A DNA stretch of 5,675 nucleotides from a virus. Its lineage: Duplodnaviria; Heunggongvirae; Uroviricota; Caudoviricetes. The DNA is taken from IMG/VR virus record IMGVR_UViG_2695420514_000021. One strand, given 5' to 3'. Below the pieces are notes generated by a model. It did no database searches. It saw nothing but the letters and a program-made list of their open reading frames with translations, and was not told where the DNA came from. Positions 1 through 5,675 of the stretch are shown here, piece by piece; positions within the stretch are counted from its first letter, which is position 1, and each line of letters starts with the position of its first letter. The translations under genes and the position numbers were made by a program.

Positions 1-756
1 GAAATTATCAGTAAGATTGGTGCCGATGCTGTGGCATTGCCTGAGAATTTCCGCATTCATGATCTGGAAAAATTTAATTTAAATCGCTTCCGTTTCCGTG
101 GTGCGCTTTCCACTGCCAGCATCGATGACTTTACCCGTTATTCTAAAGATCTTGCAGATGAAGGCACCCGCTGCTTTATCGATGCCGATAATATGCGAGC
201 AGTCAGTGTGCTTAACCTGGGTACTATTGATGAACCAGGTCACGCAGATAACACCGCCACTCTCAAACTGAAAAAGACAGCACCGTTCTCTGCCCTGTTG
301 TCTGTTAACGGCGAGCGTAACTCCCAGAAGTCACTGGCAGAATGGATTGAAGACTGGGCCGACTACCTTGTGGGCTTTGATGCTAATGGTGACGCTATTC
401 AGGCAACAAAAGCGGCTGCGGCGGTCCGTAAAATCACGATTGAAGCAAACCAGACCGCTGATTTTGAAGATAATGACTTCAGCGGCAAACGCTCCCTGAT
501 GGAGTCTGTCGAAGCGAAGACCAAAGACATTATGCCAGTGGCATTTGAATTTAAATGCGTTCCGTTTGAAGGTCTGAAAGAACGTCCATTTAAATTACGC
601 CTCAGCATTATCACTGGCGATCGTCCTGTACTGGTTCTGCGCATTATTCAGCTGGAAGCGGTGCAGGAAGAAATGGCTAACGAATTTCGTGATCTGCTTG
701 TTGAGAAATTTAAAGACAGCAAAGTAGAAACCTTTATTGGTACTTTCACCGCCTGA
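1..756 (+). CDS. yfdQ: YfdQ-like prophage protein (DUF2303 family), 5'-truncated by the window edge
   Basis: The open frame runs in-frame from nt 1 ([17 protein letters not shown]...) to TGA at 754-756, so the GTG at 31 is internal, not the start. The translation matches my recollection of CPS-53 YfdQ, and the gene sits directly upstream of yfdR/yfdS-like genes as in K-12. Confidence 0.8.
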
Positions 757-768
757 TTTCATTACTGC

Positions 769-795
769 AAATGCCCCTGCGGGGGCATTTATGGA
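769..795 (+). terminator. Putative rho-independent terminator or attenuator hairpin after the yfdQ-like gene
   Basis: Perfect inverted repeat AATGCCCC (770-777), loop TGCG, GGGGCATT (782-789), followed by TTAT. The U-tract is short, so it may be a partial terminator or processing site within the operon. Confidence 0.45.
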
Positions 796-883
796 AACAT
801 AATTTACTCAATAATCGCCGGATAGTGAGGGCTTCCTTTTACCAGAATTCAGCGCGGTGCAGCGCATATACGTGGAGAACAAA

Positions 884-1420
884 ATGTCATTTATTAAAAC
901 TTTTTCCGGGAAGCATTTTTATTATGACAGGATAAATAAAGACGACATCGTTATTAACGATATCGCGGTTTCCCTTTCAAATATCTGTCGCTTTGCAGGA
1001 CATCTTTCACACTTCTACAGCGTCGCCCAACATGCGGTGCTTTGCAGCCAGCTGGTACCGCAGGAATTTGCTTTTGAAGCGTTAATGCATGATGCAACAG
1101 AAGCATATTGCCAGGACATCCCCGCACCACTGAAACGCCTTCTTCCTGACTATAAACGGATGGAAGAAAAAATAGACGCCGTAATCCGTGAGAAATACGG
1201 GTTACCTCCTGTTATGAGCACGCCAGTGAAATATGCCGATCTCATTATGCTGGCAACCGAACGCCGCGATCTCGGGCTTGATGATGGCTCTTTCTGGCCT
1301 GTACTGGAAGGTATCCCGGCGACAGAGATGTTCAAAGTTATTCCACTGTCACCAGGCCATGCCTACGGGATGTTTATGGAACGTTTTAACGAGTTATCGG
1401 AGTTACGCAAATGCGCATGA
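884..1420 (+). CDS. yfdR: HD-domain phosphohydrolase (5'-deoxynucleotidase YfdR-like), 178 aa
   Basis: ATG at 884 is preceded by GGAGA at 873-877. The translation has a His...His-Asp signature (GHLSH; MHD at codons 68-70, nt 1085-1093) typical of HD phosphohydrolases. Length and sequence match my recollection of CPS-53 YfdR. The in-frame ATG at 857 lacks a good RBS. Confidence 0.88.
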   Translation: MSFIKTFSGKHFYYDRINKDDIVINDIAVSLSNICRFAGHLSHFYSVAQHAVLCSQLVPQEFAFEALMHDATEAYCQDIPAPLKRLLPDYKRMEEKIDAVIREKYGLPPVMSTPVKYADLIMLATERRDLGLDDGSFWPVLEGIPATEMFKVIPLSPGHAYGMFMERFNELSELRKCA

Positions 1421-1773
1421 ATGTTTTCGAAATGGAAGGGTTTCTTCGCGGGAAATGTGTACCGCGAGATCTGAAAGTGAACGAAACAAATGCTGAGTAC
1501 CTGGTACGTAAATTCGATGCGCTTGAAGCTAAATGTACGGCACTGGAAAACAAAATAATACCAGTGTCAGCTGAACTGCCACCAGCAAATGAAAGTGTTC
1601 TGTTATTTGATGCTAACGGAGAAGGCTGGCTAATTGGCTGGCGTTCTCTCTGGTACACCTGGGGACAAAAAGAAACCGGAGAATGGCAGTGGACATTTCA
1701 GGTCGGGGACCTTGAAAACGTCAATATCACTCACTGGGCAGTAATGCCGAAAGCACCGGAGAATAAGAAATGA
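1411..1773 (+). CDS. yfdS: YfdS-like prophage protein (DUF551-type), 120 aa
   Basis: ATG at 1411 with GGAG at 1399-1402. It overlaps the yfdR stop (TGA 1418-1420), indicating translational coupling. A Trp-rich C-terminus (GWLIGWRSLWYTWGQKETGEWQW) is typical of this family. A start at ATG 1417 is an alternative. Confidence 0.8.
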   Translation: MRMNVFEMEGFLRGKCVPRDLKVNETNAEYLVRKFDALEAKCTALENKIIPVSAELPPANESVLLFDANGEGWLIGWRSLWYTWGQKETGEWQWTFQVGDLENVNITHWAVMPKAPENKK

Positions 1774-1973
1774 GCGTGATAAAAACTCATACAGGAATTG
1801 TTATCACCCGAGACGGTCCGCAGGTAAAAAAACTGCACCAGACAAAGCGGATGTGGGTCGTCGGAAAAAACGAGTTTTACCACAAAGAAACCGGACGCCG
1901 CCACTTTGCAGAAAATACGCGCCGCCGACTGCTGATCGACAGCATCAAGCCTATCGAGGTGAAGCATGTTTAA
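1770..1973 (+). CDS. Small hypothetical phage protein, 67 aa, basic
   Basis: ATG at 1770 overlaps the yfdS stop (ATGA at 1770-1773). GGAGA at 1758-1762 gives RBS spacing of about 7 nt. Coding is supported mainly by the coupled arrangement; no family recognised. Confidence 0.55.
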   Translation: MSVIKTHTGIVITRDGPQVKKLHQTKRMWVVGKNEFYHKETGRRHFAENTRRRLLIDSIKPIEVKHV

Positions 1974-2205
1974 ACAGAACGAAAAATCTATCGCTCAAAT
2001 TGCTGAGTATATCCCGCGTGCGTGCCGGGGTATGCAGTTGCAGGAAGCCAAAGCGCGCCTGGAGAAAAAAATTGCGCTCTATATCGATGACGGCTGTGAT
2101 GCTGCCGTTCTTAACGCAGCGTTCGCGCCAGCTCTTAACAGTCATACGCGGGAGTCTTTTTTTTCGCGCATCGCAGCGCAGATCCGTAAAGGAGGCAACC
2201 AGTGA
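1966..2205 (+). CDS. Small hypothetical phage protein, 79 aa
   Basis: ATG at 1966 overlaps the preceding stop (TAA 1971-1973) and is preceded by GAGGTGAAGC. The gene ends in a GTGA overlap with the next gene. No family recognised. Confidence 0.6.
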   Translation: MFKQNEKSIAQIAEYIPRACRGMQLQEAKARLEKKIALYIDDGCDAAVLNAAFAPALNSHTRESFFSRIAAQIRKGGNQ

Positions 2206-2756
2206 GCGAGATTAACTATCAGGCTCTGCGACTGGCGGCAGAAAATGCAACACCAGGCGAATGGTGTGCTGATGACTACCATGGAGTAATTGCCGATGCC
2301 GGACTGAACGCCAATTACTACATAGCATCATGCTCAGGACCAGATAATCGCGCCAATAAACGATTCATAGCCGCCGCCAATCCTGCCACCGTCTTGGCGC
2401 TGCTGGATGAGCTGGAAGCAGCAGAGAAGCGAAACGCTGAATTACAAAGCGAGAATGCATACATCCGCAACCGGTACAAAGAACTGGACCTATTAATCGG
2501 GAAAAACATTCTGGTCATGCAGGCTGCCATTATCGAATGGCAGGCAACTGGCGACGCTAAGAGCGGACTGGCATGGATTTATAACACACTGTTTGGCCCT
2601 GGCGAATTACCGGACGAATCTGAGAAAGATGCTCAGGCCTACTTTAATCGCAAATATGCACCGATTGACGAAAAGCTTATGGCGCTTCACAAGTGGTTTT
2701 GGGAACAAAGTGAAGCCGAGCGCGCCGCCGCCAACATTGGTGTGAAGGGGAAGTGA
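2202..2756 (+). CDS. Ead/Ea22-like family protein, 184 aa
   Basis: GTG start at 2202 with a strong RBS AAAGGAGG at 2188-2195. The N-terminus (MSEINYQALR..AENATPGEW) and the DNRANKRFIAAANPATVLALLDELEAAEKRNAELQ segment resemble Ead/Ea22-like proteins of lambdoid prophages as I recall them. A central segment looks coiled-coil. Confidence 0.7.
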   Translation: MSEINYQALRLAAENATPGEWCADDYHGVIADAGLNANYYIASCSGPDNRANKRFIAAANPATVLALLDELEAAEKRNAELQSENAYIRNRYKELDLLIGKNILVMQAAIIEWQATGDAKSGLAWIYNTLFGPGELPDESEKDAQAYFNRKYAPIDEKLMALHKWFWEQSEAERAAANIGVKGK

Positions 2757-2757
2757 G

Positions 2758-2949
2758 ATGAACGGACAAATCTCAATTGTTCGACCGGGAGCATGTGACG
2801 ATTGCGAGATACGAATGATTATTCGTCTGGCGAGGGGGAAAACAATAACTGCTCTCATTACTCCTGAAAATCTCGCATTAGCATTAACAGGAAAGTCAGA
2901 CCTGCCAGTAGAGCTAAAGCTGCGAAATATTGAGATTAAAGTGAAATAG
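2758..2949 (+). CDS. Small hypothetical phage protein, 63 aa
   Basis: ATG at 2758 lies 1 nt after the upstream stop (TGA 2754-2756), with GAAGGGGAAG just upstream as RBS. No family recognised. Confidence 0.5.
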   Translation: MNGQISIVRPGACDDCEIRMIIRLARGKTITALITPENLALALTGKSDLPVELKLRNIEIKVK

Positions 2950-2951
2950 TT

Positions 2952-3719
2952 ATGAATACTCTTACCAAAGAATGGTTACAGAACACGATTACCAGCATTG
3001 AGTCAGCACGGGATGAAATACCGTTCGGACTCGATGAAGATCAAAACAACATGCTTACCGCATTAAAAATTGCACTGGCATCACTGGCAGCAGTATCAGA
3101 TGAACGAGCAGCCTATGAATTATTTATGGAGAAGCGTTTCGGGGAATCTGTAGATCGTCGCAGAGCAAAAAATGGCGATTGCGAATACATGGCATGGGAT
3201 ATGGCGCTTGGCTGGATTATCTGGTGTCACCGCACCGCCATGCTTCAGGGTAACCAACCTGTAAGCCAAACTTACAAGTTTCCACAAACGCAGTTTGAAG
3301 AGGTTGCTGACCTCTACGAAATGCAATTTGATGACGGACGCACTTGTGCCTTTCATAGTGATGTGCAAAAGGCTGCACAATGGCTTCAGGCATGCGACGG
3401 AAACAGGGTTCAGGAATACGTGAAGTTGGAACGATTGCAGAACGCGCTGTCTGATAACTCTCCAGTAACTCCGGATGGTTGGGTTATGGTTCCGAAGAAA
3501 CTAACCGCTGAGAACGGCGCTAAAGGTGTGCTATCCGGTGAATTTTCAGAATCTACGTTTATAAGCTGCCCGGAATGTTTTGGCGATGATGATTGCGATA
3601 CCTGTGACGGGAGCGGACGTATTGAAATTAAAGTGCCAGTCACGTGGTCGACCATAAAATCTATCTGGGATAAAGGTATCGAGTATTTTGCAGCAAAACC
3701 ATCACAAGAGGTGAAGTGA
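2952..3719 (+). CDS. Hypothetical phage protein, 255 aa, with a C-terminal DnaJ-type zinc-ribbon-like motif
   Basis: Long ORF with ATG at 2952, 2 nt after the upstream stop. The motif CPECFGDDDCDTCDGSG at nt 3567-3617 contains a CxxCxGxG unit plus a second CxxC. The RBS is weak, so the exact start is uncertain. Confidence 0.75.
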   Translation: MNTLTKEWLQNTITSIESARDEIPFGLDEDQNNMLTALKIALASLAAVSDERAAYELFMEKRFGESVDRRRAKNGDCEYMAWDMALGWIIWCHRTAMLQGNQPVSQTYKFPQTQFEEVADLYEMQFDDGRTCAFHSDVQKAAQWLQACDGNRVQEYVKLERLQNALSDNSPVTPDGWVMVPKKLTAENGAKGVLSGEFSESTFISCPECFGDDDCDTCDGSGRIEIKVPVTWSTIKSIWDKGIEYFAAKPSQEVK

Positions 3720-4291
3720 TGAACAACTTAATGATCGACCTTGAGACGATGGGGAAAAATAAGGATGCACCGATCGTTTCCATTGGCGCGGTGTTCTTCA
3801 CTCCAGAAACCGGAGACATCGGACAAGAATTCTATGCGGTTGTCAGCCTAGACAGTGCTATGAAGCAAGGAGCTACACCTGACGGCGATACCATCCTGTG
3901 GTGGTTGAAACAAAGCCCTGAAGCGCGAGCTGCAATCTGTATTGATGATACTTTGTCGATCAGCGATGCTCTCTCAGAACTAAACCATTTCATTAACCGG
4001 CACGCAGACAATACGAAATATTTAAAAGTCTGGGGTAACGGGGCCACCTTCGACAACGTAATTTTACGTGGAGCTTATGAGCGAGCAGGACAAATCTGCC
4101 CGTGGGCGTACTGGAATGACCACGATGTACGCACGATCGTTACGCTTGGGCGTTCCATCGGATTCGACCCCAAAATGGACATGCCTTTCGATGGCGAACG
4201 GCACAACGCCCTGGCTGATGCCCGTCATCAGGCAAAATATGTTTCCGCTATCTGGCAGAAATTAATTCCTGCCACCAGCACAGAATTATGA
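3719..4291 (+). CDS. Prophage 3'-5' exonuclease of the DEDDh (DnaQ-like) superfamily, 190 aa
   Basis: ATG at 3719 (the GTG at 3716 overlaps the upstream TGA), with GAGGTG at 3706-3711 as RBS. The translation shows Exo I (MIDLETMG), Exo II (WGNGATFDNVIL) and Exo III (HNALADARH, HxxxxD) motifs in the expected order. This small exonuclease is a conserved resident next to xis/int in lambdoid prophages; the truncated ypdJ of K-12 is the equivalent remnant, as far as I recall. Confidence 0.85.
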   Translation: MNNLMIDLETMGKNKDAPIVSIGAVFFTPETGDIGQEFYAVVSLDSAMKQGATPDGDTILWWLKQSPEARAAICIDDTLSISDALSELNHFINRHADNTKYLKVWGNGATFDNVILRGAYERAGQICPWAYWNDHDVRTIVTLGRSIGFDPKMDMPFDGERHNALADARHQAKYVSAIWQKLIPATSTEL

Positions 4292-4327
4292 TTTTCCCGG
4301 GTGCAGCCGGTTTTGATGGAGAAAATT

Positions 4328-4597
4328 ATGAACACCTTGTTTTTACTGATGGCTGAATTCAATACCCCAAACATTGAACTCTCAGCAGTTAGTCAAAAAT
4401 ACTTTGGTATGAGTCCAGCCACAGCAGAAGCAAAAGCAAACGCTTGTAAGTTGCCTGTACCTACATATCGCATCGGTACATCACAAAAAGCAAAACGCTG
4501 CATCAACATTCAGGATCTTGCGGAATATATTGACAAAAGACGGGAAGAAGGGCGAGCTGAGTGGGAAAAAGTCAGAACGGAAAAAAAATATAACTAA
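4328..4597 (+). CDS. Excisionase-like DNA-binding protein (PrtN/AlpA-type), 89 aa
   Basis: ATG at 4328 with GGAG at 4317-4320. The N-terminus MNTLFLLMAEF and the ...SQKAKRCINIQDLAEYIDKRREEG segment resemble the PrtN family as I recall it. It is the last gene of the + strand operon, the canonical xis position. The in-frame ATG at 4301 lacks an RBS. Confidence 0.75.
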   Translation: MNTLFLLMAEFNTPNIELSAVSQKYFGMSPATAEAKANACKLPVPTYRIGTSQKAKRCINIQDLAEYIDKRREEGRAEWEKVRTEKKYN

Positions 4598-4610
4598 ACT
4601 AAAACTATGG

Positions 4611-4642
4611 ATAACCCGTATATGTACGGGTTATTTTTCTTT
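4611..4642. terminator. Rho-independent terminator between convergent genes, probably bidirectional
   Basis: Stem AACCCGTA (4613-4620), loop TATG, TACGGGTT (4625-4632), followed on the + strand by ATTTTTCTTTAT. On the - strand the T-tract is poorer and starts a few nt after the stem. The TAA stop of the - strand gene (4631-4633) lies inside the stem. Confidence 0.7.
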
Positions 4643-5179
4643 ATCACTATCTTTTCTTGATTTGAACAATCCACTAACAACGAAACCAACCAAACCAACA
4701 ATACTAATTGTACTTGTACCTAGTAATGCAACGATCGCTTCAACTGGAGGCTTTCCTTCATGTGCAATAAGAAACGATGTAAACATTGCGACAACGAATA
4801 AGCACCAACACGACATAAACCAAACCGTGAATGATGCCATTTTTGTCCGGAGCTCATTGTCTATTTCTTTACCAGTTGCGTCAGCTATCTTATCCCGTAC
4901 TTGTGATTTGAGCATATCAAGCTGAGCTTGAAGACTGTCCATTCTGTTCTGCTGCATAAACTCATGCAATGCACCAGTATTAGAACCAAACTCTTCTTCC
5001 TCCAGAATAGCCTTATTTTCTGAAGAAGAATCATCATCGCGTTCATGATTAGACGGCTCAAATGCGGATTCAAAAGCCTGCTCTTGACTGTCAGTAGAGT
5101 TTAAGGATGCTTCAGAGCGACCATTTTCAACACCTGCGGCCGCTCCGATCAGTTTATAGATATCTGAATTATGAGACAT
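4631..5179 (-). CDS. Hypothetical membrane protein, 182 aa: acidic Ser/Glu/Asp-rich N-terminal domain plus two predicted C-terminal TM helices; candidate toxin/effector partner of the upstream Panacea-like gene
   Basis: ATG at 5179-5177 (- strand) preceded by AGGGATGAC, stop TAA at 4633-4631. The N-terminal roughly 110 aa are hydrophilic and acidic (ERDDDSSSENKAILEEEEFG) with a likely helical stretch (MDSLQAQLDMLKSQVRDKIADATG). Two hydrophobic stretches follow (FTVWFMSCWCLFVVAMFTSFLIA and AIVALLGTSTISIVGLVGFVVSGLF, about nt 4664-4831). No family recognised. Confidence 0.72.
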   Translation of the reverse strand: MSHNSDIYKLIGAAAGVENGRSEASLNSTDSQEQAFESAFEPSNHERDDDSSSENKAILEEEEFGSNTGALHEFMQQNRMDSLQAQLDMLKSQVRDKIADATGKEIDNELRTKMASFTVWFMSCWCLFVVAMFTSFLIAHEGKPPVEAIVALLGTSTISIVGLVGFVVSGLFKSRKDSDKEK

Positions 5180-5201
5180 GTCATCCCTGAATATTACTTT
5201 T

Positions 5202-5675
5202 TCAGAGGCCCTGACATTGCTGTCGGTTATTCAATAAATCATGATAATAAGCCTTGATCGCATCATTTGAGATGATCGACGAGCCAATACCATTATAAGC
5301 TTGTGACCAAGGCGTACCTGGCATATGAGTTAGAGTTGATAACTCAATTCCATTTTTCGAGCCGTAAAACTTATAAACAGCCCCGATAATGCTCTCTGCT
5401 TGCGGATCCATAGTAACGATGCCACCAAAAGGAGCTACTGCTACATTCGTAACAGGTTTATTCCCATAGTCTTTGAAAGCATCGTACATTCCAGGAATAA
5501 CTGGACCGTACTTCCACGCGGAGACACATTCATTGAGCAAAGGCTTACCTGTTAATGCTAAATAGTAACCATGGGCAATATAAGTAAGCTTCTGCAGTTG
5601 CATGTGGGTCAGAGGATTATGATGTTGGTTTCCCAACGTTATGAATTTATTGGCTATTTGTACCGGACTGTACAT
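5202..5675 (-). CDS. Panacea-domain (DUF4065; COG3600/GepA, SocA-like) protein, 157 aa; putative antitoxin or adaptor
   Basis: The ATG is the last three nt of the window (5675-5673, - strand), stop TGA at 5204-5202. The N-terminus MYSPVQIANKFI and the core LQKLTYIAHGYYLALTGKPLLNECVSAWKYGPVIPGMYDAFKDYG (about nt 5484-5600) match the Panacea/DUF4065 pattern as I recall it. The ORF could extend beyond the window edge, since no upstream stop or RBS is visible. Confidence 0.75.
   Translation of the reverse strand: MYSPVQIANKFITLGNQHHNPLTHMQLQKLTYIAHGYYLALTGKPLLNECVSAWKYGPVIPGMYDAFKDYGNKPVTNVAVAPFGGIVTMDPQAESIIGAVYKFYGSKNGIELSTLTHMPGTPWSQAYNGIGSSIISNDAIKAYYHDLLNNRQQCQGL

Follow-up and report, generated by a model that had tools for sequence, protein, structure and literature searches.

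The first 1,773 nt of the window (the whole 5,675-nt stretch of viral DNA that was analyzed) can be read, with a probability of roughly one half, as an mEp460-type mosaic variant of a conserved yfdP-yfdQ-yfdR(-yfdS) module that lies in an early-left operon and would have a replication-dampening role. The yfdQRS arrangement itself was real but ordinary, as viable phages with sequenced genomes, among them mEp460 and SfV, already show it. A preliminary description, made from the letters of the window, had placed a yfdQ-yfdR-yfdS-like cluster at positions 1-1773, and three plus-strand ORFs were indeed found there. The features of this part of the window were as follows.

1-1773, plus strand: yfdQRS block, three tightly packed ORFs.
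1..756, plus strand: 3' 251 codons of yfdQ (DUF2303), from the match to K-12 YfdQ, Pfam and PHROG 210.
770..793, plus strand: GC-rich hairpin AAATGCCCCTGCGGGGGCATTTAT, 14 nt past the yfdQ stop, from sequence and fold.
884..1420, plus strand: yfdR, HD-domain phosphohydrolase (5'-deoxynucleotidase), from the match to K-12 YfdR, the HD residues and PHROG 318.
1411..1773, plus strand: yfdS; coiled-coil-like at the N-terminus, DUF551 at the C-terminus; PHROG 583.
1761..1762, no strand: mosaic junction, beyond which K-12, SfV and many other phages share no homology with the window.

Based on BLAST, window positions 1-1761 were 97.5% identical at the nucleotide level to the CPS-53 (KplE1) prophage of K-12 MG1655, with the same spacing and overlaps of the three genes. 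Alignment to the K-12 proteins, in which low identity would have spoken against the cluster assignment, gave 99.2% for YfdQ (K-12 residues 24-274, 251 aa), 97.8% for YfdR (full 178 aa) and 99.1% for YfdS (117 of 120 aa), and the three genes are orthologues of those of CPS-53. They appear to be under purifying selection, since 30 of the codon differences from K-12 were synonymous and 7 non-synonymous. The window opens at codon 24 of the 274 codons of yfdQ, the start codon lying 69 nt upstream of it; the full 274-aa yfdQ was present, preceded by yfdP, in L004, a locus 100% identical to the window that also shows the stretch upstream. YfdQ belonged to the DUF2303 family (PF10065; E = 1.8e-85; 286.9 bits for a cut-off of 26.6), and a solved homologue is available (PDB 9o7m, 'YfdQ Protein') with 36 chains in one entry, for which the literature search returned no citing paper. 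YfdS, which overlaps yfdR by 10 nt, belonged to DUF551 (PF04448) with a marginal score (22.2 bits for a cut-off of 22). PDB sequence searches with YfdP and YfdS gave no meaningful match.

The spacer between yfdQ and yfdR measured 127 nt. A GTG at position 857, given in the ORF list as the yfdR start, was set aside, as K-12 and RefSeq start the gene elsewhere. The hairpin at 770..793 looks like a weak terminator, and in phage Ayreon a terminator is annotated beneath the match. A 141-nt stretch covering the spacer folded no better than shuffled sequences (z = -0.84), with one local hairpin.

Downstream of the block, the Ea22-like gene, the exonuclease and the xis that the preliminary description had reported were all confirmed by Pfam or PHROG matches, and a PanT/PanA pair follows them.

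1770..1973, plus strand: 67-aa ORF (PHROG 1226, E = 2e-42), equivalent to mEp460 gp31.
1966..2205, plus strand: 79-aa ORF (PHROG 1344, E = 2e-52), equivalent to mEp460 gp30.
2202..2756, plus strand: Ead/Ea22-like protein of 184 aa (Pfam PF13935, E = 1.6e-19).
2758..2949, plus strand: 63-aa ORF (PHROG 1222, E = 2.6e-40), equivalent to mEp460 gp28.
2952..3719, plus strand: mosaic 'EaA-like' ORF255 of 255 aa, from the 'EaA' annotation in phage 1720a-02.
3716..4291, plus strand: DEDDh 3'-5' exonuclease, Rv2179c-like (Pfam PF16473, E = 1.3e-75; PHROG 255).
4301..4597, plus strand: PrtN-type excisionase (Pfam PF11112, E = 3.8e-23; PHROG 1300 'excisionase', E = 6e-40).
4609..4636, both strands: bidirectional terminator-like hairpin where the excisionase and PanT genes converge.
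4631..5179, minus strand: PanT-like toxin candidate of 182 aa with a hydrophobic C-terminus, of the same size and in the same place as the 'PanT toxin' of PhiR47_1.
5202..5675, minus strand: PanA antitoxin of 157 aa with a Panacea domain (PF13274 SocA_Panacea, E = 5.9e-18; PanA in PhiR47_1).

The genetic map of L004 placed yfdQRS on the strand of the repressor gene, directly downstream of that gene and yfdP. From yfdR to xis, neighboring genes overlapped by 4-10 nt at five junctions and stood 1-9 nt apart at the remaining three, the ATG of the 67-aa ORF overlapping the yfdS stop (ATGA). The operon therefore showed the features of a lambdoid early-left (pL-type) operon, namely location on the repressor strand, divergence from cro, coupled ORFs and xis at the end. 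A promoter scan detected fewer promoter-like sites than in shuffled sequence, with no internal promoter evident in 1-1773, and an Rfam scan of the whole window (E ≤ 1) returned only two sub-threshold chance matches. Judging only from this position, the module is inferred to be expressed from pL and silenced by the repressor in the lysogen. The ~7 kb visible upstream in L004 were all intact and included genes for the repressor, Cro, CP76, an O-like replication protein, PerC, Dam, RusA, KilA-N and DUF968. In the identical copies, the prophage adjoins the dusA/zur region.

The preliminary description had rendered the literature on the K-12 cluster correctly: overexpression of the cluster inhibits the initiation of chromosomal replication, and YfdR binds DnaA, with Phe46 in DnaA domain I important for binding (PMC4776307). 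In K-12, yfdQ and either yfdS or yfdT are also genetically required, extracts inhibit oriC replication in vitro, and multicopy supply raises hydroxyurea resistance; the authors (Noguchi & Katayama) proposed a lambda-P-like role in the ancestral phage (PMC4776307). All functional data on the cluster come from multicopy or over-expression in K-12, and the literature search found no phage-infection experiment on the yfdQRS module. Judging from the K-12 orthologues, transient inhibition of host replication initiation would be the most likely native role. The module stands first in the early-left (pL-type) operon of lambdoid phages of the SfV/mEp460/ST64B kind; it would remain silent in the lysogen and be expressed after induction or infection. 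YfdR would then bind DnaA domain I near Phe46, in competition with DnaB and DiaA, and together with YfdQ and YfdS would dampen initiation at the host oriC, much as DnaA is inhibited by lambda P. YfdR is also a weak dNMP phosphatase, which may be a second, possibly linked, activity. This mechanism was proposed because the K-12 orthologues are 97-99% identical and because of the position in the operon.

Noguchi & Katayama drew the analogy with lambda P, an early phage protein that binds DnaA and inhibits oriC initiation, but the likeness is that of functional analogues only: they share no homology, lambda P acts as the helicase loader as well and contacts domain III of DnaA, whereas YfdR is an HD hydrolase and is reported to need Phe46 of domain I for normal binding. 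In the replication modules of the window's locus, SfV, mEp460 and 1720a-02, only an O-like initiator was seen, and none of them held a P/DnaC-type helicase loader. In an improbable reading, the yfdP-yfdQ-yfdR trio would make up for this lack by capturing host DnaB, with YfdR displacing both DnaB and DiaA from DnaA domain I, so diverting the helicase from oriC to the phage origin, and YfdQ acting as an oligomeric scaffold.

The enzymatic side of YfdR was inspected at the residue level. H50, H69-D70, E73, D78 and D119 matched H33, H68-D69, E72, D77 and D137 of E. coli YfbR, a dCMP phosphohydrolase with the same HD constellation (H...HD..E....D...D), although the two proteins share only ~21% identity. 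H50, H69, D70, E73 and D78 were invariant in all four aligned YfdR homologues, and D119 was kept in the two full-length ones (Yersinia, Klebsiella). YfdR thus retains every metal-binding and catalytic residue of a YfbR-type HD 5'-deoxynucleotidase. A PDB sequence search matched it to 2gz4 (E = 2e-13), and both RefSeq and PHROGs label the protein as 5'-deoxynucleotidase or dNMP phosphatase. The score against the Pfam YfbR-like model (PF12917) was 24.2 for a cut-off of 25.9, that against the NCBIfam equivalog PRK03826 was 19.9 for a cut-off of 122, and the NCBIfam scan gave no match above cut-off. By its sequence, YfdR is a distant HD relative of YfbR, not its equivalog.

These residues and annotations lend some weight to a primary nucleotide-pool role, in which YfdR, as a 5'-dNMP phosphatase, would remodel the deoxynucleotide pools in lytic growth, with DnaA binding as a side effect of over-expression; the multicopy hydroxyurea resistance could equally be a pool effect. 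This role appears possible but rather doubtful. [quoted passage not shown] A pool effect also leaves unexplained both the requirement for yfdQ and yfdS or yfdT and the in vitro inhibition of oriC replication by extracts.

Of 5426 complete E. coli genomes, 2108 covered ≥80% of the yfdQRS block, as did 45 phage records; SfV, SfIV, mEp460, cdtI, Ayreon and many Stx phages are among the carriers. Many of the E. coli copies sit in defective prophages. The trio of yfdP, yfdQ and an HD-phosphatase gene is fairly common in lambdoid early-left operons, as described in a 2025 Genome Research paper (PMC12315714). The same paper reports that the trio co-occurs with complete Rec modules, and the idea that yfdP or yfdQ encodes an unrecognized recombinase was set aside for this reason. 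Retention of the block in so many E. coli genomes, often within defective prophages, might point to cargo that protects the lysogen against alkylation or oxidative stress. Such a function seems very unlikely, as the genes lie with overlapping frames in a repressor-controlled early operon, where a moron-like unit would have a promoter and a terminator to itself, the same position recurs in viable phages of several genera, and the phenotypes are weak. A counter-defence or superinfection-related role, for instance the degradation of a nucleotide-derived immune signal or of modified nucleotides, would suit the early-expressed position, the HD phosphohydrolase accompanied by two proteins of unassigned function and the 36 chains of the YfdQ homologue structure. 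It is given equally little credence: the known substrates are dNMPs (PMC4776307), the literature search found no support for it, and in the PADLOC search YfdP, YfdQ, YfdR, YfdS and the other ORFs had no defence-system match, save a generic DEDDh match for the exonuclease.

The junction at 1761..1762 falls 12 nt ahead of the yfdS stop, so that the last three YfdS residues are NKK in the window and AGA in K-12. Beyond it, K-12 continues with yfdT-ypdJ-torI at argW, whereas the window, at the dusA/zur region, continues with the 67-aa ORF and the genes after it as far as the PrtN-type xis and then PanTA. The preliminary description had suggested that the cluster is present here in a less decayed prophage than in K-12. 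In favor of this, the identity was very high, the early-left operon looked complete and the segment was found nearly unchanged in the viable phages 1720a-02, mEp460, PhiR47_1 and phiSTEC1575-Stx2k; the extra downstream genes, on the other hand, were no sign of decay in K-12. A copy in strain GF4 was itself degraded, with an IS150 and truncated tape-measure and lysozyme genes. In the 20 kb viewed of a relative in E. coli ESBL 15 (98.8% identical), the genes for head, terminase and lysis were all intact.

Among phage records, the closest was the Stx phage 1720a-02 (KF030445), a laboratory-marked Stx2 phage carrying cat and aph, with 98.3% identity over 93% of the window, including a PanT-sized gene, and small differences at 2757-2950 and in the ORF255 region. 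In mEp460 (NC_019716), whose record is that of a complete phage genome and whose integrase is dusA-type (Rci-like), gp35-gp25 showed the same gene order as the window from yfdP through the PrtN-type excisionase, with 96.9% identity over the aligned 73% of the window; the counterpart of ORF255 is a 250-aa DUF551 protein, and the cargo between xis and int consists of two hypothetical genes instead of PanT/PanA. PhiR47_1 represents a third variant, in which yfdS is directly followed by a 269-aa Ea22 gene and then the exonuclease. Shigella phage SfV encodes YfdP, YfdQ, YfdR and YfdS with ~97% identity in the same place after cI (orf32-orf28), and is of the K-12-type short variant, with yfdT (orf28) directly followed by xis-int-gtrABV. 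The yfdP-Q-R-S-T genes of K-12, with the xis stretch, were collinear with SfV orf32-orf28 and 96.8% identical, and K-12 YfdT matched SfV Orf28 at 97 of 101 residues.

The K-12 yfdPQRST stretch thus corresponds to a complete SfV-type left arm and not to a decayed fragment, and, because it is collinear with that of viable SfV, the longer version in the window is an alternative mosaic module and no undecayed ancestor. The opposite reading, in which the window preserves the ancestral context and decay stripped K-12 of the genes for the 67-aa and 79-aa proteins, Ea22, the exonuclease and others, draws on the lack of these genes in K-12, on YfdT, whose alignment to ORF255 is confined to the middle and the final few residues in a pattern resembling an internal deletion, and on K-12 ypdJ, which equals the first 141 nt of an SfV-type xis ORF and at whose end SfV homology stops. 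It is largely refuted by SfV, where the short arrangement leading to xis-int occurs in a viable phage, and is further weakened by the third variant in PhiR47_1, the exchange zone past 1761 and the different integration modules (TorI or SfV-type xis at argW, PrtN-type xis at dusA), and it is considered quite unlikely. Instead, the two are alternative mosaic modules, one in the window and one in K-12, with the join at window position 1761; the region past it is a mosaic exchange zone, and the genes that come after the yfdP-yfdQ-yfdR core are freely swapped.

Prophages of Yersinia ruckeri and Klebsiella also had yfdP-yfdQ-yfdR, immediately behind the repressor gene, with YfdR 58-64% identical and without yfdS. 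The core common across genera is therefore yfdP-yfdQ-yfdR and not yfdQRST, and the need for YfdS or YfdT in K-12 may not be general, since YfdS is absent from these versions. For the same reason yfdP belongs in experiments on the module, with yfdS and yfdT as exchangeable accessories. The window matters little as a discovery, as earlier records already contain the block, its early-left place and its occurrence in viable phages. The suggestion that it offers a better model for the native role of the cluster did not hold, because models already exist in the phages that carry the block; YfdQRS can be studied in SfV or mEp460, both of them available, and this prophage is not needed.

Concerning the remaining downstream genes, the 67-aa and 79-aa ORFs, which had been considered as possible yfdT, had no similarity to YfdT and no counterpart in BLAST against K-12 CPS-53, and were additional genes. 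No full-length orthologue of YfdT (K-12 b2363 / SfV Orf28) follows yfdS in the window; only a block of ORF255 matched it, residues 37-97 (61 aa) aligning at 72% identity with residues 30-90 of the K-12 protein. In its C-terminal half, ORF255 contained a CxxC...CxxCxGxG cysteine motif with no Pfam family, and its ESBL 15 counterpart is a truncated DUF551 pseudogene according to PGAP. The excisionase start is called at 4328 in L004. The hairpin at 4609..4636 had a 12-pair stem on the plus strand and a 10-pair stem on the minus strand, with a T-run after each. The PanT-like candidate had no Pfam or PADLOC match; with the Panacea gene located upstream of this adjacent 182-aa ORF at a distance of 22 nt, the pair is predicted to belong to the PanAT (Panacea) systems, with the 182-aa protein as the putative toxin.

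Ten close-packed open reading frames (ORFs) on the plus strand, followed by two convergent ones on the minus strand, were called in the window. The first three were:

1-756, plus strand: yfdQ, the window beginning at codon 24 of 274
884-1420, plus strand: yfdR, with its ATG at 884 as in K-12 and RefSeq
1411-1773, plus strand: yfdS

For yfdR, the longer GTG start at 857 proposed by the ORF caller was set aside in favour of this ATG. Positions 1-1761 shared 97.5% DNA identity with CPS-53, the cryptic prophage of Escherichia coli K-12 MG1655, with 30 synonymous and 7 non-synonymous codon changes, and protein identities reached 99.2% for YfdQ, 97.8% for YfdR and 99.1% for YfdS. Pfam searches gave a strong match to DUF2303, a match to DUF551 marginally over the threshold and a sub-threshold YfbR-like/HD match. 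These results confirmed the yfdQ-yfdR-yfdS cluster that a preliminary description had placed at 1-1773, the identity to the K-12 proteins being high in the alignment proposed there as a check. Shortly past the yfdQ stop, a perfect 8-bp GC-rich hairpin followed by TTTAT (770-793) was located in a 127-nt gap, the only sizeable intergenic gap of the operon, and may serve as a leaky terminator or as a site of processing. In phage Ayreon, a terminator is annotated beneath the match.

The cluster is a known and very common lambdoid early-gene module. Of 5426 complete E. coli genomes, 2108 covered at least 80% of positions 1-1773, as did 45 phage records, among them SfV, SfIV, cdtI, mEp460, Ayreon, 2H10 and numerous Stx2 phages. 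YfdQ homologues (57-76% identity) occurred throughout Enterobacterales. In Yersinia ruckeri and Klebsiella prophages, a yfdP-yfdQ-yfdR trio stood directly after the repressor gene and no yfdS was found after it; yfdR was truncated in a Xenorhabdus prophage. The conserved core is yfdP-yfdQ-yfdR. Two genes of the yfdP/yfdQ/HD-phosphatase trio have no known function, and these two have been argued to be unlikely candidates for hidden recombinases (PMC12315714).

The preliminary description had also presented this stretch as a more intact relative of the K-12 prophage, in a less decayed context. The first point was partly right but not new, and the reasoning from decay was contradicted by SfV, a viable serotype-converting phage with the same short arrangement. 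The K-12 yfdP-yfdQ-yfdR-yfdS-yfdT genes (8586-11235 of the K-12 locus L001) were collinear with, and 96.8% identical to, SfV orf32-orf28, so the short arrangement is a normal phage state and not debris. YfdT corresponded to SfV Orf28 (97 of 101 residues identical), which is directly followed by xis and int in SfV. The decay of the K-12 prophage lies outside yfdPQRST, in the loss of replication, lysis and most structural genes. The order of genes in mEp460, starting at yfdP and ending with the PrtN-type excisionase, was that of the window, which carries an alternative, mEp460-type module relative to the K-12/SfV type. A third variant was seen in PhiR47_1, where yfdS was directly followed by a 269-aa Ea22, with the exonuclease next. 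For K-12 and for numerous phage and genome matches, homology to the window ended at 1761, 12 nt ahead of the yfdS stop, and beyond this breakpoint the last three YfdS residues changed from AGA to NKK; 1761/1762 is a recurrent, typical lambdoid mosaic junction. K-12 ypdJ (L001 11095-11235) coincided in frame with the opening 141 nt of the xis ORF of the SfV type (6985-7134 of the SfV locus L013), and K-12/SfV homology stopped exactly at the ypdJ stop. Lying beside torI, ypdJ looks like what remains of an excisionase gene that has been replaced.

The 67-aa (1770-1973) and 79-aa (1966-2205) ORFs, whose correspondence to yfdT the preliminary description had named as a point to check, resembled none of the K-12 CPS-53 proteins; they are the counterparts of mEp460 gp31 and gp30 and belong to PHROG 1226 and PHROG 1344, respectively, both without known function. 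K-12 YfdT matched the 255-aa ORF at 2952-3719 only at residues 37-97 (72% identity, E 2e-30), with a further faint match at the common C-terminal ...SQ(Q/E)EVK. This ORF is a chimera, with an N-terminal third common to YfdT/SfV Orf28 and DUF551-type proteins, and an unrelated C-terminal half that matched no Pfam family and contained a DnaJ-like cysteine motif, CPECFGDDDCDTCDGSG. PGAP annotates it as a truncated pseudogene in the related prophage of E. coli ESBL 15; despite this label, the exact 255-aa product was found in 104 collection blocks.

Exact-protein look-up recovered all 5675 bases at 100% identity in three assemblies (L004, L007 and L010). In L004 (chromosome CP025676.1), the host flank zur-lexA-plsB was only ~90% identical to E. 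coli, and a 26-mer of this flank occurred in a single genome among 185,579 species representatives, the Escherichia albertii type strain. L007 and L010 had E. coli-type flanks; one segment is therefore present in two species, and its complete identity next to such divergent host flanks implies that the prophage, or this arm, moved between species very recently. All copies shared the order repressor, yfdP, yfdQ, yfdR, yfdS ... excisionase, PanT/PanA pair and host zur region, and a dusA fragment marked the attachment site in the E. coli relatives. In L004, the window was preceded by 7 kb with an intact immunity, replication and nin-like region.

Concerning function, YfdR possessed a full HD constellation (H50, H69-D70, E73, D78, D119) aligning with YfbR H33, H68-D69, E72, D77 and D137 and kept in homologues from other genera; its nearest solved relative was Atu1052 (PDB 2gz4, E 2e-13). 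[quoted passage not shown] As the preliminary description had correctly stated, the cluster inhibits replication initiation when oversupplied, and YfdR binds DnaA. In detail, multicopy yfdQ and yfdR with yfdS or yfdT inhibit oriC initiation in vivo, extracts oversupplied with YfdQRST also inhibit oriC replication in vitro, and purified YfdR binds DnaA, with Phe46 of DnaA domain I being important; gene deletion gave no replication phenotype, and an analogy with lambda P was drawn for the role in the ancestral phage (PMC4776307). In a live phage, the leftward promoter under repressor control would drive early expression of the module, which would then, in line with this analogy, transiently lower host initiation, a native role to which we assign a probability of about 0.5. 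A stress benefit to the lysogen and counter-defence are each less probable than a nucleotide-pool role. No helicase loader of the P/DnaC type was recognisable in the replication modules of the window's locus (L004 1-7050), SfV, mEp460 and 1720a-02, which contained one O-like or HTH_36 'replication protein' only; the same remark has been made for phage LLS (PMC12315714). By sequence, YfdQ had one solved relative, PDB 9o7m ('YfdQ Protein'; 274 aa, E 1e-44, ~45% identity, 36 chains); the literature search found no paper on this entry, from which nothing is therefore concluded beyond the many copies it contains.

The product of 3716-4291, labelled 'exodeoxyribonuclease VIII' in several phage records, is an Rv2179c-like DEDDh 3'-5' exonuclease unrelated to RecE (PF16473, E 1.3e-75). 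A Panacea-domain toxin-antitoxin pair was carried as cargo in the stretch from the excisionase gene to the attachment site:

4631-5179, minus strand: putative PanT partner (182 aa), annotated as PanT in PhiR47_1
5202-5675, minus strand: PanA antitoxin (PF13274, E 5.9e-18)

The 182-aa partner had no Pfam or PADLOC match. Other cargo occupied the same spot in mEp460 and ESBL 15. In the space separating the excisionase gene from the convergent PanT gene, a palindromic hairpin (4609-4636) with a T-run on each strand looks like a two-way terminator.

Follow-up and report, generated by a model that had tools for sequence, protein, structure and literature searches.

A phage gene with a four-module mosaic structure, ending in an undescribed domain with an acidic cysteine hairpin

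An open reading frame whose product carries a striking cysteine motif near its C-terminus raises the question of whether that motif reveals what the protein does, or is a detail of some larger unit. The frame studied here encodes 255 aa at 2952..3719 on the plus strand of a stretch of phage DNA of 5,675 nt (the window), and in the ORF listing of the window it begins with ATG and is uninterrupted. The preliminary description had seen in it a DnaJ-like zinc ribbon, attached to an otherwise novel and unrecognised protein. The features on which the argument relies are the following.

2952..3719, plus strand: the whole ORF, an in-frame mosaic of four modules, with its TGA stop at 3717-3719
2952..3077, plus strand: module A (aa 1 to ~42), N-terminal segment common to phage JLK-2012 gp05 and E. 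coli EcPF16, ending in the linker ALASLAAV
3078..3266, plus strand: module B (aa ~43-105), common to the JLK-2012, K-15KW01 and EcPF16 genes, ending in the linker AMLQG.QPVSQTYK
3267..3455, plus strand: module C (aa ~106-168), a stretch from the interior of Stx-phage Ea22
3456..3479, plus strand: adapter linker NSPVTPDG (aa 169-176), a crossover point, which in relatives precedes the Cys module or DUF551
3480..3716, plus strand: module D (aa 177-255), the 'LTAENGAK' domain with its putative zinc knuckle, predicted as extended segment, short helix, β-strand, knuckle, β-strand and long helix
3501..3545, plus strand: LTAENGAKGVLSGEF, invariant block (aa 184-198), with L8, N12, G13, A14, K15 and F22 (module numbering) invariant
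3567..3617, plus strand: CPECFGDDDCDTCDGSG, putative Cys4 metal knuckle at the tip of the β-hairpin (aa 206-222), net charge -6
3645..3668, plus strand: WSTIKSIW, second invariant block (aa 232-239; family consensus W-T-T-I-K-D-I-Y), which begins the C-terminal helix
3708..3721, plus strand: GAGGTG, a Shine-Dalgarno-like sequence within the codons E-V-K, and after it the TGA/ATG overlap with the exonuclease gene, as read from the sequence

The gene and its neighbours

With a pI of 4.6 and a net charge of -15 the protein is acidic, and its eight tryptophans agree with the earlier remark that it is Trp-containing. Searches with the whole protein returned zero Pfam matches at E<=0.1 and zero NCBIfam matches at E<=1. 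Its reported position between an Ea22-like gene and an exonuclease gene is also correct, with the addition that a 63-aa ORF at 2758-2949 separates it from the Ead/Ea22-like gene (2202-2756; PF13935 match with E = 1.6e-19), and its ATG lies 2 nt past the stop of that small ORF. Paralogy with the Ea22-like gene was considered and rejected, since the two show no mutual similarity. Directly downstream, the ATG of an Rv2179c-type 3'-5' exonuclease gene, at 3719, overlaps the TGA of the ORF, and the RefSeq start of the exonuclease in an identical E. coli copy corresponds to this same position; the overlap may reflect translational coupling of the two genes. A PrtN-type excisionase-like gene also lies downstream, and a YfdR gene is found among the DNA-metabolism neighbours. 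An Rfam scan of the window found no RNA family, and within the ORF the promoter and terminator scan gave nothing above shuffle expectation.

Modular composition of the ORF

Comparison with phage and prophage relatives shows a protein built from four exchangeable modules, with short conserved linkers between them. In sliding windows, module A displayed 100% nucleotide identity to JLK-2012 and EcPF16 and 27-57% to K-15KW01, module B 90-100% to three different genes and 47-77% to PhiR47_1, and module C 83-97% to the 'Ea22' gene of PhiR47_1. The switches in DNA identity are abrupt, at ~aa 41-45 (ALASLAAV), ~101-110 (AMLQG.QPVSQTYK) and ~167-176 (GNSPVTPDGW), and as they sit in these short conserved linkers the crossovers lie there and keep the frame. 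On a coarser scale, the first ~336 nt (~110 codons) display 97% identity to JLK-2012 gp05, a 248-aa protein ending in DUF551, and the last ~480 nt display 92% identity to the 'Ea22' gene of PhiR47_1, whose N-terminus differs. Module C with its linker (aa 104-172) is 80% identical in amino acids to residues 159-227 of L0140 of phage 933W, which is the ea22 gene of that phage because it follows a TraR/DksA homologue (orf73); in the 933W protein the linker NSPVTPDGW leads into DUF551. Over 139 representative architectures the adapter linker has the consensus GNSPVxPDG. Modules A and B derive from "DUF551-type" genes and module C from an Stx-phage Ea22, module D being the Cys module. Searched singly against Pfam, modules A, B and C gave no match; module A matches phrog_3323 and phrog_5117, and module B phrog_660, all PHROGs of unknown function. 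The description of the remainder of the protein as unrecognised therefore stands for Pfam and NCBIfam, but that remainder consists of three more exchangeable modules, whose clear relatives include the N-terminus of JLK-2012 gp05 and the internal segment of 933W Ea22.

A mosaic of this kind could be a functional gene or the scar of a recombination event, that is, a chance in-frame fusion between a truncated DUF551-type gene and an Ea22-type 3' part in a decaying prophage. The annotation by PGAP would agree with the latter, given that in an identical E. coli copy only the first 297 nt are called, as a pseudogene 'DUF551… missing C-terminus', with the rest left blank. The full-length combination is also rare: an identical copy occurs in 3 of 5,426 complete E. 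coli genomes, hundreds of which hold parts of it, the 72 phage records with matches hold partial ones and none the full-length gene, and the exact protein is absent among the called proteins in the matches listed. Against a scar, the 255 codons are uninterrupted, all three junctions are in frame within conserved linkers, and the start and stop are apparently coupled to both neighbouring genes. Moreover, the same modules are otherwise combined in intact ORFs of 246, 269 and 285 aa, those of 246 and 285 aa in two more E. coli prophages, and alternative combinations are seen in four sequences (L001, L002, L004 and L005); PGAP splits such ORFs too, and in another strain it divides the ORF and calls its 3' portion 'molecular chaperone DnaJ'. 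The dN/dS ratio of module D is 0.17 against the PhiR47_1 copy, 0.13 against Klebsiella and 0.11 against ST64B, values that show the module, as judged from these alignments, to be under purifying selection as a family rather than in the window copy specifically. Because the ORF is intact, joined in frame, coupled to its neighbours and low in module D dN/dS, we argue, contrary to the PGAP call, for a real gene, and a non-functional scar seems improbable.

The C-terminal domain and its cysteine knuckle

Module D emerges from profile searches as an autonomous and widespread domain of ~75 residues. Its profile (aa 177-255) matched at least 1,435 cluster representatives (clustering at 50% identity), and 267 of these at E<=1e-30; since the best 150 matches all score ~165-175 bits, though they come from different clusters, the module is nearly constant while the remaining protein varies. 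It is mostly C-terminal; in the 21 of 343 proteins where it is internal, a second linker, AAPQSPG…ATVPGKW, and DUF551 follow. Across the 139 architectures its partner is DUF551 in 14, a DUF550-type dATP/dGTP pyrophosphohydrolase in 10 and Ead_Ea22 in 3, and in ~110 Pfam recognises no partner. A search seeded by the two most divergent phage copies found, those of Serratia OS31 and Pseudomonas pAN (~42% identity), yielded 136 proteins, of which many consist of the module alone, at 63-90 aa. When one genome per species was scanned, by the exact LTAENGAK pattern only, 49 loci appeared, distributed over Gamma-, Beta- and Alphaproteobacteria, Bacteroidota, Planctomycetota and Verrucomicrobiota. Loci of the module are consistently placed in prophage early or accessory regions, near int/xis, ERF, SSB, primase/helicase and TraR-like genes and DNA methyltransferases. 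The survey of neighbour families revealed generic early-region genes only, and the enrichment in DNA methylases stems mostly from related Pseudomonas prophages, observations that are not independent.

Neither Pfam nor NCBIfam has a family for this undescribed domain, no solved structure represents or resembles it, and in PHROGs it is found only in families of unknown function, partly phrog_60, which matches module D alone with E = 1.3e-16, and partly phrog_17234. An AlphaFold2 model based on an 80-sequence alignment reached a mean pLDDT of 90.0 and a pTM of 0.70 (with 12 near-identical sequences the pLDDT was 42.6 and the model unusable). In module residues, it comprises an extended N-terminus, a helix at 14-18, a strand at 23-29, the knuckle at 30-46 with pLDDT of 85-93, a strand at 47-53 and a helix at 56-72. 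As modelled, a strongly acidic β-hairpin projects from the scaffold, and its tip usually bears two adjacent DnaJ-type CxxC(xGxG) units, as it does in the window copy. Foldseek found nothing under E = 1 in the PDB, and no credible structural relative in a viral library (best E = 0.064). Sequence searches of the PDB, with the single protein and with the 80-sequence profile, gave non-significant matches only, the DnaJ Cys-rich domain appearing with E = 6.9 and 0.31; an Ig domain of Nav β2 (E = 0.013) was judged spurious.

The strongest conservation lies outside the cysteines. Among 80 diverse sequences P5, L8, N12, G13, A14, K15, F22, W56 and K60 are invariant, and T9, A10, E11, L18, G20, E21, T58, I59 and I62 are conserved in at least 90%. 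These positions form two blocks, P-x-x-LTAENGAK-x2-L-x-GEF and W-x-TIK-x-I(Y/W), which flank the hairpin, and the window copy has every invariant position; the cysteines occupy the variable-length loop between them. Judged by alignment, the family is defined by P-x-x-LTAENGAK…GEF and W-x-TIK-x-IY, and not by its cysteines.

As first described, the knuckle (aa 206-222) does hold two CxxC pairs near the C-terminus, with cysteines at aa 206, 209, 215 and 218, the second pair forming an exact CxxCxGxG unit (CDTCDGSG) and the first a CxxCxGxx unit (CPECFGDD). Shuffling of the protein's own residues reproduced CxxC-x(2-20)-CxxC plus CxxCxGxG twice in 200,000 trials (frequency 1e-5), and for this reason the motif is no compositional accident. 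Non-conservation of the cysteines among homologs had been named as grounds for dropping the metal site, and the family is divided in this respect. The site is common and clearly selected: all four cysteines are invariant in 120 of 120 close relatives, with variation in the GxG tail (CDGSG to CDCSG or CDRSG), the Serratia and Pseudomonas phage copies keep them with altered spacing, and 97 of 117 diverse members have at least four, in varying arrangements that include a CGCGxCxxC form. On the other hand, 17 of the 117 have two or fewer, and a shorter hairpin rich in Asp/Glu instead, and in the Sb31 copy of ST64B a Phe replaces the first cysteine. The charge of the tip is negative in all 97 Cys-rich members (mean -5.7; K/R 2%) and in 13 of the 17 Cys-poor ones, and module D has a pI of 4.65. 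The view of a zinc ribbon on a novel domain is consequently to be amended: a Cys4 metal site is plausible and conserved in most relatives, but the knuckle is an insert within the autonomous ~75-aa domain and not an appended ribbon.

The likeness to DnaJ is real but limited to this knuckle. Weak matches to PF00684 (DnaJ_CXXCXGXG) were obtained for 18 of 80 family members, with a best E of 1e-5, and Anti-TRAP was matched by 14 and BSD2_CRD by 2; hhalign of the family against the Cys-rich domain of E. coli DnaJ gave 67% probability over 33 columns, all in the knuckle. In these proteins, as may be the case here, CxxCxGxG-type units pair for one Zn at a hairpin tip, and the insert can fairly be called a 'DnaJ-type CxxCxGxG hairpin'. 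Together with the exact CDTCDGSG unit and the label 'molecular chaperone DnaJ' that PGAP/RefSeq attaches to some relatives, this could suggest a chaperone, holdase or thiol-disulfide module whose knuckle binds unfolded clients or recruits DnaK. However, the window copy gives no PF00684 match at E<=0.1, and the ORF has no J domain (Pfam, E<=0.1), no HPD tripeptide in its 255 aa and no DnaJ_C match, the model of module D being a hairpin plus helices. Its two CxxC pairs would make one metal site, in place of the four repeats and two sites of DnaJ, and the knuckle is highly acidic, unlike the E. coli Cys-rich domain used in the comparison. Furthermore, the α/β scaffold is unrelated to DnaJ and takes the knuckle as an optional insert; it is kept without cysteines in those 17 of 117 members. 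Membership in the DnaJ/Hsp40 family was accordingly rejected, and a chaperone-like activity is very unlikely. Literature on CXXCXGXG in phages yielded unrelated marine-phage annotations only.

Possible function and relation to known phage proteins

Taking these observations together, we favour with moderate confidence the explanation that the ORF encodes a functional, recombination-assembled early accessory protein of the Ea22/EaA type, found in lambdoid and CPS-53-like prophages and equipped with a zinc-stapled protein-binding head. The anatomical part, that is, the modules and the domain, is held with high confidence, and the specific mechanism, a Zn-stapled acidic head that binds protein, is offered tentatively, as a hypothesis that may well prove wrong. 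According to this mechanism, C206, C209, C215 and C218 would form a putative site for one Zn2+ and so staple, or rigidify, the acidic hairpin. The staple would have a structural role and could be dispensed with, given that members free of cysteines still have an acidic hairpin, albeit a shorter one. Module D would act as the protein-binding head: the hairpin together with the invariant polar face (T, E, N, K, E, T, K, D) would contact a basic surface of its partner, either a conserved bacterial protein or one from the phage; a highly conserved target is favoured because the module spans phyla. Modules A-C would serve as interchangeable scaffolds or as extra heads. Early after infection or induction, the head might help to modulate, in the manner of the Ea22 class, host physiology or the choice between lysis and lysogeny.

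The preliminary description had left open whether protein or nucleic acid is bound. Cys4 ribbons frequently bind nucleic acids, and the neighbourhood is rich in genes of DNA metabolism (the exonuclease and YfdR genes here; SSB, ERF and primase at other loci), so that a small regulator of transcription or replication contacting DNA or RNA through the Cys4 hairpin might be envisaged. Nevertheless, a module of pI 4.65 whose tip carries a charge of -6, with K/R making up 2% of tip residues over 97 members, makes the nucleic-acid half of that proposal unlikely, and Pfam and PDB sequence searches returned no nucleic-acid-binding family; we give such a ribbon little credence.

Redox switching is possible for Cys4-Zn sites. 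In a second alternative, H2O2 would oxidise the knuckle, release zinc and shift the hairpin, coupling oxidative stress to prophage development. In PMC4699033 the exo-xis region is reported to affect H2O2-triggered induction, and according to PMC4776307 and PMC10834534 loss of yfdS, a DUF551 gene of the neighbouring type, sensitises cells to H2O2. The Cys-free members and the three-Cys copy of ST64B, however, imply a core function independent of the Cys site, and a redox role has a low probability in our estimate. Returning to the protein-binding head, a bolder version of it can be formulated, although we consider it rather doubtful. The LTAENGAK module would be a new fold and a broad-host-range phage effector head directed against a universally conserved bacterial protein, with a hairpin that mimics nucleic acid or acts as a zinc- or redox-gated plug. 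It would then be one cassette in a linker-mediated recombination system shuffling dozens of small effector domains (the Cys module, DUF551, DUF550 pyrophosphohydrolase and Ea22 C-terminal domains) into multi-headed early proteins.

The closest parallel is Ea22 of lambda and Stx phages. In PMC7093339, PMC8614690 and PMC10834534, Ea22 proteins are described as variable at the N-terminus, oligomerising through a coiled coil and ending in acidic C-terminal domains that are portable; their effect is pro-lysogenic. The first and last of these sources report that the genes are mosaic, rank in Stx phages with those transcribed earliest and most strongly, and bias the lysis-lysogeny decision. The ORF occupies the same niche, among the early-left accessory genes beside xis/int, and shares the mosaic gene and the portable acidic C-terminal domain (mosaic map, 933W segment, pI 4.6); GenBank phage records call full-length carriers of the Cys module 'Ea22'. 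In contrast, the N-terminal Ead_Ea22 domain (PF13935) and coiled coil of Ea22 are absent from the ORF and are found in the separate gene at 2202-2756, and 'Ea22-class' as applied here therefore refers to architecture and position and not to Pfam membership. Module D is not among the Ea22 C-terminal domains covered in the consulted portions of PMC7093339 and PMC10834534 (lambda CTD, DUF551 and variant CTDs).

DUF551 proteins such as E. coli YfdS and JLK-2012 gp05 share with the ORF, besides the N-terminal part common to gp05, an adapter linker (NSPxTPDxW) before the C-terminal module. One and the same slot is taken by DUF551 or by the Cys module, and sometimes a single protein has both in tandem. 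DUF551 itself (PF04448) is absent from the ORF, where modules C and D replace that of gp05, and the RefSeq label 'DUF551 domain-containing protein' at the identical locus reflects the shared N-terminus only. Lambda Ea8.5, with its hybrid homeodomain/zinc-finger fold (PDB 2M7A), is comparable in being a small zinc-containing protein from the same exo-xis/ea region (PMC8614690); PDB sequence searches with the ORF protein and the module D profile found no Ea8.5-type entry.

Mosaic early proteins of the Ea22 type whose C-terminal domains are portable are already known, and what is new is the combination of modules and the undescribed head domain; the case is one of phage domain shuffling and not a new kind of system. 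It provides a clean definition of one interchangeable head of the Ea22 class as an autonomous domain found across phyla, with an invariant surface and also existing as a stand-alone protein, which makes it a tractable handle in the hunt for partners. The optional staple also illustrates that a striking Cys motif is not necessarily the functional core of a domain. A corrected annotation is a further gain, as the comparison exposes systematic errors by which PGAP treats intact mosaic ORFs as pseudogenes, breaks them up, or gives them the names 'molecular chaperone DnaJ' or 'DUF551'. The sequences are already present in databases, where they are labelled hypothetical proteins, 'Ea22' or 'DnaJ'.

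Variation of the cysteine site

In the protein sb31 of the Salmonella phage ST64B (L062:1907-2740), the first cysteine of the module is replaced by phenylalanine (ISFPEC…CESCDGSG), a substitution that is also present in 118970_sal3, and the sb31 copy is a natural three-cysteine variant of the module. A subgroup of the family (proteins P0464, P0469, P0470, P0472, P0476, P0478, P0479, P0486 and others) carries another four-cysteine arrangement, NP(D/E)(Y/F)CGCGxCxxC, instead of CxxC…CxxC, and this replacement suggests that putative metal staples were gained independently within one loop of the family.

Gene ends and annotation of the mosaic ORFs

The C-terminal tails of the Ea22-like protein and of the mosaic target protein would also serve the next gene as ribosome-binding sites. 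The Ea22-like gene ends in …AAG GGG AAG TGA G ATG (window 2740-2760), read as K-G-K stop, and the target gene in GAG GTG AAG TGA TG (window 3708-3721), read as E-V-K stop; in many relatives the terminal residues are …EVKGE. A 'K/R-G-E' end motif has been published for Ea22 proteins as an unexplained feature (PMC7093339); it may simply be what the codons spell when a Shine-Dalgarno sequence is translated.

Intact mosaic ORFs in three E. coli RefSeq genomes are mis-annotated by PGAP:

L003:6001-6768, intact mosaic ORF
L004:2407-3147, intact mosaic ORF
L005:2001-2858, intact mosaic ORF

These are rendered either as truncated pseudogenes ('missing C-terminus') or as split genes, and the names assigned to mosaic ORFs include 'molecular chaperone DnaJ' and 'DUF551 domain-containing protein', even though the ORFs so named contain neither a J domain nor DUF551. 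The mis-annotation is systematic.

Neighboring genes and prophage arrangement

Several further features were recognized around the target gene and beside related prophages:

31-1773, homologues of the CPS-53 cluster genes yfdQ (DUF2303), yfdR (HD 5'-deoxynucleotidase) and yfdS (DUF551)
2758-2949, 63-aa ORF preceded by the Ea22-like gene and followed by the target gene
4609-4636, hairpin with a 12-bp stem and T-runs on both strands, flanked by two convergent genes, PrtN/excisionase-like (4301-4597) and PanT
4631-5179, minus strand, 182-aa membrane-helix protein (PanT), 98% identical to a phage PhiR47_1 protein that is annotated 'PanT toxin'
5202-5675, minus strand, SocA/Panacea antitoxin-domain ORF (Pfam and NCBIfam) upstream of the PanT gene, continuing past the window end
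L003:8756-8860 and L010/L011:7839-9029, dus gene or fragment beside module-carrying prophages

The antitoxin domain in the last window ORF was matched at E = 5.9e-18 (Pfam) and E = 1e-27 (NCBIfam SocA_antitoxin), and together with its neighbor this ORF is a predicted PanT/PanA-type toxin-antitoxin pair, oriented convergently to the early operon. The hairpin looks like a bidirectional intrinsic terminator.

The whole window (1-5675) was found in none of the complete E. coli genomes, the best cover being 83%, and its PanT/PanA end and early-operon part occur together in them only in other arrangements, which argues that the prophage itself is a mosaic. The module-carrying prophages of E. coli ESBL 15 and of 'Ca. 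Reddybacter' alike adjoin a dus (tRNA-dihydrouridine synthase) gene or gene fragment, a hint that dusA-type integration may occur in hosts distant from each other.

In E. coli K-12, the yfdQ/yfdR/yfdS cluster at multicopy inhibits the initiation of replication, and YfdR binds DnaA (PMC4776307). Over its final 34 residues, the 63-aa ORF matches the C-terminal end of phrog_11564, a DNA-methyltransferase PHROG (E = 5.8e-5). In a separate observation on Pseudomonas prophages, DNA methyltransferases were the commonest class among the ORFs neighboring the cysteine module, with 13 of 98.

Follow-up and report, generated by a model that had tools for sequence, protein, structure and literature searches.

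A PrtN-family gene at the end of a lambdoid prophage early-left operon encodes a predicted RdfN-type excisionase of dusA-integrating elements

The window (the whole stretch of DNA analysed here, 5,675 nt) is 97–98% identical over most of its length to E. coli lambdoid prophages and phages, and its features are collected in Table 1. Positions 4292-4642 hold a single convincing gene, here called rdfN-like, which begins with the ATG at 4328 and ends with the TAA at 4595-4597. Two longer frames were considered for it and set aside, one from a GTG at 4301 (98 aa, given in the mechanical ORF list) and one from an ATG at 4316 (93 aa, annotated in the 1720a-02 record), as the position of the Shine-Dalgarno sequence and the conserved MNT start argue against both. 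Homologues of the rdfN-like protein all begin with MNT[LM]FLLMA.

The rdfN-like gene closes a plus-strand run of genes that starts at base 31 and corresponds to the early-left operon of a lambdoid prophage, comprising yfdQ/DUF2303, the 5'-deoxynucleotidase gene yfdR, DUF551/Eae and Ead/Ea22-like genes and a 3'-5' exonuclease gene (3716-4291), from which it is separated by 36 nt. A matching gene order was found 3' of a cI-like repressor gene in GF4, 1720a-02 and PhiR47_1. One member of the run, a 255-aa ORF (window 2952-3719), matched PHROG 60 (unknown function) and no Pfam family, and has a Cys-rich C-terminal stretch, CPECFGDDDCDTCDGSG; it sits where the early-left operons of most related prophages differ, which probably accounts for the gaps in query coverage. 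At its 3' side, the rdfN-like gene is separated from the convergent panT by a hairpin terminator. In a promoter scan, sigma-70-like sites were no commoner than in shuffled sequence and none was found 5' of the rdfN-like gene, so that a dedicated xis promoter is not proposed. Judging from the gene packing, the 36-nt gap and the lack of a promoter-like site, the gene is probably transcribed from the early-left operon.

Table 1 Features of the 5,675-nt window.
Feature	Coordinates	Strand	Basis or remark
Early-left operon, lambdoid prophage	31..4291	+	ORFs abut or overlap; Pfam and PHROG; order as in relatives
Shine-Dalgarno GGAG	4318..4321	+	Read from sequence; 6 nt 5' of ATG 4328
rdfN-like gene (89 aa, PrtN-family, predicted RDF/excisionase)	4328..4597	+	Pfam, PHROG, AF2 model, dusA linkage
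A8 run in last codons of rdfN-like gene	4581..4588	+	Sequence
Hairpin terminator, overlaps panT stop codon	4609..4636	both	Plus strand 12-pair stem and T run; minus strand 10-pair stem
panT (182-aa toxin)	4631..5179	-	PHROG 13343, E 1.2e-112; annotated PanT in PhiR47_1
panA (157-aa Panacea-domain antitoxin)	5202..5675	-	PF13274, E 5.9e-18; start codon is the window's last three bases

The 89-aa protein belongs to Pfam family PF11112 (PyocinActivator/PrtN), which it matched with 82.3 bits (E 2.8e-23; profile positions 1-73 of 74) against a curated gathering threshold of 24.2 bits, and it also matched PHROG 1300, annotated as ‘excisionase’ (E 7.5e-40). PF11112 was present in all of the database homologues with a precomputed domain (36/36), and the RefSeq annotation reads ‘pyocin activator PrtN family protein’. 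Searches of Pfam and NCBIfam gave no sequence match to AlpA or HTH_17 (PF05930, PF12728) or to other excisionase models, and NCBIfam held no meaningful model for the protein, its TraR zinc-finger match of 15 bits lying far under the cut-off. BLASTP against K-12 TorI found no similarity (best E 0.066 over 6 residues). The preliminary description had called the protein a PrtN/AlpA-type excisionase different from TorI, and had named a lack of similarity to PrtN, AlpA or excisionase families as a finding that would refute this. Such similarity was found with both PF11112 and PHROG 1300, and the PrtN affiliation and the difference from TorI were confirmed, whereas the AlpA type found no support at the sequence level. 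The first ~80 residues are conserved as far as Vibrio and Gilliamella, and P0027, a 76-aa PrtN-family protein of V. cholerae, is 61% identical over 85% of the query. Within E. coli, five alleles were compared, and the frame was intact in all of them (5/5; protein identity 87-98%).

Since a sequence search against all PDB chains returned none at E <= 10, only the comparison of folds was informative for structure. The AlphaFold2 model (18 homologues; pLDDT 88.5, pTM 0.74) consists of short helices and strands that form a winged-helix-like core and of a long C-terminal helix (residues 61-88). It superposes on solved RDFs, and its top structural matches in the PDB include P2 Cox (4lhf), which was the best, and other excisionases. 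Identity in the structural alignments with P2 Cox, RdfS (8dgl), an AlpA-family protein (8c3t), Pukovnik Xis (4j2n) and Tn916 Xis (1y6u) was only 10-24%, and no sequence-level family match links these Cox, RdfS, AlpA and Xis structures to the rdfN-like protein. TorI and lambda Xis were absent among the listed top matches.

The 5,675-nt window contains no integrase-like ORF, and the position of the integrase was read from its relatives. In GF4, the same two convergent genes come after the rdfN-like gene; ~300 bp on lies a 105-bp dusA fragment that lacks the C-terminus, and beyond it the chromosomal yjbLM-zur-lexA region. The other end of this prophage, ~33 kb away, carries a 365-aa tyrosine integrase gene that is divergent beside an intact dusA and on the same strand as the rdfN-like gene. 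Alignment of the GF4 junctions showed that attL and attR have an identical core of 37 bp within the 5' coding region of dusA, and that the prophage provides a look-alike replacement of the dusA 5' end. Similarly, in O157:H7 ECP19-598 a 365-aa integrase gene lies beside an intact dusA at the opposite end, ~10 kb away, again on the strand of the rdfN-like gene. In O157:H7 (L021:3405-15484), this dusA prophage persists as a degraded version of ~12 kb, in which the integrase and the PrtN-family gene are intact, IS1203 has inserted and three DUF1076 genes are present. By analogy, the window's own copy is predicted to be flanked by a 5' remnant of dusA that includes the core GGTGCAACGCTAAACCGACCACTCCAGTGAACGTCAG and has RFSVAPMLD at its end.

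The two genes also lie at opposite ends of deposited records (prophage coordinates): the 1720a-02 record has int at 194-1291 and the xis region at 45572-45856, and the PhiR47_1 record has panA at 308-781 and int at 41690-42787. Together with phiSTEC1575-Stx2k, which matches the window up to the end of PanA, these two share the xis region with the window, and all three were deposited as phage genomes. The gene adjoining int was considered as a second excisionase gene and rejected, as it is DinI-like. The circular phage order is xis, panT/panA cargo, attP and int, all on one strand save the cargo. Because attP sits between xis and int, integration puts the two at opposite ends of the prophage, and the window is left without an integrase. 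In P2, cox adjoins int, unlike the att-separated order of xis and int here. Both GF4 att arms carry tandem AGGYTCCC repeats with a spacing of 11-12 bp (L001:13730-13748 and L007:2522-2541), found nowhere else in those loci, and ESBL15 keeps one such repeat. These repeats are candidate arm-type binding sites for Int or the RDF.

The linkage to dusA was then followed across strains and genera. Five E. coli contexts were picked over the identity range of the gene (GF4, ESBL15, O157:H7 ECP19-598, RM9088 and 30EVA1), and in each of them (5/5) the rdfN-like gene is the last plus-strand gene of the prophage and is followed by a convergent two-gene cassette and then by a dusA 5' remnant. A cross-species scan with one genome per species yielded ten loci, from Kosakonia, Phytobacter, Pectobacterium, Symbiopectobacterium, two Gilliamella, an Escherichia sp., two Vibrio and a Ketobacteraceae MAG. 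Nine of these ten, and the V. cholerae locus L020 (10/11 together), have dusA or a remnant that ends in RFS[IV]APMLD no more than ~2 kb from the homologue, and at the remaining species locus a dusA-type integrase gene adjoins the homologue. Overall, the rdfN homologue lies beside dusA or a dusA-type integrase gene in 16/16 contexts across genera.

The orientation of the gene differs between these groups (L013:10001-12446, L019:10001-12547, L017:8049-10216, L018:6013-8145 and L020:8078-10231). It is directed toward attR in the enterobacterial and Gilliamella prophages, lies ~2 kb inside attR and is directed inward in the Vibrio islands, and is convergent with int, directly beside an intact dusA, in Pectobacterium and the Ketobacteraceae MAG. 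The element that encodes P0027 carries an mpsA-like PF12835 gene and is integrated beside zur/dusA in V. cholerae. A V. cholerae dusA island with the 76-aa homologue also has genes for an OLD-family ATPase/TOPRIM protein and, after it, a UvrD-like helicase (L020:11266-14827), a pair that may be called Gabija-like on domain content alone, with an mpsA-like PF12835 gene further along. The rdfN-like gene is common, being present in 741 of 5426 complete E. coli genomes (~14%, O157:H7 remnants included), and a full-length int was found in 728 of the 5426, the two figures being separate counts.

Between the RDF gene and attR, the examined E. coli contexts always carry a convergent two-gene cassette, the contents of which vary by strain (slot at window 4598-5675; L009:10610-11700; L022:6274-7490; L023:6262-7550). 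In the window these are panT and panA. PanA is identical to GF4 WP_000287252.1 over its whole length (157/157 residues), and this protein is an E. coli PanA that was validated experimentally (Kurata et al. 2022, PMC8832971). PanT and the GF4 copy share 178/182 residues (179/183 positions if the stop codon is counted). As judged from these matches, the convergent pair is a PanA/PanT type II toxin-antitoxin system, PanA being identical to the validated protein and PanT having been compared with the GF4 copy only. The cognate E. coli PanT (WP_000019185.1) was shown to depolarise the membrane and make it permeable (Kurata et al. 2022, PMC8832971), and the two C-terminal hydrophobic segments of the window's PanT (residues 114-139 and 148-172) would fit such a membrane-pore toxin.

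In other strains the slot holds a YafO-family toxin gene with a partner of ~180 aa, or a pair of 56 aa and 177 aa of unknown function. PADLOC assigned none of PanT, PanA and the ESBL15 alternative cargo proteins to a defence-system model. The slot looks like a hotspot for toxin-antitoxin or defence cargo at the prophage end, and panT is such cargo, outside the recombination module. DNA homology to prophages with other cargo ends at ~4578, just 5' of the A8 run in the last codons of the rdfN-like gene, and the C-terminal tails vary by allele (…EKKYN, …EKKI, …EKQKYN and …KQKGKEHH). The recombination that exchanged the cargo seems to have had its junction within the 3' end of the rdfN-like gene. 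Across this end, the GC content drops from ~0.48 to ~0.40.

The K-12 element CPS-53 (KplE1) served as a further point of comparison. Its torI is the last gene before attR, its intS lies on the same strand at attL beside argW, and both elements share the early-left genes yfdP-yfdQ-yfdR upstream of the RDF gene. CPS-53 differs in its target, which is argW and not dusA, and in having no cargo between torI and attR. BLASTP found no similarity between the dusA-type integrase and IntS, which have only a generic catalytic-domain family in common. We considered whether the module was a diverged version of that of CPS-53 and rejected this after the negative BLASTP comparisons with TorI and IntS. With unrelated RDFs and integrases that share only the catalytic-domain family, int, att and xis have been exchanged together as a set relative to CPS-53, and the upstream early-left genes remained homologous.

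These comparisons bear on several statements of the preliminary description. It had placed the gene at the xis position, which is the slot held by torI in CPS-53, and it had noted that a terminator and a convergent foreign module follow and that the window lacks an integrase gene, all of which we found. Its expectation of int as the following gene on that strand did not hold; it reflects the layout of lambda, which is inapplicable to this phage group, and int lies at the opposite prophage end in GF4 and O157:H7, and likewise in CPS-53. Of the two explanations offered for the missing gene, a position of int beyond the cargo agrees with the circular phage order in PhiR47_1, 1720a-02, GF4 and O157:H7 but not with the integrated state, in which int is at the opposite end, and displacement of int by the foreign module is contradicted by the intact int at the other end of the relatives. 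An integrase located elsewhere with its own adjacent excisionase, which had been named as evidence against the reading, was not what we found, the neighbour of int being the DinI-like gene.

Taken together, these results make it very probable that the 89-aa protein is the RdfN-type (PrtN-family) RDF of a lambdoid prophage with the 5' end of dusA as its integration site. The dusA location of the window's own copy we infer from its 97-98% identical relatives, and RDF activity and DNA binding at the arms are likewise what we would expect of the protein. Upon induction, early-left transcription would run through the exonuclease gene into the rdfN-like gene and stop at the hairpin. The small winged-helix protein would bind phage arm DNA near the attachment site and tip the dusA-specific tyrosine integrase toward excision between attL and attR, the integrase itself having a promoter of its own at the far end of the prophage, adjacent to the restored dusA; in the standard mode of RDFs, the arm DNA would be bound and bent so that the integrase assembles an excisive complex. 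The PanA/PanT pair is exchangeable cargo between the RDF gene and attR.

An alternative explanation is that the protein is mainly a PrtN-like transcription activator of late or cargo genes, acting at a P-box-like site as PrtN does for the pyocin genes, and that excision is directed by another factor. PF11112 takes its name from a transcription activator, P2 Cox, which ranked first in the structural comparison, acts in both excision and transcription regulation, and the role of prtN homologues in dusA islands was left open by Farrugia 2015 (PMC4482086). However, the rdfN-like gene holds the att-proximal place and tracks dusA and the dusA-type integrase over element types as unrelated as lambdoid prophages, SGI1-like islands and small islands, no other excisionase candidate was found beside int, where the neighbour is DinI-like, and Vibrio RdfN is the sole RDF needed with Int (PMC8409611), which together render a mainly activating role decidedly unlikely. 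It is also unlikely that the protein has two jobs like PrtN, P2 Cox and TorI, combining excision with transcription regulation (e.g. of the integrase promoter across att), or that its expression is modulated by transcription of the convergent toxin-antitoxin cassette; were the latter true, prophage excision would be coupled to toxin-antitoxin or defence cargo.

That the recombination module is a mosaic, as the preliminary description had suggested, with a PrtN-type xis recombined in beside an unrelated or lost integrase that was displaced by the foreign module, is very improbable. An intact int was found at the other end in GF4, O157:H7, PhiR47_1 and 1720a-02, the three records with the same xis region were deposited as phage genomes, the separate E. 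coli genome counts given above are close for xis and full-length int, and the PrtN-type gene tracks dusA across genera. Modules have recombined, since yfdQ and yfdR go with TorI in K-12 but with the PrtN-type gene in the window, and the cargo 3' of xis varies between strains, but int, att and xis change together. For the gene to be a decaying remnant without current function, as might be supposed from the many copies in defective prophages, seems extremely improbable. The 12-kb O157:H7 element has undergone heavy deletion and contains an IS, and the C-terminal tail varies around the A8 run; against this stand the intact frames of the E. coli alleles, the conservation of the N-terminal ~80 residues to Vibrio and Gilliamella and the occurrence of the gene in records deposited as phage genomes.

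The preferred reading, an RdfN-type RDF, has consequences mainly for annotation. The PrtN label in RefSeq hides a likely excisionase role in dusA-integrating lambdoid prophages, and in phages with attP between xis and int the absence of an integrase gene beside the excisionase gene is no anomaly. As to how rdfN comes to be expressed in dusA elements of the prophage type, the locus suggests a plausible answer, namely that the gene is the last of the early-left operon. Beyond correct annotation the finding is of little importance, and the convergent PanA/PanT pair is likewise a known kind of system.

The target site and the protein family have both been described before. Stx prophages have been reported to insert at dusA. 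Integrases associated with dusA were defined by Farrugia 2015 (PMC4482086), who recorded a prtN homologue in 60 out of a set of 94 dusA islands, roughly half of the islands being prophages. PrtN of Pseudomonas aeruginosa, a transcription activator of pyocin genes (cited in PMC4482086), shares the Pfam family PF11112 with the rdfN-like protein, and differs in that it is known as an activator and not as an RDF and in that its context has neither an integrase gene nor an att site. Closer to the present case, Rivard 2021 (PMC8409611) gave the name RdfN to a 76-aa PrtN-domain protein of Vibrio dusA islands, the deletion of which abolishes excision and the expression of which in trans restores it. 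A mini-element at E. coli dusA needed no more than Int and RdfN for its excision, and RdfN was considered most likely to be the RDF of all dusA-specific elements (PMC8409611).

Similar to RdfN of IMEVchUSA3 from V. cholerae, the rdfN-like gene encodes a small PF11112 protein and sits close to attR, in an element that occupies the dusA 5' end and has its integrase gene at the opposite end, next to the restored dusA. Homology between the two is drawn through P0027, which matches the tested IMEVchUSA3 protein in species, length and element type only. The rdfN-like protein is longer than Vibrio RdfN, at 89 aa and with a longer basic C-terminal helix, and its host element is a lambdoid prophage, whereas that of Vibrio RdfN is an IncC-mobilisable island. 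As the final gene of the early-left operon, the rdfN-like gene faces attR, whereas the Vibrio gene faces into its element, and expression of the rdfN-like gene probably follows prophage induction, in contrast to the AcaCD-dependent promoter of Vibrio RdfN. With these differences, the rdfN-like gene is of an already described type, the RdfN-type RDF of dusA-specific elements.

Follow-up and report, generated by a model that had tools for sequence, protein, structure and literature searches.

A PanA-PanT toxin-antitoxin cassette between xis and attR of a dusA prophage, within a region of low GC content

The window (the whole stretch of DNA analysed, 5675 nt from a Caudoviricetes virus, IMG/VR record IMGVR_UViG_2695420514_000021) divides into two parts. 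On the + strand, Pfam and PHROG matches identify a typical lambdoid early-left block, with xis as the final gene of the leftward early operon; the right end is occupied by two genes on the − strand. An Rfam scan of the whole window found no RNA family. The features are as follows.

+ strand block: a DUF2303/YfdQ protein
+ strand: a YfdR-like 5'-deoxynucleotidase with an HD domain, whose Pfam match is weak (E = 3e-5, narrowly missing the curated cut-off) and whose close homologues bear the annotation yfdR
+ strand block: DUF551 and Ead/Ea22 proteins
+ strand block: an Rv2179c-like 3'-5' exonuclease (exo)
4301-4597, + strand: xis, a PrtN-family excisionase (Pfam PyocinActivator/PrtN, E = 3.8e-23; PHROG 1300 'excisionase', E = 6e-40)
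4579-5675, no strand assigned: as much of the PanAT cargo cassette as the window covers; beyond 4578 there is no match to phages that carry a different cargo
4609-4636, both strands: the stem of a predicted hairpin terminator, found by a terminator scan, where xis and panT converge
4631-5179, − strand: panT, a predicted toxin of 182 aa (PHROG 13343, E = 1e-112; class T3 of Kurata)
5180-5201, − strand: the 22-nt panA-panT spacer, with a ribosome-binding site, AGGGA, before the panT ATG
5202-5675, − strand: panA, a predicted antitoxin of 157 aa that consists of a stand-alone Panacea (DUF4065, PF13274) domain

The start codon of panA is the final triplet of the window. Residues 27-123 of PanA match the Pfam SocA_Panacea family with E = 5.9e-18 (66.3 bits; cut-off 25.7), and the GPV signature of the Panacea domain is present as G57-P58-V59, within SAWKYGPVIPGMY. 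Kurata et al. 2022 (PMC8832971) report this motif as critical for neutralisation. A PDB sequence search with PanA returned no match.

PanT has no Pfam family, and nothing credible was found in Pfam at a permissive threshold either. Its N-terminus is acidic (24 D/E and 9 K/R in positions 1-110) and Kyte-Doolittle hydropathy peaks at about 114-139 and about 145-172. Across 36 aligned homologues the conserved positions cluster in residues 103-173, ALLGTSTISIVGLVGFVVSGLFK among them, and a glycine-rich GLVGFVVSG stretch lies within the two predicted C-terminal transmembrane helices (about 114-139 and 146-172). In an AlphaFold model, a disordered N-terminus precedes two helices, a long one at 53-139 and another at 146-178, joined by a GKPP turn. 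The mean pLDDT of the model is 60.5 and its pTM 0.28; the 10-residue blocks spanning 111-170 average 71-85. Confidence is moderate, and in the helical hairpin only. By charge, hydropathy, conservation and the predicted helical hairpin, PanT is a putative T3-class membrane toxin.

Homologues of PanT detectable by sequence are confined to the Enterobacterales, with at most 65% identity outside Escherichia. In prophages of Enterobacter, Klebsiella and Providencia, at differing prophage positions, they are always preceded by a Panacea gene, with a gap of ~20-25 nt between the two. The allele in the window is WP_059274466.1. It differs by 1-6 residues from WP_000019186.1, WP_000019187.1, WP_032209643.1 and the copy in the phage PhiR47_1, all of which stand beside an identical PanA, and the 182-aa PanT alleles at the panAT locus are mutually 93-99% identical.

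By gene order and spacing, panA and panT are predicted to form a bicistronic operon. The cassette bears a strong GGAGG ribosome-binding site, and the panA leader contains CAGTG repeats. In related loci, where the sequence continues beyond the end of the window, panA is preceded at a distance of 158-185 nt by a perfect TTGACA-16-TATAAT; in one related locus the predicted promoter matches the sigma-70 consensus at 12/12 positions, which is a consensus match only. At the other end, the hairpin overlaps the panT stop codon (4631-4633). Its folding energy is -14.3 kcal/mol (z = -3.5) for the + strand and -12.7 kcal/mol (z = -3.6) for the − strand. As an intrinsic terminator it appears good for + transcripts, where TTTTTCTTT comes after it, and weaker in the − direction. 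The hairpin belongs to the cassette and not to the conserved backbone; other cassettes have different hairpins at that place. The PanAT cassette is thus, as far as these predicted signals go, an autonomous transcription unit, and a predicted promoter and terminator of its own give it the structure by which a moron is defined.

The Panacea/DUF4065 domain of PanA is shared with SocA of the type VI Caulobacter SocAB system, the founding Panacea protein. SocA acts as a ClpXP adaptor for the degradation of SocB, and SocB blocks the DNA sliding clamp. Against the NCBIfam model SocA_antitoxin (NF047745) PanA gives E = 1e-27 and 97 bits, well under the equivalog cut-off of 190 and hence outside that equivalog. 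Unlike in SocAB, the toxin here is a predicted membrane protein and its neutralisation is reported as direct binding. A compositionally similar pair, PanT(D11)-PanA of Bartonella choladocola (formerly B. apis), likewise sets a stand-alone Panacea protein against a membrane toxin whose N-terminus is unstructured and whose transmembrane region is C-terminal. There, the Panacea core binds the toxin directly, at the region before the transmembrane helices (Ernits et al. 2023, PMC10440598). The Bartonella toxin belongs to cluster T12 and that of E. coli to T3, and the authors of the classification treat their homology as uncertain (Kurata 2022).

A much closer relative is available in E. coli itself. 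PV340566 (Escherichia phage PhiR47_1) is 98.1% identical to the window over 4250-5675, with the two genes annotated as PanA antitoxin and PanT toxin, and over 4598-5675 the window does not differ from E. coli MB06101 (100% identity). All 157 of the 157 residues of PanA are identical to WP_000287252.1, which is the Panacea gene product in MB06101 and the annotated CDS in four related loci. Table 1 of Kurata 2022 (PMC8832971) gives WP_000287252.1 as the antitoxin in the validated pair from E. coli STEC O31, with 'Membrane' as the toxin target, and counts nine experimentally verified PanAT pairs, this one included. The supplement to the same paper lists the pair as antitoxin then toxin, with a 22-nt gap and a toxin of cluster T3; the STEC O31 system (Kurata et al. 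2022, PNAS 119:e2102212119) therefore has the same PanA, order and gap as the window, and its PanT has the same build, a charged N-terminus followed by C-terminal transmembrane helices.

For E. coli PanT, that paper reports that transcription, translation and replication are stopped indiscriminately, that the membrane is depolarised and SYTOX Green enters (read by the authors as large pores), and that the toxin is neutralised by its cognate PanA (WP_000287252.1 with WP_000019185.1), Panacea antitoxins forming complexes with their toxins (PMC8832971). There are two differences from our locus. First, the toxin in the window is WP_059274466.1, whereas WP_000019185.1 was the one tested in the STEC O31 pair; the supplements give the latter by accession only. 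Since PanT alleles found with an identical PanA differ by only 1-6 residues, WP_000019185.1 is presumably another near-identical allele. Second, the STEC O31 locus is flagged 'NotPhage' in the source table (Kurata 2022), whereas all complete-genome copies recorded here lie at the xis-attR end of a dusA prophage. By identical PanA, allelic PanT, same order, same gap and GenBank annotation, the pair in the window is the known E. coli PanA-PanT.

The setting of the pair was defined by comparison with related phages and with complete genomes. Downstream of panA come 244 bp of cassette-specific sequence, a 61-bp conserved phage arm and then the attR dusA fragment (105 nt); in complete genomes, the neighbourhood of zur, dinF and lexA follows. 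This order of flanks, up to the dusA fragment, indicates that the element is a lambdoid prophage integrated in dusA, with panA as the last gene before attR. By these comparisons the host element is an mEp460-like lambdoid prophage in dusA, with PanAT at its right end between xis and attR. In the circular phage mEp460, int follows attP and is divergent from the cargo, while in the PhiR47_1 prophage int lies at the opposite end (41690-42787).

The survey took in 5426 complete E. coli genomes: 3470 have parts of the + strand block, 741 the xis of the window and 79 panAT. The panA-dusA junction is present in all 79 of the PanAT genomes and the xis-panT junction in 78 of them. Among sampled xis-bearing genomes, at least three further − strand cargos take the place of panAT in this slot, between identical flanks. 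The occupants are as follows.

− strand: a 177-aa and 57-aa set, in 358 genomes (O157:H7 among them) and also in phage mEp460
− strand: a distantly related Panacea protein of 190 aa, paired with an unrelated protein of 128 aa and accompanied by a 57-aa gene, in 208 genomes
− strand: PanA157-PanT182, in 79 genomes
− strand: a 179-aa protein with a YafO-family toxin, in 49 genomes

Pfam searches at a permissive threshold turned up no credible family for the partner proteins of the alternative cassettes. The 177-aa protein, the commonest occupant of the slot (358 genomes), is without a family match, and a PDB sequence search with it was likewise without a match.

The limits of the exchanged segment can be read from the decay of identity across xis. 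Related phages are 98-99% identical to the window up to 4578, and homology is lost beyond. Compared with phages that carry other cargo, identity is 97-100% in 4301-4400, 93-99% in 4401-4500 and 81-90% in 4501-4578; the more distant elppa4 prophage gives 93% and 78% for the first two intervals. These values place a hard boundary at ~4578 and suggest that the 3' half of xis is linked to the cassette. Phages that carry PanAT have an identical xis and an exo that is only 96% identical. The last ~20 nt of xis (4579-4597) are cassette-specific sequence, and both the C-terminal tail of xis and the hairpin terminator come with the cassette in every case. On the far side, homology resumes at GGTTCCCAATAGGCTCCCACAAA (seven related loci). 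The alignment to related prophages that the original prediction had proposed as a check thus yields both boundaries, ~4578 and the conserved 61-bp arm.

A search for flanking direct or inverted repeats of transposon type around the cassette found only short matches that are probably due to chance. Transposition of the cassette was considered as a candidate and is disfavoured by this lack of flanking repeats, and exchange of cassettes by homologous recombination is preferred for the same reason.

The − strand module had been proposed to be a moron, inserted between xis and int or att. That panAT is found in 79 genomes and xis in 741, and that mEp460 and others carry a different cargo, bears out the first part. 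Moron status is shown here by genome comparison and not by GC. The second part holds for location (PanAT lies from xis to attR, and int follows attP) but not for insertion, as alternative cassettes swap at this place. Like lambdoid morons and the cargo of att-site hotspots, the cassette is a promoter-gene-terminator unit, missing from close relatives and situated at a prophage end; unlike lambdoid morons, it has the composition of the neighbouring xis and int, and whole cassettes are exchanged between fixed flanks, where a typical moron would have been added to an unbroken operon.

The composition of the window was the starting point of the original prediction, which held that GC content drops sharply at the terminator, in coincidence with the hairpin, and that the module had come from a lower-GC donor; a sliding-window profile was suggested as a check. 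The hand counts given for it are exact (33.3% in 4641-4700, 40.0% in 4701-4760, 35.0% in 5221-5280, 56.7% in 2341-2400 and 46.7% in 3001-3060). These 60-nt stretches are a selective sample of the window. Exact counts over the full length give 46.9% GC for 1-4600 and 40.7% for 4601-5675; the drop in GC is thus real but modest. Its sharpness at the terminator did not hold: the 300-nt flanks of position 4600 have 40.7% and 38.3% GC, i.e. there is no local contrast, whereas the 300-nt flanks of position 4300 have 50.7% and 40.7%.

The same displacement is seen with a formal test. The single change point of maximum likelihood for GC lies at position 4310, at the exo/xis junction (log-likelihood ratio 10.5), and a ratio of 10.5 was matched in no more than 1 of 1000 shuffles, whether of single bases or of 30-, 100- or 300-nt blocks. 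For a change point at 4600 the ratio is lower, at 7.0. The break therefore falls where xis begins, a whole gene before the hairpin with which it was said to coincide; the significant step looked for by sliding window exists, at ~4310 rather than ~4600. The GC of xis, 40.7%, is the same as that of 4598-5675 (Fisher p = 1.0), so that a composition distinct from the flanking phage genes, as might be looked for in a moron, was not found. The spot counts of GC had thus put the boundary ~300 nt off the true compositional step, which is a caution on the method.

The sliding-window profile also shows equally deep dips within the + strand block (39.3% in 701-1000 and 41.0% in 2801-3100), and the GC of the + strand genes spans 42.2%-50.8%. 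An abrupt change near 4600 is seen in the skew instead, with GC skew reaching -0.235 and AT skew falling from ~+0.2 to ~0, because the coding strand switches there. The GC step was also considered as a candidate for the boundary of homology and was rejected, the step being at 4310 and homology being lost at 4578. Recombination breakpoints are spread over xis and exo, roughly where the GC step falls.

Low GC is found well beyond PanAT. In six loci measured, xis has 40-43% GC and the cargo 39-43%, regardless of which of the four cargos is present; the 2.5 kb upstream in the same six loci have 47-49% GC in five and 39% in one. In strain MB06101, the 3 kb adjoining the PanAT module have 41.8% GC. 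The genome of PhiR47_1 has 50.5% GC, and its 58 genes a mean of 49.6% (sd 5.5). When these genes are ranked from the lowest GC, PanT is 3rd, xis 5th, PanA 6th, cI 7th (42.1%) and int 8th (42.3%), and the z-scores of the PanAT module (-1.7 and -1.9) resemble that of xis (-1.7). Low GC thus characterises all of the attP region, core genes such as xis and int included.

These values bear on the reading in which the GC drop marks the − strand module as a recent gain from a lower-GC donor, with its boundary at the hairpin. In keeping with such a gain, the module has 40.7% GC, and GC3 is 0.39 in panA and 0.31 in panT, against 0.42-0.57 in the + strand genes other than xis (0.38) and a 63-aa ORF (0.36); PanT ranks as low as third in PhiR47_1; the PanAT homologues of Providencia have 39.8% GC, like their low-GC host; and those of Enterobacter (43.7%) and Klebsiella (45.5%) are lower than the flanking DNA on at least one side. 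Against it stand the change point at 4310 and the lack of local contrast at 4600, the low GC that is common to xis, int, cI and DinI, and the 39-43% GC of every alternative cargo of the slot. The closest relatives of PanT, all from Enterobacterales and at no more than 65% identity, leave no recent donor identifiable. Accessory genes near attachment sites are AT-rich in general, which also counts against a particular donor. As the core genes xis, int and cI and every cargo are low in GC, low GC points to no particular donor, and we consider this recent gain quite improbable; the claim of acquisition from a lower-GC donor is not upheld.

We therefore return to a joint explanation, to which we assign a probability of about 0.9: positions 4579-5675 are most of a panA-panT cassette that encodes a membrane toxin, that shares a low GC content with its region, and that came to its place by cassette exchange. 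In the mechanism proposed, panA and panT would be co-transcribed on the − strand from the cassette's own promoter, just past the end of the window, and transcription would run toward xis and end at the hairpin at 4609-4636. PanT would place its two C-terminal helices in the inner membrane, where free toxin would depolarise and permeabilise the cell, and PanA would neutralise it through direct protein-protein binding. For the pair with the identical PanA and an allelic PanT, these activities have been demonstrated by experiment (Kurata et al. 2022). Cassettes would be swapped by recombination in the conserved flanks, i.e. the 3' part of xis and the 61-bp att arm.

As to what such a cassette does in a lysogen, we infer that panAT is an abortive-infection or a prophage-stabilising module. 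The first role, in which panAT serves mainly in anti-phage abortive infection, an invading phage freeing PanT so that the membrane potential collapses before the phage cycle is completed, is a plausible reading that we place a little short of even odds. The system is prophage-borne, with a consensus promoter of its own, in a slot that has only toxin-antitoxin-like cargos, and in Providencia a homologous pair adjoins type I restriction-modification genes. A role of Panacea as a sensor, and of these toxin-antitoxin systems in defence, has been argued by Ernits et al. 2023 (PMC10440598). On the other hand, a phage-protection assay for E. coli PanAT was not found in the literature searched, and PADLOC (2023) gave only noise-level matches for PanA and PanT, with no matching model.

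The second role, in which panAT is mainly an addiction module that stabilises the prophage or is coupled to its induction, seems unlikely to us. In the induction variant, antiterminated leftward read-through via xis and the hairpin could produce an antisense transcript to panT-panA and so shift the toxin:antitoxin ratio. The convergence of xis and panT, with only the hairpin between them, would suit this, as would the place of the cassette at the extreme end of the prophage, adjoining attR. However, the stabilisation and induction readings are purely inferential, stabilisation by type II systems is classically described for plasmids, and the hairpin looks efficient as a + strand terminator.

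A wider reading concerns the slot itself. In E. coli lambdoid prophages that integrate in dusA, the ~1.1-1.5 kb between xis and attR may be a dedicated, exchangeable site for toxin-antitoxin or defence genes, in which case the 177-aa protein would represent a new toxin or defence function and the CAGTG repeats an operator for some regulator; we regard this combination as possible and put it forward tentatively, as something rather less than an even chance. No literature on the xis-attR slot was found in our searches.

panA-panT is already known, as a published and experimentally validated toxin-antitoxin system, and because the gene pair has been published and validated, its recognition here adds little. 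What is mildly new is the consistent location of PanAT in a swappable xis-attR slot of dusA prophages, and the companions that it has there. That a system flagged 'NotPhage' alternates in a prophage slot with toxin-antitoxin-like pairs supports a phage-related role. With low GC common to the core integration genes, base composition is unusable here for calling foreign DNA or for naming a donor. The xis-attR slot itself is a defined natural system for studying what triggers PanT.

In 79 of 79 complete-genome copies, E. coli PanAT was found to be part of a dusA-integrated lambdoid prophage. This contrasts with the 'NotPhage' flag carried by the validated PanAT of E. coli STEC O31 in supplementary file 2 of Kurata 2022 (PMC8832971). 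When xis was compared over window 4301-4578 with phages carrying other cargo, identity dropped steadily, from 97-100% to 83-90%. Phages carrying PanAT had a xis identical to that of the window and a more divergent exo gene, and thus the 3' half of xis is linked to the cassette. The C-terminal tail of Xis varies from cassette to cassette.

The slot between xis and the dusA attR holds other cargo in related loci:

L005 9657-10560; L018 2957-3860; phage mEp460 4408-5311: 177-aa and 57-aa cargo set
L019 3170-4158; L020 3175-4163: 190-aa Panacea protein and 128-aa partner
L021 2927-3917: 179-aa protein and YafO-family toxin

The 177-aa and 57-aa proteins, also carried by mEp460, are the commonest cargo among the 5426 complete E. 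coli genomes (n = 358, O157:H7 among them); neither has a match in Pfam, NCBIfam or PADLOC, and a PDB sequence search with the 177-aa protein gave none. The 190-aa Panacea protein fills the slot in 208 genomes. It is a second, very distantly related member of the Panacea group, and its 128-aa partner is an unrelated, non-membrane protein; presumably they are a further, uncharacterised PanAT pair. In 49 genomes the occupant is the YafO-family toxin, preceded by the 179-aa protein, which has no family match and differs in size from the classical YafN antitoxin.

Beyond the window end, the region upstream of panA was read in the related locus L017:

6379-6622: 244-bp cassette-specific panA leader
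6536-6563, minus strand: candidate sigma-70 promoter, perfect consensus match

The promoter (TTGACA-16-TATAAT, 12/12 consensus positions) equates to 158-185 nt past the window end. The leader has five CAGTG/CACTG motifs, against 0.29 expected from shuffles, and these include the palindrome ACAGT-gatgat-ACTGT. These motifs may act as an operator, although PanA lacks a DNA-binding domain.

Among the early-left genes of the window is one further open reading frame:

2952-3719, plus strand: 255-aa ORF, homologues annotated DUF551 or EaA

It has no Pfam match, and its C-terminal end is a cysteine-rich motif, CPECFGDDDCDTCDGSG, similar to a zinc ribbon or a zinc finger of the DnaJ type. Across 1411-4291 (plus strand), gene stops and starts overlap or abut (1411/1420, 1770/1773, 1966/1973, 2202/2205 and 3716/3719, among others), tight packing that suggests translational coupling in the early-left operon.

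Homologues of the pair also occur in a Providencia alcalifaciens prophage:

L015 5502-9692: PanA-PanT homologues and restriction-modification genes

Here the pair has the late antiterminator gene on one side and the lysis genes on the other, and immediately after it come genes for the methylase and the specificity subunit of a type I restriction-modification system. The site differs from the xis-attR slot and likewise gathers defence-type cargo.

Follow-up and report, generated by a model that had tools for sequence, protein, structure and literature searches.

The two genes at positions 4631-5675 of the window, i.e., the whole stretch of 5,675 nucleotides that was analyzed, form in our judgement a panA-panT operon (probability about 0.93), a type II toxin-antitoxin (TA) cassette that is carried as a moron by a lambdoid E. 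coli prophage integrating at dusA. Because its antitoxin in identical form, and a toxin 97% identical to its own, were characterized in 2022 (Kurata et al., 2022; PNAS 119:e2102212119; PMC8832971), the pair has been known since then, as have its toxicity, its neutralization and its membrane mechanism. The sequence-only reading had described an antitoxin-first Panacea TA operon with a membrane-targeting toxin, placed as a moron beside xis, and this description matches the published pair; its statement that the pairing was uncharacterized was mistaken.

Identity with the published E. coli pair

The window PanA was identical to WP_000287252.1 over 157 of 157 residues, and the window PanT shared 177 of its 182 residues (97.3%) with WP_000019185.1, both toxins falling into one 90% protein cluster. 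These two accessions make up the "Escherichia coli STEC O31 PanA-PanT, Membrane" row in Table 1 of Kurata et al. (2022), who tested PanA-PanT pairs experimentally; in their dataset the pair is listed with the order A|T, a gap of 22, the result "TA" and the label "NotPhage" (PMC8832971). The window and the STEC O31 locus have in common the A-then-T order, the 22-bp spacer and the flanking xis, and strains carrying WP_000019185.1 display the same dusA attachment-site context. In contrast to the "NotPhage" label, the pair studied here clearly lies in a lambdoid prophage and in deposited phage genomes. The genes are already annotated as PanA/PanT in the GenBank phage PhiR47_1, and as "PanA antitoxin" and "PanT toxin" in GenBank PV340566.

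The supplements of Kurata et al. (2022) contain no protein or gene sequence of PanA or PanT, and the WP_000019185.1 locus was found by searching E. coli genomes with the DNA of the matching IMG/VR allele. The annotated RefSeq loci that were first inspected carried alleles other than WP_000019185.1. The toxin allele of the window is WP_059274466.1, which differs from the tested WP_000019185.1 at E61A, V130A, A131G, T134V and S178G, with three of the five substitutions falling in the predicted first transmembrane segment (TM1). We infer that these substitutions leave the activity unchanged.

In the published experiments, in which toxicity and rescue were all assayed by over-expression from pBAD/pKK vectors, PanT_Esc.col. 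was toxic and, by metabolic labelling, was found to shut down replication, transcription and translation (PMC8832971). The toxin both depolarizes the inner membrane, as reported by DiSC3(5), and permeabilizes it, as reported by SYTOX Green uptake (PMC8832971). Neutralization was strictly cognate-specific in a 10 x 10 matrix, and rescue by PanA was independent of ClpXP and Lon (PMC8832971). Complex formation was demonstrated by pull-down for five other PanAT pairs, the E. coli pair not being among them (PMC8832971).

Organization of the locus

Both genes lie on the minus strand and start with ATG. By ORF calling, panA (5202-5675) encodes the 157-aa antitoxin and panT (4631-5179) the 182-aa membrane toxin of cluster T3, which confirms the minus-strand gene pair with a 22-bp gap that had been noted from the letters. 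This spacer (5180-5201, minus strand) holds a weak RBS, AGGGA, for panT, is consistent with a single transcript, and has the identical length in nine related loci. The plus strand ORF at 4518-4925 (135 aa), which overlaps panT, is likely a by-product of the opposite-strand gene and is unannotated in RefSeq.

Outside the cassette, the plus strand gene xis (4328-4597; ORF 4301-4597) is the final gene of the phage early-left operon and converges with panT. Its product matched PF11112 (E = 3.8e-23) and the phrog_1300 "excisionase" family (E = 6e-40), and is annotated in RefSeq as an 89-90-aa "pyocin activator PrtN family protein", i.e., as a PrtN-family excisionase. The earlier placement of the pair next to an excisionase-like gene, and opposed to the phage operon, is borne out by these matches. 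A terminator hairpin at 4609-4636, common to xis and panT and including the panT stop codon, has a 12-pair stem, a 4-nt loop and T-runs on both sides, and was scored on both strands in the terminator scan. The window stops exactly at the panA ATG, which leaves the promoter and the attachment site outside it. In the ~313 bp that adjoin the window end upstream of panA, a promoter of the form TTGACA-16-TATAAT was found, which matches the consensus at 12 of 12 positions, is invariant in 7 loci and has ACAGTG repeats on its flanks; from its sequence, the panAT promoter looks strong and constitutive. The G+C content is 0.37-0.42 over positions 4350-5400, whereas most of the phage operon has values of 0.45-0.54. 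Of the foreign base composition claimed before, the drop itself is thus real, while its size is modest.

The PanA antitoxin and the PanT toxin

In a Pfam profile search, the 157-aa PanA matched PF13274, SocA_Panacea (DUF4065), at E = 5.9e-18 and 66.3 bits (cutoff 25.7), in agreement with the Panacea-like character ascribed to it at the outset. The match covered profile positions 1-112 of 113 and PanA residues 27-123, and PanA is a standalone Panacea domain in which the N-terminal DNA-binding domain is absent. The translation places the GPV signature (G57-P58-V59, within WKYGPVIPG) at codons 5499-5507 on the minus strand; GPV is the Panacea signature and is required for neutralization in Vibrio harveyi PanA (PMC8832971). 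Between alleles, panA showed 0 nonsynonymous vs. 9-10 synonymous differences, counts that indicate strict purifying selection and an unusually constrained gene. For PanT the corresponding numbers were 14 nonsynonymous and 16 synonymous.

The 182-aa PanT has two hydrophobic segments; the 19-residue Kyte-Doolittle mean reaches 2.15 in the first, residues ~115-139, and 2.22 in the second, residues ~147-172. The two-TM character proposed for PanT is thereby upheld. The first segment corresponds to predicted TM helix 1 (4763-4837, minus strand), on which the AlphaFold2 (AF2) model agrees, and the second to predicted TM helix 2 (TM2; 4664-4741, minus strand). Residues 1-70 are acidic, with a net charge of -12, and largely disordered, and residues ~68-114 form a conserved helix ahead of the membrane segments. 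Among 35 homologues, the invariant motif G103-x-x-I106-D107-N108-x-L110-R111 precedes TM1, and positions 151-173 show little or no variation, although overall identity is only 31-93%. The TM2 sequence, ALLGTSTISIVGLVGFVVSGLFK, contains many small residues and is almost invariant across the family. The AF2 model of PanT, built from the 35-sequence alignment, was of moderate confidence overall (mean pLDDT 61, pTM 0.29) and contained a helical hairpin with pLDDT 71-85 in the membrane segments, the helix at 68-139 reaching 79-85 across TM1. Although PanT matched no Pfam, NCBIfam or PADLOC family, the view that it has no recognizable family had to be revised: it matched phrog_13343 at E = 1.2e-112, and it has the acidic N-terminus and the two hydrophobic segments described for toxin cluster T3 (Kurata et al., 2022). 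That cluster comprises ~106 rows of the published dataset and extends to many non-enterobacterial genera (PMC8832971).

Proposed mechanism

Transcription would start at a consensus sigma-70 promoter ~155 nt upstream of panA, just beyond the window, and the transcript would run from panA through the 22-bp spacer and panT to the hairpin common to xis. PanT would then enter the inner membrane as a two-helix hairpin, where the free toxin is expected to dissipate the membrane potential and to open pores big enough for SYTOX Green, and this damage would result in the joint shutdown of replication, transcription and translation. PanA, for its part, would neutralize its cognate PanT only, and would do so with neither ClpXP nor Lon.

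By analogy, PanA probably acts by direct binding to PanT, at its pre-membrane helix and cytoplasmic N-terminal region. We infer this from the pull-downs of the five other pairs and from a mutationally supported model of the PanT(D11/T12)-PanA pair of Bartonella choladocola (apis), and rescue that needs neither protease fits direct binding. As in the window, the Bartonella pair has a standalone Panacea antitoxin upstream and a toxin whose N-terminus is charged and whose TM helices are C-terminal, and this toxin depolarizes and permeabilizes the membrane (Kurata et al., 2022, PMC8832971; Ernits et al., 2023, PNAS 120:e2305393120). The AF2 model of the Bartonella pair places Panacea in contact with the pre-membrane helix of the toxin and with its N-terminal region, contacts that are supported by the mutants Y56A and H120E (Ernits et al., 2023). 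The Bartonella toxin belongs to cluster T12, however, and the E. coli toxin to T3, homology between the two clusters being a suggestion of the authors (PMC8832971).

Distribution and genomic context

The cassette was present in 79 of 5426 complete E. coli genomes (1.5%), with both genes found in 79 of 79, and the pair was kept in 30 of 31 IMG/VR loci, the lone exception being cut at a contig end. For PanT homologues at 36-45% identity, a PF13274 gene lay directly upstream in 7 of 7 places. Co-occurrence, which the sequence-only reading had named as a means of checking its proposal, therefore identifies the pair as conserved as a unit in E. coli.

Lambdoid phages that integrate at dusA, an Stx2k phage among them, have the cassette in the slot between attP and xis. 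In phage mEp460 this slot holds unrelated small genes. Another accessory site of the cassette lies beside a tail-fibre invertase, and a degraded prophage in APEC O78 still keeps the cassette intact. Distant PanA-PanT homologue pairs were found between gpA and the portal gene, in the gpA-gpQ hotspot of P2-like prophages. One homologous pair adjoins a CBASS operon (DncV-like NTase and Cap15) and another adjoins a reverse transcriptase. Judged by these sequence contexts, the two genes move together from one temperate phage to another, unrelated one.

By protein search, relatives were detected in Klebsiella, Salmonella, Enterobacter, Providencia, Serratia, Pantoea and Cronobacter. A PanT pattern scan of one-genome-per-species contigs gave no confirmed relative. 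Given the relatives found in seven genera, this null result probably does not reflect true absence, and it is probably due to the short exact-peptide patterns used and to the rarity of the cassette.

Biological role of the cassette

Prophage-encoded abortive infection or superinfection exclusion is a plausible role for the cassette, albeit one to which we would give somewhat less than even odds. On infection by another phage, the standalone Panacea domain would respond to a cue from the invader by freeing PanT, and the membrane would collapse before that phage finishes its cycle. This reading concerns the purpose of the cassette and is compatible with the TA mechanism. It accords with the variable nature of the attP-xis cargo slot, in which mEp460 has its unrelated small genes, with the homologous pairs next to the CBASS operon or reverse transcriptase, and with those at the gpA-portal locus of P2-like prophages, an anti-phage hotspot for which Table S5 lists arrangements including "DUF4065 + hypothetical" (Rousset et al., 2022). 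Presence in a hotspot is nevertheless an association and not a function, and when Rousset et al. (2022) cloned eight extra systems from the P2 hotspot, they found activity for just three. Panacea has been hypothesized to act as a sensor, and a similar membrane-depolarizing pair, RmrTA of phage Kita, has been shown to defend against phages (Ernits et al., 2023), but our literature search yielded no experiment in which a T3-type PanAT was challenged with phages. The strong, constitutive-looking promoter would fit expression in the lysogen. The PADLOC models, on the other hand, match neither protein, a scan of PanA and PanT against PADLOC-DB v2 having given chance-level matches only (E = 0.02 and 0.03). 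Prophage addiction or stabilization, in which loss or excision of the prophage would leave a stable toxin without antitoxin and the cell would die, seems unlikely to us, even though mobile elements classically carry TA pairs in this role (discussed in PMC8832971). Post-segregational killing would require a PanA that is less stable than PanT, and neutralization by PanA does not need Lon or ClpXP. A temperate phage must also excise and replicate with its cassette, and killing at excision is not obviously useful to it. The location of the cassette at the very prophage edge by the attachment site, its integrity even in the degraded APEC O78 prophage and the purifying selection on panA all speak for addiction; its presence in just 1.5% of E. 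coli genomes speaks against it.

Two further readings fared far worse. That PanA serves as a proteolytic adaptor handing the toxin to ClpXP, like SocA of the type VI SocA-SocB system of Caulobacter crescentus, is very improbable. SocA carries a Panacea/DUF4065 domain (PF13274), as PanA does, and the best NCBIfam match of PanA is the SocA_antitoxin model NF047745 (E = 1e-27); its 97 bits, however, are far under the equivalog cutoff of 190, so that on profile scores PanA has a domain in common with SocA, yet is no SocA equivalog, and PanT is unrelated to SocB. The target of SocB is the replication clamp; the partner of PanA is a membrane toxin. SocA is a ClpXP adaptor, whereas neutralization by PanA is independent of ClpXP and Lon, the published rescue working in strains that lack them (PMC8832971). 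Protease-independent rescue and the sub-cutoff score thus largely refute an adaptor of the SocA type. A role in the phage lytic cycle, with PanT as a holin-like protein for lysis or its timing and PanA as the antiholin, is scarcely credible. A small two-helix protein that forms large pores does superficially resemble a class II holin with a cytoplasmic inhibitor, but from the layout of the locus panAT would have a promoter to itself and be read in the direction opposite to the phage operon, at the far genome end from any lysis cassette; moreover, the pair occurs in accessory slots of unrelated phage types, T3 pairs occur in many non-enterobacterial genera, and PHROG lysis annotations match neither protein. 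The separate promoter and orientation, the accessory slots and the lack of a PHROG lysis match led us to reject the holin/antiholin reading.

For T3-type PanAT modules in general, we hold it possible, though we would sooner bet against it, that they act as phage-borne abortive infection or superinfection exclusion systems with Panacea as the sensor and PanT as the pore-forming effector. Recurrence in the accessory slots of unrelated phages (attP-xis, P2 gpA-gpQ and tail-fibre invertase) is consistent with such defence and does not demonstrate it; the same applies to the contrast between a constrained PanA and a variable PanT, and to the operon's own strong promoter. The slots occupied by the cassette are known to hold anti-phage cargo, and the context data sharpen a testable defence hypothesis for a cassette that unrelated temperate phages, one of them Stx2k-converting, have in common. 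If true, defence would assign a function to a PanAT toxin cluster that ranks among the largest, and the sensor role proposed for Panacea could be studied in a tractable E. coli model.

Relation to other small membrane toxins

Like PanAT, RmrT-RmrA (RosmerTA) of Gordonia phage Kita is a phage-borne two-gene module whose toxin depolarizes and permeabilizes the membrane, and it has demonstrated anti-phage activity. It differs in the ImmA/HTH domain of RmrA, which is unrelated to Panacea, and in a toxin with no sequence relation to PanT. A sequence search of the PDB returned nothing meaningful for PanA or PanT, the matches being a WD-40 repeat protein and lamin at E ~0.1-0.3. HokB is another small membrane-depolarizing toxin, and it likewise has no sequence relation to PanT. 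Hok belongs to a type I system, in which the antitoxin is an RNA.

The two minus-strand genes are an already published PanAT pair of E. coli

By BLAST against phage records, window positions 4300-5675 matched Escherichia phage PhiR47_1 (PV340566) at 98.1% identity, and in that record the two genes are labelled 'PanA antitoxin' and 'PanT toxin'. The 157-aa product of panA (5202-5675, minus strand) was identical at 157/157 positions to WP_000287252.1, its label in RefSeq E. coli genomes, while the allele of the 182-aa PanT (4631-5179, minus strand) is WP_059274466.1. Among the nine experimentally verified PanAT pairs in Table 1 of Kurata et al. (2022; PMC8832971) is that of Escherichia coli STEC O31 (PanA_Esc.col.-PanT_Esc.col., Membrane), with toxin WP_000019185.1 and antitoxin WP_000287252.1; the accompanying dataset gives toxin cluster T3, order A|T, an intergenic distance of 22 and the result 'TA'. 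In strain STEC1588, WP_000019185.1 itself was found to have this same PanA as its partner and the same xis as a neighbour; relative to it, PanT of the window is changed at 5/182 positions (E61A, V130A, A131G, T134V, S178G). Thus, the window carries the published antitoxin exactly, together with a 97.3% identical toxin allele, and its pair is the already known E. coli PanAT pair. The sequence-only reading was therefore correct in proposing a toxin-antitoxin module, but wrong in regarding the pairing as uncharacterized.

A profile search confirmed the proposed Panacea identity of PanA, which matched nearly the whole of Pfam PF13274 (SocA_Panacea, formerly DUF4065; E = 5.9e-18) and, at residues 57-59, displays the GPV signature. 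The PanAT features tested, i.e., a Panacea antitoxin, a conserved bicistronic pair and the sequence and architecture of a T3 toxin, were all found, and published work establishes function as a PanAT pair for the same antitoxin with a nearly identical toxin. PanA was rejected as a SocA equivalog, scoring 97 bits against the NF047745 cutoff of 190.

PanT resembles a pore-forming membrane toxin

No Pfam, NCBIfam or PADLOC family was found for PanT, which gave a full match to phrog_13343, of unknown function. Its N-terminal 70 residues carry a net charge of -12 and are followed by two hydrophobic segments (~115-139 and 147-172), in agreement with the two-TM protein of the sequence-only reading. 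In an AF2 model, a long helix (68-139) is joined by a loop (140-145) to a second helix (146-179); pLDDT was 71-85 in the membrane segments, with modest overall values (mean pLDDT 61, pTM 0.29). Across our alignment of 35 Enterobacterales PanT homologues, 31-93% identical to PanT of the window, the first ~60 residues were hypervariable, whereas the juxtamembrane motif G103-x-x-I106-D107-N108-x-L110-R111 and parts of the first transmembrane segment, TM1 (F121-M122, W125-C126, F128-V129), were invariant. The second, TM2 (ALLGTSTISIVGLVGFVVSGLFK; residues 147-172, window 4664-4741), was near-invariant and rich in small residues, standing far above the rest of the protein in conservation despite overall identities as low as 31%. 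Such a pattern would be expected of a helix packing into an oligomeric pore.

Expression of the E. coli PanT halts growth and simultaneously shuts down the incorporation of methionine, uridine and thymidine; the membrane is depolarized, as measured with DiSC3(5), and SYTOX Green is admitted, which the authors interpret as the formation of large pores (Kurata et al., 2022). Co-expression of its own PanA rescues growth, according to Kurata et al. (2022) independently of ClpXP or Lon, which contradicts a type VI adaptor mechanism. In a 10 x 10 matrix no other wild-type PanA rescued this toxin, with partial rescue by an evolved T36M Q131L PanA of Vibrio harveyi (Kurata et al., 2022). PanA probably neutralizes PanT by direct binding; pull-downs were published for five other PanAT pairs, the E. 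coli pair not being among them (Kurata et al., 2022). In an AF2 model of a similar Bartonella membrane toxin, the standalone Panacea touches the unstructured N-terminus and a short pre-transmembrane helix, and in that pair the Y56A and H120E mutants abolish rescue (Ernits et al., 2023). Our alignment and model fit this picture.

Locus organization and expression signals

By ORF, Pfam and PHROG analysis, the window represents the early-left portion of a lambdoid prophage of E. coli, and its plus-strand operon encodes DUF2303/YfdQ, YfdR-like (HD family), DUF551, Ead/Ea22 and Rv2179c-like 3'-5' exonuclease proteins and the PrtN-family excisionase (ORF 4301-4597; RefSeq start equivalent to 4328). 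ORFs and coordinates upheld every detail of the arrangement first noticed, with panA and panT lying beside xis on the minus strand, 22 bp apart and opposed to this operon. Their distinct base composition also held (G+C 0.37-0.42, against 0.45-0.54 in most of the operon). A hairpin at 4609-4636 (12-bp stem) overlaps the panT stop codon. It scored as an intrinsic terminator in both directions, and xis and panA-panT thus converge on one common terminator.

The last base of the window (5675, right end) is where the panA start codon begins, and 17/31 IMG/VR loci likewise begin exactly there; prophage boundary calls thus cut off the promoter and an att arm of ~300 bp, and the true end lies beyond the window. 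In related loci (e.g., L003, a retrieved comparison locus, 4378-4690, minus strand), 313 bp separate panA from a displaced 5' dusA fragment. This arm, adjoining the dusA junction, contains a perfect sigma-70 consensus promoter (TTGACA-16-TATAAT, 12/12) ~155 nt before the panA ATG, outside the window and invariant in 7 loci; panA itself follows a strong ribosome-binding site, GAGGAGG. The hexamer ACAGTG occurs four times in the arm, on both sides of the promoter, against 0.12 expected from shuffles, and these repeats could be Int/Xis arm-type sites or an operator. Classical type II autoregulation is not evident, given that PanA is without a DNA-binding domain; its dataset label is 'noNTD' (Kurata et al., 2022).

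The window region 2952-3719 (plus strand) holds a 255-aa ORF without a Pfam match, whose RefSeq equivalents are hypothetical or DUF551-containing. Its terminal cysteine cluster, CPECFGDDDCDTCDGSGRI, resembles the DnaJ-type CxxCxGxG zinc-finger motif.

Distribution, neighbourhood and possible role of PanAT

Co-occurrence of the two genes, set beforehand as a check, was clearly borne out. The cassette was present in 79/5426 complete E. coli genomes, always complete, chromosomal and single-copy; panA lay directly upstream of panT in 30/31 IMG/VR loci, the exception being cut at a contig end; and a PF13274 gene preceded each PanT homologue of 36-45% identity (7/7 places). At one IMG/VR locus, a diverged pair (PanT 64%, PanA 76% identity) lies beside serine invertase and tail-fibre genes. 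Mosaicism is high in the early-left operon: matches to 80% or more of the whole window at a single place came from only 4/5426 E. coli genomes, and positions 1-4578 matched in many genomes without the cassette, indicating separate histories for cassette and operon.

In every locus with enough flank retrieved, a 105-bp tRNA-dihydrouridine synthase (dusA) pseudo-fragment lies ~300 bp from panAT and marks the prophage attachment junction. The integrase of PhiR47_1 is at the opposite end of the linear record, giving the circular order int, attP, panA, panT, xis. Phage 1720a-02 and the Stx2k-converting phage phiSTEC1575-Stx2k have the cassette as well, so that the dataset label 'NotPhage' (Kurata et al., 2022) understates its phage association. 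Phage mEp460 (L017, 3858-4761; gp24 and gp23) has related xis and int genes and, in the slot between them, two other minus-strand genes unrelated to panAT; the slot thus holds variable cargo. These genes (57 and 177 aa) gave no Pfam match and may be another uncharacterized two-gene cargo.

The distant pairs in P2-like prophages have the replication gene gpA on one side and the portal gene on the other. At two such loci (L055, 4051-5962; L053, 3964-5724), PanA-PanT accompanies other defence-type cargo, one pair adjoining a CBASS operon (DncV-like NTase and Cap15-like effector) and another a 586-aa reverse transcriptase. The gpA-gpQ locus has been defined as an anti-phage hotspot, and Table S5 of that study lists 'DUF4065 + hypothetical' among its arrangements, with no sign found of its being cloned or tested (Rousset et al., 2022). 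A role in abortive infection or exclusion is plausible, at somewhat below an even chance, given the strong promoter, the position of such pairs in defence hotspots and the precedent of RmrTA, a membrane-depolarizing toxin-antitoxin pair that defends (Ernits et al., 2023). The pair matched no PADLOC defence model, and we found no phage-defence test of the E. coli pair or any T3 PanAT pair in the literature. A role in addiction is less well supported. Beyond the known identity, the value of the locus lies in these context data and in a cheap, concrete route to testing phage defence.

Selection on panA and panT

Comparison of window positions 4631-5675 with five other loci (L001, L005, L007, L008, L009) revealed strongly asymmetric selection on the two genes. 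Between alleles, the codon changes in panA were all synonymous (9-10, against 0 nonsynonymous); panT had as many as 16 synonymous and 14 nonsynonymous ones, the latter clustering in TM1 and the acidic N-terminus (TM1: W120C, C124W, V130A, A131V/G, T134V). Antitoxins are more often the faster-evolving partners, so a constrained panA and a varying panT would invert the usual pattern of toxin-antitoxin pairs.

Follow-up and report, generated by a model that had tools for sequence, protein, structure and literature searches.

A prophage-borne panA-panT operon in Escherichia coli: identity of the PanT membrane toxin, strict linkage to its Panacea antitoxin and probable LexA control

Introduction

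Nine PanAT toxin-antitoxin (TA) pairs have been validated experimentally (Kurata et al. 2022, PNAS 119:e2102212119, PMC8832971), including that of E. coli STEC O31, composed of the antitoxin WP_000287252.1 and the toxin WP_000019185.1; the latter protein is annotated in E. coli strain STEC1588. The mode of action of the STEC O31 pair is given as 'Membrane' in Table 1 of that paper, the supplement of which assigns the toxin to cluster T3 and reports the gene order A|T with a spacing of 22 nt (PMC8832971). Like HokB and CCCP, PanT(Esc. col.) upon induction inhibited the incorporation of methionine, uridine and thymidine without distinction, so that transcription, translation and replication were all halted together; it also caused strong depolarization, measured with DiSC3(5), and increased permeability to SYTOX Green, which the authors read as the formation of large pores (PMC8832971). 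Co-expression of PanA with PanT(Esc. col.) rescued growth, while a physical PanA:PanT complex was obtained by pull-down for five other pairs rather than for the E. coli pair (PMC8832971).

A compositionally similar membrane PanT has been studied in Bartonella, in which Panacea touches the unstructured N-region of the toxin together with a short helix preceding the transmembrane (TM) segment, on the basis of an AlphaFold2 model of the complex and the PanA mutants Y56A and H120E (PMC10440598). The PanT of Bartonella apis/choladocola (T12 or node D11, with a stand-alone PanA) forms a cluster that its authors keep separate from T3, leaving open the homology between the two.

Beyond Panacea systems, one of the closest comparisons is with RmrT, the toxin of RosmerTA from Gordonia phage Kita, since it too belongs to a phage-borne type II TA system, has a C-terminal membrane region and both depolarizes and permeabilizes; its anti-phage activity has been demonstrated. 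However, RmrT is paired with an unrelated antitoxin of the ImmA-type/HTH kind instead of Panacea, and we detected no sequence relationship between RmrT and PanT. TisB, DinQ and HokE, small SOS-induced toxins of E. coli that belong to type I TA systems, act in the inner membrane by dissipating its potential, and their promoters are under the control of LexA, a feature they may share with panAT, which has LexA-type boxes (see below). These toxins have 20-50 residues, a single TM helix and antisense RNAs as antitoxins, whereas PanT, with 182 residues and two TM helices, is controlled by a protein and resembles none of them in sequence.

Here we compare with these systems a stretch of 5,675 nt from a virus of the Caudoviricetes (IMG/VR record IMGVR_UViG_2695420514_000021), hereafter called the window. 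We conclude, with a probability of about 0.9, that its panT is the toxin gene of a type II panA-panT operon, carried as an accessory cassette at the att-end of a lambdoid E. coli prophage integrated at dusA, and that the product is a pore-forming protein neutralized by PanA.

Identity of the toxin-antitoxin pair

The gene of interest is an open reading frame (ORF) at 4631..5179 on the minus strand, with an ATG start and 182 codons for amino acids. Its product is identical to WP_000019185.1 in 177 of 182 residues (BLASTP E 2e-136), the substitutions relative to the latter being E61A, V130A, A131G, T134V and S178G. The neighboring gene upstream on the same strand is panA (5202..5675), the ATG of which forms the last triplet of the window; it encodes a stand-alone Panacea-domain (PF13274/DUF4065) antitoxin of 157 residues (PF13274 SocA_Panacea, E 5.9e-18), identical to WP_000287252.1 in 157/157 positions. 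This gene is the decisive clue that was overlooked by the first-pass annotation, which took the panT ORF on its own. The spacer between the two genes (5180..5201, minus strand) carries a Shine-Dalgarno-like GGGA 6-9 nt ahead of the panT ATG and measures 22 nt, exactly as listed for STEC O31, a coincidence that we count toward the identity of the two systems. With an identical PanA, a PanT that is 97% identical, the same gene order and the same flanking genes, the window pair and STEC O31 PanAT are the same system, the differences being the five substitutions in PanT and the context in which the locus was classified (see below).

The ORF at 4631-5179 is therefore the published PanT(Esc. col.) toxin of cluster T3, with which it shares, besides homology to WP_000019185.1, the negatively charged N-terminal part and the two hydrophobic blocks described in the next section. 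Although it had been considered the most novel-looking protein in the window, it is already known, and the GenBank record of phage PhiR47_1 labels genes that are 98.1% identical as 'PanT toxin' and 'PanA antitoxin'. Validation and naming of both proteins date from 2022, which leaves the locus little value as a discovery. The parallel claim that PanT has no recognizable family holds for Pfam, NCBIfam, PADLOC and PDB sequences, in which we found nothing significant, but fails with respect to PanT cluster T3 and to phrog_13343, a family of 'unknown function' that matches the protein end to end (1e-112) and alone covers it, no family model being present in Pfam, NCBIfam or PADLOC. The defense-system models of PADLOC-DB 2.0 gave only chance-level matches with PanT (E 0.02-0.03) and include none for the panAT pair. 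(Matches to 7tm_6, E 0.046, CARF, 0.031, exosortase Y, 0.062, and lamin, 0.089, were likewise at chance level and were dismissed as noise).

PanT is a 'hypothetical protein' in the RefSeq annotation of all the complete E. coli genomes that we inspected. One example is strain MB06101, the locus of which is 100% identical in DNA and carries the antitoxin as WP_000287252.1 and the toxin as WP_059274466.1. Owing to this annotation gap, made up of the RefSeq label and the lack of a model in Pfam, NCBIfam or PADLOC, pipelines and readers will go on calling PanT novel. What the present analysis may add for those working on PanAT is the strict linkage to Panacea, the near-invariance of the second TM helix and the probable control by LexA.

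At its 3' end, panT meets the convergent gene of the xis/PrtN family (4301-4597, plus strand) in a hairpin at 4609..4636 that is predicted to terminate transcription of both genes, as detected by a terminator scan on an identical locus (L002 6010-6037). Its RNA fold has an energy of -12.7 kcal/mol (z = -3.75) and its stem contains the stop codon of panT (4631-4633, minus strand). A mechanical ORF on the opposite strand (4518-4925, plus) overlaps panT and crosses this terminator. The G+C content is 0.39-0.41 over the panAT cassette (window 4251-5500) as compared with 0.44-0.53 over most of the remaining window, in agreement with a separate acquisition of this accessory element.

Architecture and family of PanT

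The general plan of the protein had been proposed from its sequence as an acidic soluble part followed by a membrane hairpin and a basic tail, and this plan withstands closer analysis. Residues 1-112 contain 24 D/E against 10 K/R, with a net charge of -14 and a pI of 4.4. Two hydrophobic blocks, at residues 114-140 and 145-172, are separated by the predicted turn HEGKPPVE when Kyte-Doolittle hydropathy is computed in 19-residue windows with a threshold of >1.6, and two such blocks arise in only 2/2000 shuffles of PanT. The C-terminal FKSRKDSDKEK has a net charge of +2. An AlphaFold2 model built with 23 homologues has a low mean pLDDT of 58 overall and of 73-85 over the hairpin, which is helical as anticipated: helices span residues 68-139 and 146-178, the turn lies at 140-145 and residues 16-56 are disordered. 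The one element of the plan that did not survive is the probable amphipathic helix, since the top hydrophobic moment within residues 1-112 (0.37) is reached by 1569 of 2000 shuffles; the segment holding it is predicted to be a helix but not a notably amphipathic one.

Along the minus strand, the protein can be divided as follows. Residues 1-67 (4979..5179) form a variable, acidic and mostly disordered N-region, with a short helix at 4-14, a charge of -12 over residues 1-70 and pLDDT below 50 at 16-56. Residues 68-113 (4841..4978) are modeled as a cytoplasmic helix that ends in the conserved juxtamembrane motif G103-x-x-I-D-N-x-L-R111. TM helix 1 is assigned by hydropathy to residues 114-139 (4763..4840) and carries the pattern TFxFMxxWCxFVA, and a short turn, HEGKPPV (residues 140-146, 4742..4762), non-helical in the model, leads to TM helix 2 (residues 147-172, 4664..4741), which is rich in Gly, Ser and Thr and nearly invariant. 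The basic tail KSRKDSDKEK (residues 173-182, 4634..4663) completes the protein. From the positive-inside rule we infer that both ends are cytoplasmic and the HEGKPPV turn periplasmic; the AlphaFold2 single-chain model is silent on oligomers, so that pore architecture, like topology, is a matter of deduction. The richness of TM2 in small residues, among them the invariant glycines G162, G165 and G170, would fit helix-helix packing in an oligomer.

Conservation is unevenly distributed along the sequence. The acidic N-terminal part is the least conserved region in our alignments, varying in both length and sequence, while G103, I106, D107, N108, L110 and R111 are invariant in the 23 homologues. 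At 30% overall identity, the juxtamembrane motif, the TM1 pattern and above all TM2 (ALLGTSTISIVGLVGFVVSGLFK) are invariant or nearly so, with ALLGTSTISIVGLVGFVVSGLF almost unchanged; at about 20% identity TM2 remains the best-conserved block and is still recognizable. Because the conserved core is confined to the juxtamembrane helix and the hairpin whereas the N-part is variable, the former two would constitute the toxic module. By analogy with Bartonella PanT, the juxtamembrane helix is also the likely site of contact with PanA (PMC10440598).

A word-indexed search retrieved 67 relatives of PanT, none of which has a Pfam domain; those with a named source are all from Enterobacterales. A profile search run exhaustively over 1.84 billion representatives gave 339 matches with E <= 1e-3, of which 42 had E <= 1e-10 and 15 had E <= 1e-30; most of the distant matches have 110-150 residues and cover profile positions of about 70-178 alone. 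In all the relatives that we sampled (11/11, ranging from 66% identity to an HMM E of 3e-6) the toxin gene is directly preceded, on its own strand, by a PF13274 gene, also when the locus is outside phages and beside IS elements. The PanT family therefore appears to be dedicated to Panacea antitoxins.

Genomic context and distribution

Outside the two-gene cassette, the window covers the early-left region of a lambdoid prophage, with genes for DUF2303/YfdQ, an HD hydrolase, DUF551, Ead/Ea22, an Rv2179c-like 3'-5' exonuclease and the PrtN-family excisionase, and the panAT cassette is convergent to this operon. In E. coli the cassette is flanked by the excisionase gene on one side and the prophage end on the other (window 4301-5675), where it abuts a duplicated 5' fragment of dusA of 105 nt (L002 7381-7485); in the linear phage record the integrase gene is located at the opposite end. 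The cassette is present in 79 of 5426 complete E. coli genomes, in single copy and always on the chromosome, as well as in three phage records, namely PhiR47_1, 1720a-02 and the Stx2k-converting phiSTEC1575-Stx2k. The panAT locus is plainly prophage- and phage-borne, despite the 'NotPhage' flag that the supplement of Kurata et al. attaches to the STEC O31 locus (PMC8832971).

P2-like prophages host three of the distant relatives, in the interval that separates gpA, with or without dinI, from the portal gene Q; genes for AIPR, reverse transcriptase or DUF4145 are their neighbors there. The gpA-gpQ interval of P2 is a reservoir of anti-phage systems (Rousset et al. 2022, PMC9122126), and this location of the distant relatives therefore favors a role in phage exclusion. 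In the literature searched, we found neither a published defense or stabilization phenotype for the E. coli pair nor published anti-phage activity of Panacea systems in P2 hotspots.

A further ORF of the early-left operon, at 2952-3719 on the plus strand, encodes 255 residues without a Pfam match. Like most genes of this operon, it overlaps at its start with the stop region of the ORF before it. The C-terminal part of its product has a cysteine cluster, CPECFGDDDCDTCDGSG, that resembles a CxxCxGxG zinc-finger repeat.

Promoter region and LexA boxes

Since the regulatory region of panA lies outside the window, we took it from the 100%-identical locus L002, in which position 7076 corresponds to window position 5675. 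Just before panA there is a strong Shine-Dalgarno sequence, AGGAGG, and the promoter together with its boxes spans L002 7094-7261 (minus strand), which puts it 17-185 nt before the panA ATG. The promoter is a perfect sigma-70 consensus, TTGACA-16-TATAAT, about 158 nt upstream of that ATG. At about +11 it is followed by a box of LexA type, ACCTGTGTATATGTACAGTC, which has the form CTGT-N8-ACAG and matches the consensus in 15/20 positions; two more LexA-type boxes, CTG-N10-CAG, match in 14/20 positions each. In the 13-kb locus, the sole other sites of such quality are the two boxes of lexA itself, which act as a positive control, and three LexA-type sites occurred in 0/20000 shuffles of the 324-nt region upstream of panA. 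By its sequence, therefore, this operon has the CTGT-N8-ACAG box near the promoter that is expected of a candidate member of the LexA regulon.

An inverted repeat, ATAACAGTGAT(G/T)ATACTGTTT, is also present about 25 nt upstream of the Shine-Dalgarno sequence of panA (L002 7108-7128, minus strand) and is kept in both E. coli and Enterobacter (L030 about 2455-2475); it could be an operator or a hairpin of the 5'-UTR.

The LexA-type elements recur among relatives in various arrangements. In an Enterobacter locus with a PanT 66% identical, the promoter and the first box are kept in the midst of surrounding bases that have diverged, while a Klebsiella relative lacks a box upstream of panA and has its boxes before dinI, about 430 nt ahead of panA. 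In the P2-like loci a LexA box stands before a small ORF (62-66 residues) that precedes panA; dinI comes after the small ORF in three of the four sampled phage lineages, and in three of the four lineages a second LexA box overlaps the first in the style of colicin operators. The boxes and dinI of the P2-like loci suggest a recurrent link between the PanT family and the SOS response.

A consensus promoter followed by LexA boxes lies upstream of panA, which makes it probable that LexA represses panAT(Esc. col.) and that SOS induces it. LexA and SOS are not mentioned by Kurata et al. (PMC8832971); we found no earlier mention of such control of panAT, nor any paper on LexA regulation of a DUF4065/Panacea pair in the literature searched.

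Proposed mechanism and biological role

The published data on toxicity, rescue, depolarization and SYTOX Green permeability were obtained with an identical PanA and a 97%-identical PanT; of the five residues that set the window allele apart from the latter, three are in TM1. For the published allele the early guess of a membrane-depolarizing toxin is borne out by experiment (PMC8832971), and we propose that the window pair works as follows. PanA, which consists only of the Panacea domain in 157 residues, would be translated first from the shared mRNA. PanT would be made in the cytoplasm and its C-terminal helical hairpin would then enter the inner membrane, where copies of the protein would probably assemble through the Gly/Ser/Thr-rich TM2 into large pores. 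The membrane potential would collapse through such pores, which would also admit small molecules, and transcription, translation and replication would come to a stop together. PanA would bind PanT directly, before or instead of pore assembly, most likely at the N-region and the juxtamembrane helix. The operon as a whole would be under probable LexA repression and be turned on by DNA damage, and the benefit for the phage would most likely be the exclusion of other phages by abortive infection, the retention of the prophage, or both.

Taking these elements together, we tentatively put forward, at somewhat less than even odds, that PanAT is not constitutive but a LexA-repressed and SOS-induced pore-former of the att side, a counterpart of TisB/IstR with a protein antitoxin, the use of which would be to exclude phages or to time the induction of the prophage. 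If this were true, DNA damage or an SOS-triggering phage would raise the transcription of panAT and the balance between PanA and PanT would decide whether depolarization follows; the carriers would be lambdoid prophages integrating at dusA, including Stx2k-converting ones. An SOS-controlled promoter would also provide a testable handle on the trigger and the biological role of a Panacea system.

With regard to role only, the cassette could instead be a pure addiction module that stabilizes the prophage by post-segregational killing, with no part in phage defense. This possibility agrees with the position of the pair, in the classic type II TA arrangement, at the margin of a mobile element, as well as with the absence of a PADLOC defense model and of a defense phenotype in the literature searched. 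However, the distant homologues lie in the anti-phage hotspot of P2 (PMC9122126), membrane-depolarizing TA toxins such as RmrT defend against phages and a promoter repressed by LexA, as proposed here, fits constitutive addiction poorly. We regard pure addiction as a less likely account of the role, though far from a negligible one.

Allelic variation and other explanations

Among the ten E. coli and phage loci that we compared, the PanA protein is unchanged in all but one, with up to 10 nt differences between genes, whereas PanT shows up to 14 amino acid changes for 33 nt differences, mostly in the acidic N-region and TM1. No substitution was found in TM2 across these loci. The PanT of APEC O78 has P144A without the duplication next described; that of strain ET120 has P144A together with a three-residue duplication, GLV, within TM2, which may have inactivated the toxin given that this helix is otherwise invariant. 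The overall pattern agrees with an antitoxin under tight constraint and with a toxin that, away from its core, accepts or even explores variation.

The same pattern bears on the question of whether the window allele has decayed into a non-toxic form, leaving the cassette a relic. In favor of decay, PanT does gather amino acid changes between strains while PanA does not, and ET120 has its insertion in TM2. Yet the window allele has an intact frame with unchanged TM2 and juxtamembrane motif, its exact sequence is present on 436 contigs and the strict conservation of PanA is what would be expected if the toxin were still dangerous; decay is consequently very unlikely.

PanA might also be thought to act as SocA does in a SocAB-like type VI TA system, that is as an adaptor passing PanT to ClpXP for degradation, since the Pfam family is named after SocA and PanA matches the SocA_antitoxin model of NCBIfam with E 1e-27. 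Neutralization by PanA was found to dispense with both ClpXP and Lon (Kurata et al., PMC8832971), and the match to the SocA equivalog (NCBIfam NF047745) reaches 97 bits against a cut-off of 190. PanT, moreover, is a membrane protein unrelated to SocB, which makes adaptor-mediated degradation a highly improbable alternative to direct binding by PanA.

Least credible is the idea, raised as a holin-like guess in the first-pass annotation, that the prophage uses PanT as a holin-like or lysis-timing protein and not as a TA toxin: PanT's small size, two TM helices, charged C-terminal tail, pores upon expression and phage-borne gene, the probable SOS induction of which would coincide with that of the prophage, do recall holins, but there is no holin match in Pfam or PHROGs, the gene lies without a lysis cassette between xis and the att site at the prophage end, convergent to the early-left operon, the coupling to Panacea in the relatives sampled extends to non-phage loci beside IS elements, and an acidic N-terminal domain of 112 residues is atypical of holins.
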